Positions 1-64,000 of a stretch of 64,000 nucleotides of DNA are shown in pieces. A program made the position numbers and the translations under genes. The stretch is from an uncultured virus (IMG/VR IMGVR_UViG_3300014004_000001) (lineage: Duplodnaviria; Heunggongvirae; Uroviricota; Caudoviricetes): positions 62,001-126,000 of IMG/VR virus record IMGVR_UViG_3300014004_000001. One strand, given 5' to 3'. The notes beneath the pieces are model-generated. The model had not been told where the DNA came from. It saw only the letters and a list, made by a program, of their open reading frames with translations, and searched no databases. Positions within the stretch are counted from its first letter, which is position 1, and every line of letters starts with the position of its first letter.

Positions 1-1
1 T

Positions 2-556
2 TATCTGACGTGGAGTAGATATTTGGTTTGTGTTACTTGAACCTAAACTCCCAACAGTATTTTGTCCTGATCCGTAGAGAACTCCTGTTGTCATCAACCA
101 CAACGTGTTATTGTAACCCCCTTTGACTTCTTTCAAGTTGGCTAAGGTGATTGTTCCTGTAATTGAAGATGGGAAACTTGTCCAAGAAGTCGCACAAACA
201 TCTGATCCTCCTGCGGCATTTGCACCTACCAAACCTGCTGTCAGTCCTGCGTATTGCCATCCACCGTTTTGTAGTTTAATAACGAAGCAACGATCTGCTG
301 TAAACACATCCGAAGCTACCGTTGAAGCCAGGTAGAAGCTATTGAAACGAGAGCTACGCGTTCCATCTGCGATCTCCCCAAAAAGGTTGGCACCTTGCGT
401 GAACAGTCGCCCATCGTTGAGCAAAAGGGCCAGACTGCTGTTAGAATTTCCCGCGTTATCTGGGTAATCTAAAGTTATTACTTTCTTGACAATCCCTGCT
501 GGAAGTGGTATTACTCCAGCATCTGTCATAATCATCATTACTGGGATTGGAAACAT
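2..556 (-). CDS. RCC1/BLIP-II-like beta-propeller repeat protein, probable fibre-tip protein (runs off the window)
   Basis: Not in ORF track; read by hand. GGAGG RBS, ATG at 556, MFPIPVMMIM...; RCC1-like repeats LLLNDGRLFTQGANLFGEIADGT and LMTTGVLYGSGQNTVGSLGSSNT; open to the window edge. Confidence 0.75.
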   Translation of the reverse strand, partial: MFPIPVMMIMTDAGVIPLPAGIVKKVITLDYPDNAGNSNSSLALLLNDGRLFTQGANLFGEIADGTRSSRFNSFYLASTVASDVFTADRCFVIKLQNGGWQYAGLTAGLVGANAAGGSDVCATSWTSFPSSITGTITLANLKEVKGGYNNTLWLMTTGVLYGSGQNTVGSLGSSNTNQISTPRQI

Positions 557-569
557 TGTTATCCTCCAT

Positions 570-595
570 AAAAGAAAAGCCCCTTGCGGGGCTTC
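570..595 (-). terminator. Intrinsic terminator
   Basis: AAGCCCC-GCAA-GGGGCTT then TTCTTTT after the fibre gene stop. Confidence 0.8.
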
Positions 596-597
596 TG

Positions 598-2643
598 TTA
601 TCGTGTTACAACAACCATGTCCACGATATCGCCCACACCACAATACGTTAACTGAAGGATTGTTACAGCAGATGCTGCTGTGCCTACTTCCGTATCGTTA
701 AGTGCTCCATAAGACGCATCCAGCGTCACGGTGTGTCCCGTTGTGTCTTGCAAAAGGTAAATCATTGCAGAGAAAGCTTTCGGTTTTGTGGTTCCTGTTA
801 CTCCAGGCCATGCTCCGATCGTCAATGCGTCTGTAACGTTCACCACGTACATGTTGGTGGCCCCAGAAGGAGTCCAAGCCGTTCCTGAACTTGCTACATT
901 AGTTGTTTCCAACTCGATGTAACCTGCGCTGACTTTCGTTGGTGCAATCTCTTGGGTAGGATCGCTGCCACTGATTTCGATCCAATCTCCATCAGAACGT
1001 CCATAGGTTAAACCATCTTCAGGAGCTTCAGGAATGCTTGGAAGTGTACCAACTTGCGTCCAAACAGTAGCAGCGGTTTTCTTAAAGACAGCCCCTGTTG
1101 CAGTGTTGAAAGCGTAGTCGTCAATAACACCTTCGGCATTGGTTGGGTTGGTTGCAGCTACAAACCATTGCGCCCCGTCCTTACCATCTGTTCCATCAAC
1201 CCCTGGTGTACCATTAGTTCCATCTGTTCCGTCAGTACCTGCTGGACCTGGATCACCCTTATCTCCTTTGTCACCTTTATCGCCTTTTATACTACCCATA
1301 TCAACAAAAGAGGCGGTGTTCGTATCTTTGTCGTAAGTGTAAATATAAAGGTTACTGGTATCTTCTGTCAGATAAGCGTCACCATAGTTGTTGTAGGTTG
1401 GTAGTGCAGAACCGTTTGGTACGTGACCTTTAGCAGTAATGGATGTTCCACCAAGACTACCCACGTTCATCCAGTCTGTAGCACCTTCTACCCAAACATA
1501 AAGGTTGTTGTCGATAATGTAAGCATCACCAACTTCACCTGTTTCTGGGAGTTGAGATTCATCAGACAGAACGTCTAAGATTTCCAAGCCAGAGCCTGTT
1601 GCACCTACTGGGCCTTGTGGACCTACTTCACCTTGATTTCCTTGTTCACCTTGAATCCCTTGATCGCCTTTCTCGCCTTTGATCGCTGCGATAAAATCTA
1701 CTTCCGTCCCTGTATTACCGATATCTAACCAAGATTGGTAAGCAGATTTCCCTTCATCGCCATCTGTTCCATCCAGACCGTCAGTACCTGCTTCACCCTG
1801 CGGACCTTGTGGACCAACAATGTTACCCATGTTCACCCAATCTTCACCGTTGGAAACATAAAGATATCCGGCGATAGAATAAGCTTGGCTTACGTTATTT
1901 GGGTTGGCTGCTGGTAAGTTGGCAGTAGATTCCAGATCTCCACGATAATCAAAACCATTCGCATTAAGACCTGCTGCCCCTTGTGGGCCTTGTGGACCAA
2001 CATCCCCTCGATCTCCTTTCAGAGATGCCAGATAGTCGTAAATTGTACCAGTATTCCCTGCTGACAACCACACTTGATACGCCGACTTCCCTTCTGGACC
2101 CAGAGAAGAAATCATTTTCCAAGTTGCGCCGTCCCAAGCGTAAATTGCGTCTCCGACAATCCAACCATCTCCTAAAGCATTACCTGTTGTAGGTAACTGG
2201 TTAATGTTGTTCAAAGAGCCTTTAATATTTAATTGTGCGCCAGTGTCACCTTTAAGAGACGCTAACCACTGTTGTTCTGTGCCTACGAAACCATTATCCA
2301 GAGCAATCTGGTAGGCTGATTTCCCAGCTTCAGGGATTTGAGAAGAGATGTTATTGATCTCTTGCTGCATTATTGCAAAACGGGCATTAATTACTGCGAT
2401 ATCATCAGCAGTGCCTACGCTCTCCCATCCAGTGGAGTTAATGCCGCCTGTGCTTGCCGGAGTAGAGTTCTCAGGAACAACTTTCGGAAAAGCACCTTTC
2501 CATTTATAATAGTTACCGTCATCATCTAAAAGCAGAACTTCACGGGCATTACGTAAAGTAAATCCCGCTGCAAAGCTTCGACGTTTACGGTACGTAGCTT
2601 CGACCATATCTGCAATCGAGCTATTCGGTCTTGTTAAAAGCAT
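598..2643 (-). CDS. Collagen-like tail fibre
   Basis: Gly-X-Y runs; three GKSAYQxxLxxGxxGT...(L/I)xx(L/I)KG repeats; four G...LP...(LY/IY)...W knob repeats; N-terminal tailspike-attachment-like domain. Confidence 0.85.
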   Translation of the reverse strand: MLLTRPNSSIADMVEATYRKRRSFAAGFTLRNAREVLLLDDDGNYYKWKGAFPKVVPENSTPASTGGINSTGWESVGTADDIAVINARFAIMQQEINNISSQIPEAGKSAYQIALDNGFVGTEQQWLASLKGDTGAQLNIKGSLNNINQLPTTGNALGDGWIVGDAIYAWDGATWKMISSLGPEGKSAYQVWLSAGNTGTIYDYLASLKGDRGDVGPQGPQGAAGLNANGFDYRGDLESTANLPAANPNNVSQAYSIAGYLYVSNGEDWVNMGNIVGPQGPQGEAGTDGLDGTDGDEGKSAYQSWLDIGNTGTEVDFIAAIKGEKGDQGIQGEQGNQGEVGPQGPVGATGSGLEILDVLSDESQLPETGEVGDAYIIDNNLYVWVEGATDWMNVGSLGGTSITAKGHVPNGSALPTYNNYGDAYLTEDTSNLYIYTYDKDTNTASFVDMGSIKGDKGDKGDKGDPGPAGTDGTDGTNGTPGVDGTDGKDGAQWFVAATNPTNAEGVIDDYAFNTATGAVFKKTAATVWTQVGTLPSIPEAPEDGLTYGRSDGDWIEISGSDPTQEIAPTKVSAGYIELETTNVASSGTAWTPSGATNMYVVNVTDALTIGAWPGVTGTTKPKAFSAMIYLLQDTTGHTVTLDASYGALNDTEVGTAASAVTILQLTYCGVGDIVDMVVVTR

Positions 2644-2684
2644 TTATTTACTCCTGATTAATCATTCATTTATCGTTGGGAGTT

Positions 2685-2707
2685 AAAAAGGGGGACAAGC
2701 CCCCTTT
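2685..2707 (-). terminator. Intrinsic terminator
   Basis: AAAGGGGG-CTTGT-CCCCCTTT + TT. Confidence 0.8.
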
Positions 2708-2710
2708 CAC

Positions 2711-5700
2711 TTATGTCGTCGGAGTATCAATCACCGGAGTAGGACGAATTACCGCAGTGTTACCAACCGCAACGTTGCTTGCGCTATTAGGAATAGTTGT
2801 GATACGTACTCCTGCTGCTGTCGCTGTTTGGATAGGATCTGCAATATCCACCTTCACTGGGTTGGTCCAAGTATCGTTATCCTGATAAGGGGCACGAGTG
2901 ATTACTGTGTCCAAATCAGATCCGCCTGGACCCGCACCTGGGATACGGATACGTGTACCTGCTGACAGTGGGTAATGATATAACCAAGAAGCATTTGTCG
3001 CTGTACCGTTAGGTGTCAGGTTCTGCACAATCGATTTATCACCAACATTTGTCGCTCGGATACCGAAGGCTGGAATGTCTGGGATGTACGCACCACTTGT
3101 AGTTACAAGGAAGAACGTGTTATCTGCTTTAACGATAATATCTCCTTTATCGAACTCTTTCCCTGTTGGGAAGTGCATCCCGTCAATGTTACGACCTGGG
3201 ATTGCTTCGATGTAGTAAGATTTACCAGTAGAGCCTACCAGAGCACCAATACCACCTGCGATGTTCGTATACATGTTCGCTTCAACGTTACAGTTGATAC
3301 GATGTATATCCGAGTAACGGCAACGGCTCCATTGAGGACGACCAGTTACCATTGTGTTTCCATTTGGATAGCAGTTTACGTTCACCATCTCCAGTACGGA
3401 CTTCTCTCTACGGAAGAAACCATCGTAGAAAGTACCTGGACCAGATTCAGGCTGACCCACACACTCGAAAGAGTTACAAGTGATGTTTGCCATTGACAAC
3501 CAAGAAGCGATACCAAATAATTGCAGAGCGTTACAACGGATGTTATCGAAGCTAACACGGTTCTCAAAACCTGGACCCGCTGATACGCCAGCGAACACAC
3601 GCCCTGTGGCGGTATGAACGTTACGTACCGAGTAGTTGAAGCAAGGGTTTGATGGACGACCCTGTGCAGGAACAACAGGTTTACCATCCTCACCTAAAAC
3701 TGCGTTCGTACCCCATTCCAGATAGATCATACGGATTGCACTTGGCAACGTGTTGTCATCTGTAACAGGCTCACCATAAACACCATCGATCGTGAAATCT
3801 TTACAGCCGTACATTACAACAGCACCAGTTGCCAGACCTGTACCAACAGAAACTGTTTGGTCAGGATCACCGTGGATGTTCTGGATAGAAATGTTACGAC
3901 CAACTTCTACGTGAACAATCTGGCGGCAACGTTTCGCAAATACGTTACGGATTGTAATGTTCTTACAATACTGCGTATCTGGAATGTCATAGCCGTATGG
4001 ACCTTTACCTGCTACACCGATACCGATACCCCAGTTAGAAAGAGGAATTGGTGCGTTAGTTCCGTCGATGTGAGACAAGTAGATGTTCTCAATAACACAA
4101 CCTTCATCGTAATGCTTGTTGATTACGTTCAGTTCGATTGCATCACCCTGCATATCCATAAACGTCAAGTTACGGAAGACACCGCGACTAACTGGTTCGC
4201 CAGTACCTTGTTGAAGGATACCGTAAAGTCCGTTTTTAAACGTACAGTTGTCAATCTCAAAAGTACCTGGAATTGGGTTGCCCTGGAATACCAAGCTACC
4301 AACCTGTCCTGGACGAGGTGCACCGTCCCACAAGCAGTCATAGATACGCACATCGCCACCCCAGTACATTACACGGGAGTTGCGGAAAGTTGTACCTTCC
4401 ACTTTACAGTTTTGTAGACGGTAGTCACGTTGTCCACGGAAGACACCACCAAGGAGGGTGATCCCAGTAATATCAAAAGAACTTGTAGTGAAGGTCATAT
4501 CACAACCATAAGCATTCAGGATCTTGCTTTTGGTTGCTGCTGTTGCCACGAGAGCCGCCTGGAAAGCTGCTTCTGGAGTAGCGTACACTGCACTGTTTGC
4601 AAACTCGGACAGGTAGACAACATCAAACAGATCATCAAACTTACCACCGTGTGGAGTTAACAGACCTTCTGTGTTTGTCAGTACCCAAGCATTCGGACCT
4701 ACGCCGCCAGAGGAGGCAAGGGTGTCACTCGCAGAGAGAGTTTTTGGCAAAGTGCCAGCCCAACGGTAACGACCTGCACCCATACCAATCGTCTGGTGTT
4801 TAAGTGTCAGGGTAACTTCATTACCGAAGCTGGTAGGCAGGTGTACATATTGCTGACGTTCAACTGCTAATGCTGCCAAGTCAACAGTACCAGAAGAGTG
4901 GGTAAGAACACCAGTATCTGATAAGCTAACAAATGTCCCAGTTAAACCAGGTGGCAGGGTGTAAGCTATTTGGTTAGTGGCATCATACAGGGCTTTCAGA
5001 CCTACTAAAGCTTGTCCTGATTTTGCGTAAGCCACTTCATAATTCAGGAAACCGTATTTACGAGCGATTGTCTGAAGAGGAACAGCGTTCATATCTTCGG
5101 TCAATGTTTCGGTAGTTGTTTCCAGGTTAGAAATTCGGTTTTCGAGGTTAGGATCGTTTTCCGCGCTTGCCACAATCTTACCGATGTAAGCAAACAACTG
5201 ATTAGGTAATCCGGTAGCAGGATCGTGGCCCAGTGGTTCGGACAAGATGATCTGACTGTTCTCGATACGGAATGCATCACCCACAATCTGGATAACGCCG
5301 TTGATAGTTACGATTGCACTATCGAACACGTAAGGAGGACTGATTACTTTCTCATAACCTGTTGCAGAGGTATACAACCAAGGAATAACTTCACTTGGGA
5401 GTTGTTCAGTCTGCATTCCCCACAGCACCCAGTTATTGTCCCCGACTGGAGTCCCTTGCATTGGGATAGGGTTCACCAGTGTTGCTGCTGGAGCGTAGTA
5501 GTATCCACTCAAGATTCCGTTCTGATAGAAGCGGAGTTGGTTGAATACGGTTTCATTAGTCCCTTGCGCCCACGCAATAGGACTTTTGAAGTAAAAGTTA
5601 TCAACCAAAGCTTTACGTAAAGTCGGAATCAATCCTGATTCCGTATCAATACTTTCTGTTGCGCTTCCGTTGATGATATCATGTATCTGGTTAGAAGAGA

Positions 5701-5761
5701 AGATTACCAGATCTACGCCCTGTTCCAGGGACGTAGCGGGATATGTTGGGAATAGTGTCAT
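2711..5761 (-). CDS. Tailspike, WcaM-like colanic acid depolymerase (colanidase)
   Basis: Beta-helix segment MQGDAIELNV...NWGIGIGVAG...CRQIVHVEVG...YGCKDFTIDGV matches recalled WcaM motifs (GDAIEWNV, NWGIGIGLAG, CRQLVHVENG, YGCDNFVID); N-terminal virion-anchor domains. Confidence 0.85.
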   Translation of the reverse strand: MTLFPTYPATSLEQGVDLVIFSSNQIHDIINGSATESIDTESGLIPTLRKALVDNFYFKSPIAWAQGTNETVFNQLRFYQNGILSGYYYAPAATLVNPIPMQGTPVGDNNWVLWGMQTEQLPSEVIPWLYTSATGYEKVISPPYVFDSAIVTINGVIQIVGDAFRIENSQIILSEPLGHDPATGLPNQLFAYIGKIVASAENDPNLENRISNLETTTETLTEDMNAVPLQTIARKYGFLNYEVAYAKSGQALVGLKALYDATNQIAYTLPPGLTGTFVSLSDTGVLTHSSGTVDLAALAVERQQYVHLPTSFGNEVTLTLKHQTIGMGAGRYRWAGTLPKTLSASDTLASSGGVGPNAWVLTNTEGLLTPHGGKFDDLFDVVYLSEFANSAVYATPEAAFQAALVATAATKSKILNAYGCDMTFTTSSFDITGITLLGGVFRGQRDYRLQNCKVEGTTFRNSRVMYWGGDVRIYDCLWDGAPRPGQVGSLVFQGNPIPGTFEIDNCTFKNGLYGILQQGTGEPVSRGVFRNLTFMDMQGDAIELNVINKHYDEGCVIENIYLSHIDGTNAPIPLSNWGIGIGVAGKGPYGYDIPDTQYCKNITIRNVFAKRCRQIVHVEVGRNISIQNIHGDPDQTVSVGTGLATGAVVMYGCKDFTIDGVYGEPVTDDNTLPSAIRMIYLEWGTNAVLGEDGKPVVPAQGRPSNPCFNYSVRNVHTATGRVFAGVSAGPGFENRVSFDNIRCNALQLFGIASWLSMANITCNSFECVGQPESGPGTFYDGFFRREKSVLEMVNVNCYPNGNTMVTGRPQWSRCRYSDIHRINCNVEANMYTNIAGGIGALVGSTGKSYYIEAIPGRNIDGMHFPTGKEFDKGDIIVKADNTFFLVTTSGAYIPDIPAFGIRATNVGDKSIVQNLTPNGTATNASWLYHYPLSAGTRIRIPGAGPGGSDLDTVITRAPYQDNDTWTNPVKVDIADPIQTATAAGVRITTIPNSASNVAVGNTAVIRPTPVIDTPTT

Positions 5762-5767
5762 TTATAA

Positions 5768-6103
5768 TTAACCCTTACTCTGTGTACGTTTAGTAATATC
5801 CTCTAACATCATCTGGATCGTTGCATTCTTGAGGTCCATGATTTTTTCAATCTTCTGCTCAAGAGTCGTATTGTTCGCCAGTAATGTAGAGTTAATCTGA
5901 TTCAGCATTTGAGTAAGTTCAGCTTTCGTTGCGTAAGTGGATTCGACGAAAACAAGTTTCTTTTCCAACTCACGGGCCTTGTCTTCGACCTTCTCCAAAT
6001 CAACACCAAACTTATCTATTTTTTGTTTAAACAGAAACCAGATTAAACCGATTAGAGGGATGATTGCATCCTTAGCAAGACCCCATACTTCTTGAAATTC
6101 CAT
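5768..6103 (-). CDS. Membrane protein with one TM helix and coiled coil; holin/antiholin candidate
   Basis: AIIPLIGLIWFLF followed by a coiled coil. Confidence 0.55.
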   Translation of the reverse strand: MEFQEVWGLAKDAIIPLIGLIWFLFKQKIDKFGVDLEKVEDKARELEKKLVFVESTYATKAELTQMLNQINSTLLANNTTLEQKIEKIMDLKNATIQMMLEDITKRTQSKG

Positions 6104-6114
6104 ATTTGCATCCC

Positions 6115-6660
6115 TTATTTTGTTGGTAGGGTAGGCCAGTTAACCTCGTAAGGATATCCCTCTTGAAGAGGCACACGGTTCAATTCCACAACATAAACTT
6201 GGAGTTGCTTCAGTTCCGCAAGTTCTTCGGGTGTCGCTATCTCAAGATCTTTTGCATATTGCAAAGGCGTGATAAGGGCAACGGCTGCTTCTTGCTTATT
6301 CTTTATTTCAGCAGAAACCTTGACAATCATTTGTTCACGACTGTACTCTTTATCTTTCAGTGTAAGAGTTTCTAAGTCTAAAACCTTGTCACGGATATCT
6401 TCGAAACTTGTAATCTCAAAATCGACTTGTGCAAGAGACATGTTTTCGGGACACAACAGAGTAGGATCTGTGTTCCAAAAAACTATACGGTTCTGATCGT
6501 CAAACACAACTTTCATTCTGTCGTTTTTTAACAGACCATCGCGTAATTCATACCAATCAAAACCCTGGTCGCAAAGTAGGAACAAAATGTTCTCTACTTC
6601 TACGAGTTCTCTTAGGGCGGGATCTTCTGGGATATACTTCTTAAAATTAGTGTAGAGCAT
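6115..6660 (-). CDS. Tail fibre assembly chaperone (Tfa-like)
   Basis: N-terminal DQGFDWYE and C-terminal PLQYAKDLEIATPEE...LNRV...WPTLP; directly follows the fibre gene. Confidence 0.85.
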   Translation of the reverse strand: MLYTNFKKYIPEDPALRELVEVENILFLLCDQGFDWYELRDGLLKNDRMKVVFDDQNRIVFWNTDPTLLCPENMSLAQVDFEITSFEDIRDKVLDLETLTLKDKEYSREQMIVKVSAEIKNKQEAAVALITPLQYAKDLEIATPEELAELKQLQVYVVELNRVPLQEGYPYEVNWPTLPTK

Positions 6661-7722
6661 TTAGCCTCCAATATCGTACCAGTTTCCGTTCACGTTTCGC
6701 TGGAGACGTTTGAAGTAAACACCACCAATGTTATCCGCAGAACTACGGCCTGTTTCCTGGACAATAATACCAGAAAGAACATAGCCGGAAGAACAAACAT
6801 ATGTCCAAGACACTTCGTTACCTGGTGGGTAATATACGCCTTGGCTGGTATAACGTATGTCACGAACAAAATTACCATTCGCATAGTTATAGTTGTTACT
6901 GATCTGGTTTTGCAAGTTACTGTTCACGCTGTCAATACGTGAGTTCAAGTTATTGTTAACGCTGTTCAGGTTGTTTTGAACAGAGTTAATATTCGTTTGC
7001 AAGGTGTTCTGTAAAGAGCTTAAACGTGAGTTCAAGTAATCTAAACGAACCAGAGCATTACCGTTCCCAGTATCTTGTCCACTATTAGATCGTGGATTAT
7101 CAATCAGAACATAACCGCCATCATATAAACGCACTGCACAGGATACGTTACCACTGGTAGGGTTCCTGCGGTATATATAAAGATGACCGCCATTGTTGTA
7201 CTCGGAAGAAATCTCTCCGTTAGTTTGCCCTGCAAAGTTTTTAAAGAATATTGTAGCAGGATCTGAAGTAGCTGTACCGTTTACGTAAACATCTCCAGCA
7301 TAAATAGCGCCGCCGCCGTCACGTTTAACCAATACATTAGGGGTTACTGTGGTGCTTGTTGCATCTGTGATGTTAGAGGATAAGTGGTTGTGACTGTTGT
7401 CTACAACTTGAATAGAAAGCGTTACTGCTGCATTCCCGTTCCAGGTTACTTCGCCTGTTGCATCCCCTGCCATTGTTATCTTAGTACCAACCAGAGGAAG
7501 ATATGTATTTGGTAATGTTGGAAGGAATTCATCAACCAAGTAACGAATCCATAGTCCGTTATTGTTGAGTATCCAGTTCATTTCTTCACATGTCATGATT
7601 TGACCATAATCCATACCCACGGTACGAATGATTTCTTTAGGTCGAATCTTGTTCATGTTTTGTGTTCCTGGGAGGGTAACTGTTTCTACAGCCCAATCAG
7701 GATAGTAAATTGGCTTCGCCAT
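6661..7722 (-). CDS. Short tail fibre
   Basis: N-terminal YPDWA...EEMNWILN baseplate anchor, DNSHNH motif, Asn-rich coiled coil, C-terminal ...ADNIGGVYFKRLQRNVNGNWYDIGG. Confidence 0.8.
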   Translation of the reverse strand: MAKPIYYPDWAVETVTLPGTQNMNKIRPKEIIRTVGMDYGQIMTCEEMNWILNNNGLWIRYLVDEFLPTLPNTYLPLVGTKITMAGDATGEVTWNGNAAVTLSIQVVDNSHNHLSSNITDATSTTVTPNVLVKRDGGGAIYAGDVYVNGTATSDPATIFFKNFAGQTNGEISSEYNNGGHLYIYRRNPTSGNVSCAVRLYDGGYVLIDNPRSNSGQDTGNGNALVRLDYLNSRLSSLQNTLQTNINSVQNNLNSVNNNLNSRIDSVNSNLQNQISNNYNYANGNFVRDIRYTSQGVYYPPGNEVSWTYVCSSGYVLSGIIVQETGRSSADNIGGVYFKRLQRNVNGNWYDIGG

Positions 7723-7731
7723 TGGAACTCC

Positions 7732-8361
7732 TTAATCGATTTGTTTCAGAAGCATACACATGCGTCCAGTTTCATCCCCTGTAGATTCCAAGTACAAGGA
7801 ACCCAAACCACCAATACCGTGAGGATCTTTGGTAGCGTAATAAGAGGTGAATCCAAAAGCTGATCCGGCTTTAGCTCCCAGTCGGTAGTTGCTTATAATT
7901 GGGAACACACTTAAAAGTTGCTCAAGAGCTTGATCAGACTGAAGACACAAGTTATAAAAGAACACATCAAAGGATTTATTCAACCCAACATATGTGTTAA
8001 TTGTATCTCGTTTTGTACCTGTGAAACGGGCGAAGATATCAATAATGTCCCCACGAGTCCCCGAAGAGGCAACACGATAAGCCCTGATTTTTAAAATTGT
8101 GCGGTACTCTTCATCATCAGAACCATTTCGTTCAATACCCATCTCTTCACCAAGGAGATCAAGATAATCCCCTGTGGCTGTAGATATTAAACGGTGTTTA
8201 GCAAGATAGATCATTGCCTGATCTATCTTTTGCTTTTCACTTGATACGATGTAGAGGAGCTTGACAATGTTAGGGGAAGATTTAAAATCTTCAATCAACA
8301 GATCTTTAACGTCTTCATTGATATTCTCCCAAGTCGTTACATGGTCAACACTCACTGCCAT
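7732..8361 (-). CDS. Baseplate wedge protein (DUF2612/gpI-like)
   Basis: ATGDYLDLLGEEMGIER...DDEEYRTILK motif; follows baseplate J. Confidence 0.75.
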   Translation of the reverse strand: MAVSVDHVTTWENINEDVKDLLIEDFKSSPNIVKLLYIVSSEKQKIDQAMIYLAKHRLISTATGDYLDLLGEEMGIERNGSDDEEYRTILKIRAYRVASSGTRGDIIDIFARFTGTKRDTINTYVGLNKSFDVFFYNLCLQSDQALEQLLSVFPIISNYRLGAKAGSAFGFTSYYATKDPHGIGGLGSLYLESTGDETGRMCMLLKQID

Positions 8362-8363
8362 TT

Positions 8364-9851
8364 TTAGACTCCATACTCGTAGGAAATGTTATCAAGGTCG
8401 AAAGACGGGACAATATTGTAGGCAGGAACAATGTTTCCTTCTGTATATTTACTGTCGTCTTCATTATTAAGTTTAACATAAACACGGAGAGAAGTCAAGC
8501 GCCCAAAAGCAAGTGCTGCATAAATAACGCCTTTAATCTGGTCGTTAGTTACAGAAGAACCCAATTCGAAGTAGGCTTGCAGGTTATCCAGTGCTTCAAC
8601 AATGTTTTCTTTCTCTGTTCCGCTTAACGTTGTACCGTTGATTGTCTGGTATACAAGTTTCAAGGAGTACGTTGCAGTAGCACCAGGAGAGAAGCGGATA
8701 ATCTCTTGTCCACCATCTTCCGTCATGACAGTAATGTTAGTTGTGCCATAAGTCAAGGTATTGATTGGTTTAGTGTCGTAAATTACTTTAGCAACTTCTT
8801 CGGCACTCCCACCGTACACGATTGTCTGGAAACTCATTGCAGGTGCATGTTCCTGATCGTGGATTGTTGGGTTGTCGTAAATCTTAACCTTGGTTACGCC
8901 GTCAGTCTGCAACAAAGCTTTAATGATAGCCGCGCGTGTACCTGCGTTTGCTTCATCAAGGTTATCGTTGAAACGTGAGCGGAACTCTGCATCTGTCTCT
9001 ACATCTCGTCCTGAAGAGAAAGCATAAAAGTTACCAGAATCAAGGTAGCCTGTGAAGGTTGAAGAGATTCCAGAAATGGATTCCACACCTACCGGATTGT
9101 ACCCTGCTTCTGATCCTACCACCGGAACTTCACTCCACTTCGTCCCAACAGGAACAGAAGCGTAGAATTTTATTGGTGTTACCAAACCAACAGGTTCTAC
9201 ATCTCCCGCTGCTGCGAAGCCAACGTAAACGTTACTTGCGTCTGTATGGATTAAATCACGATCCGTAGTGGAGAGGTTGTCTCGAATAAAGTTTGCAAGA
9301 TCTGTAATGAATGTCGAAGAGGCTGGCGAGAGTACACGACTATTCAAACCACCATCATTTGCACTTTGTGCGTAGAAAGTTATGTTAGCCACTCCTGTAG
9401 CTGTTGCATTCGCACGCGAGATTTGATATGCTGCTATCTTAGCATTCAACATGGTAGGTGCGCTGACATAATAGTTCATATCGTTGTCTGCATTAAAATA
9501 CGTATCCGTGCCAAGTTCAAAAGTCCAAGGGGCTTTGTTGTTGCTTTTCACATAAGCAAAACCTGAACCAGGTGCAGCGGCTGAACGATAGAAACCACGC
9601 TTGGAGAAGATTTCATCAAGGTAAATACCTTCAGCACCATCCAGTGTCTGGGTGTTATAAACTCCTTGCATTCCTTCCCATAATGTGTAGTCGGTATAAG
9701 CAATAATACGGAACAACTGTCCGAAGACAGTATCCTCTGAAGTCGCTGCATCAGCACCAAAAGTGTTCTTAAGTGCAGTCATATAATTGTTAAGTACATC
9801 ATCGAATGTCGGGATTACAAATCCCGCATCGGTTAAGCCATATTCATCCAT
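8364..9851 (-). CDS. Baseplate J-like wedge protein
   Basis: YGLTDAGFVIP N-terminus, AEGIYLD, GRDVETDAEFRSR. Confidence 0.9.
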   Translation of the reverse strand: MDEYGLTDAGFVIPTFDDVLNNYMTALKNTFGADAATSEDTVFGQLFRIIAYTDYTLWEGMQGVYNTQTLDGAEGIYLDEIFSKRGFYRSAAAPGSGFAYVKSNNKAPWTFELGTDTYFNADNDMNYYVSAPTMLNAKIAAYQISRANATATGVANITFYAQSANDGGLNSRVLSPASSTFITDLANFIRDNLSTTDRDLIHTDASNVYVGFAAAGDVEPVGLVTPIKFYASVPVGTKWSEVPVVGSEAGYNPVGVESISGISSTFTGYLDSGNFYAFSSGRDVETDAEFRSRFNDNLDEANAGTRAAIIKALLQTDGVTKVKIYDNPTIHDQEHAPAMSFQTIVYGGSAEEVAKVIYDTKPINTLTYGTTNITVMTEDGGQEIIRFSPGATATYSLKLVYQTINGTTLSGTEKENIVEALDNLQAYFELGSSVTNDQIKGVIYAALAFGRLTSLRVYVKLNNEDDSKYTEGNIVPAYNIVPSFDLDNISYEYGV

Positions 9852-10120
9852 TACTCATCCTCTTTGTTGTGTTCAGGGGTGGAAGACCTACCCCAGCGCA
9901 GGTCTATTAGATTTTTCATTAGTCGTGAGGGAGTGACCATAAAAACAAAAGCCCAGCCCATCCATTCAGGAATTTCTTTTTCTATTCCTAAAAAGATGAA
10001 CATACCTGTCATTGTCATCATACCTACGGCGTTCCATACTTTAGTGGAACTTACCCCGTTTCCAGGGTAAGTACAAAACATTCCGCGAACAAACTTCTTA
10101 AACCCATTCTCTTTAGGCAT
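9851..10120 (-). CDS. Small two-TM membrane protein (holin candidate)
   Basis: [10 protein letters not shown] followed by two hydrophobic helices and a charged tail. Confidence 0.55.
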
Positions 10121-12179
10121 AAACTGTATCCTGTAGGTAAACGTTTAAAGGAACATTGCCCATATAGAAAACTTGCGAATGAGAGTTGACCACAGTAATA
10201 GAGTCTTGCATTATTTGTGGGTAAGCCCATATATATTGCTTAAGACCTTCGAACTTGCTATTGTTCAGGACTATGTTCCCGATGATCATTTTCCACAAAT
10301 ATGTGCGATAATTTGAATCAGGATCAAAGCCGTACAACGGTGCTAATGTGGCATCTGGTACGAACCCAGCCAAGTAGTGAATATCTTCGTAAGGGAATCC
10401 CAAAGTCTCGTGCGGTATTGTTACGGCATCATAGGCTTTAATCATCTTACCTTGAAGCAACCAATCATAACATTCAGAACAATAGAAATCGAAAGCTTCT
10501 GGAATGTAGTAATCTTTAGGGAAGTTTACTTTCTCCATTAACCCGTTGCCAATGATCGAAGGTAAGAACGGAAGTAATGTCACTTGAGCGCCTGGGTATG
10601 CAGCGCGTGTATCCGTTGCAAACTTGGTAACTCTCAAACCCAATTTACGAGACAAGAACTCGTAATACTGATCGTATGGGCTTCCTGTTTTATAGTTATC
10701 AATCGTCCCAGCATCTTGTGCAAACAAACCTGTTTCTGTATTGAAAGCCAGTTTTGTCGTATAATCATAAATGCAAGGCAGGTTGGTAGCTGTATTGTAC
10801 CACCACCACGGTTCCCCAATTTGAATAACAACCGGAATGTCGTTAGTTGTGGAAATGGAGGCGATCTTGTTAATTACATTCTGAAGATATTGCATACCCT
10901 CATCAATTGTAGGAGACAACACATAGCTCGGAGGCACATAACCTGTAGCAGCTAAAGCATCGTTCCAATCATGCTGCACCCACTCAACAGGGCAGACTGT
11001 GCTCATCAATTCAAAACTCAAAGAGTTCATAACTGTGTAGCCGGAGGCTTTGGCGATTGCATGGAAGCTGTTCAACCACGCTTCAGTCGCTGGGTTAAGA
11101 AACACGGAAGTGTTTAATTGCCAGCCATCATTGCCATCCCATTCAAATTGATAGTAGTGCGACATTCCGTTGTAATGGTTTATCATACCACGATACCCTA
11201 AAGCATAAGTGTTGGAAATAACACGTTCAGGGGTAAGATTATACATGTCATCGTAAGATGTGCACATACGAATATCGTGCGCTGCTTGTACCAAATTGCT
11301 AACGTCCATCTGACTAAACCCAGTGTCAGGTTCAAGCAAAGTGAATTTCATTGACGACTGCATATTGTTCATCTGAACAATTTCTGTTATGTCTTGGTAG
11401 CGTGTCGTGATCAATGAGAAGAAGAAATTGTCCACCTGTGTGGTGTCCACTTCAATATCATTGTTCGGTCCAGACTTAATATTGCTAAAGTCTAAGCGGA
11501 TATCTGCTGTTTTGCCATCTTCTGATACATTGAAAGCATAATAGCTCAAATCAATGTAGTGAATCGTCTTATCAACCAATGTTAAAGTAATAGTTGGGAC
11601 CAACGGAGCATCATTGAACCCTGGCATGTTTGCACTAAGTTCTAATTTAAACCAGAGCTTCTCTTCACTTAAATCTTGGTGAGGAAGAAAACCTACGCCT
11701 TTATGATCAAAGGTGTCTGTTGTGTGCCAAATAACACCTGCCAAACCTGCTGCTGTACGGTTAACAAAGTACGCCGTAAAGGAATCCCCACTGGAAATTA
11801 TGGAACAACTCTCTGTTGCTTGGGAGTCGATAGTCCAGAACTTAGGAGAGAACATTTTAGCTTTGGTTGAGGTCCATGTAATCGGAGTGGTGTTCTCTTG
11901 TCTCGTCGTAATGACACACTCGATCTTGGTTTCAACCATCGTGTTGTTTTCGCTGATACCAGAAACTTCTAAAAAGAAGTTAATATCTATTGAGTTTTTT
12001 GGTCGTTCGTAAACATCAACCACAATTGTTGCAGAGTCGGCGTTAGCAGGGAACACTAAGGTTCCCGACTTCGCTACATAATCTCTACCGGAGACTGCCG
12101 TTCCATCGACAGTCTTGTAGTTGAACGAACTCACATTTACTCGTTTGTCTCTTGTGACAGTAAATGTTGCCTGTTTCAT
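10113..12179 (-). CDS. Virion protein with Calx-beta domain and TIM-barrel glycoside-hydrolase-like domain
   Basis: [12 protein letters not shown]...SGTLVF Calx-beta motif; [18 protein letters not shown] and SECYDW motifs. Confidence 0.65.
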
Positions 12180-12187
12180 TTTGCTCC

Positions 12188-15064
12188 TTATTCAGTGGCA
12201 TCCACGGTTACGTCTTTTATTGTCAAGACGGTAAGCGCCGGAATATTGCTTGAGTCTAAGAGTGGAAGGGCATTTTGCGGATTCAGTTTTTTGTATAAAG
12301 CATATAAACCAAAACCACGTAAAAGTTCCCCAGCGTGGAAGCCAAAGAATACCCCGTTATCTGTGCTTGCTCTTGGTGCAGAACTCCAACATCCATTCAT
12401 GATGTGGTTCGGACCTAAGACAATGTAGTTTTCCTGAATCAGTTCGAAGCAACGATCTGCTACGATTTTAAGATTAGGGATCTCTGTGTCATATCCTGCC
12501 ATACCCATGATAGAACAACCCGCCATAAACAATGCAGACATGTGACTGGTAAAGTCGTCTATAGGAGCAGTTACCTCTCCAGTAGGGTAGAAGATTGTCG
12601 GTGTTCTTCCTTCGTTGTTATCTTGGAACCATTTCAGATAGTTGATCCAGTTCTTACAAACAGCCAAAAGCTTGGTTGGAATATCTTCCCCACGCTGCTT
12701 CAGTTCGTAAACTGTATGACAAGCACAATAGAACGCACGAGCCTCGTATCCATCCCAAGCTTTATCATTCCAGTGATACATGGTGAACTCATTCTTAGTA
12801 CCATACTTCAAAGCATCCCAACGATCCCAGACATAAGCTTGCGCCATAGGACCAGGCATTACAGGAGAGAACTTATTGTAGAACCACATTTGTGAATCGT
12901 ACAAGAAGTCAATACTGTTGTTCAGTCTTGTCCAATCAATATCACGCCCTTGGAAACAATACAGAGACGGATACTGGTAGCCAGGATATGGAATCCCACG
13001 CCACCCATCATACAAAGATGTATTAGGGTCACTAATATTCGAGAACGGAATAATTCCTGGTGTGTAGTTCAGGCTATTCAGTTTGTAGTCAATGATCGTA
13101 CAATCACCAAGTTTAGCAGTGTGCGGGTGTTCAGACTGCACTGTGATCCTGAAATACATCGTGTAATCTTCACCGGAAGCAGAAGAGTAGCGAGAAGGTA
13201 TATCGTTAACACAATAGAAGTCAATGCCGCCTGTCAAACCGTTTGCAGGGTCTGTATCCAGAACCAAGTTAATCTGCTCTACAGCAGAAAGGTCTATAAC
13301 CGTAGGCTTGGGATCTGTATCTGAATGATCTGGTTGCCAAGCTGATAACTGGAAACTTGCTGCGGTTAACGTTTTAGTTGACCAAAGTCCACCAGTTTTC
13401 TCCAGCATTGCCCACCATCTCCACCCATTCGCGTCCGTTATTGTGATATTGAAATCATCAGTATAGGAACGGTAAGTGATAGATTTTAAGTTTGCTGTTT
13501 TAGTTGGTGTCAACCAGAAACCGATTGTTATCCCGCCATCAGCGTCCATGTTTGCAGAAACAATCTGATCGCTATTCGTTCCAGCTATATCTGTTGCATA
13601 TTTGTATTGTACCACAGTATTGGCACCCCAGTCAATGATCATTCGTGGGTCTGCAATAATATATACACCACCATTAGCTGGTTCAGTACGCATGAAGCTG
13701 GACAGAGGAATATCCATTGTCGTCATGTTGGCTGCACCTAAAGGCAGTCCACAACGATATGTAACTGTGTCAGTCTCACTTTTCGTCTTGCTCAACTCCA
13801 ACTCTGGACGGAAAACAATACCCTCCCCTGCATCATCAACACCTTGGAACTGAACACGCAGTTTAGAGCTATCCCCAACACGGAACCAGACAGCCTGTTG
13901 CTCCAGTGTAGTTTGTGCTGCCACGTTCTGACGAATAACAGTGTACCCTAACGAATCCCTGGAGTAAGTTGGGATTGCTGTAGATGGGTAGCTGTAATCA
14001 TAAGAAATGCCGTCTGTGAACGGGATTGTCGCAGTAGTTGACTTACGGAAAAACTTATCGAACATATCAATGTTGGAGTAGTCTTGACAAAGCAGTAATG
14101 AAGACTGCCAACACAACCAATACTTCCTTTCGCCAGTGATCTGGTACATCAGATAGTTCGCATCACACCACCAAGTTTCAGCATCGGAGGCGTTATCTTG
14201 GAAGCCCATCTCTACAGGTACGTTGACTGGGCGGTTATGCCACATCTCGTTACGTCCCATGAGATAACCACCATGCTCTACAGGGTTACATGTTGCATAG
14301 TTGAATTTGTATGATCCGGTGACTGTGGTGTTCTTCAGTTGGACAGTCCCGTATTCAGCGGGAGTGTGCCCTTCTGATAGAATGTTCCCATCCCAGTCCA
14401 CTTTACGTCCCAGCCGATCAATAATCCAATCAACATCCCATTGATCTCCGTATTCACGCCAGTTGGTAGAGCCGTCACTGTTGGTCGCATAAACTGTGGC
14501 ATTAACAGAGTTCCATCCTAAGTTACCGTTGAAAGCAAACCAAGCTTTATCCAAGTATTCTCCCCAGTGTGGAGCACCTTTAGGAATCACGGTACGCCCG
14601 TTTGTCCAAGTCATCAGACTTCCTTTGAAGCCCCCGTGAGTTGGATACCCATCATCCGTTAATGGGTAGTGGGCCAGACGTGGTTCCTTCCCGTTGATGA
14701 TCCAGTTAGGACGATACTTTTGCGGAGGATCGGGGATAGGTTGCCCCCCGAAGAATCCGTCAATGTAGGCTTGCCAATATTTCTTAGCGGAGTCCAGATA
14801 TTTGCTATCTCCGGTGGCTAAGTATGCATAGGCAAAACCTGTGATAAGCACAGATTGACCTTCTGTTGTAGCATCGCCGTTTGGCTGACCTTCCTGTGCT
14901 GTCCAGTTGATAAAGTGACGGTTGTTAGCCAGAATGTTTTGTGGGTTGATCACGTAATGTTGAACCGTAGGATCAATTGTCAACCCAGTATTTCTTTCTA
15001 AGAACTGTACCAATCCGTCGATTAGCTGGAAAGTGTTATCAATATTGTGCTTAATTTGAGACAT
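12188..15064 (-). CDS. Virion protein with GH8-like (alpha/alpha)6 glycosidase domain
   Basis: ATTEGQS and NASDAE resemble GH8/BcsZ TSEGQ and SASDGD motifs; start reassigned to the ATG at 15064, which overlaps the upstream TAA. Confidence 0.65.
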
Positions 15065-15537
15065 TAGATCACTCCCGCCATTACCATACTTCCAATCCAA
15101 GAAGCACCGTTGTCTAAACTGATAAATTCAAAAGTATCGATCGCACCTTGACGATAACTTAAAACAGGTGTGCGCCCAAAACTCCATTTAACCGAGGCTG
15201 GCCATACCACTTTATTTGCCCCGCTACCTTGACGCAAAGCCAGACTAAAGTTTAAAACTGTTGCTGTGGTAACGGGAATGTTTGTAAAGCTGATCGTACA
15301 AGAAGCAGAAGAGAGGGTAGCATAAAAATACTCTGCTGATCCCAAGTCTAAAGCTAAGGTACTGGTGACGGTGCCACGGGTACTTAAACGGTTACGAGTA
15401 ACCCCAGCACCATTCAAAAGAACACGCAGGGACGTTTTCTTGGTTATCCCTGCCTGATCCGTTACAAAAAAATCTGCATCTGAAACAGACGTGGTTTGCA
15501 CCAAGTCTGTAACTTTGATAGTTGTTAAATCTGCCAT
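15064..15537 (-). CDS. Short fibre/adaptor protein
   Basis: LRQGSGANKVVWPASVKW...PVLS...IDTFEF domain, similar to the collagen fibre C-terminus. Confidence 0.6.
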   Translation of the reverse strand: MADLTTIKVTDLVQTTSVSDADFFVTDQAGITKKTSLRVLLNGAGVTRNRLSTRGTVTSTLALDLGSAEYFYATLSSASCTISFTNIPVTTATVLNFSLALRQGSGANKVVWPASVKWSFGRTPVLSYRQGAIDTFEFISLDNGASWIGSMVMAGVI

Positions 15538-15538
15538 C

Positions 15539-16159
15539 TTATACTCCTGTCATAGCCGTAAGGCCGAAGTTATTATTTGTTGAAAGAACTGAACCTGAAT
15601 CGCTAACCATCATACGTTCGACAGCGGTTTCAGTCGCCCACTCATTCCACCAAGTAGAATAGGTATTTTCAGGTAGACCAACAAAGTTAATGAAGCGGTA
15701 CAGACGGTTAGAAGATTCAACAATAGTGTATGCTTCACAAGTGATTGCCGCATTGTCATCGCCAGCTTCTGGATAAATGAATTCTTCAGAAGGTTGGGTG
15801 TTGAAACTCGTTGTTACTGTGTCTGCGCCTACTGTGACAACAACATCCATATTATAATAGCGTTGGTCACGATCGTAATAAGATTTGTAAGAATTGATTG
15901 TGTCAATATAAATATTCTTGGCAATCTCCGCCAGGAAGATTCGGTCCACAATATCTTTCTTTCGTGCTACACCGATAATCTCTTGCAGGTAAGGAACACC
16001 GAACGTGGTGTTAAGGAACCATTCTCCACGATACGTCTTGAGGGTGATTCCTAATGTCTGCGCTGCAATCTCGGTACGAGTGGTTGTCAAAACAAGATCC
16101 CCATCATCCATGATGAGGTCGTTGTCTGATCCCAATTTTAAATCATATGGGATACCCAT
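15539..16159 (-). CDS. Baseplate wedge/sheath initiator (gp25-like)
   Basis: DGDLVL...LKTYRGEWFLNTTFGVPY. Confidence 0.75.
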   Translation of the reverse strand: MGIPYDLKLGSDNDLIMDDGDLVLTTTRTEIAAQTLGITLKTYRGEWFLNTTFGVPYLQEIIGVARKKDIVDRIFLAEIAKNIYIDTINSYKSYYDRDQRYYNMDVVVTVGADTVTTSFNTQPSEEFIYPEAGDDNAAITCEAYTIVESSNRLYRFINFVGLPENTYSTWWNEWATETAVERMMVSDSGSVLSTNNNFGLTAMTGV

Positions 16160-16161
16160 TA

Positions 16162-16896
16162 TTATGCTCCTGAAGGTTTCAAGGATTCCGCACTTGAGCT
16201 TCCGCTCTGAATGTTGCGAACCGTATGGGTGTGGGTATGGAAGCCAATACCATTACCGTCTGTCATCAATCCGTTCTGATCAATCTGTAGTCCGTTAATG
16301 TTTGCAGACGTGCCTTTGAAAGTCATGACACCACCTGTCAAATCCAGGGTGCCGGAACCGTCTGTCATTGTTATTCCAGAAGGAGTAATATCAATCTTCA
16401 TTCCTTGACTATTCCATATAGATATGGTGCCAGAAGGATCGAAAGATGCATATGTGTTTTTGTTATTTGAAATAACCACCTTCTCGGAATCTACTGCTTC
16501 TGTTGAATCGGTGCCTGTGGAAATCTTAGGAATGAAGCAAATCGGATATAAACCGCAAGGCTGCATTAATGTAGTCGTTGTGGCTGCTTCTCCAGAAGTT
16601 TGCATTGCATTCGAAGGATCTCGTTCAGAGAAAATAACAACACCGATATCACCGGATTTAATAGGGAAGGAGATACGCCCTGTACCTCCTCCGTTAACCA
16701 TAAAAGGAACATCGTGGAAGGTTGGATAGTCGATAGAATCTTGTTCTGATCGCGTATTCTTCACAATGGATTCCAGTGTCAGTGTTTTTGCACCGTAGTT
16801 AACACCTGTAACTCGCACTGGTAATGAGGTATGCACCTCTGCCAGTTGTTCTGTCATCATGCCACGCATCGCTGTGACAAAGTTCAAAGCATCCAT
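16162..16896 (-). CDS. Baseplate central spike (phi92 gp138/gpV-like)
   Basis: OB-fold FPIKSGDIGVVIFSERD, beta-helix repeats, C-terminal HTHTH metal-binding tip. Confidence 0.85.
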   Translation of the reverse strand: MDALNFVTAMRGMMTEQLAEVHTSLPVRVTGVNYGAKTLTLESIVKNTRSEQDSIDYPTFHDVPFMVNGGGTGRISFPIKSGDIGVVIFSERDPSNAMQTSGEAATTTTLMQPCGLYPICFIPKISTGTDSTEAVDSEKVVISNNKNTYASFDPSGTISIWNSQGMKIDITPSGITMTDGSGTLDLTGGVMTFKGTSANINGLQIDQNGLMTDGNGIGFHTHTHTVRNIQSGSSSAESLKPSGA

Positions 16897-17909
16897 TATT
16901 TACCTTCCTTCGTCATGATCGCAGATACGGATACGCATTCAACTTCTGTAATCCATTCGCTACCTTCCTTGTCCCCATGATGCGATACTGACACCACTTT
17001 AAATGGACCATCGTAATCACGACTCTTGAGCCAGATAGTTTTTTCAGGTAAGATTGCACCATTCATCTGACATTTGAACTTCACACCGTCTGTAGGTTTC
17101 TTGGCTTTCTTAGAAGCTTTAGTCACCTTCTTGGCAGGTTTGATATCGTTGTGGAATGGTTCTGGGCTTCCTATCAACCCTGTTTCGGGACTGATGTAGG
17201 CACTTCTTGCATTGGACATTTGAGAACGAGGCGTAACATAAACAGATCCATCTTGAATGGACACGTTATGATCAATACTCTTACAAATGTGTTCCAAGTA
17301 ATGTGAAGTATTTCCACACATCGCTGTCGCAGAAGAAAGGGTCTGATCGTTGTCGATATGAATGTTACCTTCTGTTGTCCCAAGATCCTTAACAAGATCT
17401 GCAACAACACGTTTTACTTTCGTCCCTTTAGGGTAGCTACGACTGGTACGGGCTTCAGAGATGTTAATACCTCCATCCAGACAATGGAGAACAGTTTTAC
17501 GATCGACGCTATCAAACGTATCACTTACCCACTGAATTGTACCCTTGAAAATCATAACCAATTCTTGCCCTTCGTATCCAACTGCTAAAGCTACTGCCAG
17601 GTTGTTACGAATGCCTCGGTTGATGTAGTTTACTGTGTCATCTGACAGGTTGTAAACAGTAATCTCCGCTTGGTTAGGATCTTTGTTATTATCTTTCTTG
17701 ATGTTGAAAGTAATTTGATGATGTTCAAGTAGATACAAATTAGAAGAAGATTTTGTAGTGCTTCCCAATTTAGTATCCAAATCTACTGTTGATTTAAAGG
17801 ATGAGTTGCTTGTCCTTTTCTGTACGGTATTCGTTGCCGTACCAATCAATAGTTTATACGCCCTGTTCAGATTGGGAACAGGGGCTTTTGTATATTCTCT
17901 TTCTGCCAT
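16896..17909 (-). CDS. Baseplate hub protein
   Basis: PNQAEITVYNLS, SIQDG and TGLIGSP motifs. Confidence 0.8.
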   Translation of the reverse strand: MAEREYTKAPVPNLNRAYKLLIGTATNTVQKRTSNSSFKSTVDLDTKLGSTTKSSSNLYLLEHHQITFNIKKDNNKDPNQAEITVYNLSDDTVNYINRGIRNNLAVALAVGYEGQELVMIFKGTIQWVSDTFDSVDRKTVLHCLDGGINISEARTSRSYPKGTKVKRVVADLVKDLGTTEGNIHIDNDQTLSSATAMCGNTSHYLEHICKSIDHNVSIQDGSVYVTPRSQMSNARSAYISPETGLIGSPEPFHNDIKPAKKVTKASKKAKKPTDGVKFKCQMNGAILPEKTIWLKSRDYDGPFKVVSVSHHGDKEGSEWITEVECVSVSAIMTKEGK

Positions 17910-17927
17910 ACAATCTCCCCTTAACTA

Positions 17928-18341
17928 TTAAGCTTGGTTCGATAGATTATCTATGTAAACCAAAACAAAACGTTTTTCAATTCCTGTGGTTGTGTAACCA
18001 GGACGACCGTTAATCTTTACCGTATCAATCATGTAGAGTTGTCCATCGGGAACACCTTCGAGATACTTGTACGGCTTCAACAGGTCAAGTCCGTTGGTTA
18101 TCTTAAACGTTACGCTCGGATCGTCTCCTGATAAACCTATAAGGCACTGCCAGGCTTCATCACGAGTGTTCCAACGTAAACGTATATCGTAATCTACACC
18201 ATCCAATGTTACAGTGTAGGTTTGGTCTGGATATTCTTCTGTCTTCAAATACCAAGCAAAGTAATCAGAACGGTCTTCCAAGAAGACAGCCTTATATCCA
18301 GAGTTTGTTGTGCTTCGTGTTGCTTTAGAATAAGTTGCCAC
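17928..18341 (-). CDS. Baseplate protein (hub-associated)
   Basis: TLDGVDYDIRLRWNTRDEAW; GTG start with GGAGG RBS. Confidence 0.65.
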   Translation of the reverse strand: MATYSKATRSTTNSGYKAVFLEDRSDYFAWYLKTEEYPDQTYTVTLDGVDYDIRLRWNTRDEAWQCLIGLSGDDPSVTFKITNGLDLLKPYKYLEGVPDGQLYMIDTVKINGRPGYTTTGIEKRFVLVYIDNLSNQA

Positions 18342-18343
18342 GA

Positions 18344-19051
18344 TTACCCTCCGTTATTCGACGGTGTATTAGTATCTCTTGCAGCATTTTGGTTAATTGG
18401 GTTAGTGATTTTAGCACCCCCAGTTGGAGCCTTGCTTTTAACCTCACCACCAGTGGATTTGTTCGGAGCGGTCTTCACAGCTATTGCGTTAGTTGTTGCA
18501 GTGCTGACCAAACGAATCTGTTCCAATTCTAAGTTAAACTGCATAGCGAATTCTGAACTATATTCATAAGTGTATCCTTTCAGAATCACATTCTCGAAGG
18601 TACGATGTTCTGTCAATAGAACTATCGGTTGACGAGCATCAAAAATCTGATCAAGGTATTCGATTGCTTGGGAAATACGTGTTCCATTAACCCCTGCACT
18701 GTAAAGCTGATCACGCATCAAACGTACAGGCGTTTCTGTAATAACACCCGTCAATTTAAAAGTGTTGTTGTTTATTTTGACGTTATCACTCACTGTACTA
18801 CCTGATTCAACAGGGAAGCTTGTGATATCGGCTGAACGAGTTACTCCAACTTCCGGTGCGGAGTCGAAAGTAATCGCCATAAAATTTTGTATGTATTGAT
18901 CACTTGAGCTATTGTAAACACTGGCTAAGATACAAAAACCGTTATCACCTTTCACCGTGGAGGCGGAGTTATTCGTATTTTGTGTTGAGTTCACCTCTTG
19001 CTCGGATTTGTAGACGGCTCTTACCGACTGTTGTGGAGTCATTGCTGCCAT
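18344..19051 (-). CDS. Tail tube initiator/Dit-like baseplate protein
   Basis: ITSFPVESGSTVSDN motif; start reassigned to the ATG at 19051 (GAGGT RBS). Confidence 0.7.
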   Translation of the reverse strand: MAAMTPQQSVRAVYKSEQEVNSTQNTNNSASTVKGDNGFCILASVYNSSSDQYIQNFMAITFDSAPEVGVTRSADITSFPVESGSTVSDNVKINNNTFKLTGVITETPVRLMRDQLYSAGVNGTRISQAIEYLDQIFDARQPIVLLTEHRTFENVILKGYTYEYSSEFAMQFNLELEQIRLVSTATTNAIAVKTAPNKSTGGEVKSKAPTGGAKITNPINQNAARDTNTPSNNGG

Positions 19052-19110
19052 GATAACCTCATAGTAATGGTAATGCAAAGAGGAAGATGCAAGATCTTCC
19101 CATATTGATT

Positions 19111-19140
19111 ATAATACCACAAATGTCGCCGTTATGTCAA
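19111..19140 (-). promoter_or_regulatory. Sigma70-like promoter for the baseplate operon
   Basis: TTGACA-18-TATTAT with extended -10 TG. Confidence 0.75.
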
Positions 19141-19183
19141 TGTAAAAATATGGGATGAGAGGGGGAGGGGGATTATAGAAATG

Positions 19184-19205
19184 AAAAAGGGGCCGAAGCC
19201 CCTTT
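19184..19205 (-). terminator. Intrinsic terminator
   Basis: AAAGGGGC-TTCG-GCCCCTTTTT; same hairpin at 49556 and 56162. Confidence 0.85.
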
Positions 19206-19206
19206 C

Positions 19207-21162
19207 TTAGTTGCCGCCAGATTGTCCACTTAAAGTAGCTAAAGTTAAACGGTTGAAAACATTGTTACCACTACTCTGAATACGAGCATCCAACATATTA
19301 CCAAACTCCGAAGACGGGTTGATTGTTACGTTGATCAGATCACTCGGAATAGCAATCGTGTTTTCTACAATAGGTTGGTTACGAGCCAGGCTAACGTTTG
19401 GCGTATAAGCTGTTTCACGCAAGTTCTCTAAAGGATTCCCGAAACCGAAAGCATGTGTTCGAGTTTCTTCTCCTCGGAACATTCTTCCAACATCTTGAGT
19501 ATCAATCCCAGTCCACTTATAAAGGAAGTCGGCTACTGGATTGGTATCTCCTGATTGTGTTGCAGCGTACAATTTGTCCGGTATAGTTTTATTAGGATCA
19601 GAATCCGGTCCGAAGACAGATGGTAAGTTTGTCACCAACCATTTATTAATATCTTCTGTGATACCGATAATCTCTGTACCAAACTTAGCGACATTCAGTG
19701 TGGCATTTGCAAACTCCACCCCAAGATTCTTGGCAAAATTGTCCAAAGATTTAACGTTGTCTAACCAAGACTCGTCTTTAGGTATTGCACTCATAAATCC
19801 TTCCAGGAAATAGTTCTGCATCCCTTGACCAACCAAACCTATTGTTGCAGTTAAACGTGTATATTCTTTAGAAGCTTCCATTTGCTCGTTGGTTAATGCA
19901 GCACCAGTACGTTGAAGCATACGGAGGGTTTCTTGGAAACCTTCTCCATTCTTGCTAAACATGCGTTGGTAGTGCATCAAATCGTCGCCCAGGTTTTCTA
20001 ATAAACGACCAATCTGTGCCGAGTTCATGCCACGACGCTCACCTTCGTTCACAGTTGCCTGGATGAAAGCTAACGGATCGTTCTGCATGTGTTTAATTTG
20101 TGAAGGGTTCCAACCGAACATGTTCATGATATCGTTGATACCGTTGTCACCGCCGCGCCATTTCCCTTTCTTCTCGTCCCATTCGGAAGCCATCATCGAG
20201 TTACCTAAACGTTCACGAACGTCTTTAAGGTTATCGATTGACTTGATAATGTTTGCCGAGTCAACACCGTTCTGTTCACCCCAAGCAGTCATTGTCATAA
20301 TGGCGTTGGCGTTTGCCTGAACGTTCTCTGCGCCACGACCTACAAACTTGATACGATCGTTAGCAGTTTGTAATGTATTGCCTACAACAGAGCCACCTGC
20401 AAACAATCCTGCACCAATCATGGAGGAAACCATCATGCGAGGATTAAGGCCCAAAGCACCATCTCGCATTTGGGAATACTTACGTTCCTTATCTCGACGT
20501 TGTTGTGCCAATTCTCGTTTATGGTTACGTTCAATATCGCGCAACTCTTTATCACGCATACGTTGACGTTGCTTGGCTTCTGCTTCCAGTTCTCGACGAA
20601 TCCTACGGCGACCACGAACCTCATCCTCAATATCTTTCGTTTTTTCTCTATGAGATCTGCGAAGGTTATCAAGCTGATGGGCCAGAGTTTGGTTCATACG
20701 TTGAAGAGTGATATCCCCACGTTTGTATGATTCTACAGAGGCATCCATGATTTGTTTTGCTTGGCGCTGTGCATCTATGGAAGCTTTGGTATATTGCATC
20801 CCACGCTTCTCGAAGTTCTCCATGCGAAGGTTGCCTAAATCGTTACGACGAGCTTGGAGTTCGGCTGCGCGTTCTTCTGGTGTTTTCTTACCTGGTTTCG
20901 TTGGACGACCAGGGCCAGATGAGCTTCCGCCACCTTTTGGAGTAGCAGGAGGAGCAGGACGAGCAGGGAAAGTTTGTGCTTTACGCATTTCTCTTTCGAT
21001 CTCTTTCATCTGCTGCCTAAACTTACTCATGTTTAAGGTGGGCTGTATTTTTTCAGCGAACTTTTTAACACTCTCGACAGAATCTTTGGCCTCTTTGAGA
21101 CTGTTCTTGTCCACCTTAAATGTGACTACGTTACTGATTTTAGCCGCGTTTATATCTAACAA
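19207..21162 (-). CDS. Tape measure protein
   Basis: Long helical charged protein downstream of the chaperone pair; TTG start with GAGGA RBS. Confidence 0.8.
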   Translation of the reverse strand: MLDINAAKISNVVTFKVDKNSLKEAKDSVESVKKFAEKIQPTLNMSKFRQQMKEIEREMRKAQTFPARPAPPATPKGGGSSSGPGRPTKPGKKTPEERAAELQARRNDLGNLRMENFEKRGMQYTKASIDAQRQAKQIMDASVESYKRGDITLQRMNQTLAHQLDNLRRSHREKTKDIEDEVRGRRRIRRELEAEAKQRQRMRDKELRDIERNHKRELAQQRRDKERKYSQMRDGALGLNPRMMVSSMIGAGLFAGGSVVGNTLQTANDRIKFVGRGAENVQANANAIMTMTAWGEQNGVDSANIIKSIDNLKDVRERLGNSMMASEWDEKKGKWRGGDNGINDIMNMFGWNPSQIKHMQNDPLAFIQATVNEGERRGMNSAQIGRLLENLGDDLMHYQRMFSKNGEGFQETLRMLQRTGAALTNEQMEASKEYTRLTATIGLVGQGMQNYFLEGFMSAIPKDESWLDNVKSLDNFAKNLGVEFANATLNVAKFGTEIIGITEDINKWLVTNLPSVFGPDSDPNKTIPDKLYAATQSGDTNPVADFLYKWTGIDTQDVGRMFRGEETRTHAFGFGNPLENLRETAYTPNVSLARNQPIVENTIAIPSDLINVTINPSSEFGNMLDARIQSSGNNVFNRLTLATLSGQSGGN

Positions 21163-21177
21163 AGTATTTTCCTCATG

Positions 21178-21426
21178 TTAGTGGATCATTTTCTTAAACA
21201 TGTCTTGCATTTGAGAAGCGTTCTCTTGTTGCTTTCTCTTTATTGAAGTGTCTTTGCTGTACAGAGCTTCGATATAATCCTCATAGGTGAGGTACTCGTA
21301 CATTCCTAATAGATAATCCACCCCGTACTGATCCAGGGTGGAGCGTGTTTCCGAGGTATTCTTCACAACCTTGCAGAGAATGATCTCATACCACTTCAAC
21401 GTAAGAGTCTTCTCTGCGGTTTCCAT
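21178..21426 (-). CDS. Tail assembly chaperone, frameshift extension (gpT-like)
   Basis: In frame with the -1 product of the slippery site at 21513-21519. Confidence 0.75.
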   Translation of the reverse strand: METAEKTLTLKWYEIILCKVVKNTSETRSTLDQYGVDYLLGMYEYLTYEDYIEALYSKDTSIKRKQQENASQMQDMFKKMIH

Positions 21427-21446
21427 CGCGTGACGAATGGCTGGAC

Positions 21447-21929
21447 TTAGTTCGTTGCCAGATCCTGAACCGCTTGGAACTGGGTCAACAGTTTTCCGAA
21501 ACCTCGTTTGAAAAAAGGGCCATAGTTCACCTCAAGAACTTTTGCTGTCAAGTCGAGGACAAGTTCTGGGTGAGCAAAGAAGAGTTCATCGAAGTTGTCA
21601 GATACGTTATGACCTGCTTCGGTATATACTTCGTCTAAGATCTTACGGAGGAACACGGTAAGGTTCTTCTCTTCAAGACCAGAGAACAATTGAATAAGTG
21701 CCATTGCAATACGAGATTCCAGATCTTCATCAGCCGACATAAGGGCAGTATTGTACATGGTCATAGGTACAGCTAAAACGCTACCGAGTTCTGGAATACG
21801 TTCGAAGACCTTTGAAGGACTCCACTTCAGAATACGGAAGGTTACGAAACGGGTTTCATCTAAGTAGATTTTTACAATTTCTTCTGGACGTGCATATTGT
21901 TTGATAGTATCATCTTGTTGTTCGGACAT
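21447..21929 (-). CDS. Tail assembly chaperone (gpG-like)
   Basis: Between tube and tape measure; ends ...EVNYGPFFKRG. Confidence 0.8.
   Translation of the reverse strand: MSEQQDDTIKQYARPEEIVKIYLDETRFVTFRILKWSPSKVFERIPELGSVLAVPMTMYNTALMSADEDLESRIAMALIQLFSGLEEKNLTVFLRKILDEVYTEAGHNVSDNFDELFFAHPELVLDLTAKVLEVNYGPFFKRGFGKLLTQFQAVQDLATN
21513..21519 (-). promoter_or_regulatory. Programmed -1 frameshift slippery site C CCT TTT
   Basis: X XXY YYZ heptamer in frame; the -1 frame is open for 31 codons into the ATG at 21426. Confidence 0.8.
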
Positions 21930-21953
21930 AGTTTCCTCTCTTTTTAGTTAAAT

Positions 21954-21975
21954 AAAAAGGGCATTTCTGCCCTTT
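21954..21975 (-). terminator. Intrinsic terminator
   Basis: AAAGGGCA-GAAA-TGCCCTTTTT. Confidence 0.8.
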
Positions 21976-21980
21976 CGTTA

Positions 21981-22460
21981 TTATTGAATGGTCAGTGCGG
22001 AGATGGAGTTAAGAACACTCACACCTACACCAACTTCATTACGTAACAGGCTTGCATCTTTCAGACCGATAACCCACTGGTTCTCTGTAATCATTTCGCC
22101 CATAGTGTCTTCAGGTTGAGATTGAATCCAACCAATGGTGCTAATGTAGTAACCACGAGGATCTTCCAAGTAAACGCTGAATGCTACTTGACGAGTAGAA
22201 TACATTGTTTGAGCATAAGTTGCCAAAACTTCGTTTGCCGGAGACGTACGTTGCAGAGAAATAGTCATGGTGCCGAGACGGTTGCGGCTAAGAGCCAGAG
22301 AAACATCGCCATCAGTACCAGCATATGGGTTAATAATATCGTTGGCTTTTGCGATTACAATTTTAGTGTCAGTTGCAAAACCCCACGGCTCCCATCCACC
22401 CAGGGACAGAACGATTTGGGAAGGATCATAGGCCATTACGCCAGTAAGCATTTTATCCAA
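21981..22460 (-). CDS. Tail tube protein
   Basis: YDPSQIV...GTDGDV...GTMTISLQRTSPAN; follows the sheath gene. Confidence 0.85.
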   Translation of the reverse strand: MDKMLTGVMAYDPSQIVLSLGGWEPWGFATDTKIVIAKANDIINPYAGTDGDVSLALSRNRLGTMTISLQRTSPANEVLATYAQTMYSTRQVAFSVYLEDPRGYYISTIGWIQSQPEDTMGEMITENQWVIGLKDASLLRNEVGVGVSVLNSISALTIQ

Positions 22461-22506
22461 TTTGGATCTCCTTTAGGGATAAGGCGAGGTTTCCCCCGCC
22501 AAATTA

Positions 22507-23880
22507 TTAGTTTGCAGTACGGTTGGTCAGGACGTGAACCTGAACCTTAACGTAATGGAAGAATCCTGCGTAAACGTATTCAATCTTCATGCCGTCAACC
22601 AGACGCTGATTAATCTGCGAATCAGTCATGTCAGCACGAGAAGGAAGGTAAACGATAGGCTTCAGGTCAACACGCAGACCAGTCTCTTCTGAAATAACTA
22701 CCTCGTTAGAAATAGAACCGTTCAGAATACCAACTTGGATCGGGTTAGCCAGAACCGCTTGTTTAATCAGAGCCAGACCATTGGAAGTAGCACGGACACC
22801 ACCACCCAACATTGACTGCTGTTTGAACAGAGTGAACAGAGATTCTTCGGTACGAGCTTTGAACCACAGAGCGTGAACTACGTAGTCAGCAAAGAAGCCG
22901 TTAACCATCAGACCATCGCGGTAGAACAGAGTTGCGTGTTCTTTACGGTAGATGTTACCATTCTGTTGAACAATGTTATTTTCCGCAGTCTGACCAAGCT
23001 TCTCGATTTCAACTCCAACCAGAGTTTTACCGTGCAGAGTCGTAGTACCAGGCTGTGCAGAGCAGATAGAACCAACTACGGCAGCTTCTGGGAATACAGA
23101 ATCCGCGTCGCTCATCCACAAAGCGAAACAGGTGTTGACGTAACCGAGATCATTCAAACGTTCAAGAACGTTGTCTTCGGCTTTAGTAGTGATACCAACG
23201 TCTGAACTGGAGAAGAAGTATACTTTATCATTCTCTTCTACCCAAGCAGCTACATCAAGAATATCTTCAACAGCGTGGGAATCAGACAGAACCCAGAACC
23301 AGCTACTATCGATATCGTGCAGAGCGGCGATATCTTCGGTAATGTCGTTAGCGTAGACGGTTTCTTTAGCGAAGCCGCTTGCATCCAGAGAAGCGTATTT
23401 GCCTTCAACTGGAGAAACAGTGATCACAGCACCATCGTTAGCAACAGTAAACAGACCACCAAAAACTACGTCTGCATTGATCATTTCTGTCAGACCAACA
23501 ACGATTTCTTGTGCTGTTGCAGTGTCGTCAGCAATGAATTTGAAATCTTTCTTGTTCTTGCCTTCTTTGATAGTGACAACATATGTTGCACTGTCTTCAA
23601 CTGCTGGGGTCAGGGTAAAGTTTGTTACTTCACGCTTACCAACAATCACTTGACTTGGTGCGAATAATCCGTTAAACAATTTAACTGCCATGATATAGGC
23701 TGGATCATTAACACCGTAACCCGCTTCCAGAAGTGCGTCAGAAGAGGTGTAATATTCAATCGCATTACCAGTGACAGTCTGACCAGTAAGGATCAGGGGA
23801 ATGTCAAACTGGGTTTCACGGATTGATGTAGCTCCGTACAGTAAAGTTACGGTTGCTACCTTTTCACGAAAAGTTGCCAT
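22507..23880 (-). CDS. Tail sheath protein
   Basis: 457 aa; DUF3383-like motifs (PSQVIVG, PGTTTLHGKTLVGV); position in operon. Confidence 0.85.
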   Translation of the reverse strand: MATFREKVATVTLLYGATSIRETQFDIPLILTGQTVTGNAIEYYTSSDALLEAGYGVNDPAYIMAVKLFNGLFAPSQVIVGKREVTNFTLTPAVEDSATYVVTIKEGKNKKDFKFIADDTATAQEIVVGLTEMINADVVFGGLFTVANDGAVITVSPVEGKYASLDASGFAKETVYANDITEDIAALHDIDSSWFWVLSDSHAVEDILDVAAWVEENDKVYFFSSSDVGITTKAEDNVLERLNDLGYVNTCFALWMSDADSVFPEAAVVGSICSAQPGTTTLHGKTLVGVEIEKLGQTAENNIVQQNGNIYRKEHATLFYRDGLMVNGFFADYVVHALWFKARTEESLFTLFKQQSMLGGGVRATSNGLALIKQAVLANPIQVGILNGSISNEVVISEETGLRVDLKPIVYLPSRADMTDSQINQRLVDGMKIEYVYAGFFHYVKVQVHVLTNRTAN

Positions 23881-23913
23881 TTATGCTCCTGTTAGAAACT
23901 TATTCCAATGAAT

Positions 23914-24552
23914 TTATTCGTTGGGGTTGTTAAATAATGATCCATCATCAGTTACTGGTGAGTATTCGCCATTAACCTCATGAACTACGTAAATTCTATC
24001 CAGAGTTAAATCCAGAGGTGTGGGATCATTGTAGCTATCTCTGAATGATCGAATATGCATATTGACAGCCTCGATAGGAGTTGTCATAATATCCTCAATA
24101 CTCATACGAGTGTTGAAGGTCATAATCATACGCGCTCTAACTTCAGTCTTATCTCCATCCAGAATTGTGTTTGCCTGTGTGATATTTGTTGCTGACAGGA
24201 AACCCATTCCTTTGGAATAGAGATGCTTGTATTTTAATTCCTCTGCACCACGTAGAGCAGCCAGAACATAGCTCAACAGAGTAGTTGGTCTTCCACGGAA
24301 AGCCATGAGTTCAATCTCATAAGTATTGTCCATCTCGTAGGAAAACATGTCTTGCTCTATTTTGCCTCGGTAAGACCACCCGCCAGAATCACTGGAGGTG
24401 ATAATACGTAGTGCCAGGTATGGATTGGTAGGTTGGACGAACGGTTTGTCCATCACGTAAATTGGCAATCCAGTTAATTCTTGAAGGAAACTACCTATGT
24501 TAAGATAGATAGCGTTCTCATACGCTTCGATTTGTTCGTAGATATTAGCCAA
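23914..24552 (-). CDS. Tail terminator/neck protein
   Basis: Position; QPTNPYLAL motif; start reassigned to the TTG at 24552 (GGAGG RBS). Confidence 0.6.
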   Translation of the reverse strand: MANIYEQIEAYENAIYLNIGSFLQELTGLPIYVMDKPFVQPTNPYLALRIITSSDSGGWSYRGKIEQDMFSYEMDNTYEIELMAFRGRPTTLLSYVLAALRGAEELKYKHLYSKGMGFLSATNITQANTILDGDKTEVRARMIMTFNTRMSIEDIMTTPIEAVNMHIRSFRDSYNDPTPLDLTLDRIYVVHEVNGEYSPVTDDGSLFNNPNE

Positions 24553-24961
24553 AATTTCCTCCCTCTTGATCGTAATCCCATGTATTGTTTTGATCGTCCA
24601 ATATGGCGACACAATGATGATGGGTTAGGAAAGTAGTTCGAGTCCAATCTTTAAGGGAGTACACAGAATACCACTGACCATCAATCAAGATTTGGTCGGA
24701 TAGTTGAGAGGTTCCTTGTTGGATTCCTCGCATTTCTGTTTTAGTCCAGAAACTATATTGCGCCTTTGATCTGTACCCTTCAGGCAGTGCTTTTAGAGTT
24801 TTTCCAGAGATTGGTTGCAGACTTGCAGCGGCTATCTCAAACTCTTCATATTCTACGGTACTACCCATATTGGCGATAACAGAACCTACAGCTTCTTTGT
24901 AGACACGTCTACGCCCTTGATATGAGGTAAGATCAAGGAGAGTGAATTGATCAAGTAACAC
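24545..24961 (-). CDS. Head closure/head-tail joining protein
   Basis: ASLQP...LPEGYR...DQILIDG; start reassigned to the GTG at 24961 (AGGAG RBS). Confidence 0.65.
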   Translation of the reverse strand: MLLDQFTLLDLTSYQGRRRVYKEAVGSVIANMGSTVEYEEFEIAAASLQPISGKTLKALPEGYRSKAQYSFWTKTEMRGIQQGTSQLSDQILIDGQWYSVYSLKDWTRTTFLTHHHCVAILDDQNNTWDYDQEGGNFG

Positions 24962-25006
24962 CTGTATCTCCTTTTTAGTATACATCAAAAACAAAATTTA
25001 TGCAAG

Positions 25007-25495
25007 TTATTTTTTAGACTTGCCTTTTGTGATCTTCGAGTCTATCTCGTTAATCATGTGTCCTGTGTCAATCAACGTGTGCGTAGAATAATTCCCTCTA
25101 TCACGACGAATCTTAATTGTCACCGGAGAAAGTGCTCTATATCGTTGGGAAGCTATTGCTCTTGCTATTCCTTCACGAGAAGCTTTCGCTATCGGCTCAA
25201 AAACTCCGAGTCCTTTATTTCGCATCAGGTATTGAACAAAAACATTCGGTAACAGCTTGGCTATCTCTTTGCTGGAAATCACAGCACCGTCAGTCATAAA
25301 CGGACGGGCTGGAATATTATTTGTTTCGTTACCGTATTGCTGGATAGCAGCTATCGCTGGAATAGTGAGATCTGATTCAGGGTGTCTCTTGTTTTCAAGG
25401 AAACCAGCTTCAATTTCCACATTCTCTAATACCATCATCTTTTTAATGATTGTATCCCAGTCTGTGTCTGTGCCTGGTAAGATCTCACTTTTCAT
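25007..25495 (-). CDS. Neck/tail completion protein
   Basis: IAAIQQYG...IPARPFM...LIDTGHM. Confidence 0.75.
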   Translation of the reverse strand: MKSEILPGTDTDWDTIIKKMMVLENVEIEAGFLENKRHPESDLTIPAIAAIQQYGNETNNIPARPFMTDGAVISSKEIAKLLPNVFVQYLMRNKGLGVFEPIAKASREGIARAIASQRYRALSPVTIKIRRDRGNYSTHTLIDTGHMINEIDSKITKGKSKK

Positions 25496-26043
25496 TATTT
25501 GTCCCTACGATAATATGATACAGGTCCGTAGTTTCGCAGATAGTTTACGTTACGTGTTTTACGATCTACACTGGCAACATTACCTAAACCATTCACAGAG
25601 TTAGGATCACTGTTGACACGATCGATTTCACGAGCATCTACACCACCAATCAGAACACGACTTGTTGCACCACGTCCAGCGGTACATCCTGGAATAACCA
25701 TTAAGCCGTTCAGGTAGTTGTTGTAGATATCTTCCCAAGGAGATTTGTATTCTACTTGACCGTTACTAAATTTAACTTCTACTTCCACTTCGCCCATCTT
25801 TTCACGGCGGGACATTGCACCACCACTTTGACTGTTGTTATTTAAAACATCAGTGTTCCACAGGTATTCAAGAACAGAAATTAAACTGTTCCACAGAACA
25901 GCACACTTATTAGAGTCGGCGTTACCAATAATATCGATCCACGTCTGGATAATCTGAATCAGAACTTCATCTGGCAAAGTTTCTTGAGATGGATTATAAA
26001 CAAGGATTCGAACCATTGGTGCCAATTCAGTAGCAATCAGCAT
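25495..26043 (-). CDS. Head-tail adaptor
   Basis: REKMGEVEVEV motif; position in operon. Confidence 0.6.
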   Translation of the reverse strand: MLIATELAPMVRILVYNPSQETLPDEVLIQIIQTWIDIIGNADSNKCAVLWNSLISVLEYLWNTDVLNNNSQSGGAMSRREKMGEVEVEVKFSNGQVEYKSPWEDIYNNYLNGLMVIPGCTAGRGATSRVLIGGVDAREIDRVNSDPNSVNGLGNVASVDRKTRNVNYLRNYGPVSYYRRDK

Positions 26044-26052
26044 AACTTCTCC

Positions 26053-26397
26053 TTACTTTTTACGGAGTGATCGTTTCTTGGCTGGTGAATCTACTGCTTC
26101 AACTTTCAGAACTTCTTGTTCGACTTCGATCTCTTTGTAATCTTCGAAGCTAACAAGGAAATAGCCCATATGCTCTTCGCTACTAAACGGATGAACCAAC
26201 AGACCAGTCTCTTCACGCAGACGTTGTAAGAAATGAATAAAATTACCACCTAAAGCAACACGACCATCTTTCAGATAGAAAGACATTGGAGGTGCTTTGG
26301 TGAGAGTCTTCTCTGCATCCAGATTGCTCACGAGCTTAGAGAAGTCCTGAATCATTTCGTGGTAGCTGAAGTAACGTTTTAATTGTGGGTTTGACAT
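26053..26397 (-). CDS. Hypothetical protein
   Basis: GAGGAG RBS; follows the capsid terminator. Confidence 0.6.
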   Translation of the reverse strand: MSNPQLKRYFSYHEMIQDFSKLVSNLDAEKTLTKAPPMSFYLKDGRVALGGNFIHFLQRLREETGLLVHPFSSEEHMGYFLVSFEDYKEIEVEQEVLKVEAVDSPAKKRSLRKK

Positions 26398-26430
26398 AAT
26401 AATCTCCTCGGTGTATAGTGTTCATATAAC

Positions 26431-26461
26431 AAAAAAGGCTCGCCCATCACGGACGAGCCTC
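26431..26461 (-). terminator. Intrinsic terminator after the major capsid gene
   Basis: AGGCTCGTCC-GTGAT-GGGCGAGCCT + TTTTT. Confidence 0.85.
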
Positions 26462-26479
26462 TTTTAGAACAGAGTTCTA

Positions 26480-27478
26480 TTAAGCAGTGGTCAGGCGAAC
26501 AATCAGTTCTGGGCGAACGTTAACTGCCAGAAGAGAGAATTCAGACTGAAGACTTACAGTACGGTGCTCACTGATCATGAACGTATACAGTTCACGAGCA
26601 ACGGTGTTAGCCAGTTCTGGAGTATCCGCAGGAGCGTAGTGCGCCTGGAACATATCCGCGATACCCATAGGCAGAACATATGCTTCACCAGCAGGGATGT
26701 TACCGTGAATATCTTCGATGTAGGTTACGCCGTTCCATTCGAACACCTGAACGTCCATGTTACCGTTCAGACGGTCACGCAGGAGGTTAGGAGTGCCCTG
26801 GAAGTACTGGTAAGCCTGGCGAACAAACGGAGAGTTAACCAGAGAAGCGAAGAACTCACGAGAGCACAGAGCAACGATACGAGTAGCGGTAGAACCGTCT
26901 TGTTTTTCGTCGATGATGTATGCACGAGCTTCTTGCTCAACGGTAGCCGCTGGAGAAACAGTGGTAGAAGCGAAATCTACAGGAACTGATTTCTGGGTAA
27001 CGCCCCACTCGGTGTACCAGTTGTATGCAGAGTTAGCAGCGCCGCCGCCAGTGTATGCACGACCCATTACTGCTTCAGCAAAGATCTTCTCTTTGGTTTT
27101 TGCAGCATCACGCAGAATCTGCGTCATATAACGGTTAACTACTTCTGCTTCAGTACGCAGAGAGTCGTTGATACCAGCCATAGCGAAGCTACGGAAAGAC
27201 TGGATATCTTGAGCTTTGATGTTCTTATCCAGTGGGAAGAATGGGATACGGAACACTTTGACTTCTGGGGTATCCATAGTCAGGAAGTTACGCTCACCAC
27301 CACGTTCACGGGCAGGGATCAGACCATCTTGAGTTTTTTGTTTGCCGATTTCAACAACGGTAGTTGCATGGTACTGTACATCAAACAGACCCAGGCTGGC
27401 GATCAGTGTATCAGGGGTATCCTGAAGTTCGATCATTGGGCTGAAATCAACAACCTGATCTAAAATTACTGCTGGCAT
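26480..27478 (-). CDS. Major capsid protein (lambda gpE-like)
   Basis: LIPARERGG, IPFFP...IKAQDIQSFR, YAPADT, VRPELIVRLT. Confidence 0.9.
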   Translation of the reverse strand: MPAVILDQVVDFSPMIELQDTPDTLIASLGLFDVQYHATTVVEIGKQKTQDGLIPARERGGERNFLTMDTPEVKVFRIPFFPLDKNIKAQDIQSFRSFAMAGINDSLRTEAEVVNRYMTQILRDAAKTKEKIFAEAVMGRAYTGGGAANSAYNWYTEWGVTQKSVPVDFASTTVSPAATVEQEARAYIIDEKQDGSTATRIVALCSREFFASLVNSPFVRQAYQYFQGTPNLLRDRLNGNMDVQVFEWNGVTYIEDIHGNIPAGEAYVLPMGIADMFQAHYAPADTPELANTVARELYTFMISEHRTVSLQSEFSLLAVNVRPELIVRLTTA

Positions 27479-27500
27479 TATATTAATCTCCTATCAAAAA

Positions 27501-27893
27501 TTAAGAAGTGAAAACGACTTTTTCAGTCAGTTTCAGATCACGAGTTTCCAGTGCTGCTACGCCAGCGTCGTCAATCAGATTACCGTTGCTATAGAATACA
27601 GCAAAGCGGTTCAGAGTCAGGTCGCGTACACCAACAACGGCGGTGAAAGTGTCACCAACTGCAACATCATCGATACCGAACAGAGCATCAGTCCACAGCA
27701 GAACTTTAGCAGCGTCAGCAGCAGCAGCAGCTTCAGTGTTGTCAGCTTTCAGTACGGAACCAATTTTCATGGTTGCGGTTTTAACCAGGTTTACTTCGCG
27801 TACACAGTGTCCGAGGTCAGAGCTAAAAACTCCACCCAGAACCAGGTGTCCGAATTCCTGGCGAGAGTTAGATAAAGTAATTCCTTTAGCCAT
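27501..27893 (-). CDS. Head decoration protein
   Basis: Size and position upstream of the capsid gene. Confidence 0.7.
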   Translation of the reverse strand: MAKGITLSNSRQEFGHLVLGGVFSSDLGHCVREVNLVKTATMKIGSVLKADNTEAAAAADAAKVLLWTDALFGIDDVAVGDTFTAVVGVRDLTLNRFAVFYSNGNLIDDAGVAALETRDLKLTEKVVFTS

Positions 27894-27912
27894 TTAATTT
27901 AATCTCCTAAGA

Positions 27913-29031
27913 TTATTGTTTCTGGGCTTTTTTGAGTTCGGCAGCTTTCTGACGAATCAGTTCAGATGCAGATTTGGCAACAACTTCCACATTGGCAACA
28001 TCAGCGCCTTGTTCTTTACCAAACTCTTTCTTAACTGCTTCAACTTCTGCACGGGCTTTTTCGAATGCGTTAACAACAGTTTCAGCGATCTCTTTATTAT
28101 CGATCAGGTATTTAACCAGTGCTTCAACTTTTTCTTCTTCTACGAAAGCGTAGGACTTAACAACAGTGGTGTACTCTTCTTCGATACGAGCCAGTTCAGC
28201 TTTACGAAGTTCTTCTGCTGCGAGTTCTGCTTTAGCGATCTTTTCCTGTGCTGCCAGTTCTGCTTGTTCACGGGCTTCTGTCGCTGCTTTTTCTACAGCT
28301 TCAGCAATCTGTGCTTTCATCAGGTCTTGGAATTCGGCAGATTTCAGGAATTCTTCTTTGTTAATATTTTCCAAAGGTAATTCTCCTTTATTGATTCCAG
28401 TTGTGTTTGCAGATTTGTCACCTGCGGGGTTAGCCTCTGCATCCACAGAGTTCTTATTGGTTTGAGCGTTGTGTGCTTTCACCAGATAATCTTTAACTTG
28501 ATCGTGTTTCAGAGCACCTTTAATAAGATCGCCAAGAGCATCTTCGATCAGGTCTTCAAAGAAATCGACGGAAACCATAACGTCACCATCAACAACTTGA
28601 TAATCGGTAGTACGTACAACAGGTTTAGCAACTTCTTCGAGTTCAACAACTAAACCGTTCAAAGTAAAGTTTACGGCAAACATACCGTGATCAGAACAGA
28701 AGATTGCAACGTTAGCATCAAAGTCTACATCTGCCAGCCAAACCCAGTCCCAACATGTGGAGAACTTTTCGTTTACAGCGTTGGCGATGCGGTCCATTAC
28801 TTGCTGGATGTAACCTTTACGTAATTCAGTAACGTCTTCACCCATTTTAGCCAGAGCTTCGATTTTCTCGAAGGTCACTTCAGGAGAGCCGTCAGATTTA
28901 AAAAGCAGTGGGGTATTGTAACCAGACGCTGCACCACCTTGAAAATCGAAAGTGTATGCGATATGTGCGCCCAGAGTTTCTTCCGTAGCTTTACCCGAAA
29001 AGTCTACGTTAGTAAGATATGTATTTGCCAC
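27913..29031 (-). CDS. Scaffolding/prohead assembly protein
   Basis: C-terminal Glu/Ala/Lys-rich coiled coil; position; GTG start. Confidence 0.65.
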   Translation of the reverse strand: MANTYLTNVDFSGKATEETLGAHIAYTFDFQGGAASGYNTPLLFKSDGSPEVTFEKIEALAKMGEDVTELRKGYIQQVMDRIANAVNEKFSTCWDWVWLADVDFDANVAIFCSDHGMFAVNFTLNGLVVELEEVAKPVVRTTDYQVVDGDVMVSVDFFEDLIEDALGDLIKGALKHDQVKDYLVKAHNAQTNKNSVDAEANPAGDKSANTTGINKGELPLENINKEEFLKSAEFQDLMKAQIAEAVEKAATEAREQAELAAQEKIAKAELAAEELRKAELARIEEEYTTVVKSYAFVEEEKVEALVKYLIDNKEIAETVVNAFEKARAEVEAVKKEFGKEQGADVANVEVVAKSASELIRQKAAELKKAQKQ

Positions 29032-29033
29032 AA

Positions 29034-29513
29034 TTAGTCCTTCTTGACTTTCACGCCCATCGCACCTATACTCAAACCTTTAAGAACGCCGTCCTTACGA
29101 GCTTGATACAGTTCAGGGTCGTTGAATTGGATTTTAACGAGGGGAGTTCCTTCCACAACGAGTTCGTCACCAATGTAACAATCAACTTCGTTCACCCAAG
29201 CTTTAACTGGGGCAAATTTGTCTGTGTTCTTCATGTGACCAAGATTACCACTTACGTTAGTAATATTCTCATTGAAGTTGTCTACCATCTTCCTGATTTC
29301 CATATCAGACATACGCTCACCGTGGAGGTCGTCTTTTTCAGGTGGACAATACAATACCTCAATAACCTGCATTTGCTCTTCGTCAAACTTATTATGTTTG
29401 ATTACTGTTTGAGGTTGTTGAGGGGGTGTAGAATCTTGTTGGGATGGGGTTGATTCTTTCATACCGCTGAACGATTTGAAGAGTTCCCAGAGTGTATCTT
29501 TATTAAGTTCCAT
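29034..29513 (-). CDS. Prohead protease (XkdF-like)
   Basis: DLHGE...NLGH...KDGVLKGLSIGA. Confidence 0.8.
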   Translation of the reverse strand: MELNKDTLWELFKSFSGMKESTPSQQDSTPPQQPQTVIKHNKFDEEQMQVIEVLYCPPEKDDLHGERMSDMEIRKMVDNFNENITNVSGNLGHMKNTDKFAPVKAWVNEVDCYIGDELVVEGTPLVKIQFNDPELYQARKDGVLKGLSIGAMGVKVKKD

Positions 29514-29548
29514 ATGAACCTCTTAAAAACAAATATCCCATAAATCTT

Positions 29549-29577
29549 AGTCTACAGGATATTCGTCATTTTGTCAA
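29549..29577 (-). promoter_or_regulatory. Sigma70-like promoter for the head operon
   Basis: TTGACA-17-TAGACT. Confidence 0.75.
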
Positions 29578-29604
29578 TACCTAAAATCAAAAAAGTTTAA
29601 TTTT

Positions 29605-31170
29605 TTAATTCGATAAGTTTGCTGCTGATGGATCAAGAGCCGAAACGCTGGTGGATGTACCTGTACCTGCGGTCGCCATACCGTCTCCAGAACGTGAAGT
29701 TTTATCTGGCATGAATGTCTCCATATATTCTACGAATTTATCCTTGTCAGAAACAATGTCGTCTGGTATACGATAATCAAAGCCTAACTTCTCTAAGAAC
29801 TCGTTGATAATTTCCGCTGTAAGTGGAATAGCTCCTGCTGCAACAATCTGTTGGATCGCTTTAGCGTTTACTTCAATATCAGGATCGCCCATTTCACCAC
29901 TAACAAACTTCGGCATATCTTCATCAGAAAGGAAGATATTGTTTAAGCGAAGTGCTTGTGGAATGAGTTGAGAGTTAATAGCTTCAACAACAATATCTAC
30001 ATCGCGTTCAATGAAGTGTGAGAGCAGGGTCTGTTTATTATCGGACAATGCAAAACTGCCAGCGTCCCCGTCACCCATTATCAATACACCCGCACCAAAA
30101 CGGTTGTAAATATCCAGTTTACGTTGTTTGATCAGTTCTTGCGTATCAAACTGTTTACCAGCACCTTCTACGCCCTGGAACACCAGATCGTACTGACGCA
30201 TAACAGTTCCTTCATAAACGTCTGAAGGTAATACCATGTATGCTTGCTCACCAGAGTGCAGGTTGGCAATGTTTGCCTGTAGAACTCGTAAGGACTGTGC
30301 TTCATCTCCGGCAGGATCAAGAGATGCGCGGTTAAGAATATCGCTCGGTACTTTCAGAACAGGCATACCGCCCAAATCTTTAGAAACCCCGATAACTTCG
30401 AATTCTTGAATTAAAGATTTTTCACGCCAGCTACGATAGACAGCCAACAGAGGTGACACACCCAAAGGATTGTTTTCTGTGATATTGCTACCCACAAAAA
30501 TAACCTTGTTCATAGGTATTTGACGTACACCCAGTTGCAACTTACTGTTACCTGGAGCTAACATGGTATTAGTGATGTTCTGGTTTACCGAAATAACGGT
30601 GCGACCATCATCAGAATAGGTGAAAGGGTTTGCCATATCCAAAGTATCTTGCGGTCGGAAAGCAAGTTTAGTGAGGCGGTAATAGCCATAGTATGGACTC
30701 TTCGGATCTTCGTCAAGTTCAAACACCTTTTCAGCAAATGCAAAACCGAACTGTTTGTAAGTAAGAAGAGATCTCACATACTGACGTAATGGTGCTTGCA
30801 TGTTGCGTAACATATATTCAATAAACTTTGCAGCTTTTCTTGACTTGGCAGAGTTTACGTTGTATTTTATTTTAAAGTCGAAAAATGCTCTGTCTACGAA
30901 AATGTATGTTGCGTCAAGAGCGGTAGCAACATCTGGGTCTTCACCCATTTCCTTATAAGTACGGATGTTTTCAGGAAAGCGTGTTTCATACGGTTGCATG
31001 AAGTTAGTGAATGCTTTGATTGAGTTCAACCCAATCGTCCCGATTTCAGGAGAGAGAAGTAAACTCTTTTCTTTCTCTGCCTGTTTTGACGGAGAGAGAG
31101 CAGCTTTGTTCACTGCACTTTGTTTCCAGTAATCCGACTTCTTAGTGTACTGTCTTTTTTCTGTTGACAC
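29605..31170 (-). CDS. Portal protein (DUF935-like)
   Basis: YKEMGEDPDV, FGFAFAEKV, NPLGVSPL, GSFALS; follows terL. Confidence 0.9.
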   Translation of the reverse strand: MSTEKRQYTKKSDYWKQSAVNKAALSPSKQAEKEKSLLLSPEIGTIGLNSIKAFTNFMQPYETRFPENIRTYKEMGEDPDVATALDATYIFVDRAFFDFKIKYNVNSAKSRKAAKFIEYMLRNMQAPLRQYVRSLLTYKQFGFAFAEKVFELDEDPKSPYYGYYRLTKLAFRPQDTLDMANPFTYSDDGRTVISVNQNITNTMLAPGNSKLQLGVRQIPMNKVIFVGSNITENNPLGVSPLLAVYRSWREKSLIQEFEVIGVSKDLGGMPVLKVPSDILNRASLDPAGDEAQSLRVLQANIANLHSGEQAYMVLPSDVYEGTVMRQYDLVFQGVEGAGKQFDTQELIKQRKLDIYNRFGAGVLIMGDGDAGSFALSDNKQTLLSHFIERDVDIVVEAINSQLIPQALRLNNIFLSDEDMPKFVSGEMGDPDIEVNAKAIQQIVAAGAIPLTAEIINEFLEKLGFDYRIPDDIVSDKDKFVEYMETFMPDKTSRSGDGMATAGTGTSTSVSALDPSAANLSN

Positions 31171-31241
31171 TTTCTTCCTCCGGCACTGTGCTTAAAGATC
31201 AATAGGGCAAGGGTTAAATAAATTAACCCGCCCATAAAGTC

Positions 31242-31270
31242 ATTGTACACTTTAAAGTAACTTTTGTCAA
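31242..31270 (-). promoter_or_regulatory. Sigma70-like promoter for the portal gene
   Basis: TTGACA-17-TACAAT. Confidence 0.8.
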
Positions 31271-31273
31271 CAA

Positions 31274-33352
31274 TTATCTTCGACGAGGGGCACTTACCGT
31301 AGTGAAATGCCTTGAGTTCATGTTACTGTACCCAGTAGGTGCATTTGTTGTTGCAGGTATTGCTACAGCCTTGTGTGCCGTCTCTTTCGCCAGAGTGTTG
31401 AAGCAAGATGCTGCGGCATCTGGAAGGTCATCTTTAAGCATTGCTGTAGATCGTTCACCGTTAAAAGATTCCAATTCTTTATAAAAGTGATTCAAAGTTT
31501 CAATGTTAGGAAATGAATCTTCTACGATATAAACAAAGCCGTTCTGACAAGCACTACTGAATGGCATGAAACGTTGGAGTTTCTTTTTGTTACCTGGCAT
31601 TGCATCCGGTTTAACAACGAAGCCTTCAACAATAAGTTTCTTAGCTGATTCCGTATATTCAATGAGTCCAGCCCCAGACGGGTCTTTTGGAAGAACGATC
31701 TGAACATCTGGTCCATCAATCTTAGCCTGTTGGAGGATTAGGTTATCCCTGTCACCAGGTAAGCGTCGGAATCTTCCGAAAACTTTACTCTTCTCGTCTA
31801 TAGCGTCGTAATCATAGTCTCCGAAGATATAAATGTTCCCGTTTAGATCTTTACCCATCTTAACAGATGCCGTATAGTCGGGATAACGATAACGTTCACT
31901 TGGAACGGATACGGCTTTATCCCATGCACGCATATACTTCATGTTGTTAGGAACATCTTTGTATTCTATCTTGTGAAGCCATTCACGTTGGAAGAATGAT
32001 TCCTCTTGAATACGGGCAAACCAGCAACCGTCCAGAAGCTGTGCTCGCTTGATCGCTGTCTGCGATTTAAGAGAAGCCAGGTATTTCGGGTTAAGGCGAA
32101 TCAGTTCAGGGTTATCAAAGATCGTACCACCGATAAACACAAACGTTTGAGGTTCGATCGTAACAACCTCACCAGTGTTTGGGTTCTCCATGAAACAGTT
32201 TTCAGGATACTTCTCTTTAAGTTCCTCTGCTGTGTCGGCAAATACAGGTTCGTCATTTACAATAATGAAGTAGGTTTGTTTACCACACATATCTTCACGA
32301 GGATAACCACCTTCGTCAAGATAAGGTAACACCCAGTTCAGTACCCAGCTATCCGCATCGGGGTTACAGGTACAAAGCATGAAAGATGTTTCTGACTCGG
32401 AACGCATACGACCGAGAAGATAAAGCATCTCATACTGGGTGAAATGGGTGAGTTCGTCAAAACCAACCATACTGTACTGTGTACCCTGATGGTTAGTCTC
32501 GGCTGTAACGTTATCGTTCTCCAGATGGTCAAACTTCAAAGTACCACCGTTAGTGGCCTCGAAGATAATGTCCATCGTACTTTCTTTTACGTGCGGTTGT
32601 AAAGGCAAGTACAGACGTTTAGCTTCTGTAAACAAACCACCTGGTTTACGGTGTGCAGTGGTGTTCTTACGGAATAAGATACCACCGAACAAAGGATCTT
32701 TATAGGCAAACTTAAGAGCTTTTAGCAGTAGCAGACGAGACTTGCCGCTATTGCCAGTAACGAAGCAGTGATTGCCCCGTCTAAGGACAATATAGCTACT
32801 TGGAGTTTCAAAGCAATATTTTTTATCATCGGATGTAATAACCTCGTGTATTTTTAAATAAGTGTTTTGTTTGCCTGGGATGTTAAACGGAACGCGCTTA
32901 CCAAAAGGATCTTCAATGTATCCTTTCAGTGGTGCTCCTGCTTGTTGCAGAGCAATAAGATCTCCCACAGCAATCTCAAAATGTTTTTTGGATTTCTTTT
33001 TCTTGTAAAAGACGAAACGATGTTCCATACTCAATTCTTGGAACACTCCTGCACCGTTAGTGATTCGGTACAAGTTATCATCTTTCATATCATATTCTAC
33101 GAAGTAAGGCGTGACCAATTCTAAGCGTTTTCTCTTAGGATTATACTGATAGATATCTTCTCCGCTGTATTGGCTTATTTGTTTCCAGCCGTCACGGGTA
33201 AGATACTCTGTTTCAGCAGATACACAACCTGCGGCACCACCATAAATCATAACTTCCGGCATTAGATCCATTGCCAGCGTCTGTTTACCTGGTTGAGCTT
33301 TTACTTCGATATCAGCGCCAGCTAAACTGCCAGCCGCTTTTTTCTTAGCCAC
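31274..33352 (-). CDS. terL: Terminase large subunit (intein-containing)
   Basis: Walker A GGAAG/SGKS split by an intein, Walker B GFDELTHF, TCNPD, RAWD, DDLPDA. Confidence 0.93.
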   Translation of the reverse strand: MAKKKAAGSLAGADIEVKAQPGKQTLAMDLMPEVMIYGGAAGCVSAETEYLTRDGWKQISQYSGEDIYQYNPKRKRLELVTPYFVEYDMKDDNLYRITNGAGVFQELSMEHRFVFYKKKKSKKHFEIAVGDLIALQQAGAPLKGYIEDPFGKRVPFNIPGKQNTYLKIHEVITSDDKKYCFETPSSYIVLRRGNHCFVTGNSGKSRLLLLKALKFAYKDPLFGGILFRKNTTAHRKPGGLFTEAKRLYLPLQPHVKESTMDIIFEATNGGTLKFDHLENDNVTAETNHQGTQYSMVGFDELTHFTQYEMLYLLGRMRSESETSFMLCTCNPDADSWVLNWVLPYLDEGGYPREDMCGKQTYFIIVNDEPVFADTAEELKEKYPENCFMENPNTGEVVTIEPQTFVFIGGTIFDNPELIRLNPKYLASLKSQTAIKRAQLLDGCWFARIQEESFFQREWLHKIEYKDVPNNMKYMRAWDKAVSVPSERYRYPDYTASVKMGKDLNGNIYIFGDYDYDAIDEKSKVFGRFRRLPGDRDNLILQQAKIDGPDVQIVLPKDPSGAGLIEYTESAKKLIVEGFVVKPDAMPGNKKKLQRFMPFSSACQNGFVYIVEDSFPNIETLNHFYKELESFNGERSTAMLKDDLPDAAASCFNTLAKETAHKAVAIPATTNAPTGYSNMNSRHFTTVSAPRRR
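32750..33226 (-). mobile_element. Mini-intein (159 aa) in the TerL Walker A motif
   Basis: Starts CVSAETEYLTRDGWK, block B SMEHRF, block F YCFETP, ends VTGN followed by Ser(+1); no endonuclease domain. Confidence 0.9.
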
Positions 33353-33361
33353 TTCTCCTCC

Positions 33362-33703
33362 TTACTTACTGATAATCCCTTTCTCTTGCAGAGCCTTAAT
33401 GTAGTTTTGCAGACCGATTACTTTATTACGATCTTGACTCCAGAGAACATTGTTTGTGGTCCCGTTATCAACAACTTCAGAACGAGAAACACCTTTAGCA
33501 ATTTGTTGATCTGTGTACGGTACAGGTTCACTTACACCTTCCATTAAAGAAGAGTCTGGTCCTCTGACTTCCTGCACTGCTACAGCTTTACATTCGTCAA
33601 TTAGAATCGGGGAGGCTTTTGTTGAGGATGTGCAACCCGTCATCATTAGGGCCGAAGCAAGACATAGACCCAGTAGTAGTTTTTGCATAATTTGTTTTCT
33701 CAT
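33362..33703 (-). CDS. o-spanin (lipoprotein)
   Basis: Signal peptide with lipobox MTGC; overlaps the i-spanin 3' end; alternative start at 33688. Confidence 0.8.
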   Translation of the reverse strand: MRKQIMQKLLLGLCLASALMMTGCTSSTKASPILIDECKAVAVQEVRGPDSSLMEGVSEPVPYTDQQIAKGVSRSEVVDNGTTNNVLWSQDRNKVIGLQNYIKALQEKGIISK

Positions 33704-34004
33704 CGTTTACCTTCTTCTCCTTGTTTGCTAAATCTTTTTTCAATTTAGCATTCTTTTCGGAGAGGGAGGCTATTTGGTTGTTAAGTGCCAGACGTTCATC
33801 ATCGGCTTTCTTTTGAAGAACATCGAAGTCTTGTTTAGCTTTTGCTTGTTGTTGCTGATAGATAGTTACTTGGTTTTGTTCTCCTGCTGCGTAACCATTA
33901 TCATACAAAACCTTTCCGCCGAAGTACAAACCAGCTAAAAGTGCAACTAACAGAAGAATAACGTAAAACCACTTACTCTTCAGAATCATTGTTATCAGTG
34001 TCAT
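33597..34004 (-). CDS. i-spanin
   Basis: N-terminal TM helix, periplasmic coiled coil, C-terminal Cys. Confidence 0.8.
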   Translation of the reverse strand: MTLITMILKSKWFYVILLLVALLAGLYFGGKVLYDNGYAAGEQNQVTIYQQQQAKAKQDFDVLQKKADDERLALNNQIASLSEKNAKLKKDLANKEKKVNDEKTNYAKTTTGSMSCFGPNDDGLHILNKSLPDSN

Positions 34005-34036
34005 CTTTAAATCTCACTTTAGGTAAGGATGGAGAG

Positions 34037-34210
34037 TTATTCACTACCTTCTTCACTTCCATCGGTTTGGCTTCCGCAAGAATCTCTTCCCACGTCTTCT
34101 CGATCATCATCTAATTCGTCCTCAAGATCCCATTGACGGGAGTAATCATTTTTCCTGTCACGATGGACAGAAGCTTTGTTAAAATCATTCTTAACTACAA
34201 AGTTGCGCAT
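34037..34210 (-). CDS. Small protein (57 aa, MRNFVVKNDFNKASVHRDRK...)
   Basis: Not in ORF track; GAGGAGG RBS and its own promoter. Confidence 0.7.
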   Translation of the reverse strand: MRNFVVKNDFNKASVHRDRKNDYSRQWDLEDELDDDREDVGRDSCGSQTDGSEEGSE

Positions 34211-34231
34211 ATTTTATCCTCCTCAATATTG

Positions 34232-34261
34232 ATCTTATCACAAAACATATACACAATGCAA
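34232..34261 (-). promoter_or_regulatory. Sigma70-like promoter for the spanin-terL operon
   Basis: TTGCAT-18-TAAGAT with extended -10 TG. Confidence 0.6.
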
Positions 34262-34266
34262 GCCCT

Positions 34267-34302
34267 AAAAAGAAAAAAGCCCCTAACCTTTCGGAAAGGG
34301 GT
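34267..34302 (-). terminator. Intrinsic terminator
   Basis: CCCC...CTTTCCGAAAG...GGGGC + TTTTTTCTTTTT. Confidence 0.65.
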
Positions 34303-34351
34303 TGTTAAAATAACAAGGAGGAGAGGGCAAAGCGCCCCAAGAGAGGAGAGG

Positions 34352-34642
34352 TTAAATTACAATTTTCTTAGGCTGTTCTTCCACAACGGTAGGCGTTTCT
34401 TCCTCCATTGCTTCATAATGTTCTTCCAACCAGTCTTCGACTTGCTCTTTAATGGCTTTCGCTGCTTGGAATCGGAGAGGTTTTGCTGCTTCGTTATCAT
34501 ACACAAGTTCAACGATGTATTTCATGGCTGCGAGATAGTTCTCGGCAAACAATTCCTTCACTGTTGCTTGTGCTGCATCCATAGCGTAAATTTGTTGCAT
34601 TTCTGCGGTAGGTCGTCCACGACCACGTTTAAGTTTAGGCAT
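34352..34642 (-). CDS. Terminase small subunit candidate (AT-hook-like N-terminus)
   Basis: KRGRGRP, helical body with RFQAAKAI, close to terL; the assignment is inference. Confidence 0.5.
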   Translation of the reverse strand: MPKLKRGRGRPTAEMQQIYAMDAAQATVKELFAENYLAAMKYIVELVYDNEAAKPLRFQAAKAIKEQVEDWLEEHYEAMEEETPTVVEEQPKKIVI

Positions 34643-34662
34643 GTGTATTCCTCCTACAATTT

Positions 34663-34691
34663 ATCGTATCATAAAAATATTCTTGTGTCAA
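34663..34691 (-). promoter_or_regulatory. Sigma70-like promoter
   Basis: TTGACA-17-TACGAT with extended -10 TG. Confidence 0.8.
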
Positions 34692-34732
34692 GTTTTACTT
34701 TTACATGTACAACTGACATACCAATAACCCAG

Positions 34733-34760
34733 AAACAAAAAAGCCTCCACGAGGGAGGCT
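34733..34760 (-). terminator. Terminator closing the tRNA-cluster transcripts
   Basis: AGCCTCC-CTCGT-GGAGGCT + TTTTTGTTT. Confidence 0.85.
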
Positions 34761-34842
34761 CTATGCGAGTTAGGGTTAACATGTGTCCCTAATGCTATTT
34801 TAACATTTTGGTATAAAAATGTCTGTAGGATAATTCTTAGAA

Positions 34843-35112
34843 TTAAGGTCGGTTAATTACCTTAACAGTTTGTCCTTTGTCGTTCATCAGATAGGCTGAT
34901 TCAGTTTTGTGAACAAAGATAACACGTTCACCTGCGATAACAGAGGCTACCACGCCATCTGGTCGATCATAACCTTCCCAATGATACTGAATAATTACGT
35001 CATCCTCTAAGCAGTAAAAGAATTCTTCTTCATTTACATTGAAAGGGACGGTATTGTAAATCTTTACTTCATCTTCTTTAGAAAATTTACGGATTGTTTT
35101 TAACGTATACAT
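34843..35112 (-). CDS. Phage protein (89 aa, AYLMNDKGQTV motif)
   Basis: Start reassigned to the ATG at 35112 (TAGGA RBS); the ORF-track extension overlaps tRNAs. Confidence 0.7.
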   Translation of the reverse strand: MYTLKTIRKFSKEDEVKIYNTVPFNVNEEEFFYCLEDDVIIQYHWEGYDRPDGVVASVIAGERVIFVHKTESAYLMNDKGQTVKVINRP

Positions 35113-35148
35113 GATGTGTCCTATTAAGTATTTAGTGTTTAGTGGGTT

Positions 35149-35175
35149 GTGCGTTTTAGGAGTCGCACCCCTCCC
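35149..35175 (-). ncRNA. H-type pseudoknot in the leader of the 89-aa gene
   Basis: S1 GGGAG/CTCCT, S2 GTGCG/CGCAC, L3 AAAA. Confidence 0.55.
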
Positions 35176-35225
35176 TCTTAGAAGGAACCAGGCAAGGTCT
35201 TCAAAGATACCGCTGGCGCGATATT

Positions 35226-35304
35226 TGGAGGCGGGAATCGGATTCGAACCGATGATCTCCAGCATATGAAACTGGCGAGGACGACCAAACTCCTCTATCC
35301 CGCT
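35226..35304 (-). tRNA. tRNA-Met(CAT), initiator-like
   Basis: CCAGT-TTCATAT-GCTGG anticodon arm, A1xC72 mismatch, A11-U24, CCA. Confidence 0.9.
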
Positions 35305-35307
35305 ATT

Positions 35308-35380
35308 AGGTGTCCCGTGCTGGATTCGAACCAGCATCACAATAAGTTGTGGATCTCTTATCCTGTAAGTCTAACGGGAA
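35308..35380 (-). pseudogene. tRNA-like gene without an anticodon loop (Arg-like body)
   Basis: Acceptor TCCCGT/ACGGGA, perfect T arm, anticodon arm CACAA-CTTA-TTGTG, ends CCT. Confidence 0.7.
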
Positions 35381-35382
35381 AC

Positions 35383-35456
35383 TGGTTGTTTCGACAAGAA
35401 TCGAACTTGTGTCTCACGATTATCAGTCGTGGGTTCTACCATTGAACTACGAAACA
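35383..35456 (-). tRNA. tRNA-Ile(GAT)
   Basis: CACGA-CTGATAA-TCGTG; CCA. Confidence 0.95.
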
Positions 35457-35462
35457 TTTAAT

Positions 35463-35539
35463 TGGTCGGGACGGAGTGATTCGAACACTCGACCTCTCGC
35501 TCCCAAAGCGAGCGCACTACCAAGCTGTGCTACGTCCCG
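35463..35539 (-). tRNA. tRNA-Pro(TGG)
   Basis: CTCGC-TTTGGGA-GCGAG; CCA. Confidence 0.95.
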
Positions 35540-35589
35540 TGATAACATTCTAAAGGTACACCGCAAAAGAAAATGTTCGGCGGCTCCTC

Positions 35590-35628
35590 GTTTTTAACTT
35601 CACACTTGAGGTAGTGACTCACCTTTGT
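35590..35628 (-). ncRNA. Solitary ToxI-like (pseudo-ToxI) pseudoknot RNA
   Basis: AGGTGAGTCACTACCTCAAGTGTGAAGTTAAAAAC versus recalled ToxI AGGTGATTTGCTACCTTTAAGTGCAGCTAGAAATTC; both stems preserved. Confidence 0.7.
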
Positions 35629-35632
35629 TATA

Positions 35633-35708
35633 TGGCTGGTCTGTCTGGATTCGAACCAAAGCTACGACAGTCAAAGTGTCGTGTGCTACCGGACTACACT
35701 ACAAACCA
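35633..35708 (-). tRNA. tRNA-Gln(TTG)
   Basis: CGACA-CTTTGAC-TGTCG; GCCA. Confidence 0.95.
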
Positions 35709-35712
35709 ATAA

Positions 35713-35805
35713 ATCATTTAATGAAGGGCAACCAGAAGAGGTGTGAGAGAAGGAGAAAACCATGAGTAAAAGAGAAAGTTTTCTGGCAACCCTTTATTAA
35801 ATAAT
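35713..35805 (-). ncRNA. Stem-loop RNA with a CU-rich anti-SD/anti-AUG loop
   Basis: 16-position plus 6-bp closing stems; loop ...TTACTCATGGTTTTCTCCTT... Confidence 0.55.
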
Positions 35806-35806
35806 T

Positions 35807-35880
35807 TGGAGCGTTCTACGAGGATCGAACTCGTGCCACCGACTTGGAAGGACGGGATGCTACCGCTACACCAAGAACGC
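35807..35880 (-). tRNA. tRNA-Gly(TCC)
   Basis: CCGTC-CTTCCAA-GTCGG; TCCA. Confidence 0.95.
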
Positions 35881-35891
35881 CCTACATCTTT

Positions 35892-35921
35892 ACTATACAA
35901 CATTTTACTATTGCTTGTCAA
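35892..35921 (-). promoter_or_regulatory. Sigma70-like promoter (tRNA cluster)
   Basis: TTGACA-18-TATAGT. Confidence 0.8.
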
Positions 35922-35930
35922 TAGTTTTAT

Positions 35931-36104
35931 TGGGGTGGGACAGTGACGAGTATCCCGTTGGGTGACTAATCCTACGTTCGGAATGTGTGGCTTCCTTCAT
36001 GTTGCACGCAACATGGTTCCGCGTTAAACACGTCGATGGAAAGATCCGCTTCTCTTTTGCTTCCATCCAACCCTACTCCGGTCAAGTTTCGGGTAACTCT
36101 TTTT
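35931..36104 (-). ncRNA. Structured ncRNA of about 170 nt (pseudoknot, hairpins, 8 GGA, ends CCA)
   Basis: GAGTT/AACTT plus ACCC/GGGT pseudoknot, GATGGAA/TTCCATC, CATGTTG/CAACATG, GGGATA/TGTCCC. Confidence 0.55.
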
Positions 36105-36109
36105 GTGAT

Positions 36110-36195
36110 CAACACAATACTAAGAACACTGTCTTTCGAGCAGACCTTGTGCACAGGATACGACGATCAATCACAGTGCTCTTAATGTTGTGTTG
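36110..36195 (-). ncRNA. Long hairpin RNA in the tRNA-Thr trailer
   Basis: 22 of 23 positions paired (two G-U), 40-nt interior. Confidence 0.6.
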
Positions 36196-36268
36196 GTGCT
36201 CCCACACCGAATCGAACGATGATTTGCGGGTTACAAAGCCGCAGTAATAGCCATTATATGATAGGAGC
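36194..36268 (-). tRNA. tRNA-Thr(TGT)
   Basis: GCGGC-TTTGTAA-CCCGC; CCA. Confidence 0.92.
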
Positions 36269-36270
36269 AA

Positions 36271-36351
36271 TGCTGGGACTCGGCAGGATTCGATACCTGC
36301 AATTCCAGAAGCCTATTGGCGACTGGGGGTTTACCTTAACTCTACAAGTCC
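36271..36351 (-). pseudogene. tRNA-like gene with a remodelled anticodon arm
   Basis: Acceptor GGACTTG/CGAGTCC, T arm GCAGG-TATCGAAT-CCTGC, arm CCAG-TC-GCC-AATA-GGC-TT-CTGG, no CCA. Confidence 0.7.
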
Positions 36352-36358
36352 ATAATTC

Positions 36359-36487
36359 TTAAATACTTTGGAGCCTTACTGACAAACCGTTAGTTTGTAA
36401 CATAGCGTATTTATATTCTGGAGCACCGCCTGTGAATGTAATTCCAATACAAACTTTCTCAAGATCAAACCAATTATCAAATAACAT
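36359..36487 (-). CDS. Small hypothetical protein (42 aa) within the tRNA cluster
   Basis: GGAGG RBS; MLFDNWFDLEKVCIG...; not in ORF track. Confidence 0.55.
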   Translation of the reverse strand: MLFDNWFDLEKVCIGITFTGGAPEYKYAMLQTNGLSVRLQSI

Positions 36488-36507
36488 AAGAACCTCCAGT
36501 TTAAATT

Positions 36508-36591
36508 TGATGTGAGATGATGGATTCGAACCACCGCGCCTTTCAGAAGGGATTTACAGTCCCCCGCAATCGACCACTCTGCCAATCTCAC
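36508..36591 (-). tRNA. tRNA-Tyr(GTA), 3' end encoded as TCA
   Basis: GGGGA-CTGTAAA-TCCCT, long variable arm. Confidence 0.92.
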
Positions 36592-36595
36592 AAAA

Positions 36596-36712
36596 TTGTT
36601 TTTAAAGTAGCCAGTATTCGCGGTACTGACTATGTGGTATCGGTGACGGTGAGAGCCATCTGCCGAAGATTTACTCTGCTAAAGTAAGAACAACAAGCTA
36701 CATTAAAAACAA
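36596..36712 (-). ncRNA. Four-way-junction ncRNA between tRNA-Ser and tRNA-Tyr
   Basis: Closing stem TTGTTTTTAA-T-GTAGC/GCTAC-T-TTAAAAACAA and three internal hairpins. Confidence 0.6.
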
Positions 36713-36714
36713 CT

Positions 36715-36800
36715 TGGCGGTAGATGTAGGACTCGAACCTACACGCCGTTTCCGACTACAGTTTAGCAAACTGTTGTGGCTACCATTTCACCAATCTACC
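36715..36800 (-). tRNA. tRNA-Ser(GCT)
   Basis: ACAGT-TTGCTAA-ACTGT, long variable arm, GCCA. Confidence 0.95.
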
Positions 36801-36806
36801 TAAATT

Positions 36807-36896
36807 TGGAGGAAGGTAATGGAGTCGAACCATCACCGTATCTCTACAATGGGCCAGGGTTCAAATCTGGTTGCGTACCACTACGCCCTACCTTCC
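36807..36896 (-). tRNA. tRNA-Ser(TGA)
   Basis: CCAGA-TTTGAAC-CCTGG, long variable arm, TCCA. Confidence 0.9.
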
Positions 36897-36904
36897 ATAC
36901 ATTT

Positions 36905-36934
36905 AATCTAACACAGAACGATGTTGATTGTCAA
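36905..36934 (-). promoter_or_regulatory. Sigma70-like promoter (tRNA cluster)
   Basis: TTGACA-18-TAGATT with extended -10 TG. Confidence 0.8.
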
Positions 36935-36944
36935 CACCTTTTAA

Positions 36945-37130
36945 AACATTTTATTATGAATGGTGACTCCACCAACCCCCGTTCTCCACGAACGGTACTC
37001 TTCGAGCAATCTACCCTTGCAATCAAACGTTGTACACCGTTAGCTTGCTCATGCATATTTGCCTCATTCTCTGCCAACCATGATCAGTGGTAGGGTTCAA
37101 ATCACTTGAGCTAATTCATACTAAAATGTT
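36945..37130 (-). ncRNA. Multibranched ncRNA of about 185 nt in the tRNA-Arg trailer
   Basis: 16 of 17 positions paired in the closing stem; GAGCAA/TTGCTC, CCGTTC/GAACGG, AACCC/GGGTT. Confidence 0.6.
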
Positions 37131-37131
37131 C

Positions 37132-37206
37132 TGGTGTCTTTACAAGGAATCGAACCTTGACTAAGAGTTTAGAAGACTCCTGTGCTATCCATTACACCAT
37201 AAAGAC
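37132..37206 (-). tRNA. tRNA-Arg(TCT)
   Basis: GGAGT-CTTCTAA-ACTCT; CCA. Confidence 0.95.
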
Positions 37207-37208
37207 GT

Positions 37209-37283
37209 TGGTGGCCCTGGCTGGTTTCGATCCAGCTACCTATCGGTTATGAGCCGACTGCTCTCCCATTGAGCTACAGGGCC
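37209..37283 (-). tRNA. tRNA(CAT), probably Ile2 (lysidine type)
   Basis: GGCCCTG acceptor resembling ileX; GTCGG-CTCATAA-CCGAT; atypical T loop ATCGAAA. Confidence 0.85.
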
Positions 37284-37288
37284 GTAAA

Positions 37289-37481
37289 TGTGGTAACAGA
37301 GACGTTGAAAGTAGTAGAAGTACGCTACCACTTCTTGGACATTAGCCCAACATTCAGCGTAAATGTTCTTGAGCCGAAGCTTTTCCGTATGCTCGTTGGT
37401 AGCTAACCTCGGAGCAAGTAGCCTCTAACACACGCAATGTGCAAATCCATCTTAACAACAGTCAACGACCCTGTTACCACA
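37289..37481 (-). ncRNA. ncRNA of about 193 nt with a kissing-loop interaction, first unit of the cluster transcript
   Basis: 19 of 20 positions paired in the closing stem; loops GCTACC and GGTAGC are complementary. Confidence 0.65.
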
Positions 37482-37494
37482 CTTGATAAAGCGT

Positions 37495-37523
37495 ATCTTA
37501 ACAAAATAAGACACGCTTGTCAA
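37495..37523 (-). promoter_or_regulatory. Sigma70-like promoter heading the RNA cluster
   Basis: TTGACA-17-TAAGAT with extended -10 TG. Confidence 0.8.
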
Positions 37524-37540
37524 TACTTATTTCAAATATT

Positions 37541-37789
37541 TTAGGCGTAATCTTGAACCTCTTCAGAGCCACGTTTTTCAAGTAGTGCTATAACAAGTGC
37601 TTCAGCATTTTGCCAAGAGTTCTCCAGGTCCATTTGACGCATAAGAGCCAGGAAATCGATAACTTTAACGTCCTCGTTGATGACGATCCTAACACCGTCT
37701 TCACTCTCGGTAACATACTTCTCTGGGTTGAACATGAAGATTGCTCCACCTTCACCGTCAGTCAACACATGTTTTTCTACTAAAGACAT
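37541..37789 (-). CDS. Hypothetical protein
   Basis: GGAGGA RBS, 82 aa. Confidence 0.65.
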   Translation of the reverse strand: MSLVEKHVLTDGEGGAIFMFNPEKYVTESEDGVRIVINEDVKVIDFLALMRQMDLENSWQNAEALVIALLEKRGSEEVQDYA

Positions 37790-37800
37790 ATTGATTCCTC

Positions 37801-38016
37801 CTAATCGATTGTTTGTTCGTCCTCCATTACATTAGAAATGAGAACGTCTGTTATACCTTGATGCTGATAGACCCTTTCGGGGCTGTCGTCAAATGCCAAG
37901 CCTGTACATATCGAACAGAGATCTGACTCTTGAATAATTCCATTTTTATCACGTCTGGAATGGTTAGTCAAGTGTCTGTTACAAGCCCGACAACGAAAAT
38001 AAAAATTGTTTTGCAT
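37801..38016 (-). CDS. Small zinc-finger protein
   Basis: CRAC...CSIC; start reassigned to the ATG at 38016 (AAGGA RBS). Confidence 0.6.
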   Translation of the reverse strand: MQNNFYFRCRACNRHLTNHSRRDKNGIIQESDLCSICTGLAFDDSPERVYQHQGITDVLISNVMEDEQTID

Positions 38017-38065
38017 AAATCCTTCGAACCCCAAAATGGGGAGTAATCGGCATCTCCTCACTTTT

Positions 38066-38094
38066 AGTGTAGCACGAAGGTCATGTTAAGTCAA
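38066..38094 (-). promoter_or_regulatory. Sigma70-like promoter
   Basis: TTGACT-17-TACACT with extended -10 TG. Confidence 0.7.
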
Positions 38095-38282
38095 CTGGGA
38101 ATAATCTTATCACGTTTGGTTTCGTAACCTGTCCACTCAAGATCTCCCCAACCCTCATCACCATCCATCAAGTTATCTTCATCATCGTAAGATGAAATGT
38201 TGTAAATTGACTTCGGATTACATGACATACAATCTTTGATTGGGATGTGGTGCCACTTGCACGGATTCTCGCTGGTACTCAT
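38091..38282 (-). CDS. Hypothetical protein
   Basis: GAGGAG RBS; Cys/His cluster and acidic tail. Confidence 0.6.
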   Translation of the reverse strand: MSTSENPCKWHHIPIKDCMSCNPKSIYNISSYDDEDNLMDGDEGWGDLEWTGYETKRDKIIPS

Positions 38283-38316
38283 GTTGATCTCCTCTGTTAT
38301 CGTGTTCTTGGGATGA

Positions 38317-38346
38317 ACTCTAACATATGTAAGATCTAAAAGTCAA
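38317..38346 (-). promoter_or_regulatory. Sigma70-like promoter
   Basis: TTGACT-18-TAGAGT with extended -10 TG. Confidence 0.65.
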
Positions 38347-38530
38347 CTAATTCTTTTAACTACTAACTAATAATAATTATTTTCTTTTTTGTTAGTTAGT
38401 TTGTTGATCAGTATAGAGCAGATCTGTTACTATCTAACTGTCTTTAAGATCTTTAAAACCTAAGTCTTTTAGATCGAGCATATACTTAACCAATAAAAAC
38501 AAGACCTTAACTCGCTGCGCTCGTTAATAG
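38331..38530. other. Putative replication origin
   Basis: AT-rich non-coding region at the strand switch, five GATC sites, inverted repeats, pas-like ACTCGCTGCGCTCG. Confidence 0.45.
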
Positions 38531-38536
38531 GTTTTT

Positions 38537-38566
38537 AGGGTATCACATTTCGATAATCAAAGTCAA
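38537..38566 (-). promoter_or_regulatory. Leftward promoter firing into the origin-like region
   Basis: TTGACT-18-TACCCT with extended -10 TG. Confidence 0.55.
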
Positions 38567-38599
38567 GACAATTTTCAAACTATTTTTCATTGTGCAAAG

Positions 38600-38628
38600 C
38601 TTGTGTTCTTTGGTGTATGTGCTATAGT
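38600..38628 (+). promoter_or_regulatory. Rightward extended -10 promoter
   Basis: TG-C-TATAGT; weak -35. Confidence 0.6.
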
Positions 38629-38658
38629 GAATAAACTTAAACAAGAGAGGAGATATAA

Positions 38659-38871
38659 ATGAGTATTGCTAAGACAGCCAAACAACGTATGAAAGAAGGT
38701 ATCAACCTAACACCACGACCTAAGCCTGGAGGTCACTATGTAACACATGCAAAAACTTACTGGGTTGATCAGATAGTCGGTAGTCGTGAAGTAGACAGTC
38801 CAAAAGAGTTCGACCGCCTGTGTTATGGGTACAGCGATATGGAAGACTTCATAGATCGCATTGTGGATTGA
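38659..38871 (+). CDS. Hypothetical protein
   Basis: GAGGAG RBS. Confidence 0.65.
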   Translation: MSIAKTAKQRMKEGINLTPRPKPGGHYVTHAKTYWVDQIVGSREVDSPKEFDRLCYGYSDMEDFIDRIVD

Positions 38872-38943
38872 TTAAGGTGCGAGGTAAGGCGATTTATCGT
38901 CTTCATTTAAATAGAGCGTCAGAGACGCATTTAGGAGGGTAGA

Positions 38944-39267
38944 ATGAGATTTACAGAGTATATTAAGTGTCGCTTAGAAGAGGGTGTCGAGATATTTGCT
39001 TTTTATGAGGGTAGTGTGTTCTGTTCTTCTTATGATGCACAGGACATTCCAGCGGAGTGGAAACAGCTTGCCTTCCTGTTGAGCAAGTGTGTATCTTACG
39101 AGGACTTCGAGTACATCGATTGGTCTGGTGGTAAGCAAATCAAGATTGTCGGATTAAATCATGATCAGGTTGTTGACATTGATTGTAAGCTGTGTCAATA
39201 TCAGTTCTCAAACAAAATTAAACTTGAAAGACAATTGGAGGTAGCTAAAGATGATAGCACTAATTAG
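38944..39267 (+). CDS. Hypothetical protein
   Basis: AGGAGG RBS. Confidence 0.65.
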   Translation: MRFTEYIKCRLEEGVEIFAFYEGSVFCSSYDAQDIPAEWKQLAFLLSKCVSYEDFEYIDWSGGKQIKIVGLNHDQVVDIDCKLCQYQFSNKIKLERQLEVAKDDSTN

Positions 39268-39367
39268 TGAGCACCCAGTCCTGGCAACAATTGTTCTGAT
39301 TTTCGCCATTGCTGTAATTCACGATGTTCTGGTAAGCTATTTTGACAACAAAGGAGGTAAGAAATGA
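39251..39367 (+). CDS. Small membrane protein (38 aa)
   Basis: GGAGG RBS; MIALISEHPVLATIVLIFAIAVIHD...; not in ORF track. Confidence 0.6.
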   Translation: MIALISEHPVLATIVLIFAIAVIHDVLVSYFDNKGGKK

Positions 39368-39558
39368 AAGACGTTATTCAAATGATTTTCCGTGTCACCC
39401 TGGATGATAATCATGTTGTTAAAGGCACCCAGAACTACACAGAAGCGAAAGAACATTTCCTGGAATGGATTGAGACGTTGAAGACACAAAACGTTTCCTA
39501 CAACCGTGTGACGCTCACTGGCGACCATATGCCGATCATGGAGTACACAAAGAAATGA
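39364..39558 (+). CDS. Hypothetical protein
   Basis: AGGAGG RBS; ATGA coupling. Confidence 0.65.
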   Translation: MKDVIQMIFRVTLDDNHVVKGTQNYTEAKEHFLEWIETLKTQNVSYNRVTLTGDHMPIMEYTKK

Positions 39559-39794
39559 GCAACTATCCAGTAACAGGCGTAACCTACTCCTGCGTAGGTA
39601 AAGGTGGTTTGTATTCGGTGGTGGAGTTTCCAAAACCTGCCGGAGTGTCTAAAGTATTTGATCCTATCGTGATCTACGAAGACCTTCGAACAGGAACACA
39701 TTACTGGCGATTCCAGGGTGATTTTTTAGATCGTATGGAGGTAGTGAATGGCGACAACACCGAAGAAGTCATCAAAAACAAAAGCCGCTACTAA
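39555..39794 (+). CDS. DUF1653-like protein
   Basis: KGGLYSVV...IVIYEDL...YWR...FLDR. Confidence 0.55.
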   Translation: MSNYPVTGVTYSCVGKGGLYSVVEFPKPAGVSKVFDPIVIYEDLRTGTHYWRFQGDFLDRMEVVNGDNTEEVIKNKSRY

Positions 39795-40107
39795 GAAAGC
39801 ACCCAAGAAGAATGAAGTTCTGAAGGTTGCTAAATCCGTCCCTAAGAAGGACAAGTTTGATACGGAGGCATTCGTCTTTGACACAGCTATCGAGAAGATT
39901 GAAGAAGCGTTGCAGCGTCTTGAGGAGCAGGAGGCAGACCCAATGGCTGAACCACTCACCCAAGATCAACTCTACTGGTGGGGAGTATGGACCTTGCAAA
40001 TGCCAGACGCAAAAAGACGAGGAATGACTTCAGTTCCTACTTGTGCAAAAGAAGCTGCTGTGTTAGGCTTATACGAGAAATCCAAGAAAGGGGGTAAAAA
40101 GAAATGA
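39748..40107 (+). CDS. Hypothetical protein with a Lys-rich N-terminus
   Basis: GGAGG RBS. Confidence 0.65.
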   Translation: MATTPKKSSKTKAATKKAPKKNEVLKVAKSVPKKDKFDTEAFVFDTAIEKIEEALQRLEEQEADPMAEPLTQDQLYWWGVWTLQMPDAKRRGMTSVPTCAKEAAVLGLYEKSKKGGKKK

Positions 40108-40385
40108 CCAAGACTTTCCTGAAGTGTGTAAAAGCAAAAGAGAACGAATGGTACTCTGGACTCTTTACTGTAGGCAAGAAGTACGAGATCCTCAACGGGA
40201 CAGGTAAGAAGTTTTCTCTTGTTGTAAACGACGAAGGTGCGGAGCAAATGGTATTTGCTGAAAGCTCGGTCTACGGTATCTTTGAAGTGGTGCAAGAAGG
40301 TTCTCCATTAGTCCTGGAATATCTCGGCACTAATCAACCATATACTGCCCTGGATGTTATCAACAACAAGAAGGATGCAAAATGA
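40104..40385 (+). CDS. Hypothetical protein (SH3-like)
   Basis: LKCVK...FTVGKKYEI; ATGA coupling. Confidence 0.65.
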   Translation: MTKTFLKCVKAKENEWYSGLFTVGKKYEILNGTGKKFSLVVNDEGAEQMVFAESSVYGIFEVVQEGSPLVLEYLGTNQPYTALDVINNKKDAK

Positions 40386-40564
40386 TTCTGCTTTATTCCG
40401 GTAAGGCAAAATACATGCAAGGTGTTAAGCGTGTAGAGGTTACTAAAACGGTTACAATTGGAAAGTCTTTCGTGGTATACTGCTTCCTTGTTAACGGAAC
40501 AGAGTATGCTGTTGCAAAGACTTTGGTTGATAATGGTAAAACTTGGAAAGTGGAGGCACTATGA
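40382..40564 (+). CDS. Hypothetical protein
   Basis: ATGA coupling. Confidence 0.55.
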   Translation: MILLYSGKAKYMQGVKRVEVTKTVTIGKSFVVYCFLVNGTEYAVAKTLVDNGKTWKVEAL

Positions 40565-40758
40565 TCAGTGTGGCTGGATGGGTTGTACTGGCAACCCTCA
40601 ACGGGAATGTCACCGTGGAGACTAAAACAGTCTTCAAAGCACCAGAAGATTGTTATAACTCTCTGGTGGCATGGCCTCGTGATGAGGGTGATAAAGCAGA
40701 GTATCAGTGTTTTTACATTGAAGCTCAACCTGTTGAATTTGAGGTTAAAGTGAAATGA
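40561..40758 (+). CDS. Hypothetical protein
   Basis: GGAGG RBS before the ATG at 40561. Confidence 0.55.
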   Translation: MISVAGWVVLATLNGNVTVETKTVFKAPEDCYNSLVAWPRDEGDKAEYQCFYIEAQPVEFEVKVK

Positions 40759-41240
40759 AAATAAAAATTACTAAAGCAGAGGTAGATAATCCACAATTCT
40801 TTTCTTTGAATAAAAGCTACGATATTAAAAACGGAGACGAGTTTGATGTTGTAGATATTGTAACAGAGTCTGATGGTGTAGACATTGGATATATGATTGT
40901 TCCGCCTTGTGGTGGTAGTCCTATTATCGTATTGCGTGACGAAGCTGTAGAGGTACGTTCCGATGAACCTCAATATGACAGTCCGTACATGTCAGAGTGG
41001 GTCGTGGCTGTAGATGTTGGAGGTATGGTTTCTGTACTGAAAGCTCCTAATCTCCACCATGGCTTCACAGAGAACGGTAAGACAGCTTTGGATTACGGGT
41101 TGCCGGAAGATGTTGACAATACACCGCCAGGCATGTATCGTTGGATCTGCTCTTTCCACGAAGAGAAGGATTGGGAATCAGGTCTTGTGGATGATTGGCA
41201 TTTCAAAGTGGAGAGTTCTTTTTTAATCATGCCAGCTTAG
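40755..41240 (+). CDS. Hypothetical protein
   Basis: GAGGT RBS, 161 aa. Confidence 0.65.
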   Translation: MKIKITKAEVDNPQFFSLNKSYDIKNGDEFDVVDIVTESDGVDIGYMIVPPCGGSPIIVLRDEAVEVRSDEPQYDSPYMSEWVVAVDVGGMVSVLKAPNLHHGFTENGKTALDYGLPEDVDNTPPGMYRWICSFHEEKDWESGLVDDWHFKVESSFLIMPA

Positions 41241-41250
41241 AGGAGGTTAT

Positions 41251-41595
41251 ATGAAAGTTTGGATAGATGATATGCGTAACCCAGCCGACTACGGACAGGA
41301 AGATGCAATTTGGTTTAAAACGTCACAAGAAGCTATGGAGTTTCTCAATGACCCTGCTAAACTGTATCGAAGAGTAACCGAGTGGTCCTTTGACAATGAC
41401 TTAGGTATGCAGTCAGACCAAGATGGGTATGACGTTTTCCTGCACCTGGAAGAACTCCTGGCGTTTGGTAAACCTTGCTTTGGTTCGCCTATCATCTTCG
41501 TGCATACTTCTAATCCCGCCGCTGGGGATAAATTCATGCTTGCAAAAGAATCCATGCTGCGTTATGGTATTCAAATGAAGCGTGTTCATTATTAA
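41251..41595 (+). CDS. Cyclic-phosphate-processing receiver domain protein
   Basis: WIDDMRNP, SFDNDLG, DGYDV and VHTSNPAA motifs. Confidence 0.75.
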   Translation: MKVWIDDMRNPADYGQEDAIWFKTSQEAMEFLNDPAKLYRRVTEWSFDNDLGMQSDQDGYDVFLHLEELLAFGKPCFGSPIIFVHTSNPAAGDKFMLAKESMLRYGIQMKRVHY

Positions 41596-41604
41596 GGAGG
41601 TGTT

Positions 41605-41739
41605 ATGCTTTATGTTATTTGGGTAGATGAAGGGGATGGGTTTTATGTATACAAACACACTAACCATTGGCCCGATGTAGAAAAAGCACTTGCAACTTTT
41701 GAAGATTGCTTTTACGATATACATACAGACGAAGAGTAA
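41605..41739 (+). CDS. Small hypothetical protein (44 aa)
   Basis: AAGGAGG RBS; not in ORF track. Confidence 0.55.
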   Translation: MLYVIWVDEGDGFYVYKHTNHWPDVEKALATFEDCFYDIHTDEE

Positions 41740-41750
41740 GGAGAAACCTA

Positions 41751-42107
41751 ATGAGCAGTCTTGATCATAACATTTGTTACCAACCTCTCACCTGGATTGG
41801 TGAGGGTCATTATGCGCAACGTGTTATCGTCTGTGCTGCGAATAAGTATATTCTGAATAATGGTGAAGAGTTAATTATCCCTTGCGTTCGACATGCAAAT
41901 CCTGTACTATATGCACAGTTAAGCGTGTTGAAAGAAGCAGGTGTGATCAGCAAAACTTTGTGCACGCCAGATAATCAAGGCTTTATCGATCAGTATTACA
42001 ATTGGTGGAGTCGTGAGGATGCTTACATCATCGCGGAAAATGCTGACCAGATTGACCATGATCGTAATGGTCACGACCATGAACTATTTAGCGAGGGATT
42101 ATACTAA
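41751..42107 (+). CDS. Phage protein
   Basis: IVCAA...RH...QGFIDQY...SREDA...LFSEGLY; start at 41751 (AAGGAG RBS). Confidence 0.7.
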   Translation: MSSLDHNICYQPLTWIGEGHYAQRVIVCAANKYILNNGEELIIPCVRHANPVLYAQLSVLKEAGVISKTLCTPDNQGFIDQYYNWWSREDAYIIAENADQIDHDRNGHDHELFSEGLY

Positions 42108-42652
42108 TGTTTATTACAAGCGATTTGCATTTTATGCATAAACGTATTCGAGAGTTTGCTCCTGAATATCGTCCGTGGGAAGATATGGACCACATGACAG
42201 AAGCCCTGATTGAAGCATGGAACAAATGTGCTACTACTCCTGGTGTTAAGATGTGGCATTTGGGCGACTTCTGTTTCGGGACTGAAGAAGATACCCGTAA
42301 GATTGCTTCCCGTCTGCAAGGGGATATCACTTATCTTGTTGGGAACCATGATTACAGCAAGCACCGAGAAGTGCTCGCAGAGTATGGTGAAGTGGTGTAT
42401 TATGACGAAGTGAAATACCAGAAGTTGTTCTTCGTCTTAAGTCATTACCCTATTGCCTCCTGGAACAAACAGGGTCGCGGTAGCATAATGCTCCACGGAC
42501 ATTCTCACGGATCTTTCCCTGATGAAGCCTACGGTAAGATGCTTGACGTTGGTTGGGATGCACATGGCAAGATCCTGCACTTTGATGAAGTTATTGAAAT
42601 GATGGAAAAACGTGAAGTTATCACTGTTGATCATCACAAAATTATCCGATAA
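42107..42652 (+). CDS. Calcineurin-like metallophosphoesterase
   Basis: SDLHF, HLGDF, GNHD, HGHSH. Confidence 0.9.
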   Translation: MFITSDLHFMHKRIREFAPEYRPWEDMDHMTEALIEAWNKCATTPGVKMWHLGDFCFGTEEDTRKIASRLQGDITYLVGNHDYSKHREVLAEYGEVVYYDEVKYQKLFFVLSHYPIASWNKQGRGSIMLHGHSHGSFPDEAYGKMLDVGWDAHGKILHFDEVIEMMEKREVITVDHHKIIR

Positions 42653-42663
42653 GGGGAGCACTA

Positions 42664-43002
42664 ATGGAAAAAATTAGAATTGATGTTTTTGATGCAAACA
42701 TTTGGGTTTACTTCAGTCTGGAAGAATATCTGGAAGACTTCCCTCACCGTAAAACTAAAAATTTTTCGGTAACAAAAGCGTTTGCGACAGTTGAAAGTGT
42801 AGGTCCGTGTATGTTATACATTGCAGAACCGACACCCGAACTCGTGACACACGAAGCGATTCACACCGCGTGGGATATTCTTGACCATGTGGGTGTTAAG
42901 GTTTATTACGAAAATCATGAGGCATTAGCCTACATCACAGAGTACATTGTTGCTGAAACTTTGAAACTATGGTCAAACAGAAATGTTGGTGAAGGCATTT
43001 AA
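42664..43002 (+). CDS. HEXXH metallopeptidase-like protein
   Basis: VTHEAIH...EALAY. Confidence 0.6.
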   Translation: MEKIRIDVFDANIWVYFSLEEYLEDFPHRKTKNFSVTKAFATVESVGPCMLYIAEPTPELVTHEAIHTAWDILDHVGVKVYYENHEALAYITEYIVAETLKLWSNRNVGEGI

Positions 43003-43016
43003 CCAAAGGAGGAACA

Positions 43017-43343
43017 ATGCAAATTTACACAGATGGTCGTAAGTACGAAACGATTCTTGATGAAGATACTGGGCGAATCACAATCTTGCGCCACGGGGAA
43101 GAGTGGCGAGATGAAACTGGGGATAACTATATCTTATCTCTGATTCATCTTGTTGAACAGATGCGTGACGACTACACCGAACTTCATTACGAAAATGAAT
43201 TGAATAAGGTGAAGTTTGAAAACGAGATCGAAGAGAAAAACTTTGAAATCGTATACCTTAAAGAGGAAAATCTTCGTCTTGAAGAAGAGATTGATGCTCT
43301 TCAGGAAGAGATTTACGAACTCAACAACGAACTGAATGCTTAA
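43017..43343 (+). CDS. Hypothetical coiled-coil protein
   Basis: AGGAGG RBS; acidic heptads. Confidence 0.65.
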   Translation: MQIYTDGRKYETILDEDTGRITILRHGEEWRDETGDNYILSLIHLVEQMRDDYTELHYENELNKVKFENEIEEKNFEIVYLKEENLRLEEEIDALQEEIYELNNELNA

Positions 43344-43352
43344 GGAGGGATT

Positions 43353-43541
43353 ATGAAGAAAGATATCATTGTGCCTTGGTTAGAATGTCCTTGCGGCAGC
43401 AACGAGATTTCTGTGAACACAAAAGGGGACGAAAACTATGTATTCTACAACGATAAAATTACTTGCCTTTCTTGTGGACGTACTGGTACTATAGAAACCG
43501 ATGACTGCTGTGCTTTTGAATCTTGGGATGAAGAGGAATGA
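43353..43541 (+). CDS. Zinc-ribbon protein
   Basis: CPCG...CLSCG. Confidence 0.65.
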   Translation: MKKDIIVPWLECPCGSNEISVNTKGDENYVFYNDKITCLSCGRTGTIETDDCCAFESWDEEE

Positions 43542-43765
43542 GTACTGCATTTTATGTACGTAACAAGGATGAAGATTTCCTTGCTTCTTTCGACGATGAT
43601 TGTGATCTTGAAGAAATGTATCAAGACATGTTGGACTACGCCAAAGGACAAGGCTTTACGAGTGTTGATCATATGTTAGCAACTTCAACCATAATCTTGG
43701 ATCAAGATTTGGATGAGATCTGCAATCGATTAAAAATTGCATTATTTACTTGGGACGAAACATAA
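43538..43765 (+). CDS. Hypothetical protein
   Basis: ATGA coupling. Confidence 0.6.
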   Translation: MSTAFYVRNKDEDFLASFDDDCDLEEMYQDMLDYAKGQGFTSVDHMLATSTIILDQDLDEICNRLKIALFTWDET

Positions 43766-43989
43766 TGGCAACAACATTCTATTTTGAAGGTAGTGAGAAA
43801 AAGACTTCCATTACCTTTCAAAAGGGTACACCAGCAGAAGATTTCTTATGGATGATAATCGATCATCTGAAAAGCGAAGGTATACATCAGATAGACGAGT
43901 ATTTTGCAGAGTCTTCGGACTGGCAAAACGTTGTTATGGAAGATGTTATTTTCGAACTACACCATATTATTACGGAGGAAGGAATTTGA
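43765..43989 (+). CDS. Hypothetical protein
   Basis: TAATG coupling. Confidence 0.55.
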   Translation: MATTFYFEGSEKKTSITFQKGTPAEDFLWMIIDHLKSEGIHQIDEYFAESSDWQNVVMEDVIFELHHIITEEGI

Positions 43990-45101
43990 AACAGACTAAT
44001 CAGACACTTTACGGTAAAGATTCCAATGGTAAACTCAAACAGTGGACCGTCTTTACGGATGGTGCAACTGTGACTGTAGCTCACGGTAAAGTTGGCGGAA
44101 AGATTACCCAGAAATCCTATGAGGCAGAAGCCAAGAACACAGGACGTGCGAATGCAACTACACCAGAAGAACAAGCGGAAGCTGAAGCTTTTGCCAAATG
44201 GACTAAGCAACTGAAGAATGGTTATTATAAAACCACGGAAGAAGCAGAGAACCATGTTCCATCTACACCAATGAAATGCCAGGACTATAAAGATTTTGCG
44301 CATAAGGTGGTCTTCCCTGGGTATGCACAATACAAACTGAATGGCCTACGTTCAATGATCAACATGAAGGGCGAATGTTTGTCTAAAGCTGGAGAAGTTT
44401 ACAAACTCCCTCCGCACTGGCAAGGTATTCCAAACTTCATCAGCGAAGTTGTTGGTCATCCTCTGGATGGGGAAGTGTTCGCTGGTCTTGGTGTTCTTAG
44501 TTTGCAACAGATCAACAGCGCATGGAAAAAGCACAATGAGAATACACCGCTCCTCAACTATTATGTTTACGATGTTCCTGTGGCAGATATGCCATTTGAG
44601 AAGCGTGTTGAAGTATTAGCGGCTCTTAAAGCTGTAGCCGAAGATAACGGTTTGGACGAACTGATCTGTGTCGTACATACAGAGTATATTGAAAATCAAG
44701 AACAGTTGGATGCATTTTATGCTAAAGCTTTACTTGAAAAAGCTGAAGGTATCGTGTATCGTAATGCTCATGGTGTCTATGAGTTTGATAAACGTTCCTA
44801 TGACGTGATCAAACGAAAACCGCGCCAGACTTTGGAAGTTAAAGTTATTTCTATGCGTTCTGATAAAAATAACGATGGGGTGTTGACAGGTGAGATGGAG
44901 AATGGTAAACTTGTTGAGTTCTTGATGCGAAAAGATGCTCACGAAACTATCAACTACCGTAAAGCAGAGAATGCCGAAACTTTGATTGGTCAGTTTGTTG
45001 AGATCGAGTATGAAGAATTTTCTGATGAAGGTATCCCAACTAAACCAGTCGGTGTACGTCTTCGTAAAATGATCCCAGGGACTTGGGAGCCAGCAGAGTA
45101 A
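43986..45101 (+). CDS. ATP-dependent DNA ligase
   Basis: QYKLNGLR (motif I), LDGEV, YVYD, EGIVYR, IKRK; TTG start at 43986 after GGAGG. Confidence 0.9.
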   Translation: MKQTNQTLYGKDSNGKLKQWTVFTDGATVTVAHGKVGGKITQKSYEAEAKNTGRANATTPEEQAEAEAFAKWTKQLKNGYYKTTEEAENHVPSTPMKCQDYKDFAHKVVFPGYAQYKLNGLRSMINMKGECLSKAGEVYKLPPHWQGIPNFISEVVGHPLDGEVFAGLGVLSLQQINSAWKKHNENTPLLNYYVYDVPVADMPFEKRVEVLAALKAVAEDNGLDELICVVHTEYIENQEQLDAFYAKALLEKAEGIVYRNAHGVYEFDKRSYDVIKRKPRQTLEVKVISMRSDKNNDGVLTGEMENGKLVEFLMRKDAHETINYRKAENAETLIGQFVEIEYEEFSDEGIPTKPVGVRLRKMIPGTWEPAE

Positions 45102-45111
45102 AGGAGGTTGT

Positions 45112-45300
45112 ATGTTGATTTTAACAGTGTATATCTTGTTGTCAGTATTGGCTGTATGCTGTATGTTCCTTAGCTGTTGCAAAGATAAGACACTTTTAGT
45201 CTCTGTAGCAAAAACTATAGATGCGATAATGGCGGGTATCGGGTACGCAGCAGTGATCTACATTTTCTGTTTTTACTTTGTGGCTGAATGGGTTAATTAA
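45112..45300 (+). CDS. Two-TM membrane protein
   Basis: Two hydrophobic helices; AGGAGG RBS. Confidence 0.65.
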   Translation: MLILTVYILLSVLAVCCMFLSCCKDKTLLVSVAKTIDAIMAGIGYAAVIYIFCFYFVAEWVN

Positions 45301-45309
45301 GGGGGATTT

Positions 45310-45498
45310 ATGGGTGTTGAAGTTTTTCTGATTCTTTTGTTGCTTTCTATTGTGGCTTGTGGTATTATTATGGCTTCTACATTCCCATTAAACACTTGGT
45401 GGCGAAAATTAAGTCTGATGCTTATATACTGTGCAGCAGGTGCACAAATGGGTTCGGTTGTTATCTACTTGACTGAACTCGCAAAAAATTATTTTTAA
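45310..45498 (+). CDS. Two-TM membrane protein
   Basis: Two hydrophobic helices. Confidence 0.65.
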   Translation: MGVEVFLILLLLSIVACGIIMASTFPLNTWWRKLSLMLIYCAAGAQMGSVVIYLTELAKNYF

Positions 45499-45511
45499 TA
45501 AGGAGAACAAG

Positions 45512-46240
45512 ATGATCGAGAACTTTTTTAAAGAGATTAAGGTAGATGTGGACTTCTATAAGAAAGCAGCTAAACATGTAATTGATTGGAATGCAAAAGC
45601 GCGTGGCGGAGAACAGCCGGAATTTGACCAGGCAATGTTTGTTTCCCAGATCGGGTTTGTTCGTGAAGAACTGAAAGAGTATGAAGAAGCCGCTAAAACT
45701 AATGATCACGTTGAACTCTTGGATGCAGCCGCCGATGTATTCGTTGTTTCCAGTTACCTGGTGTACATGTTCTTTGGTGAAGAAGCCACTCTGAAGTTCC
45801 TTGAGAATCAGGTTGGTACTGTCTTCACAGAAACAATCTACACCGATTTCGACAATATGGAAGCTACCTTCACTGATCCTGTTCAGATGGCAGTATTGAG
45901 TGCTGGTATTATGAACCTTGCGCGTGATACGCTGGTGCGTTCTGTTTATCCAGACAAAAAGATTATGAAAGAAGTTCTTGACAGTAATGATTCTAAGTAC
46001 CCTACTAAGAAGCAACTGTTGGCTGTATGGAATACTTCCGATATTGATCTTGCAATTTCACAAGAATGCGCAGCGATTGAAGAGCGTAATGCCAATCGTC
46101 CTGAAGGTGCTTACACTGGCGTACATGCTACGTACAATGAAAAACAGAAAGTTTATGTGTTCTTTGATGATAAAGGTAAGATCATGAAGCCTTCTACCTT
46201 TGTTAAACCTGATATTGCAAAAATCATTGCTAAGAAATAA
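45512..46240 (+). CDS. MazG-like nucleotide pyrophosphohydrolase
   Basis: REELKEY...ELLDAAAD, EVLDSNDSK, GKIMKP. Confidence 0.75.
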   Translation: MIENFFKEIKVDVDFYKKAAKHVIDWNAKARGGEQPEFDQAMFVSQIGFVREELKEYEEAAKTNDHVELLDAAADVFVVSSYLVYMFFGEEATLKFLENQVGTVFTETIYTDFDNMEATFTDPVQMAVLSAGIMNLARDTLVRSVYPDKKIMKEVLDSNDSKYPTKKQLLAVWNTSDIDLAISQECAAIEERNANRPEGAYTGVHATYNEKQKVYVFFDDKGKIMKPSTFVKPDIAKIIAKK

Positions 46241-46246
46241 TCTGTA

Positions 46247-46269
46247 AGCCGCCCTTCGGGGCGGTTATT
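46247..46269 (+). terminator. Hairpin/terminator
   Basis: AGCCGCCC-TTCG-GGGCGGTT; weak U tract. Confidence 0.55.
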
Positions 46270-46297
46270 GTGAGAGTTAAATAATAGGAGGAAATAT

Positions 46298-47176
46298 ATG
46301 TTCGTTAAATCTTTTAAATCTGCACTTCCGATGGTTGCTGGTGATAATGCTTCTGTAGCGTCTCTGAACGAGTTCAACGAATTTCCGATTGACTTTGTAC
46401 CTGCTGAAGGATCTCAAGCCCATACTATTGGTCTGGTTCGTTTTGAAGATGACGGGAAATACGTAAAAGAGTTCTCCGATCTGGAACTCCTTCAGGTTGG
46501 TCAATCTGTCAAGAAAGTTGACAAGAAGAAAGTTAAACGTCTTCTTAATGAACGCCTGGAAGAAATTCGAGTAGATATGGAAAGCCAGGGTCAAGAATTC
46601 TTTGTCGCTAAAGAAGACATGAAAGCCCTGAAAGCTGATATTGAATTTGGTCTGCTTCCAGAAACTGAACCAGAAGATTTCTTCAATTATGTAGTTCTGG
46701 ATAAAACAACCAACCTGTTCTATGTGATCAACGGCAGTAAGAAAGTAGCGGAAGCTATTACTTCCTTCTTCCGTAATGTTTTAGGGACTTTCCCTTCTGT
46801 AGGTTTTAGTGTTCACGAAGAAGCGATTATCAAAGGTTTTGGTACATTGCTGAAAGAACACGAAGCTGATCGCCTTACTCTTGGCAACTATATTAAACTG
46901 GAAGATAGTGAAGGTGTTGTTGTCTGGACGAAAGAATCTCTTTACGATTCCAAAGCAATCGAACTTAAAGAAGACGGTAAAGATGTTGTCGCTATTGGCT
47001 TGGAGTACGATGGTGTGCTGGAGTTTGTAGTAGATAAAGAGTTGAAGTTGAGTAAGCTTCGTTTCCCTAAATACTTCAACGATGACGAAGGTTCTATTGA
47101 AGCATCTACTCTACTTTGCTTCAACGAGATTCGTGGTTTGATGGCAGATCTGACTAAAGCAACTATTCTTAAATAA
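46298..47176 (+). CDS. rdgC: Recombination-associated protein RdgC-like
   Basis: LLP...F, GSKKVAEAITSFFRNVLGTFP, GKDVVAIGL...EFVVDKELKLSKLRF. Confidence 0.7.
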   Translation: MFVKSFKSALPMVAGDNASVASLNEFNEFPIDFVPAEGSQAHTIGLVRFEDDGKYVKEFSDLELLQVGQSVKKVDKKKVKRLLNERLEEIRVDMESQGQEFFVAKEDMKALKADIEFGLLPETEPEDFFNYVVLDKTTNLFYVINGSKKVAEAITSFFRNVLGTFPSVGFSVHEEAIIKGFGTLLKEHEADRLTLGNYIKLEDSEGVVVWTKESLYDSKAIELKEDGKDVVAIGLEYDGVLEFVVDKELKLSKLRFPKYFNDDEGSIEASTLLCFNEIRGLMADLTKATILK

Positions 47177-47180
47177 GTGC

Positions 47181-47209
47181 TTGACTTGCAGACCTCATTG
47201 TGATACTAT
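47181..47209 (+). promoter_or_regulatory. Sigma70-like promoter
   Basis: TTGACT-17-TACTAT with extended -10 TG. Confidence 0.8.
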
Positions 47210-47237
47210 GCCTACCTACTCAATGAGGTAGGCTTTT
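47210..47237 (+). terminator. Terminator overlapping the promoter start
   Basis: GCCTACCT-8-AGGTAGGC + TTTT. Confidence 0.6.
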
Positions 47238-47247
47238 AGGAGGTGTT

Positions 47248-47457
47248 ATGAAAAAGACAATTGCAGCGTTACTGTTGGCAACAAGTTTCTCGGCAGCGGC
47301 TGGACAAACTACTCTCATTCTTTCGGATGAGGAAGTTAGCGGAAATACTAAATATTGTTTCTATTCCAACTCCATCTACGACAAAGTTATCCAGATCTCT
47401 GCGAGTCGGCAATGTCCTTACACAAAAACATTCAGTACGGATGATGACGATGAATAA
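47248..47457 (+). CDS. Small exported protein
   Basis: Sec signal MKKTIAALLLATSFSAAA; two Cys. Confidence 0.7.
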   Translation: MKKTIAALLLATSFSAAAGQTTLILSDEEVSGNTKYCFYSNSIYDKVIQISASRQCPYTKTFSTDDDDE

Positions 47458-47501
47458 TAGGGGGAATTATCAGCGGGTACATTTTAATAAAACCGGAAGA
47501 T

Positions 47502-48593
47502 TTGCACAAGTATGTTGACCTAAACACTGTTGTGGTTATTGACTACGATCAGGTTGCTTTCCAAGCGGCTTCTGCTGTAGAGAAGCGTCGTATCTTGGCT
47601 AAACATGCAGCCTCCGGTTCCGAAAAAGAATTTGACAATAAGACAGAGTTTTGGGGTAAGAGTAAGACTGAAATTGGTGGTTGGCTTGGAGCATTGAATG
47701 CTAAACGAGAAGAGCAGGGTAAACGTCCTTTCACCAAAGAAGAGTTTGAAATTATTGATGTGCAATACGTACCAGACACTTTGTCACATGCTTTTCAAGC
47801 AGCTAAAACAAAAGTTCAAGCGATCTTAAAGCATTTAAGTTTAGAAAAATATTGCGGAGTTATCGGTGTAGGGAAAACCTTCCGACATGATTTTAAGATG
47901 CCTACCGAATATAAATCTGAACGATCTGACATTAAGCCTTTACAACTATCCGATACCAAAGACTACTTGGTAGAGCAACACAATGGGGATGTTGTTACGG
48001 TTATCGAAGCCGATGATGAATTAGAGAAGTACGGTTTCCAAGGCTACAAAGATTACAAACGCACAGGCAAATTCTCTTACATCCTGGCGTCAATAGATAA
48101 AGACAGCCTATCCACTCCAAGCATCCTCTTTAACTTCTACAAAGAAGACGGTGTATTCAAGAATCCCGATATCATTCTGATAGACGAGTCCATTGGAGAT
48201 TTGTGGATTGTTGAGAAGGGCAAGAAAAAAGAGGTTAAGGGTTGGGGATCTTTCTGGTTGGCCTATCAGATGCTGATGGGAGATAAAACGGATAGCATCC
48301 GTCCTTACCAGGATTTTGGTATTAAGTTTGGAGACGTTTCTTGTTTCAACTTGATATCTGAATGCAAGACCCAAGCTGAACTTTTCCAGAAAGTGAAAGA
48401 TACATTTTATACCTGGTTCCCTGAAGGTGTTAAATTTACATCTTGGGATGGGGAAGCAGTAGAATTAACAACCGATCAATGGATCGAGACAATATTCCAA
48501 CTTGTTTACATGAAGCGTTGGGATAACGATAACACAACTTTTGAGAGTATGCTTCAAGCGTACATTTCACAACAGGAGACAATTAATGAGTAA
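47502..48593 (+). CDS. 5'-3' exonuclease (T7 gp6/T5 D15-like)
   Basis: IDYD, EADD, DKD, MLMGDKTDSI; the real start may be ATC 47469 or ATT 47466. Confidence 0.85.
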   Translation: MHKYVDLNTVVVIDYDQVAFQAASAVEKRRILAKHAASGSEKEFDNKTEFWGKSKTEIGGWLGALNAKREEQGKRPFTKEEFEIIDVQYVPDTLSHAFQAAKTKVQAILKHLSLEKYCGVIGVGKTFRHDFKMPTEYKSERSDIKPLQLSDTKDYLVEQHNGDVVTVIEADDELEKYGFQGYKDYKRTGKFSYILASIDKDSLSTPSILFNFYKEDGVFKNPDIILIDESIGDLWIVEKGKKKEVKGWGSFWLAYQMLMGDKTDSIRPYQDFGIKFGDVSCFNLISECKTQAELFQKVKDTFYTWFPEGVKFTSWDGEAVELTTDQWIETIFQLVYMKRWDNDNTTFESMLQAYISQQETINE

Positions 48594-49551
48594 ATTAACA
48601 ACAGAGCAGAAAGTAGAAATCATTAGCCTTAAAACACAAGGCCTTTCTTCTCGCCAGATCGCTGCATTAGTTCTCGGTAGCGCGACAAAGAAAAGTACAG
48701 TGAACGATTTCTTGGTTCGTGAAAACTCTGCCAATGCTGGAACTCCTAAAGTTAAACCAGAAGGCCCAGTAGTTAAAATTATTGACGTTGAAACAGCACC
48801 AGAAATTGCGTATACTTTCCGTCGATTCAAAGCTTTTATCTCTCCTGATCAGGTGATTCGCCGTGGTTACTTGCTGTCCTACTCTTCCGCAGATCTGCGT
48901 ACTGCTGAAGTTGAAGGTAAGAACTTGGCAAGCTACCCTCTGTTTGATATTGATCACACAGACGATTGGGAACTGTGCCAAGACATTTGGAAGCTTCTGG
49001 ATGAAGCTGATATCGTTGTAGCCCACAACGGTGTTAAATTTGACCGTGCTTATATTAACCAGCGTTTCGCATACCACGGAATGGTTCCTCCGTCGAACTA
49101 TGTTGTGGTCGATACTCTGAAAGCGGCTAAGAAACAATTCTTCTTACCGTCTAATTCTCTGAAAGAGATGGGTGCTTACTTCGAAACAGAGAGCGAAAAA
49201 CTTGATAACGAAGGGTTCCCATTGTGGAAAGCTTGTTGTGAAGGTGATCGTGATGCGTTTGAACGTATGCAAACTTACAACGATGGTGATGTAGTTTCTC
49301 TGCGAGATCTGTACATTAAGATTCTGGCATGGATTCCGCAACATCCTAACGTATCTGCTTACTACGAAGATACCAAAGTTCGTTGCTCTCGTTGTGGCAG
49401 TGCACATGTGAATGTACTGGCAGATAAGAAGTACCACACAGCAGTGAGTTCTTTTGATATTATTCGTTGTGAAGATTGTGGTGGACTTTCCCGTGGACGT
49501 GTTAACAGCCGTTCCAAAGATAAGATGAAAAACACTATTGTAGGGATTTAA
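48586..49551 (+). CDS. DnaQ/RNase H-like exonuclease with N-terminal HTH and C-terminal zinc ribbon
   Basis: IDVET, AHNGVKFD, DTLK, YNDGDV, CSRCGS/CEDCG; start at 48586. Confidence 0.8.
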   Translation: MSKLTTEQKVEIISLKTQGLSSRQIAALVLGSATKKSTVNDFLVRENSANAGTPKVKPEGPVVKIIDVETAPEIAYTFRRFKAFISPDQVIRRGYLLSYSSADLRTAEVEGKNLASYPLFDIDHTDDWELCQDIWKLLDEADIVVAHNGVKFDRAYINQRFAYHGMVPPSNYVVVDTLKAAKKQFFLPSNSLKEMGAYFETESEKLDNEGFPLWKACCEGDRDAFERMQTYNDGDVVSLRDLYIKILAWIPQHPNVSAYYEDTKVRCSRCGSAHVNVLADKKYHTAVSSFDIIRCEDCGGLSRGRVNSRSKDKMKNTIVGI

Positions 49552-49555
49552 TAAG

Positions 49556-49578
49556 AAAGGGGCTTCGGCCCCTTTTTT
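49556..49578 (+). terminator. Intrinsic terminator
   Basis: AAAGGGGC-TTCG-GCCCCTTTTTT. Confidence 0.9.
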
Positions 49579-49588
49579 CATTTAAGTG

Positions 49589-49617
49589 TTGACATAGAGA
49601 GCCAAGTGCGATACAAT
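49589..49617 (+). promoter_or_regulatory. Sigma70-like promoter
   Basis: TTGACA-17-TACAAT. Confidence 0.85.
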
Positions 49618-49660
49618 CTTTATCCACAAGGCATATCGCCTTAAACAAGAGGAGACTATC

Positions 49661-50119
49661 ATGAGTAAAAATATCGTTGTTTTTCGTAACGCCGCTGATT
49701 TCCGTAATTATGCCGCAGAGTCTGGTCGTAACAATGCAGCCCGTGCTTTGTACCGCCAATTTCTACGCCTGAATAATCTGCAACGTAATGAATTGATCAA
49801 AGATGCTTCCGGCAGGACAGTTGGTAAAGATAACCGCCAACAAGTGCTTCATGCAGGGTGTCTATATGGTGTCTCTGTGAATGACAAAGGCGATTGTCGT
49901 CAATACGACAGTGATTATGTGGGTCTGATTAATATCTCACCTACCACTGGTACTGTTTACCTGGCTTTCACGCAAGATTTGTCTTTGCAGAAGAAACCAA
50001 ACCTGATCCGTACCAAAGGTAATAACGCAGCTTATAACGCCGTTATGCAGAAAAACGAAAGTATTGAACTTGATTATTTTAAAGTTTGGGATGATACAGT
50101 CCCAGAACAAACCTACTAA
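49661..50119 (+). CDS. Hypothetical protein
   Basis: GAGGAG RBS; follows the promoter. Confidence 0.7.
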   Translation: MSKNIVVFRNAADFRNYAAESGRNNAARALYRQFLRLNNLQRNELIKDASGRTVGKDNRQQVLHAGCLYGVSVNDKGDCRQYDSDYVGLINISPTTGTVYLAFTQDLSLQKKPNLIRTKGNNAAYNAVMQKNESIELDYFKVWDDTVPEQTY

Positions 50120-50128
50120 GGAGGAGTA

Positions 50129-50356
50129 ATGAGTATTACGCTTACAGGTAACGAAATTTTCGAACTGTTTGAGATGTTGGGTATGAACTACTCAATTGAA
50201 AAAGATCCAGAATTACTGGACGTTAGCATCACCGTCTTAGAAGACAAAGAACTTCTTGATGACAATGGTAACGTTATGTATAAAGGTCGTGTAGCTTTCT
50301 ATACAGATTACCCTGAAGAGGGTGGAGTTGGAATCCAGGAGGAAAATTATGTCTAA
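50129..50356 (+). CDS. Hypothetical protein
   Basis: AGGAGGAG RBS. Confidence 0.65.
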   Translation: MSITLTGNEIFELFEMLGMNYSIEKDPELLDVSITVLEDKELLDDNGNVMYKGRVAFYTDYPEEGGVGIQEENYV

Positions 50357-50747
50357 TGCACTTCAGAACCAGGTAGATGGACACCACTACACAGATATGG
50401 TGATGCAACCAGTGGAGCTTGCATATCTTGTTGGTGGAACGCCTTGCTTTTGTAAGTTGGCAAAATATGCAACTCGTATCAAAGGTGATCGTCAAGTAAA
50501 CCTTGATAAAGCAATTCACTGTATTGAGTTGGAATGGGCTATCAGGGAAAATCACCCTCAAATGGTGGAAGAGGGTTATCCCCTGCTGAACAGCGAAGCT
50601 AAACTTGAACAAGCCGCAATGTTGGTTAAATTCTTCACTAAAGATGAAAATATTCAGTATGCTTTAATTTCTATGCTTACTGGAAATTACAGCAATGCTA
50701 TCACTTTCATTCAGAATGTTAAGCGTAAGGTGGAAAATGGTGAGTAA
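50349..50747 (+). CDS. DUF3310/SaV-like protein
   Basis: NALQNQVDGHHY...QPVE...KYATR...LDKAIHC; start at 50349. Confidence 0.7.
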   Translation: MSNALQNQVDGHHYTDMVMQPVELAYLVGGTPCFCKLAKYATRIKGDRQVNLDKAIHCIELEWAIRENHPQMVEEGYPLLNSEAKLEQAAMLVKFFTKDENIQYALISMLTGNYSNAITFIQNVKRKVENGE

Positions 50748-50928
50748 TGCAAAACAGTATGGTGAAGGTGAAGTCTATAAGGTTTATAACCGTAAAGGGG
50801 ATAAGCTTTTAGTGACCATCACTATCCCAGAAAATATGTGCAAGGCAGGTTTGGATCGCCTGTTGTTCTTTAAACACAATATTCCTCCTGGTGAATGCAC
50901 AATCAAGAAGGTGCCAATTGTCAAGTAA
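50737..50928 (+). CDS. Hypothetical protein
   Basis: Overlaps both neighbours as in an operon. Confidence 0.5.
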   Translation: MVSNAKQYGEGEVYKVYNRKGDKLLVTITIPENMCKAGLDRLLFFKHNIPPGECTIKKVPIVK

Positions 50929-51496
50929 AGAACCAAAAATAATGTGGGGCGAAGGAACGCCCTGGAAGTCACAAGCAGAGTTTTACACCTATCTTCGTGG
51001 CTGTCTTCGTCAAGCATGGATGAGACACCCTAACAAAATCAAACTGTTGAATGCAAAACGATTCAAAGCGGATCGTCTGGATAAAGATGGTAAGGTGATG
51101 TTAGATAAGAAGACTGGCTTGCCGAAACAGGTTTGGCATTGTTCTTGTGAAGTGTGCGGATACACCGGAGGTATGAAAGACTTCCAAGTGGATCATATCC
51201 ATGCAGCAAAAAACTTGCAATGTTTTGATGACATTCCTATGTTCGTTCTGCGCTTGATTTATGTCAATGTGGAAGACTTACGTATGGTTTGTAAATCTTG
51301 TAACTCTATCTTAGCTTACGCTGACAAGCAGGGTATTTCTTTCGAACAGGCAAAAGTTGAGAAAGAAGCTATTGCGATCTGCAAAGATAAGCAAGATAAG
51401 AAGTGGTTAACGAAACGAGGTATCGAACCAGCAAGTACCGTAGCAAAACGAAGAGAACAAATAGTCAAAATCCTATTGCAGGAAATCGAAAGTTAG
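50918..51496 (+). CDS. HNH-type endonuclease
   Basis: CEVCG...QVDHIH...LRMVCKSCN; probable TTG start at 50918. Confidence 0.75.
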   Translation: MSSKEPKIMWGEGTPWKSQAEFYTYLRGCLRQAWMRHPNKIKLLNAKRFKADRLDKDGKVMLDKKTGLPKQVWHCSCEVCGYTGGMKDFQVDHIHAAKNLQCFDDIPMFVLRLIYVNVEDLRMVCKSCNSILAYADKQGISFEQAKVEKEAIAICKDKQDKKWLTKRGIEPASTVAKRREQIVKILLQEIES

Positions 51497-51530
51497 GTTA
51501 ATATAACAATACTGGAAGAGAGGAGGGATT

Positions 51531-52148
51531 ATGAAGATAGTTTGTGATTGGGATTTGGTGGTTGCTCCACTGGATGTTGCTTGGTTGGAATGGTTGGTTA
51601 AAGTTAGTGGTAATTGTGTAGGCTTCTGCGAAGCTGTCAAGAATGTTGACTACGATCTTACTAAATACTTCCCAGGCTTCCGTGAGAAGTTTAACATTGA
51701 TCCTTACGGCTTTCTGGATAATCCCCATCTCTATGATACGATGGGATGTATCAAACCTATGGCTAACTTCTTAGAAGGTGTTGTGAAAGAGGGAGATAAT
51801 GCACTTATTGCAAGTGTGACTAAAGGTGGACACCTTAGCTCAAAACACAAACATGTTCTAAGAACTTTACCAACCATTGATTTTGGTAAAGGTTCTGGTA
51901 ACGGTTTCTTTGCCACAAAAGAAAAATACCTGTTGCCTTGCGATATTGCCATAGATGACAGGGCAGAAAACCTGTTGTATTTTCCAGATCATGTTGTTAA
52001 GATTTACTACAATACGATGTATAAAGATTTGTATTTGGAAGAATTAAAAAAGAAACCAAACGTAGTTGTCACAGGTTTGTACAATCAAGCAGAAACCTGT
52101 TGGCAAGTTTATTCAATGTTAAAAGAACGAGGAGAAATTAATGTCTAA
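51531..52148 (+). CDS. HAD-family 5'(3')-deoxyribonucleotidase
   Basis: CDWDLVV, KEK, IAIDDRAEN. Confidence 0.7.
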   Translation: MKIVCDWDLVVAPLDVAWLEWLVKVSGNCVGFCEAVKNVDYDLTKYFPGFREKFNIDPYGFLDNPHLYDTMGCIKPMANFLEGVVKEGDNALIASVTKGGHLSSKHKHVLRTLPTIDFGKGSGNGFFATKEKYLLPCDIAIDDRAENLLYFPDHVVKIYYNTMYKDLYLEELKKKPNVVVTGLYNQAETCWQVYSMLKERGEINV

Positions 52149-53136
52149 TATCAGTGCACAAGTCATCGCCCAGTCTATGAACGCAGAAGGGCAAGTGATT
52201 ACAACTTTCGAACTGGAATACCCACGTATCATCCATTCTGAGTTGATGACGCACCGCTTATTCTCCCGCAACGCGGCTTCAAGCCGTGCTATTCCAGTCA
52301 AGACTTTGATTGAGATGGTTCGCAACGAACCTGCTGCACCTGTTCGTTTTGGTCAACACCAACCTGGTATGCAGGATCAGGGTGTAGAGTATGATGCTCT
52401 CATTGGGGTAGGTTATTCGGGTCGTGAGTGGTGGAATTTAGCTGCGCTTAGTGCAGCAAACTTTGCAGAACAAATGGCGGAAGCTGGTTACGCGAAGCAG
52501 GTTTGTAATCGCCTTCTTGAACCATTCCAGAGAATGAAGACGGTTCTGACAGCAACCGAGTATGAAAACTTCTGGTGGTTACGTGACGATGCTGATGCTG
52601 ATCCGACTATTGAAGCTTTAGCTAAAGTTATGTTTGAAGCTTATGAAGCCTCTACTCCAGAACTACTGGCTCCAGGGCAATGGCATACCCCTTACGTAGA
52701 TCACGTCTACGAGAACATCGGTCTGGAAGGGGATGATGTTTTGGTATTCGCTGGGTATAGCACTACAGATGAAAATGGTGATACTGTCATGCTGTCGCTG
52801 GAAGAAGCACTTGCAATCTCTTCTTCTTGTTGCGCACAAGTGAGCTATCGTCGTCTGAATGCAACTAAAGATAAAGCTTTGGATATCTATGGGCGTTTGC
52901 TTACTGGTCGTAAAGTCCATGCTTCTCCGTTCGAACACCAAGCTACACCTATGAAAGAAGCCTACGAACTTCTTGGTGAGAACGCATCTGAAGATGTTCT
53001 TATTAACGTTCCGTGGTTTGCAGCTTCTTGGGAAGCAGGTATTACGCATAGTGATCGCAACGAAAAACTGTGGTCTGGAAATTTCAAAGGATTTATCCAG
53101 CACCGTCAGCTTTTAAATAATCATACTAAATGGTGA
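52141..53136 (+). CDS. thyX: Flavin-dependent thymidylate synthase
   Basis: RIIHSELMTHRLFSRNAASSRAIP, KQVCNRLLEPF, HASPFEHQA. Confidence 0.85.
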   Translation: MSNISAQVIAQSMNAEGQVITTFELEYPRIIHSELMTHRLFSRNAASSRAIPVKTLIEMVRNEPAAPVRFGQHQPGMQDQGVEYDALIGVGYSGREWWNLAALSAANFAEQMAEAGYAKQVCNRLLEPFQRMKTVLTATEYENFWWLRDDADADPTIEALAKVMFEAYEASTPELLAPGQWHTPYVDHVYENIGLEGDDVLVFAGYSTTDENGDTVMLSLEEALAISSSCCAQVSYRRLNATKDKALDIYGRLLTGRKVHASPFEHQATPMKEAYELLGENASEDVLINVPWFAASWEAGITHSDRNEKLWSGNFKGFIQHRQLLNNHTKW

Positions 53137-53152
53137 TTCGAGTAAATTCTTA

Positions 53153-53182
53153 TTGACTTTAGTATGAGATTTGGTGTAGTAT
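53153..53182 (+). promoter_or_regulatory. Sigma70-like promoter
   Basis: TTGACT-18-TAGTAT. Confidence 0.6.
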
Positions 53183-53233
53183 AGCAAAACATTGGGGGAG
53201 GTGAGATCCCCCACTTATAAAAAGGAGAAAATT

Positions 53234-53644
53234 ATGTCATTAGTAAACACTACCACTTGGGCTACCGTGAGCATGTCTACCGTTAAGTCTACCCCGATCT
53301 GGCAGCAAGAGTCCGAAAAATACCGTGGTCATATTCCTCACGATCGTCACGCAGATGTACTTCGTGCCGCTCTGGTATTCCTTGGTATGAACGAAGATGG
53401 CAACTTCTCTGTTGAACGTAATGTTAATATACGTAGTAACAACGACAACAGTTTGGTTTATATCAACACAACTCTTTATACTTTTGCTGTTAAAGAAAGC
53501 TGTCCTTTCAAACACATTTACCAGAAGAATGATATTTTTCATTATGGCGATGAAGAGTTTGGCGGTTGGGGTGTGACTCACACAAAAATGGACGATTTCG
53601 GTAATTCCTACGATCCTGCGAGAGCAGAAGACAATTCACTTTAA
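53234..53644 (+). CDS. Hypothetical protein
   Basis: AAGGAG RBS before the ATG at 53234. Confidence 0.65.
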   Translation: MSLVNTTTWATVSMSTVKSTPIWQQESEKYRGHIPHDRHADVLRAALVFLGMNEDGNFSVERNVNIRSNNDNSLVYINTTLYTFAVKESCPFKHIYQKNDIFHYGDEEFGGWGVTHTKMDDFGNSYDPARAEDNSL

Positions 53645-53654
53645 GAGAGGGATA

Positions 53655-53900
53655 ATGACCGATAATAAATACGAAGGCTGTGAGATTGAAGTTTACTTTG
53701 ATGAGACAGTAGGCTGTAATGTTACAGTGATTTTAGATACTTCCAAACGCTTATCACCAAAACGACAAGAAGCAGATCGCAAAGCTAAAGCGAAAGGTTT
53801 CCACGATATAAATCATTTTGAAGGGTTCCTTTATGCGAACGGACTGTTTAACGAAATGAAATTTGGATACGATGTAGACGTGCTTGGGATTCATAGTTAA
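53655..53900 (+). CDS. Hypothetical protein
   Basis: GAGGG RBS. Confidence 0.6.
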   Translation: MTDNKYEGCEIEVYFDETVGCNVTVILDTSKRLSPKRQEADRKAKAKGFHDINHFEGFLYANGLFNEMKFGYDVDVLGIHS

Positions 53901-53914
53901 GATAGGGAGGAGAA

Positions 53915-56155
53915 GTGATTCGATACGTTACTAAATCAAATGGCAAGACAGAAGAGTTCAATCCTGAAAAACTGCGTAAATGGTCTGAATTTGCAGCAGG
54001 GAAACTGAACTGGTCAGAAATTGAATTAGAAGCTGTGAAACGTTGTTACGATGGTGTGTCTACTCGTGATTTACATAAAGCTATGATCGCTGCATGTATT
54101 GACAAAAAGACTCAAGCGTATAGCGACATGGCAGGTCGATTGCTTCTCGGTATGATTTACAAACAGGCTCACGGGGGATACCACAGTATCCCTTCCCTGT
54201 ACACCTTCTACCAGGATATGGTGAAGCGTGGTCATTGGGCTAAGATGGACTATACCGAAGAAGAAATCAAAGAGATTGGTAAGATTGTCAAGCATAATAA
54301 AAACCTGGGTTACGGTTATTCCGTTCTTCGCCAGATGGCTGACAAATACCTGGTACGTGATGCTGTGAACGATATTGTTCACGAATCACCGCAGTTCCTG
54401 TTTATTGGTGTGGCAATGCGTGTCATGGAGATTCAGCCCAAAGATCGTCGAATCAACGATATCAAGAAGCTGTACACCTACGTAAGTGATCTTCAGATTA
54501 ACTTACCATCTCCTTATCTGACAACATTACGTACTCCGATCAAGGGTAGCGCGTCTTGTTGTTTATTCCGTGCAGATGATACGGCAGAGTCTTTGGCTAT
54601 TGCAAACTATCTGGCACACGAATACACGTTGAATAATGCAGGGATTGGTGTTAACCTCCAGACTCGTGCAACTGGACAAGGTGTTAAGAACAACCGTATC
54701 ATTCACGGTGGTCTTCTCCCTTACCTGAAATGGATGGAAGATAGCGTAGGCGCTTCTAAGCAAGCAAGTCGTGGTGGCAGTGCAACGGTTACATTCACAA
54801 TCTTGGAACCAGATTTTGAAGATCTGATTCGATTGAAGAACCCAACCACTCCGATCGATAAGCGTGTAGATAAGCTTGACTACTCTGTTGTTGTGAACCG
54901 TTCTTTCCTCCGCCGTGCGGCTAAAGGTGAAGAGTGGATGCTGGTAAGCTGTGATGAAGCACCGGAGCTTTACGAAGCACTGTACAAAAGTGAAGAAGAG
55001 TTCGATGCTGTCTACGATAAAGTTAGTCGCCGTCGCATCAAAAAGAAAATTGTTAAGGCTCGTGACCTGTTGACTGAAATCATTGTTCAACGTGCAGAAA
55101 CTGGACGTATTTATATGTTCTTCGCTGACAACGTAAACAATCACACTCCTTTCCTGGACCCTGTGTATCAGTCGAACTTATGTCAGGAGATCTTTTTACC
55201 TACTAAAGCGTTCCATAAAATGACGGATCTCTTTACTGGTGAAAACACAGAAGATCAAGAATTGGCTTTATGCTTCTTGTCTTCTATTGTTGCTGGGCGA
55301 GTTACGCCGGAGCAATACGAAGATGTTGCGTACTACACTGTATTGACGATTGATAACGTTATTGAGACGATGGAATATCCATTCAAACATAACGAGATCA
55401 CAGCTAAGGCTCGCCGCTCTATCGGCGTAGGTATTACAAACCTTGCACATTACTTGGCAAGCAACTTTGTAACCTATTCTGATCCTTATGCGAAGAAGCT
55501 GATGCATGAATTAGCAGAACGTCATTACTTCTGGTTGGCACAAGCCTCTCTGCGCTTGGCGAAAGAGAAAGGTAATGCCGAGTGGATGGATAAAACTAAG
55601 TGGCCTCAAGGTTGGCTCCCTATTGACACCTACGCTAAAGCAGTAGATACTATTGGGGACTTTGAACTGAAGCTGGATTGGGAAGGCTTACGTGCTGGTA
55701 TCATTGAACAAGGTGGTATCCGTAACAGTGTGCTTGCAGCAGTGGCCCCGAACGAATCAAGTAGCTTGGTGAGTAATACGACCAACTCGCTCTACCCTGT
55801 ACGTGACACGATCATGTACAAACAGAGTCAGAAAGGTAACGTACTGTTTATCGTACCAGATTACGAAAAACTGAAAATGTTCTATCAGTCGGCGTGGGAT
55901 ACCCCGTCTAAAGATATTGCCGAGATGTACGGACTCTTCACTAAGTTTACGGATCAGGGTATCTCCTGTGATGCTTGGTTGGATTATTCCAAAATGGCAG
56001 GTGGACGTTTATCAGTGAAAGCCGAGATGCAGTTTATCTTGACATTTGCAAAACTTGGTGGTAAATCTCTTTACTACCTGAACAGCCGAACCAAATCAGC
56101 GGAATCTATGGCCCAAGAAGATTCTGACGGTGGTTGTGAAGCTTGTAAAATGTAG
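53915..56155 (+). CDS. nrdA: Ribonucleotide reductase class Ia, alpha subunit
   Basis: ATP cone, ASCCL, SNLCQEI, LYY, C-terminal CEAC. Confidence 0.95.
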   Translation: MIRYVTKSNGKTEEFNPEKLRKWSEFAAGKLNWSEIELEAVKRCYDGVSTRDLHKAMIAACIDKKTQAYSDMAGRLLLGMIYKQAHGGYHSIPSLYTFYQDMVKRGHWAKMDYTEEEIKEIGKIVKHNKNLGYGYSVLRQMADKYLVRDAVNDIVHESPQFLFIGVAMRVMEIQPKDRRINDIKKLYTYVSDLQINLPSPYLTTLRTPIKGSASCCLFRADDTAESLAIANYLAHEYTLNNAGIGVNLQTRATGQGVKNNRIIHGGLLPYLKWMEDSVGASKQASRGGSATVTFTILEPDFEDLIRLKNPTTPIDKRVDKLDYSVVVNRSFLRRAAKGEEWMLVSCDEAPELYEALYKSEEEFDAVYDKVSRRRIKKKIVKARDLLTEIIVQRAETGRIYMFFADNVNNHTPFLDPVYQSNLCQEIFLPTKAFHKMTDLFTGENTEDQELALCFLSSIVAGRVTPEQYEDVAYYTVLTIDNVIETMEYPFKHNEITAKARRSIGVGITNLAHYLASNFVTYSDPYAKKLMHELAERHYFWLAQASLRLAKEKGNAEWMDKTKWPQGWLPIDTYAKAVDTIGDFELKLDWEGLRAGIIEQGGIRNSVLAAVAPNESSSLVSNTTNSLYPVRDTIMYKQSQKGNVLFIVPDYEKLKMFYQSAWDTPSKDIAEMYGLFTKFTDQGISCDAWLDYSKMAGGRLSVKAEMQFILTFAKLGGKSLYYLNSRTKSAESMAQEDSDGGCEACKM

Positions 56156-56161
56156 CAATAT

Positions 56162-56181
56162 AGGGGCTTCGGCCCCTTTTT
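56162..56181 (+). terminator. Intrinsic terminator
   Basis: AGGGGC-TTCG-GCCCCTTTTT. Confidence 0.85.
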
Positions 56182-56194
56182 ATTGAGGAGGATT

Positions 56195-56533
56195 ATGAGC
56201 ACACTTATAGTTTTACCTGGAGTAACCCCAATCTACCGACCTGGGTTTAAGCCTCTGTTGATTCGCCCTGAAGATTTTACCCCTACTTGGTGTCACCATT
56301 ATCTTGGTGGTCTTGAAATAGCTAACATGCAGATTTGGGAATCTTTTTATCCAGAAGCCACGGCTTACGCAATAACAAGGGCAAGAAGTGAAGAAACAGT
56401 GACTGTTATACTTGGTAGAAGCGTATGGGAAGCACTGGAAGCTTTCTACCGGAGCAATGATTTTGAGGAAGAAGATATTTTAAGCTTAAGAGGTTTTTGT
56501 GAAATAGTGGAGGATTTAAATGGCAGCAATTAA
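56195..56533 (+). CDS. Hypothetical protein between nrdA and nrdB
   Basis: GAGGAGG RBS before the ATG at 56195. Confidence 0.6.
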   Translation: MSTLIVLPGVTPIYRPGFKPLLIRPEDFTPTWCHHYLGGLEIANMQIWESFYPEATAYAITRARSEETVTVILGRSVWEALEAFYRSNDFEEEDILSLRGFCEIVEDLNGSN

Positions 56534-57605
56534 TTTACATAACGAGACTTACAAAACAGGTAAATATCCGGTTTTCATGGGGGAACAGTTGGGGATTTTT
56601 GATTCTATCAACGTGACTTACCCTGAAATGCACCGTCTGTATAAACTCCAGAAAGCCCAAGATTGGGATGAGAATGAAGTGGATCTTAGTCAGACCCGTA
56701 AAGACTTTGTAGCGTGTTCAAAAAACAACTACGATGTTATGATCAAGAACTTGTCGTTCCAGTGGGAGAATGATTCCCTGGCAAAATCAATCATCACTTT
56801 GTTCTCTCCGTTTTTGAGCAACAATGAAGCTTGCGCTATGATGATGAAGCAGAGTGAAATGGAAGTGCTTCATGCTCTAACTTACTCGGAGATTGTTCGC
56901 CAGTGTACTCCAAACCCTGTAGAAGTTATTGATCAGATTATGGAGAATGATAAGATCTTCAACCGTATGGGTATCATTGCAGAGATCATGGGAGAGTTGG
57001 AAGAAGCAGGTCACAAATATGCACTTGGTCTGATTGAAGCTGATGATAAACTACGTTTGCTGGTCATGAAAGGTCTGGTAGCCCTGATTGGTCTGGAAGG
57101 TATCCAGTTTATCTCTTCTTTCTCGGCAACGTTCGCCTTGGCAGAACAGCAACTGTTTGTAGGTGCTTGTAAACTGATTCAGAAAATCATGTTGGATGAA
57201 ATCCTGCATGTTAAAATGGACTATGCTGTCATTGATGCTCTGATGCAAGATCCTGTGTGGAAGAAGATCTACGAAGATAACATCGAAGAACTTACAACTA
57301 TTCTGGATACAGTTATCGCTCAAGAAGAGCAGTGGTGTGATTATCTGTTTAGTGAAGGACGTTTTATCGTTGGGCTGAATGCTGAACTATCCCGTCAATG
57401 GGTGTACTTCAATGCGGCTCCAATTTATCGTCGTCTGAAGATGAAGCACAGCTTTAAATCTCCTAAACAGAACCCACTGCCTTGGATGGACATTTGGTTA
57501 AACCCAGATCAGATTCAAGCAGCGGCGCAAGAGATCCAGGTTACAGCTTATAAACTGAACTCGGCTAACAAAGATGTTTCTGATGATATGGAGTTTGACT
57601 TCTAA
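56520..57605 (+). CDS. nrdB: Ribonucleotide reductase class Ia, beta subunit
   Basis: Di-iron ligands and radical Tyr (EVLHALTY, LEGIQF, DEILH). Confidence 0.95.
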   Translation: MAAINLHNETYKTGKYPVFMGEQLGIFDSINVTYPEMHRLYKLQKAQDWDENEVDLSQTRKDFVACSKNNYDVMIKNLSFQWENDSLAKSIITLFSPFLSNNEACAMMMKQSEMEVLHALTYSEIVRQCTPNPVEVIDQIMENDKIFNRMGIIAEIMGELEEAGHKYALGLIEADDKLRLLVMKGLVALIGLEGIQFISSFSATFALAEQQLFVGACKLIQKIMLDEILHVKMDYAVIDALMQDPVWKKIYEDNIEELTTILDTVIAQEEQWCDYLFSEGRFIVGLNAELSRQWVYFNAAPIYRRLKMKHSFKSPKQNPLPWMDIWLNPDQIQAAAQEIQVTAYKLNSANKDVSDDMEFDF

Positions 57606-57823
57606 TGAAACTTAAATGTGTAGGATTGATCGACACATTCAAAGACGTATTTGACAAAGGGGCTTCCTATGAAGCCTCGGAGTTAAAGAACGGTTTTTGT
57701 GATGTGCATGGTAAACGTCTTAAGAAAAACGGAGAACCCTGGCTTGGTGTTATGTCTTGTGGTCATATTGTGGTTAACGGTGTTGCAAAGTTTGAAATCG
57801 TAAAGGAGGAAGATAATGAGTGA
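57605..57823 (+). CDS. Hypothetical protein
   Basis: TAATG coupling; MKLKCV...FDKGASYE. Confidence 0.6.
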   Translation: MKLKCVGLIDTFKDVFDKGASYEASELKNGFCDVHGKRLKKNGEPWLGVMSCGHIVVNGVAKFEIVKEEDNE

Positions 57824-57959
57824 GTTTCGTTTTTGCCCTATTTGTGGTGGTACAGGTAATGCCTTAATTAGTGCGGAGCAGTACAGCCCGTGTTGGCATT
57901 GTTCTGGTAGTGGTTTGGTAGTTGAAGAAAACAAAGAGGAGGAAAAAGATGGGGATTGA
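57816..57959 (+). CDS. Small DnaJ-type zinc-finger protein (47 aa)
   Basis: CPICGGTG and CWHCSGSG; AGGAGG RBS; not in ORF track. Confidence 0.7.
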   Translation: MSEFRFCPICGGTGNALISAEQYSPCWHCSGSGLVVEENKEEEKDGD

Positions 57960-58275
57960 TATCGAGTGGAAGATGGTGCAAGGCGCACCATATAAGAAAT
58001 GGGAAGAAATGTTTAAAGGCGATCCGCAAATTGAAGATCAATTCGATGGGGATTTCAACTGGTTTCTTTACGAAGGTATTGGACTGGTAAGCGTATCCCC
58101 GTGGTATGATGCAGATCCTGAAGATTGTGTCTTTGGTATTGAACTTGCGTCAGGATGCAGCGCACGGGCAATAGACCTCACAAGCTTGGATAAAAAAGCA
58201 AACGAGATCTATTTTGAACTGCTTAATAAGTATAACATTGAAACTGAAACGTTAGTATCACAAAACGTCTGGTAA
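57949..58275 (+). CDS. Hypothetical protein
   Basis: GAGGAGG RBS before the ATG at 57949; SPWYDA motif. Confidence 0.65.
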   Translation: MGIDIEWKMVQGAPYKKWEEMFKGDPQIEDQFDGDFNWFLYEGIGLVSVSPWYDADPEDCVFGIELASGCSARAIDLTSLDKKANEIYFELLNKYNIETETLVSQNVW

Positions 58276-58284
58276 GGAGATTAA

Positions 58285-58482
58285 ATGAAAGACCAAATGA
58301 TTAATGGACCTCGTGTAACAGTTAGTCCTAAAACTTTTGCATCTCTTCTGGACGACACTGGTGAGGTTTATACTTACACAAGAGATTCACTGCCTCTGCC
58401 TGAAAGTGCACAGGGTTCACGTTCGCTTTTTTATAAAGGTGTTCTTTTTACGGAAGCAAAAGAAGACAAGGGGACTAAATGA
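58285..58482 (+). CDS. Hypothetical protein
   Basis: AAGGAG RBS. Confidence 0.6.
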   Translation: MKDQMINGPRVTVSPKTFASLLDDTGEVYTYTRDSLPLPESAQGSRSLFYKGVLFTEAKEDKGTK

Positions 58483-59471
58483 GATACCTGGTAACAGGTG
58501 GTCTTGGTTTCATTGGGAGCGCCGTAGTGCGCTCTCTTTGTCAAGATCCTAAAAATGAAGTTTTTGTTATTGATAAAATGGGCTATGCTGCTGACATTGA
58601 AAATGTCGGAGATATTACTCATGCGAAACTAAGCATGACAGATCTGGTCGATGAAGCACAAGTTAAAAACTTGGTTGTTGAGTGTAACCCTGATTTCATC
58701 ATTCATTTGGCAGCAGAGAGTCATGTAGACAATTCGATCAAGAATCCACGAGCTTTTATCGACTCTAACATCATCGGTACATATAATCTGTTAGAAGCTG
58801 CAAGGCTTCTTCCTAAGAACAAGCTGAAGATGTTTGTACACGTCTCTACAGACGAAGTGTACGGCGATATGGAGGACTCTGGTGCTCCCTTTACCGAAGA
58901 GACAGCTTATGCTCCTTCAAGCCCATATAGCGCGTCTAAGGCAGCATCTGATCACCTTGTCAAAGCTTGGCACCGTACTTACGATTTGCCTGTAGTGATA
59001 ACCAACTGTTCCAATAACTTTGGGCCTTACCAACACCCTGAAAAATTGATTCCGAAAGTGATCACGAACATCTTGACAAGCAAAGAAATTCCAGTGTACG
59101 GTAAAGGCGATCAAGTAAGAGATTGGCTTTTTGTTGAGGACCATGCGCGAGCTATTCTTCAAGTAGCTTCTGGCGGCGAACCTGGACAAACTTACAACGT
59201 AGGTACACGTAATCCTAAAACCAATATGGAGATCATCTATATGATCTGCGATTACATGGATGCCGTACACCCACAAAGTGGAACCTATCCCTCTTCAAGT
59301 TTAATAACTTTTGTTGAAGATCGTAAAGGACATGACTTGCATTATGAAATCAACCCTGCTAAGATTGAATCTGAACTGGGTTGGAGTGCAAACTCCACAT
59401 TTGAACAAGACCTTTACTCTACGATAGAGTGGTATTTAAACAACCCTCAATGGTGGAGAGAAAAGATTTAA
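58479..59471 (+). CDS. rmlB: dTDP-glucose 4,6-dehydratase
   Basis: [29 protein letters not shown]. Confidence 0.95.
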
Positions 59472-59479
59472 GGAGGGTT

Positions 59480-60358
59480 ATGAAAGGTATTATTTTGGCG
59501 GGAGGAAGTGGAACCCGCCTACATCCTGTAACACGCAGTGTGAGCAAGCAATTGCTCCCTGTGTATGACAAACCTATGATTTATTATCCTTTATCAGTCT
59601 TGATGTTGGCAGATATTAAGGATATCTTAATCATCACAACCCCAGGCGATCAGGAAGATTTTGAATATCTTCTTGGAGATGGATCTATGTTTGGGATAAA
59701 GATCACTTACGCAATGCAGTCTGAACCACGAGGTCTTGCAGATGCTTTCATCATTGGTAAAGATTTTATTGGGGAAGATTCTGTTGCCCTTATTTTAGGG
59801 GATAACTTGTTCTTCGGACAAAGTTTCGGAAAACTTCTTATCCAAGCCAGCGAGATGGTGGATGTTTGGGGTGGAGCTTGTATCTTCGGGTATCTGGTGA
59901 AAGATCCTGAACGATTCGGTGTTGTTGAGTTCGGGAGTAATCGTCAAGCTATCTCTATTGAAGAGAAACCGGAACATCCTAAATCAGACTATGCCGTCAC
60001 GGGTTTGTATTTCTATGACAACTCTGTTGTTCAACGTGCATTGGAAGTAACTCCTTCCGATCGTGGAGAACTGGAGATCACAGATATCAATCGCAGCTAC
60101 CTCGAAGACAGAAAGTTACAAGTTGAAGTTCTTGGAAGAGGATTCACTTGGCTGGATACAGGGACACACGCCAGTCTAATGGAAGCAGGTCAATTCGTGC
60201 AGACTATTGAGAACTGCCAAGGATTGAAGATTGCGTGCCTGGAAGAGATTGCTTTCAAAAAAGGGTGGATTTCTTTAGAAACTTTGGTGTATCATGGAAA
60301 CTCACTGAAGAAAACAGAGTATGGTCAATACCTGCTCAAATTAGCGGAGGGGAAATGA
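59480..60358 (+). CDS. rmlA: Glucose-1-phosphate thymidylyltransferase
   Basis: [39 protein letters not shown]; start at 59480. Confidence 0.95.
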
Positions 60359-60912
60359 AAATACAAGAATTAAGTATTCCTGGTTTGGTTGTCTTTAAAC
60401 CTCAAGTTTACAAAGATGATCGTGGTTTCTTCACGGAGACGTTTAACGAGAAGATTTACGAAGAGGTTATTGGCAAACAAACGTTTGTTCAGGATAACCA
60501 TTCATTCTCTACTTTAGGTGTTCTTCGTGGAATGCACTTTCAAGTAAATAACCCGCAAGGTAAGCTTGTACGTTGCACACGAGGTGAAGTTTTTGACGTG
60601 GCTGTAGATCTTCGTGAAGGTAGTCCAACCTTCGGACAATGGGATGGTGTGGTTCTTAGTGGGCGTAACAATAAACAGTTTTGGATTCCACCTGGCTTTG
60701 CACATGGTTTTGTTGTAACCTCTTATGAAGCCAACTTTGAATACAAGTGCACCAACTACTACGATCCGGCATCTGAACGTAGTTTGTTGTGGAACGATCC
60801 TACTGTGAATATTGATTGGGGTTTGGATATGATTTTCAATGAGGACTTTGTACCTATCATTTCGGAAAAGGATGCACAAGCTAAAACACTGAAGGAGCTT
60901 ATGGAATCATGA
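60355..60912 (+). CDS. rmlC: dTDP-4-dehydrorhamnose 3,5-epimerase
   Basis: [27 protein letters not shown]; start at 60355. Confidence 0.95.
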
Positions 60913-61757
60913 AAACATATTTAGTATTGGGTGGGAATGGTCAATTAGGACAGGCACTGCGTAAAGTGGTGCCGGAGAATGTAACTTTGGTGTATCCAGA
61001 AGAGCGTGTAGATATCACCAGTTTTGAAGCTGTGCGGAAAGCGATCATGGAAACCCCAAATATTAACGGTGTTATCAACTGTGCGGCATACACTGCTGTG
61101 GACAAAGCCGAGACAGATGTTGATGCAGCTATGGCTGTAAACTTACATGGGGCAGCTAATATTGCAGCCTTCTGTAAGGCTTGGGATATCGATATGGTCC
61201 ATATTTCTACTGATTATGTGTTCAACAGCGATAAACCGTTGTTCCATCAGGATGAACCCAACCCTATTAATGTTTACGGGTTATCTAAAAGCCTGGGTGA
61301 AGCTGCTGTTCACGGCATCTATCCTAAAGCTTTCATCATTCGCACGGCTTCTGTGTACAGTGAGTTTGGTAACAACTTCCTGAAAACAATGGTGTCCCGT
61401 TATAACGATGGACAGCGAGACTTTTCGGTTGTTGCAGATCAAACATCTCGACCGACTTACGCACCAGATTTGGCTAAAATGATTTTCGAAGTATTGGGTA
61501 CAGGGTATAAAATGCATACACGTATTTTGCATTACTCTGGCAACATCACGGTTTCATGGTATCAGTTCGCAAAAATGATATTGACACGTATGCCTGAATC
61601 TGTTATCATACACCCGACCTCTGCTGCAAGCTATAACGCGGCAGCTATGCGTCCGGCAAAATCTATACTAATTACGTCTGGTTGGAATGAACCTTCAAGT
61701 GTCGGGCAAGGTATTGAAGAATCTTTAGCTGTATTACTTAATAAGGAGAGAGAATGA
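60909..61757 (+). CDS. rmlD: dTDP-4-dehydrorhamnose reductase
   Basis: GGNGQLG, AAYTAVDKAE, STDYVF, YGLSK. Confidence 0.93.
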   Translation: MKTYLVLGGNGQLGQALRKVVPENVTLVYPEERVDITSFEAVRKAIMETPNINGVINCAAYTAVDKAETDVDAAMAVNLHGAANIAAFCKAWDIDMVHISTDYVFNSDKPLFHQDEPNPINVYGLSKSLGEAAVHGIYPKAFIIRTASVYSEFGNNFLKTMVSRYNDGQRDFSVVADQTSRPTYAPDLAKMIFEVLGTGYKMHTRILHYSGNITVSWYQFAKMILTRMPESVIIHPTSAASYNAAAMRPAKSILITSGWNEPSSVGQGIEESLAVLLNKERE

Positions 61758-62014
61758 ATTTTGTAATTTATGGCAAACCAAATTGCCAATTCTGTGAAAT
61801 GTCTAAACAACTTTTATCTATGCGTGAAAAAGAGTTCGAATATTTGACATTAGATCAGGACTATGATTTTGAAGTGATGACTCAAGCAGTGATCGCAGCA
61901 ACAGGAATTGCACCTCGCACTTTCCCACAGATTTTTGTGGAAGAGCTTGGAGCAGTAACCCACGTAGGTGGTTTTACCGAACTACGTGATTTCATGGCTC
62001 AACTTGCGGAGTAA
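61754..62014 (+). CDS. Glutaredoxin
   Basis: CQFC, TFPQIF, VGGFTEL. Confidence 0.9.
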   Translation: MNFVIYGKPNCQFCEMSKQLLSMREKEFEYLTLDQDYDFEVMTQAVIAATGIAPRTFPQIFVEELGAVTHVGGFTELRDFMAQLAE

Positions 62015-62019
62015 TATAA

Positions 62020-62169
62020 ATGAAAAGTAAACAGAAACGTAAGATCTTTTCTCGTGCTTTAGCAAACGAGCTTAAGTCCAACACAAAGAAGACGAAACCG
62101 AAACGTGAGACTTCTCCTGAACATTTACTGTTTGACGAACTGGATCACGGAGTAGAAGACGACGAATAA
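62020..62169 (+). CDS. Small basic/acidic protein (49 aa)
   Basis: GGAG RBS; fills the gap; not in ORF track. Confidence 0.55.
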   Translation: MKSKQKRKIFSRALANELKSNTKKTKPKRETSPEHLLFDELDHGVEDDE

Positions 62170-62177
62170 AGGAAAAC

Positions 62178-62681
62178 ATGGCTAAAAAAGTAGTAGATGA
62201 GTTTGACATGTTGGCTCTTGATGAAGGACTGAAGCTGACTGTTTACCCAGACACCTTGGGATACTGGACAGTCGGCATCGGACACCTTTTGACTAAAAAG
62301 AAAGATAAGGCGGAAGCTATTCGTATTCTGGATGCTCTGGTTGGTCGCAAGACTAACGGAGTTATCACAGAGAAAGAAGCCCGTGCTATTTTTGCTGACG
62401 ATGTTGAAAAGGCGAAAAAACAGATTAAAAATAGTTCCATTCTTGCCCCAATCTATGATAAGGTAAGTGAAACTCGTAAACTGGCAATCATCAATATGGT
62501 GTTCCAGTTAGGGTTAACCGGAACGGAAGGCTTTAAAAATAGCTTGACTTTAATCAGTAATTCGTACTATACTCAAGCTGGTAAAAACATGAGAGCCAGT
62601 AAATGGTACTCTCAAACGCCAAACCGTGCAGAACGAGTAATCAAGGTTCTAACATCTGGAACTCTTGATTCTTACAACTAA
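62178..62681 (+). CDS. Endolysin, T4-type lysozyme (GH24)
   Basis: DEGLKLTVYPDTLGYWTVGIG (E-D-T triad), NMVFQLG, SKWYSQTPNRA. Confidence 0.93.
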   Translation: MAKKVVDEFDMLALDEGLKLTVYPDTLGYWTVGIGHLLTKKKDKAEAIRILDALVGRKTNGVITEKEARAIFADDVEKAKKQIKNSSILAPIYDKVSETRKLAIINMVFQLGLTGTEGFKNSLTLISNSYYTQAGKNMRASKWYSQTPNRAERVIKVLTSGTLDSYN

Positions 62682-62683
62682 CA

Positions 62684-62703
62684 AAGGGGCGCAAGCCCCT
62701 TCT
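62684..62703 (+). terminator. Hairpin/terminator
   Basis: AAGGGGC-GCAA-GCCCCTT + CT. Confidence 0.6.
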
Positions 62704-62718
62704 ATAAGGAGTGCTACT

Positions 62719-63474
62719 ATGGGAAAAACAGCTACCGCTAAATCACCGCGCCAGAAGTTAGCTTCTAATGCGAAAGTAGAAAGTCGTTATGCTGCAAAAG
62801 CAGTTGGAAATGATGACTATCGTTTAGATGGGTTTTCACCAGAAGGAGATCAGCAGCAAATCGTTCAAAGTATGATCTGGAATGATCTTACAGTCGTAAA
62901 TGCTCCAGCAGGTACAGGCAAGACTTCCGTGACTTTATGGAAAGCTTTGCAGATGCTTCGAGCAGGAGATTTCCGTAAGCTTCTTTTTATTAAAAACCCG
63001 ACCGAAGTGGGTGATGATCAGATTGGTTTCCTTTCTGGGGACAAGACTGATAAGCTGGCAGCGCACTACGAGTCCACCAAACGAATCTTCCAGCAGTTCA
63101 TGACTGCAAACAAACTGGAAAACGATATTGGTGCAGGGAAGATCGAACTCAACATCCCGAACTATTTGCTGGGTGCCACCCTGGACAATACGATCGTGAT
63201 TATTGATGAAGCACAGCTTATGTCTCCAGAAACATTAAAACTTCTGGTAGAGCGTGCAGGGATCAACACTCATGTTGTTGTTCTTGGAGATGTTCGTCAA
63301 ACCTACGCTATAAAAAAGCGTGCAAACGGTTTGAAAGATCTTCTTGACAAAGTTGCTCCTGAAGGTGAAGATGGTATTCGTGTCCCTCTGGTAGACTTTA
63401 TCGGTTATGTGCAGTTAACCACAGATGACAACAAACGCTCTCGTTTGTCTAAATTCATCACAGAAATTTATTAA
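62719..63474 (+). CDS. phoH: PhoH-like ATPase
   Basis: APAGTGKT, IGFLSG, IIDEAQ, LGDVRQ; start at 62719. Confidence 0.88.
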   Translation: MGKTATAKSPRQKLASNAKVESRYAAKAVGNDDYRLDGFSPEGDQQQIVQSMIWNDLTVVNAPAGTGKTSVTLWKALQMLRAGDFRKLLFIKNPTEVGDDQIGFLSGDKTDKLAAHYESTKRIFQQFMTANKLENDIGAGKIELNIPNYLLGATLDNTIVIIDEAQLMSPETLKLLVERAGINTHVVVLGDVRQTYAIKKRANGLKDLLDKVAPEGEDGIRVPLVDFIGYVQLTTDDNKRSRLSKFITEIY

Positions 63475-63512
63475 TAACAAAAAGCAAGGATGCTTTCTTA
63501 AAGGGAGGGTCG

Positions 63513-64000
63513 ATGGTACAGACAATTATAGATCGGACTGGTATTGATGAGTGTTACCAAACTGGGCTTGTGAAGCCTAATGAGTTCCGACAGATTTGCG
63601 TTAATCATATTGAGAAAGAAATTGCACTAACTTTAGAGAACCTTACCCTCCGAGACAAGCTGTCAATGTTTGTGGCTTGGTGTAAAGGTGAAGATTGGTT
63701 ATTGACCTATTTTCAAGAACTTTCTGATAGTCAAGAAGGCTTGTATGAATGTATAATAGGAATAGCTGGCTCCAATCCTGAACTTCTCCATTTGGAAGAA
63801 GAAGAAGCGAAGTTACTGTTCTTAAGCAATATGTTCAACCGTAAAGCGTTGCTTGTTCGCGAGTGTAGTGATCTTTTGAATCACCCACTGGCAATCACAA
63901 ACGAAATACTGGTTGACAAAGAGACACTACGTGCGATAGACTATCTGCGCAAGTATGTCAACGGCGGGAAAGCAGTTCTTAAAACATTAACAGAGGAGGA
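63513..64000 (+). CDS. Hypothetical protein (runs off the window)
   Basis: GGAGG RBS; open frame to the window end; not in ORF track. Confidence 0.6.
   Translation, partial: MVQTIIDRTGIDECYQTGLVKPNEFRQICVNHIEKEIALTLENLTLRDKLSMFVAWCKGEDWLLTYFQELSDSQEGLYECIIGIAGSNPELLHLEEEEAKLLFLSNMFNRKALLVRECSDLLNHPLAITNEILVDKETLRAIDYLRKYVNGGKAVLKTLTEE

What the first reader, a model, noticed from the sequence alone, without database searches (positions are those of the whole stretch)
35113..37481. tRNA cluster as a carrier for a panel of about 8 structured ncRNAs: candidate RNA-based counter-defence system
Seen: every spacer longer than about 80 nt between tRNAs, except one holding a 42-aa ORF, is non-coding and folds as a separate unit. 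Five are closed by 16-23-position stems (35713-35805, 36110-36195, 36596-36712, 36945-37130, 37289-37481) and three contain H-type pseudoknots. All lie on the tRNA strand under three near-consensus sigma70 promoters and share one terminator. Known: RNase P and 3' tRNA processing release spacer RNAs; T4 and T5 have uncharacterised stable RNAs in their tRNA clusters; phage PhiTE uses a ToxI mimic; RNA anti-CRISPRs mimic repeats. Inference: the tRNAs act as processing punctuation that releases abundant decoy RNAs, several of which resemble ligands of host defence or regulatory proteins (separate findings below).
Basis: partly seen in the sequence, partly recalled or inferred. Interest (0 to 1): 0.9.

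Follow-up and report, generated by a model that had tools for sequence, protein, structure and literature searches.

The report
Structured small RNAs between phage tRNAs
The gaps in this coliphage's tRNA gene cluster hold conserved, folded non-coding RNAs of the kind long known but unexplained in phages T4 and T5, and nothing yet shows that they are decoys against bacterial defences.

Summary
The window is a Phapecoctavirus (97.5% to phiWec179). Its 11-tRNA operon on the minus strand does carry conserved non-tRNA RNA modules. Compensatory base changes support four. These are the 193-nt leader, U3 (36712-36596), hairpin U4 (36195-36110) and U5 (35805-35713). Two tRNA-sized spacers are tRNA-shaped, and TL1 is a homologue of T5 'RNA3'. 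U2 has only a conserved outer scaffold.

Three modules extend beyond this genus:
- U3 sits directly 5' of tRNA-Tyr in four genera.
- U4 occurs in lambdoid prophages, and its loop hexamer stays self-complementary.
- U5 occurs in three lineages.

None has an Rfam family.

Not confirmed:
- "Every spacer folds": 35632-35540 and 36109-35925 do not.
- The pseudoknots occur at chance level.
- All decoy resemblances fail. There is no ToxI or CRISPR match, and the type I-E repeat match is 11 nt, reached in 23 of 200 shuffles.

Best reading: stable small RNAs cut out of the tRNA precursor, as in T4 and T5, with function unknown. This scan reported the same cluster eight times on other genomes.

The parts
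37495..37523 (-). Promoter P1 (TTGACA-17-TAAGAT, TG-extended)
   Evidence: 10 of 12; -35 hexamer invariant in 12 aligned sequences
37289..37481 (-). Leader RNA: a 22-bp closing helix enclosing about 10 inner helices. It ends 5 nt before tRNA-Met.
   Evidence: z -4.35. Of 73 pairs, 97.8% are paired and 14 changed on both sides; slid controls give 0-2. The tRNA strand folds at -70.6 against -54.0 kcal/mol for the opposite strand. Found only in Phapecoctavirus-type records: 71 of 71 hits cover at least 80% of the query.
37132..37283 (-). tRNA-Met(cat) and tRNA-Arg(tct)
36945..37130 (-). U2: stem-closed spacer with a conserved outer scaffold and a non-homologous centre of about 50 nt
   Evidence: z -2.58. 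One compensatory pair; the covariation term is unfavourable. 17-nt inverted repeat, 94% complementary.
36905..36934 (-). Promoter P2
36715..36896 (-). tRNA-Ser(tga) and tRNA-Ser(gct)
36596..36712 (-). U3: four-helix RNA lying directly 5' of tRNA-Tyr
   Evidence: z -3.86. 37 pairs, 100% paired, 5 changed on both sides. The same fold holds in 11 sequences from 5 genera, with 6 compensatory pairs. It abuts tRNA-Tyr in Tequintavirus K18, Certrevirus PBES02 and Vequintavirus 10C2.
36509..36592 (-). tRNA-Tyr(gta)
36359..36487 (-). 42-aa ORF with a GGAGG ribosome-binding site. It occupies the place of tRNA-Asn in phAPEC8-type relatives.
   Evidence: no PHROG family
36272..36352 (-). TL1: tRNA-shaped RNA (acceptor stem plus T arm) whose 'anticodon' arm is a long hairpin with a tetraloop. 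Homologue of T5 RNA3.
   Evidence: z -3.06. 98.2% conserved. Compensatory acceptor and T-arm changes in Justusliebigvirus muut. 71% identity over 66 nt to T5 rna3, E 3.4e-4. Not scored as a tRNA by Rfam at E<=10.
36194..36268 (-). tRNA-Thr(tgt)
36110..36195 (-). U4: 31-bp hairpin with a conserved apex of about 40 nt and a 7-nt loop GUGCAC-A. It starts in the CCA of tRNA-Thr.
   Evidence: z -5.62. 99.6% conserved. The family covers 20 distinct sequences from Phapecoctavirus, lambdoid prophages, Sashavirus and Bas81: 98.6% paired, 7 compensatory pairs, slid controls 0-2.
35925..36109 (-). 'mid' spacer: two conserved blocks with small hairpins around a variable centre and no closing stem
   Evidence: z -0.44; 1 compensatory pair; its 52-aa ATG ORF is not conserved
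35892..35921 (-). Promoter P3 (TTGACA-18-TATAGT)
   Evidence: 11 of 12
35807..35880 (-). tRNA-Gly(tcc)
35713..35805 (-). U5: closing stem of about 27 bp and a conserved pyrimidine-rich loop (...UCAUGGUUUUCUCCUUC...)
   Evidence: z -4.92. 99.2% conserved. Four different stem sequences in four lineages all keep the stem and the loop.
35633..35708 (-). tRNA-Gln(ttg)
35540..35632 (-). Unstructured, insertion/deletion-prone spacer
   Evidence: z +0.22; 5, 93 or 200 nt long in relatives
35383..35539 (-). tRNA-Pro(tgg) and tRNA-Ile(gat)
35305..35382 (-). TL2: tRNA-shaped RNA with intact acceptor and T arms and an aberrant anticodon arm
   Evidence: z -3.19; 96.2% conserved; no compensatory change seen
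35226..35304 (-). tRNA-Met(cat), flagged pseudo in the phAPEC8 and Mt1B1_P17 records
35147..35225 (-). Conserved trailer module: a GCCA-loop hairpin (35222-35205) and a compact H-type pseudoknot candidate (35175-35149)
   Evidence: 94% identity in the phAPEC8 group and 81-85% in Justusliebigvirus; sequences; pseudoknot candidate (invariant, so no covariation); z -1.55
34843..35112 (-). 89-aa gene downstream of the cluster
   Evidence: phrog_8729, E 1.1e-40
34740..34762 (-). Intrinsic-terminator-like hairpin plus T run

Best explanation
The spacers of this Phapecoctavirus tRNA operon are genes for small structured non-coding RNAs.

Three host-type sigma70 promoters make polycistronic precursors. 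RNase P cuts at each tRNA 5' end, and the tRNA 3'-end machinery (RNase E and exonucleases, possibly RNase III on the long helices) cuts behind each tRNA. This frees the intervening pieces. Long terminal helices (leader, U2, U3, U4, U5) or a tRNA-like fold (TL1, TL2) protect those pieces from exonucleases. They would therefore accumulate as stable RNAs, as RNAC/RNAD do in T4 and RNAI, III, IV, 1, 2, 2H, 3 and X do in T5.

The parts under strongest selection are the apical loops, not the stems. The RNAs therefore most likely act through a specific partner (a protein or another RNA) that is still unknown.

Shown here: conservation, strand, covariation, non-coding status, position flush with tRNA ends, and homology of TL1 to T5 RNA3.
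Inferred: processing, accumulation and action in trans.
For: CONSERVATION. U4, U5, TL1 and TL2 are 96-99.6% identical across 11 Phapecoctavirus loci. The flanking ORF is 72% identical and the unstructured spacers 72-74%.

COVARIATION. Leader: 14 of 73 pairs changed on both sides. U3: 5 of 37, and 6 of 38 across five genera. U4 family: 7 of 25. Slid controls give 0-2 pairs in every case. U5 has four different stem sequences with one conserved loop. TL1 has compensatory changes in its acceptor and T arms.

STRAND. The leader and U4 fold better on the tRNA strand. The hexamers of all three promoters are conserved.

NON-CODING. Sense ORFs are not conserved.

MODULES ABUT tRNA ENDS. U4 starts in the CCA of tRNA-Thr. 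In 5 IMG/VR prophage contigs the U4-like hairpin ends at the first base of tRNA-Arg. U3 ends 0-15 nt before tRNA-Tyr in four genera.

PRECEDENT. The T5 RefSeq record annotates 8 misc_RNAs as 'stable RNA with unknown functions' (three as tRNA-like or putative tRNA-like) among its tRNAs. TL1 matches T5 rna3. T4 RNAC and RNAD have unknown function and are confirmed by Northern blot (PMC9697503, passages). An E. coli tRNA 3' external transcribed spacer acts as an sRNA sponge (PMC9514646, passages citing Lalaouna 2015).
Against: - No direct evidence that any unit accumulates as a discrete RNA. The only RNA-library data were assembled contigs that also cover the flanking genes.
- No partner has been identified.
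- U2 has one compensatory pair and a non-conserved centre. TL2 and the trailer show no covariation.
- U3's tight linkage to tRNA-Tyr fits a cis-acting role at least as well.
- By one measure (pairs with a change on both sides), U3 is reached by 80 of 500 column shuffles.
- The sequences are few and related: 7 distinct for the leader and 11 for U3.
Confidence: 0.6

Rival explanations
1. The modules are purely cis-acting processing and folding elements. The long closing helices bring neighbouring tRNAs together and insulate their folding. They also serve as RNase III or RNase E entry sites that split the precursor. The excised pieces are by-products.
For: - Closing helices of 17-31 bp are within the size range of RNase III substrates (the size range is from recall).
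- U3 travels with tRNA-Tyr through four genera while its upstream neighbour changes.
- T5 has a non-homologous but equally stem-closed leader before its tRNA-Tyr.
- A role for RNase III in T4 tRNA synthesis is in print (McClain 1979; seen only as an entry in the reference list of PMC4810235).
- The E. coli model of polycistronic tRNA processing is given in PMC2190699 (abstract in a search listing).
Against: - The loops are conserved more strongly than the stems. The U4 apex of about 40 nt is nearly invariant across unrelated phages, and the U5 loop across three lineages. A mere cutting site or insulator does not need that.
- U4-like hairpins lie in lambdoid Q-to-holin leaders with no tRNA within 1.2 kb in 23 of 35 loci.
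Confidence: 0.25
2. One reading: the tRNAs are punctuation that releases a panel of decoy RNAs. These would mimic ligands of host defence systems (ToxIN, type I-E CRISPR-Cas, anticodon nucleases).
For: - The region turns over like an accessory locus: cassettes of 93, 113 and 187 nt come and go, a tRNA-Asn is swapped for an ORF, and several tRNAs diverge to 65-81% identity.
- U3 is linked to tRNA-Tyr and TL1 to tRNA-Asn. These are tRNA species that I recall, from no call here, being linked to defence nucleases.
- The trailer hairpin shares its GCCA loop and 3 stem pairs with the type I-E repeat.
Against: - No Rfam ToxI or CRISPR-repeat match at E<=10.
- No tandem repeats.
- The type I-E match is 11 of 29 nt, reached in 23 of 200 shuffles, and is broken by a TT insertion in the phAPEC8 group.
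- TL1 and TL2 have no anticodon loop.
- No unit resembles an anticodon stem-loop.
Confidence: 0.1
3. The units are selfish or DNA-level elements: small mobile cassettes with terminal inverted repeats, or protein-binding DNA palindromes. On this reading they are not functional RNAs.
For: - Presence/absence polymorphism of several cassettes.
- The U4-like module is shared by unrelated phages at 83-87% identity.
- U2, U3 and U5 fold equally well on either strand.
Against: - Conserved G-U pairs and strand asymmetry in the leader and U4.
- The position is fixed relative to tRNA ends.
- The most conserved units (U4, U5, TL1) are present in every Phapecoctavirus locus examined, 11 of 11.
- The U4 loop hexamer changes while staying self-complementary. 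A fixed protein site would not do that.
Confidence: 0.05

Closest known systems
Phage T5 tRNA-region stable RNAs (rnaI, rnaIII, rnaIV, rna1, rna2, rna2H, rna3, rnaX; RefSeq NC_005859)
   Same: These are non-coding RNAs interleaved with tRNA genes on the same strand under host-type promoters. Three of them are annotated as tRNA-like or putative tRNA-like. TL1 is a sequence homologue of rna3 (71% over 66 nt). Both lie next to tRNA-Asn, in T5 and in phAPEC8-type relatives.
   Different: Apart from TL1, no unit of the window matches the T5 region at E<=1 by sensitive blastn; there were only short chance-level hits. U3 does occur in T5-like Salmonella phages, but T5 itself has a different stem-closed leader before tRNA-Tyr. 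Accumulation has been shown for T5 and not for this phage.
Phage T4 RNAC and RNAD (species 1 and 2 RNAs of the tRNA region)
   Same: Small RNAs encoded with the phage tRNAs. They are detected by Northern blot and their function is still unknown (PMC9697503, passages).
   Different: Homology was not tested here. T4 has two such RNAs, whereas this cluster has seven to nine modules.
E. coli 3' external transcribed spacer of glyW-cysT-leuZ (Lalaouna et al. 2015)
   Same: A spacer released from a tRNA precursor acts in trans, as a sponge for the sRNAs RyhB and RybB (PMC9514646, passages). It is the established example of the mechanism proposed here.
   Different: It is host-encoded, short and weakly structured. 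No base-pairing target is known for any unit of the window.
RNase III processing helices (rrn operon stems, T7 early-RNA sites; recalled, not from a call)
   Same: Long, imperfect double-stranded helices of about 20 bp or more flank units of a polycistronic stable-RNA precursor.
   Different: There the helices enclose the functional RNA or lie between mRNAs, and their loops are not conserved. Here the enclosed loops are the most conserved part.
HIV-1 dimerisation initiation site kissing loop (recalled, not from a call)
   Same: The U4 apical loop is a 6-nt self-complementary word followed by A. Positions 2 and 5 of that word covary as U/A, G/C and C/G. GUGCAC and GCGCGC are, as I recall, the two HIV-1 DIS variants.
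   Different: There is no relationship by descent. Dimerisation is untested. In the alignment of 20 distinct sequences, 2 carry the non-complementary GUGCCC. These are 3 of 35 loci.
RNA anti-CRISPRs (repeat mimics) and the PhiTE pseudo-ToxI
   Same: They are phage non-coding RNAs that neutralise a defence system by mimicry.
   Different: Those RNAs are near-copies of the host repeat. Here there are no tandem repeats and no Rfam match, and the CRISPR-repeat similarity is at chance level.

Membership tests
Stable RNAs of phage tRNA clusters (T5 rnaI/III/IV/1/2/2H/3/X; T4 RNAC/RNAD) | Encoded among phage tRNA genes, on the same strand, within the same transcription units | tested here: met
Stable RNAs of phage tRNA clusters | Non-coding | tested here: met
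   Sense ORFs are not conserved in relatives. Indels are not in multiples of three.
Stable RNAs of phage tRNA clusters | Accumulate as discrete stable RNA species during infection | not testable with these tools
   Only assembled contigs of RNA libraries were available, and they also cover the flanking genes.
Stable RNAs of phage tRNA clusters | Sequence homology to a described member | tested here: met
   Met for TL1 only: T5 rna3, 71% over 66 nt, E 3.4e-4, with the shared TAGAGTTAAG block and a T arm with compensatory changes. The other units have no match to the T5 tRNA region at E<=1. T4 was not tested.
tRNA (Rfam RF00005), for TL1 and TL2 | Cloverleaf with a 7-nt anticodon loop, scoring as a tRNA | tested here: not met
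   Not called by ARAGORN. Not among the RF00005 matches at E<=10. The anticodon arm is a long hairpin with a 4-nt loop.
Any described RNA family (Rfam 15) | Match at the gathering score | tested here: not met
   Only tRNAs match. The best sub-threshold hit in a spacer is CC0196 at 18.6 bits against a gathering score of 35. The U4-like loci L020 and L021 also give only tRNAs.
RNA anti-CRISPR / solitary type I-E repeat mimic | Near-full-length similarity to the host CRISPR repeat, including its hairpin | tested here: not met
   11 of 29 nt at 35220-35210, reached in 23 of 200 shuffles. The match is not conserved in the phAPEC8 group.
ToxI-like antitoxin RNA mimic | Tandem repeats of about 36 nt resembling ToxI | tested here: not met
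   No tandem repeat at score >=30. No ToxI match among the 21 Rfam matches at E<=10.
RNase III processing site | Imperfect double-stranded helix of about 20 bp or more | tested here: met
   Leader 22 bp, U4 31 bp, U5 about 27 bp.
RNase III processing site | Cleavage by RNase III | not testable with these tools
   Needs an rnc mutant or an in-vitro assay.
Kissing-loop dimerisation hairpin (DIS-like), for U4 | Self-complementary 6-nt loop word kept through covariation | tested here: inconclusive
   Positions 2 and 5 of the word: G/C in 9, C/G in 6, U/A in 3 and U/C in 2 of 20 distinct sequences. Only one position pair varies. A scan with the hexamer left free returned the same 29 IMG/VR contigs.

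The most novel reading that the evidence does not exclude
The cluster is an RNA toolkit in which each module has its own partner.

- U4 would be a self-dimerising (kissing-loop) hairpin shared by lytic Stephanstirmvirinae and lambdoid prophages.
- U3 would be an RNA that has travelled with phage tRNA-Tyr through several genera because it works with, or protects, that tRNA in the conflict with tRNA-Tyr-cleaving defences.
- U5 would use a loop that is the exact complement of an ideal Shine-Dalgarno-plus-AUG region to silence a host mRNA.

Together these would form a tRNA-processing-dependent, RNA-based system for host takeover or counter-defence.
Probability: 0.12. Interest if true: 0.85.

Novelty: new member of a known kind. 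Interest (0 to 1): 0.5.

Why it matters
Phage tRNA clusters are now read mainly as codon-usage aids or as replacements for tRNAs cut by defence nucleases. Roughly 40% of this cluster is instead conserved non-tRNA RNA. The T4 and T5 counterparts have stayed unexplained for about 50 years.

- the tRNA-Tyr leader U3, found in five genera;
- the U4 hairpin, shared by lytic phages and lambdoid prophages, with a lambda relative just behind tR';
- the U5 stem-loop.

It also links TL1 to T5 RNA3. That makes the old question testable in easy E. coli phages by deletions, pull-downs and dimerisation assays. The families could also be used to annotate many phage genomes in which overlapping spurious 'hypothetical proteins' are currently called on these stretches (for example).

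Tried and rejected
RNA-SEQ SUPPORT. One search found 24 runs, 6 on record as RNA. Four RNA runs were laid. All were assembled contigs, and they cover flanking genes as well as the cluster. They show neither ends nor abundance, so they say nothing for or against discrete RNAs.

PSEUDOKNOTS. No crossing helix of at least 5 bp among the MFE-unpaired positions of the five units. A cluster-wide H-type scan gave 6 against 4.4 +/- 2.5 in shuffles. The leader candidate at 37423-37390 is contradicted by covariation that supports a nested alternative. The trailer candidate at 35175-35149 is invariant. Pseudoknots with stems of 3-4 bp were not examined.

TYPE I-E CRISPR REPEAT MIMIC. At chance level.

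ANTISENSE MICRO-ORF IN U5. The plus strand at 35749-35800 reads AAGGAG, 7 nt, ATG and 12 codons. The start codon is ATA in phiWec188, and the peptide length and frame differ between lineages. I rejected it as the main reading.

U5 LOOP TARGET.
- The only other match in the phage genome has 3 mismatches.
- E. coli K-12 has 9 matches with at most 3 mismatches, against 2 for the reversed control.
- One of these is the translation start of the gapC pseudogene, with 16 contiguous nt. Another lies antisense inside tdcC.
- This is a lead only.

HOMOLOGY TO T5 RNAs. None for any unit other than TL1.

COLLECTION SCANS WITH A tRNA-Ser WORD. They gave only 3 IMG/VR and 3 metagenome loci.

MISTYPED PATTERN. 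Searches used a pattern with one N too many. Their hits are chance matches and were not used.

LITERATURE. Searches found no paper describing the spacer RNAs of Phapecoctavirus (listings and abstracts only). The T4 genome review PMC150520 is not held.

Full report
WHAT THE REGION IS

The window belongs to a Phapecoctavirus (Stephanstirmvirinae). The 2.4-kb stretch is 97.5% identical to Escherichia phage phiWec179 and 89% to phAPEC8, and 67 phage records cover at least 80% of it.

ARAGORN finds 11 tRNA genes, all on the minus strand, between 37283 and 35226. Rfam at gathering score finds only tRNAs.

Read 5' to 3' on the minus strand, the layout is:
- promoter P1
- leader 37481-37289
- tRNA-Met, tRNA-Arg
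- U2 37130-36945
- promoter P2
- tRNA-Ser, tRNA-Ser
- U3 36712-36596
- tRNA-Tyr
- 42-aa ORF
- TL1 36352-36272
- tRNA-Thr
- U4 36195-36110
- 'mid' 36109-35925
- promoter P3
- tRNA-Gly
- U5 35805-35713
- tRNA-Gln
- spacer 35632-35540
- tRNA-Pro, tRNA-Ile
- TL2 35382-35305
- tRNA-Met
- trailer
- an 89-aa gene (phrog_8729)
- terminator-like site 34762-34740

CHECKING THE OBSERVATION

The five stem-closed units are real. Their MFE z-scores against 200 dinucleotide shuffles run from -2.58 to -5.62. Three of the closing stems are also detected as DNA inverted repeats. They make up 3 of the 11 such repeats in the whole 64-kb window.

The three promoters match 10-11 of 12 consensus positions. Their hexamers stay fixed while their spacers vary across 12 aligned Phapecoctavirus sequences.

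Sense ORFs inside the spacers are not kept in relatives.

Three parts of the observation fail:
- Spacer 35632-35540 (z +0.22) is an insertion/deletion. It is 5 nt long in three relatives and 200 nt in two. The 'mid' segment has z -0.44.
- H-type pseudoknots are no more frequent than in shuffles.
- The terminator follows a protein gene, not the last tRNA.

ARE THE FOLDS SELECTED?

The cluster is a mosaic. Across 11 Phapecoctavirus loci the flanking ORF is 72% identical to the window. Some tRNAs drop to 65-81% (Ser-tga, Tyr, Thr, Pro). U4, U5, TL1 and TL2 stay at 96-99.6%. The leader, U2 and U3 are 81-86% identical, which leaves room to look for compensatory change.

| Unit | Sequences | Pairs | Cells paired | Pairs changed on both sides | Slid controls |
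|---|---|---|---|---|---|
| Leader | 7 distinct | 73 | 97.8% | 14 | 0-2 pairs, 42-48% paired |
| U3 | 11 | 37 | 100% | 5 | 0-1 pairs |
| U2 | 5 | 62 | - | 1 | - |
| 'mid' | 8 | 26 | - | 1 | - |

For U3, the number of varying pairs is reached by 80 of 500 column shuffles, but the number of varying cells by none. U2 keeps an invariant outer scaffold, and its centre is replaced by unrelated sequence. 'mid' has two conserved blocks with small hairpins.

THREE MODULES REACH BEYOND THE GENUS

U3. It occurs at 75-82% identity in Justusliebigvirus, in T5-like Salmonella phages, in Vequintavirus and in Certrevirus. In 11 sequences from these five genera the same four-helix fold holds, with 6 compensatory pairs. 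It ends 0-15 nt before a tRNA-Tyr gene in four of the genera, although the upstream neighbour differs. In Justusliebigvirus a tRNA-Lys is inserted between them. T5 itself has a non-homologous but likewise stem-closed leader of about 100 nt before its tRNA-Tyr.

U4. It is near-invariant in Phapecoctavirus. Its apical 60 nt recur at 83-87% identity in several other settings:
- a lambdoid Klebsiella prophage, 165 nt behind a four-tRNA cluster, between Q and the holin gene;
- E. coli prophages (11 of 5426 complete genomes);
- a Sashavirus;
- the BASEL phages Bas79 and Bas81;
- 29 IMG/VR contigs.

In 20 distinct sequences, 98.6% of cells pair and 7 pairs changed on both sides, against 0-2 in slid controls.

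Eleven of 35 such loci have a tRNA within 200 nt on the same strand. In five of them the hairpin ends at the first base of tRNA-Arg.

Phage lambda carries the same stem with a different apex at 44786-44863, directly behind the tR' terminator.

The 7-nt apical loop is a hexamer plus A. The hexamer is GUGCAC in Phapecoctavirus. In the other 35 loci it is GGGCCC in 26, GCGCGC in 6 and GUGCCC in 3. Positions 2 and 5 therefore stay complementary in three Watson-Crick states. Those positions cannot pair within one loop, so this points to loop-loop pairing between two molecules. Only one position pair varies, so the evidence is suggestive, not strong.

U5. It occurs in four lineages (Phapecoctavirus, Justusliebigvirus, Klebsiella phage phi1_175008 and a small IMG/VR contig). 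Each has a different stem sequence of 25-28 bp and the same pyrimidine-rich loop.

THE tRNA LOOK-ALIKES

TL1 and TL2 have a 6-7-bp acceptor stem and a canonical T arm. Their anticodon arm is a long hairpin with a 4-nt loop. Neither ARAGORN nor the Rfam tRNA model calls them.

TL1 keeps this shape in Justusliebigvirus muut through compensatory changes in the acceptor and T arms. It is therefore not a decaying pseudogene. It matches T5 'rna3', annotated as 'putative tRNA-like RNA' and lying next to tRNA-Asn. TL1 lies next to tRNA-Asn in phAPEC8-type relatives as well. In the window's own subgroup the tRNA-Asn has been replaced by the 42-aa ORF.

WHAT IT MOST LIKELY IS

The closest known thing is the set of eight 'stable RNA with unknown functions' features in the T5 tRNA region (RefSeq annotation). 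Next are T4 RNAC and RNAD, which are seen on Northern blots and still have no function (PMC9697503, passages).

The modules start or end at tRNA termini. RNase P and the tRNA 3'-end enzymes would therefore release them. Their terminal helices or tRNA shape would then shield them from exonucleases. These steps are inferred, not shown.

The apical loops are conserved more strongly than the covarying stems, in U4 across unrelated phage families. I therefore favour RNAs that act through a specific partner (0.6) over pure processing or insulator elements (0.25). The latter remain plausible for U3, given its linkage to tRNA-Tyr. They are also plausible for the long helices as RNase III sites. A role of RNase III in T4 tRNA synthesis is cited in PMC4810235's reference list. 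An E. coli tRNA spacer acting as an sRNA sponge shows that excised spacers can work in trans (PMC9514646, passages).

THE DECOY INTERPRETATION

Nothing tested supports it:
- no Rfam ToxI or CRISPR-repeat hit at E<=10;
- no tandem repeat;
- the best similarity to the K-12 type I-E repeat is 11 nt, reached in 23 of 200 shuffles and interrupted in the phAPEC8 subgroup;
- no anticodon-loop mimic.

What remains in its favour is only the accessory-locus behaviour of the region. I give it 0.1.

LEADS

The U5 loop is the exact complement of GAAGGAGAAAACCAUGAG, an idealised ribosome-binding site plus start codon.
- In the phage the only other match has 3 mismatches.
- In E. coli K-12 the best matches are the start of the gapC pseudogene (16 contiguous nt) and an antisense site inside tdcC.
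- The plus-strand 12-codon ORF that this implies is not conserved.

STANDING

The RNA-library contigs were uninformative.

The same cluster has been reported eight times by this scan on other genomes, with concordant readings. I re-tested the lambda link, the T5 annotation and the spread of U4 myself.

I file the finding as a new member of a known kind. It is real and fairly interesting as RNA biology, but the counter-defence claim is unproven.

Noticed in passing
window 36487-36359 (minus strand): A 42-aa ORF with a GGAGG ribosome-binding site occupies the slot where phAPEC8-type relatives have tRNA-Asn. It is present only in the window's subgroup (phiWec179, phiWec188, PsgM04F) and has no PHROG family.
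   Followed up: partly
L003:1802-1990 and L004:1798-1985 (phiWec188, PsgM04F): A 187-nt cassette is inserted between tRNA-Thr and U4. It begins with a second, diverged U4-like long hairpin with a different loop. A 113-nt insertion also follows TL1 in the same phages. I did not test that.
   Followed up: no
L056:986-1064 (phage lambda 44786-44863): Directly behind the tR' terminator of the 6S RNA, lambda has a 78-nt hairpin. Its stem is the same as that of the prophage U4-like elements, but its apex differs. It overlaps the end of the annotated orf-64.
   Followed up: partly
window tRNA genes 36896-36807, 36592-36509, 36268-36194, 35539-35463: tRNA-Ser(tga), Tyr, Thr and Pro are only 65-81% identical to their phAPEC8-group counterparts. 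Arg, Ile and Ser(gct) are 99-100% identical. Some relatives' tRNA-Tyr and the last tRNA-Met are flagged pseudo by their annotators.
   Followed up: no
window 35175-35149 (minus strand): A compact H-type pseudoknot candidate, GGGAG/CTCCT plus GTGCG/CGCAC with loops of 2, 1 and 4 nt, lies in the conserved trailer. It is invariant in Phapecoctavirus and Justusliebigvirus, so it cannot be tested by covariation.
   Followed up: partly
window 35749-35800 (plus strand) and E. coli K-12 1490709-1490726: The complement of the U5 loop reads AAGGAG, 7 nt, ATG and 12 codons. The same 16-nt word is the translation start of the K-12 gapC pseudogene.
   Followed up: partly
L004 and L006 (PsgM04F, vB-Eco-KMB37 records): The public annotations place many short 'hypothetical protein' CDS on both strands over the tRNAs and structured spacers. 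These are probably over-calls.
   Followed up: no
L019 (metagenome contig), Thr-Gly spacer: One Phapecoctavirus-like contig has a 1028-nt Thr-Gly spacer instead of about 313 nt. Some Justusliebigvirus loci have a 431-nt Gly-Gln spacer instead of 99 nt. The contents were not examined.
   Followed up: no
window 38325-38342 / 38466-38483: An 18-nt inverted repeat (83% complementary) with 123 nt between its arms lies about 800 nt upstream of the cluster.
   Followed up: no

Follow-up and report, generated by a model that had tools for sequence, protein, structure and literature searches.

A solitary ToxI-family unit among the tRNA genes of an Escherichia coli phage: a likely RNA decoy for ToxN

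Introduction

Embedded in the tRNA gene cluster of an E. coli phage, we found a single and complete copy of a type III antitoxin repeat. Judged by homology and covariance modeling, this element is a genuine ToxI-family unit, not merely a ToxI-like one; it shares ancestry with the 38-nt repeats of the ToxIN systems known as cluster 4, which plasmids of E. coli and other gamma-proteobacteria carry, and its features suggest an orphan, single-copy RNA antitoxin segment that probably acts as a decoy for the toxin ToxN. The element was detected in a window of 64 kb, by which we mean the whole stretch of DNA that was analyzed, and the genome to which this window belongs is that of a 153,095-bp E. coli phage with terminal repeats. 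Its tRNA region is 97.7% identical to that of Escherichia phage phiWec179 (Phapecoctavirus).

ToxIN serves as a model of abortive infection and is studied with T4-like and T5-like coliphages as model phages. To our knowledge, the sole RNA counter-measure to ToxIN on record is one laboratory-evolved case, that of phage phiTE from 2012. Once a phage shuts down transcription in its host, ToxI is no longer supplied and the toxin is set free (PMC13728456; Manikandan et al., 2022, PMC8860590, citing Guegler and Laub).

Results

A single unit in the spacer between two tRNA genes

The minus strand of the window carries 11 tRNA genes, and the 93-nt spacer that separates tRNA-Gln from tRNA-Pro contains, on the same strand, a 35-nt ToxI-family string (35624..35590; Table 1). 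As a previous sequence-only reading of this DNA had stated, the unit is located directly 3' of tRNA-Gln, its start being positioned 8 nt past the 3' end of this gene; the interval 35590-35628 given in that reading comprises the 35-nt string and four bases of the spacer. Neither ARAGORN (with default settings, with relaxed settings, and with introns allowed) nor the Rfam model RF00005 at E<=10 detected a tRNA or tRNA-like gene in the region 35540-35632.

Table 1. Features of the ToxI-family unit and its surroundings (positions refer to the window).
Feature	Positions	Strand	Basis
Solitary ToxI-family unit, full length, E. coli 'cluster 4' type	35590..35626	-	Match to model R1; 33/36 versus repeat 1 of pCV839-15-p3
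Predicted pseudoknot stem 1	35609..35624 (35624-35621 with 35612-35609; encloses the 5' strand of stem 2)	-	4/4 pairs canonical
Predicted pseudoknot stem 2	35600..35617 (35617-35614 with 35603-35600)	-	4/4 pairs canonical
3' single-stranded tail including the terminal A-run; putative ToxN binding/cleavage site	35591..35599	-	Identical to the plasmid-repeat tail in alignments
A-run	35595-35591	-	
Phage-specific 3' extension with hairpin (35584-35580 with 35564-35560)	35545..35589	-	Alignment to T4-like copies
tRNA-Gln (UUG), immediately upstream, same direction	35633..35708	-	ARAGORN and Rfam tRNA model, 59.1 bits
tRNA-Pro (UGG), immediately downstream	35463..35539	-	ARAGORN and Rfam tRNA model, 67.1 bits
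Sigma-70-like promoter, 11/12 consensus matches, 18-nt spacer, upstream of tRNA-Gly	35892..35921	-	Consensus match only

When scanned for promoter consensus sequences, the DNA yielded 6 sites versus 3.9 +/- 2.1 in shuffled sequences. The site at 35921-35892, placed ahead of tRNA-Gly and 270 nt upstream of the unit, is a candidate promoter for the sub-operon to which the unit belongs, and its position would fit the idea that the dose of unit RNA is supplied by the tRNA operon. The minus strand of the tRNA cluster has additional promoter-like sites at 36934-36905 and 37523-37495, and the same cluster possesses other long spacers (35709-35806, 35881-36193, 36269-36508, and 36897-37131).

Contigs from four RNA-library runs revealed the presence of relatives, some of them with a different spacer. 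On a metatranscriptome contig of one such relative (run X13), 157 bases (35469-35627, that is, most of tRNA-Pro together with the unit) are swapped for 69 other letters, so that some relatives differ at this spacer.

Homology and covariance place the unit in the ToxI family

A BLAST comparison of the 93-nt spacer with 72,556 plasmids retrieved 16 matching records, the best of them with 94.6% identity over 37 nt that extend exactly across the unit. Aligned with the toxI array of the E. coli plasmid pCV839-15-p3, the unit is identical at 33/36 aligned positions to repeat 1 and at 29/36 to repeat 2; the corresponding values are 25/37 for the cluster-2 repeat of plasmid pNMEC-O75B and 25/36 for the phiTE repeat. 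Our covariance model R1, built solely from 17 aligned bacterial repeats, matched the minus strand at 35590-35626 over its full length (model positions 1-38) with 48.4 bits and an E-value of 4.3e-9 in a search space of 95.7 kb, both strands included. The second-best R1 match within the 64-kb window scored 10.7 bits (E 2.8), and the phiTE locus reached 9 bits.

The ToxI repeat that the sequence-only reading had used for comparison is present, letter for letter, in the toxI array upstream of the annotated toxN gene on the E. coli plasmid pNMEC-O75B, and the compensatory changes that it had noted relative to this repeat are real. These changes mark membership in another natural subfamily, the E. 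coli cluster 4, and not a divergence within a mimic. The check suggested at that time was a search with RF02519, the Rfam model of ToxI, which has 34 positions and a gathering score of 50 bits. A permissive scan of 401 bases yielded no match to it at the site (E<=10), and the best score of this model on the whole phage genome, 10.8 bits, was obtained at another place. Since RF02519 likewise misses phiTE, with its published pseudo-ToxI, and three genuine toxI arrays, the model is too narrow and its negative outcome here is uninformative.

Exactly one copy of the unit exists in the 153,095-bp genome, so the proposed lack of a tandem array stands. The proposed lack of toxN holds even beyond the window, as no match to PF13958 was found at E<=1 in the whole genome, while the same search recovered ToxN in 4/4 array-bearing plasmids used as positive controls. 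There is no terminator-toxN operon downstream of the phage unit; tRNA-Pro comes next instead. Collectively, the R1 match, the array homology, and the missing PF13958 match bear out the central claim that this phage, which lacks toxN, carries a solitary unit of a type III antitoxin (ToxI).

The pseudoknot and its tails

Both stems of the pseudoknot are as previously proposed, with Watson-Crick pairing at 8/8 positions, and the A-run 3' of the pseudoknot is present as well. We tabulated the pairing in 32 distinct units, of which 17 are bacterial and 15 are from phages. Of the central G-C pairs in stem 1, one is retained in 31/32 units and the other in 32/32, and the sole exception is a compensatory A-T pair in Serratia phage CHI14. 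The outer pair of stem 1 is C-G in 13 units, A-T in seven (including that of the window), and non-canonical in 12, and its inner pair is T-A in 16, T.G in one, A.G in seven, and A.A in eight. The third pair of stem 2 is A-T in 27 units, G-C in three, G.T in one, and A.C in one; the remaining three pairs of this stem are invariant. The predicted pseudoknot pairs hence covary across the 32 units.

All five ToxI clusters of E. coli share G5, A6, U12, A19, A20, G21, and U22 as well as both central G-C pairs in stem 1 (PMC8860590), and at the sequence level the window unit possesses every one of these bases. The only part of the units that varies in length is the loop after stem 1, where a change in length is tolerated in ToxI (PMC3475682). 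The 5' tail of the window unit resembles that of the first repeats of arrays, the leader included, and is unlike that of internal repeats; its 3' tail is the plasmid-repeat tail. ToxN enzymes cleave at A-rich sites, between two A residues (PMC8860590); the A-run of the window unit is followed by a C and lacks a site of the AA/AU type. Furthest from the consensus are the T4-like copies, which have non-canonical outer or inner pairs in stem 1 and whose loop is shorter and lacks one A. These deviations suggest that some of the copies may be decaying.

The sequence-only reading had also considered a competing fold that might mask the pseudoknot. Such a fold is indeed part of the minimum-free-energy structure, but the 93-nt spacer folds no more stably in this nested form than shuffled sequences do (z 0.15), and the closing helix is confined to Phapecoctavirus and absent in the T4-like copies. 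We consequently rejected it as a candidate structure.

Bacterial relatives of the unit

We inspected five array-bearing plasmid loci with 6, 2, 6, 4, and 3 repeats, and all five have a terminator and a ToxN gene behind the array. Tandem 38-nt repeats are present on Shewanella baltica pSBP3 (6 copies), E. coli pCV839-15-p3 (2 copies), and a Pantoea agglomerans plasmid (6 copies). A promoter-like site lies ahead of these three arrays, and behind them follow a terminator hairpin and an open reading frame that encodes a protein of the ToxN_toxin family (PF13958; 1.3e-40, 7.6e-40, and 3e-39). The same layout is found on a Serratia nevei plasmid with 3 repeats and on a Vibrio navarrensis plasmid with 4 repeats of 35 nt. 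Manikandan et al. (2022, PMC8860590, Table S2) assigned the locus on pCV839-15-p3, with its two 38-nt repeats, to 'ToxIN cluster 4', whose 5 members possess ToxN proteins of 197-198 amino acids and 2-3 repeats of this length. The ToxN proteins from the solved complexes are more distant from the cluster-4-type ToxN (E. coli 7d8o, E 2e-25; Pectobacterium 2xd0, 1.5e-24).

Among sequenced hosts, the cognate toxIN locus is seldom encountered: it was present in 14 of 72,556 plasmid records, and no match was obtained in 5,426 complete E. coli genomes. In a large protein collection, homologous ToxN proteins form 34 clusters, each represented on 1-9 contigs, from Escherichia, Pectobacterium, Proteus, Yersinia, Klebsiella, Providencia, Shewanella, Vibrio, Aliivibrio, Idiomarina, and Arsenophonus. 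These genera overlap with the host genera of the phages that carry the unit.

A scan with the core pattern recovered two loci in viral contigs and five in genome contigs, four of the latter from Arsenophonus and one from Idiomarina. The four Arsenophonus genomes (L022-L025) each have one unit, or one unit plus a fragment, and a terminator, and by eye their toxN frames appear to be broken by early stops; judged from their sequences, these loci look like decaying toxIN systems in endosymbionts, and they were kept out of the case for the sufficiency of a single repeat. Stand-alone single ToxI units with a promoter-like site and a terminator were seen on the Vibrio alginolyticus plasmid pMBL128 (L043 ~860-960) and on a 925-kb replicon of Vibrio vulnificus (L044 ~860-960). 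A ToxN gene was not found anywhere on either of these two replicons, and their units look, as far as can be read from the DNA, like orphan RNA antitoxin genes on plasmids.

Spread of the unit among phages

A 41-nt query that represents the unit matched 156 of 50,697 phage records, at one place per record and with no expansion seen. The carriers belong to the Phapecoctavirus, T4-like, and T5-like groups, to CR3, and to phages of Vibrio, Serratia, and Shewanella. On 15 phage loci, that of the window and 14 others, R1 scored between 29.5 and 60.6 bits, and in all 14 annotated phage loci the flanking genes are co-oriented with the unit. A search for ToxN (PF13958) in ime09, TrudiGerster, and CR3 found none. 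Both T4 and phiTE are without this unit subtype.

The surroundings of the unit differ between these phages. It is located between tRNA-Gln and tRNA-Pro in the Phapecoctavirus phiWec190, between tRNA-Gly and tRNA-Gln in the Certrevirus CR3 (with a core that equals the plasmid repeat), in the 44-nt gap between tRNA-Ile and tRNA-Met in the T5-like Epseptimavirus TrudiGerster, and 7 nt before tRNA-Asn on the IMG/VR contig L021. In TrudiGerster, CR3, L021, and Phapecoctavirus, the unit lies within 3-8 nt of a tRNA end; in Vibrio phage R16F, it is found 125 nt ahead of two tRNAs. The Tequatrovirus phages ime09 and AV121, two Mosigvirus phages, and the Serratia phages WSPA and CHI14 carry the unit right after rIII. 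Lastly, it is positioned between protein-coding genes in the Vibrio phages P018-4 and 3.058.O and in Shewanella phage KASIA, in the latter between those for the terminase and the portal.

Such a distribution bears on the possibility that the phage units are inert relics, that is, functionless scars of a recombination between a phage and a toxIN plasmid comparable to the hijack seen in phiTE-F. Recombination of this kind is documented (PMC3475682), the unit is like the first repeat of an array with its leader included, the cognate systems are rare, and some of the T4-like copies have a degraded look. However, the core is near-invariant in 156 phage records that represent unrelated lineages and different genomic places, the changes that did occur preserve pairing (C-G or A-T at the outer pair of stem 1; G-C to A-T in CHI14), and the unit is always co-oriented with its neighbors. 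Furthermore, neutral scars of 35 nt would not keep 88-100% identity across families whose intergenic DNA does not align otherwise. We regard it as unlikely that the units are relics.

The repeated association with tRNA genes could, alternatively, reflect a structural or regulatory phage RNA that is unrelated to ToxN, for instance a processing or spacer element of tRNA operons, a tRNA-like RNA, or a ligand of another host factor, with which toxI shares ancestry or from which it was borrowed. This reading would account for the fact that at least four phage groups have the unit within a tRNA cluster, and for a 3' extension that is phage-specific and structured. We nevertheless consider it quite improbable, as ARAGORN and Rfam, relaxed settings included, detect no tRNA in the spacer, the unit occurs outside tRNA clusters as well (after rIII in the T4-like phages, between terminase and portal in KASIA), and ToxN is the sole biochemically understood partner of this RNA family.

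A conserved 3' extension of the phage units

The 45 nt that follow the unit are absent from the plasmid arrays and common to T4-like phages. Between the window and the Tequatrovirus and Mosigvirus copies, the extension region is 85% identical over about 76-78 nt, and the closing pair of its hairpin is C-G in the window and T-A in five other aligned sequences. The hairpin loop contains an insertion of ~50-110 nt with its own inverted repeat in AV121 (L036:745-830) and phiWec190 (L038:760-880), which may be a small mobile insert. We also aligned the extension to four plasmid regions, with the result that it resembled neither a decayed second repeat nor a former toxI terminator any better than shuffled sequences did (131 to 449 of 500 shuffles reached the score); neither candidate is thus supported.

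According to a consensus fold, which is derived from 4 sequences with one compensatory pair, the 3' tail of the unit pairs with the end of the extension. As for its role, the conserved extension with its hairpin most likely serves to stabilize the RNA or to present the 3' tail. An RNA directed at ToxN in a non-stoichiometric manner, be it a cleavable sponge or sensor or the antitoxin of an unrecognized phage toxin, appears very unlikely to us: the A-run and the base-paired 3' tail could form a cleavage-dependent switch and precursor ToxI is the preferred substrate of ToxN (PMC5086642), but the fold behind such a switch is based on those 4 sequences and one compensatory pair, no ToxN-family gene exists in the window phage or in three other carriers, and the tRNA-cluster settings come without an adjoining protein gene.

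Discussion

The homology to cluster 4 repeats, the conservation of the pseudoknot, the solitary state of the unit, the absence of toxN, the spread among phages, and the co-orientation with neighboring genes are the observations at hand, and from these we infer that the phage unit is transcribed, processed, and able to bind and inhibit ToxN. With its 5' tail, its H-type pseudoknot, and its A-rich 3' tail, the element has an architecture that lends itself to the following model. The unit would be transcribed within the phage tRNA operon, and the tRNA-maturation enzymes would probably release it, through the action of RNase P at the downstream tRNA and through the 3' maturation of the upstream tRNA. 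In the window phage, the RNase P site of tRNA-Pro would set the 3' end of the spacer RNA; in general, processing would leave an RNA of near unit length, and one of 44 nt in TrudiGerster. Upon infection, the shut-off of host transcription would cause the labile ToxI of the host to decay, and the phage RNA would then occupy the ToxN endoribonuclease, which would thereby stay inactive so that abortive infection would not ensue. Given that the phage unit has the specificity-setting tails of cluster 4, it is predicted to target a cluster-4-type ToxN and not the enzyme of Pectobacterium or of cluster 1.

Several findings made with ToxI and phiTE are pertinent to this model. Single ToxI repeats are antitoxic when they are over-expressed (PMC3475682), and the pseudo-ToxI of phiTE, when expressed, suppresses ToxN-mediated abortive infection (PMC3475682). 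The wild-type phiTE locus is not protective, and escape required an expansion of the repeats (PMC3475682). From this need for expansion, it follows that one copy may give too little dose.

The pseudo-ToxI of phiTE (Blower et al., 2012, PMC3475682) is also the known system that is most readily compared with our element. Both are non-coding ToxI-like sequences encoded by a phage without toxN, and both would represent RNA mimicry of a type III antitoxin. Like the window unit, the phiTE copy is found in the tRNA region of an rV5-related myovirus, where it is located ~300 nt after tRNA-Tyr. The wild-type locus of phiTE consists, however, of 1.5 repeats, does not make up one full RNA unit, and needed expansion (PMC3475682), whereas the window phage has one complete unit. 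The two differ, moreover, in their ToxI subfamily, as is evident from the 25/36 identical positions and the R1 score of 9 bits, and the window element stands apart by its conserved hairpin extension at the 3' end and by its presence in many phage families.

The phiTE pseudo-ToxI (NC_020201 106714-106772; L014:1215-1273) is 100% identical over 59 nt to tandem plasmid arrays of Lelliottia amnigena and Hafnia paralvei, and 98.3% identical to an array of ~13 repeats directly upstream of the annotated ToxN on pPA21A of P. atrosepticum 21A (L046:530-1010). This identity to plasmid arrays indicates that the phiTE pseudo-ToxI is a copy of a genuine second ToxI subfamily, and not a degenerate mimic of the pECA1039 ToxI. 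By eye, the flanks of the phiTE copy (L014:1190-1310) display a D-arm-like motif upstream and, downstream, a T-arm followed by an acceptor-CCA-like sequence; ARAGORN reported no tRNA at this locus, either with introns allowed or with lowered thresholds.

With the bacterial cluster 4 ToxI of pCV839-15-p3, the phage form shares the same pseudoknot core and the same 3' tail. The bacterial form is organized as a tandem array, of 2-6 copies in the loci inspected, that has a promoter of its own and is followed by a terminator and, immediately behind, by toxN. The phage form, in contrast, is single, lacks toxN, resides in a tRNA operon, has a loop that is one base shorter, and continues with another sequence after the A-run.

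Phages reportedly also carry solitary CRISPR-repeat units, the RNA anti-CRISPRs (Racrs) said to have been described by Camara-Wilpert et al. in 2023. The logic is alike, in that a mobile element keeps a single copy of a repeat RNA of a host defense as a decoy; the defense system and the RNA are different, and the two elements are unrelated in sequence. TifA of T4-like phages is a counter-defense against ToxN as well (PMC10853763, PMC9391042), yet it is a protein that binds ToxN and RNA (PMC10853763, PMC9391042), whereas the window element is an RNA copy of the antitoxin. T4, the model phage for TifA, is without this unit.

More broadly, and tentatively, solitary ToxI units may constitute a widespread and horizontally exchanged class of RNA anti-defense elements, 'orphan RNA antitoxins', a proposal that we find attractive without yet leaning toward it. 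Its members would occur in many unrelated virulent phages (Phapecoctavirus, T4-like, T5-like, Certrevirus, Vibrio, Serratia, and Shewanella phages) and, as stand-alone genes that consist of a promoter, a unit, and a terminator, on some Vibrio replicons, each of them matching the toxIN subfamily of its host range. The pseudo-ToxI of phiTE could belong to the same orphan class, since it matches real arrays that plasmids of Lelliottia, Hafnia, and P. atrosepticum 21A carry. The repeated placement in tRNA operons would allow the tRNA-maturation enzymes, and not ToxN, to cut out an inhibitor of unit length.

The full-text literature that we searched contained no mention of ToxI-like units in these phages except for phiTE, and gave the phiTE pseudo-ToxI and TifA as the phage answers to toxIN. 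Likewise, the TifA protein is the sole anti-toxIN entry in the toxIN passages of a 2026 review on counter-defense (PMC13728456). RNA mimicry of ToxI as such is therefore already known; new are the solitary full-length form, the placement in a tRNA operon, the 3' extension, the subfamily, and the breadth of phages.

Provided that the decoy model is true, wild phages of many families would already hold a ready RNA antitoxin, and the carrier phages should form plaques on hosts with a cluster-4-type toxIN. The tRNA clusters of phages would thereby gain a second role as platforms for the expression and processing of anti-defense RNAs. The unit itself accounts for conserved RNAs of formerly puzzling nature in the tRNA spacers of phages and after rIII, and it supplies a simple sequence signature with which such RNAs can be annotated.
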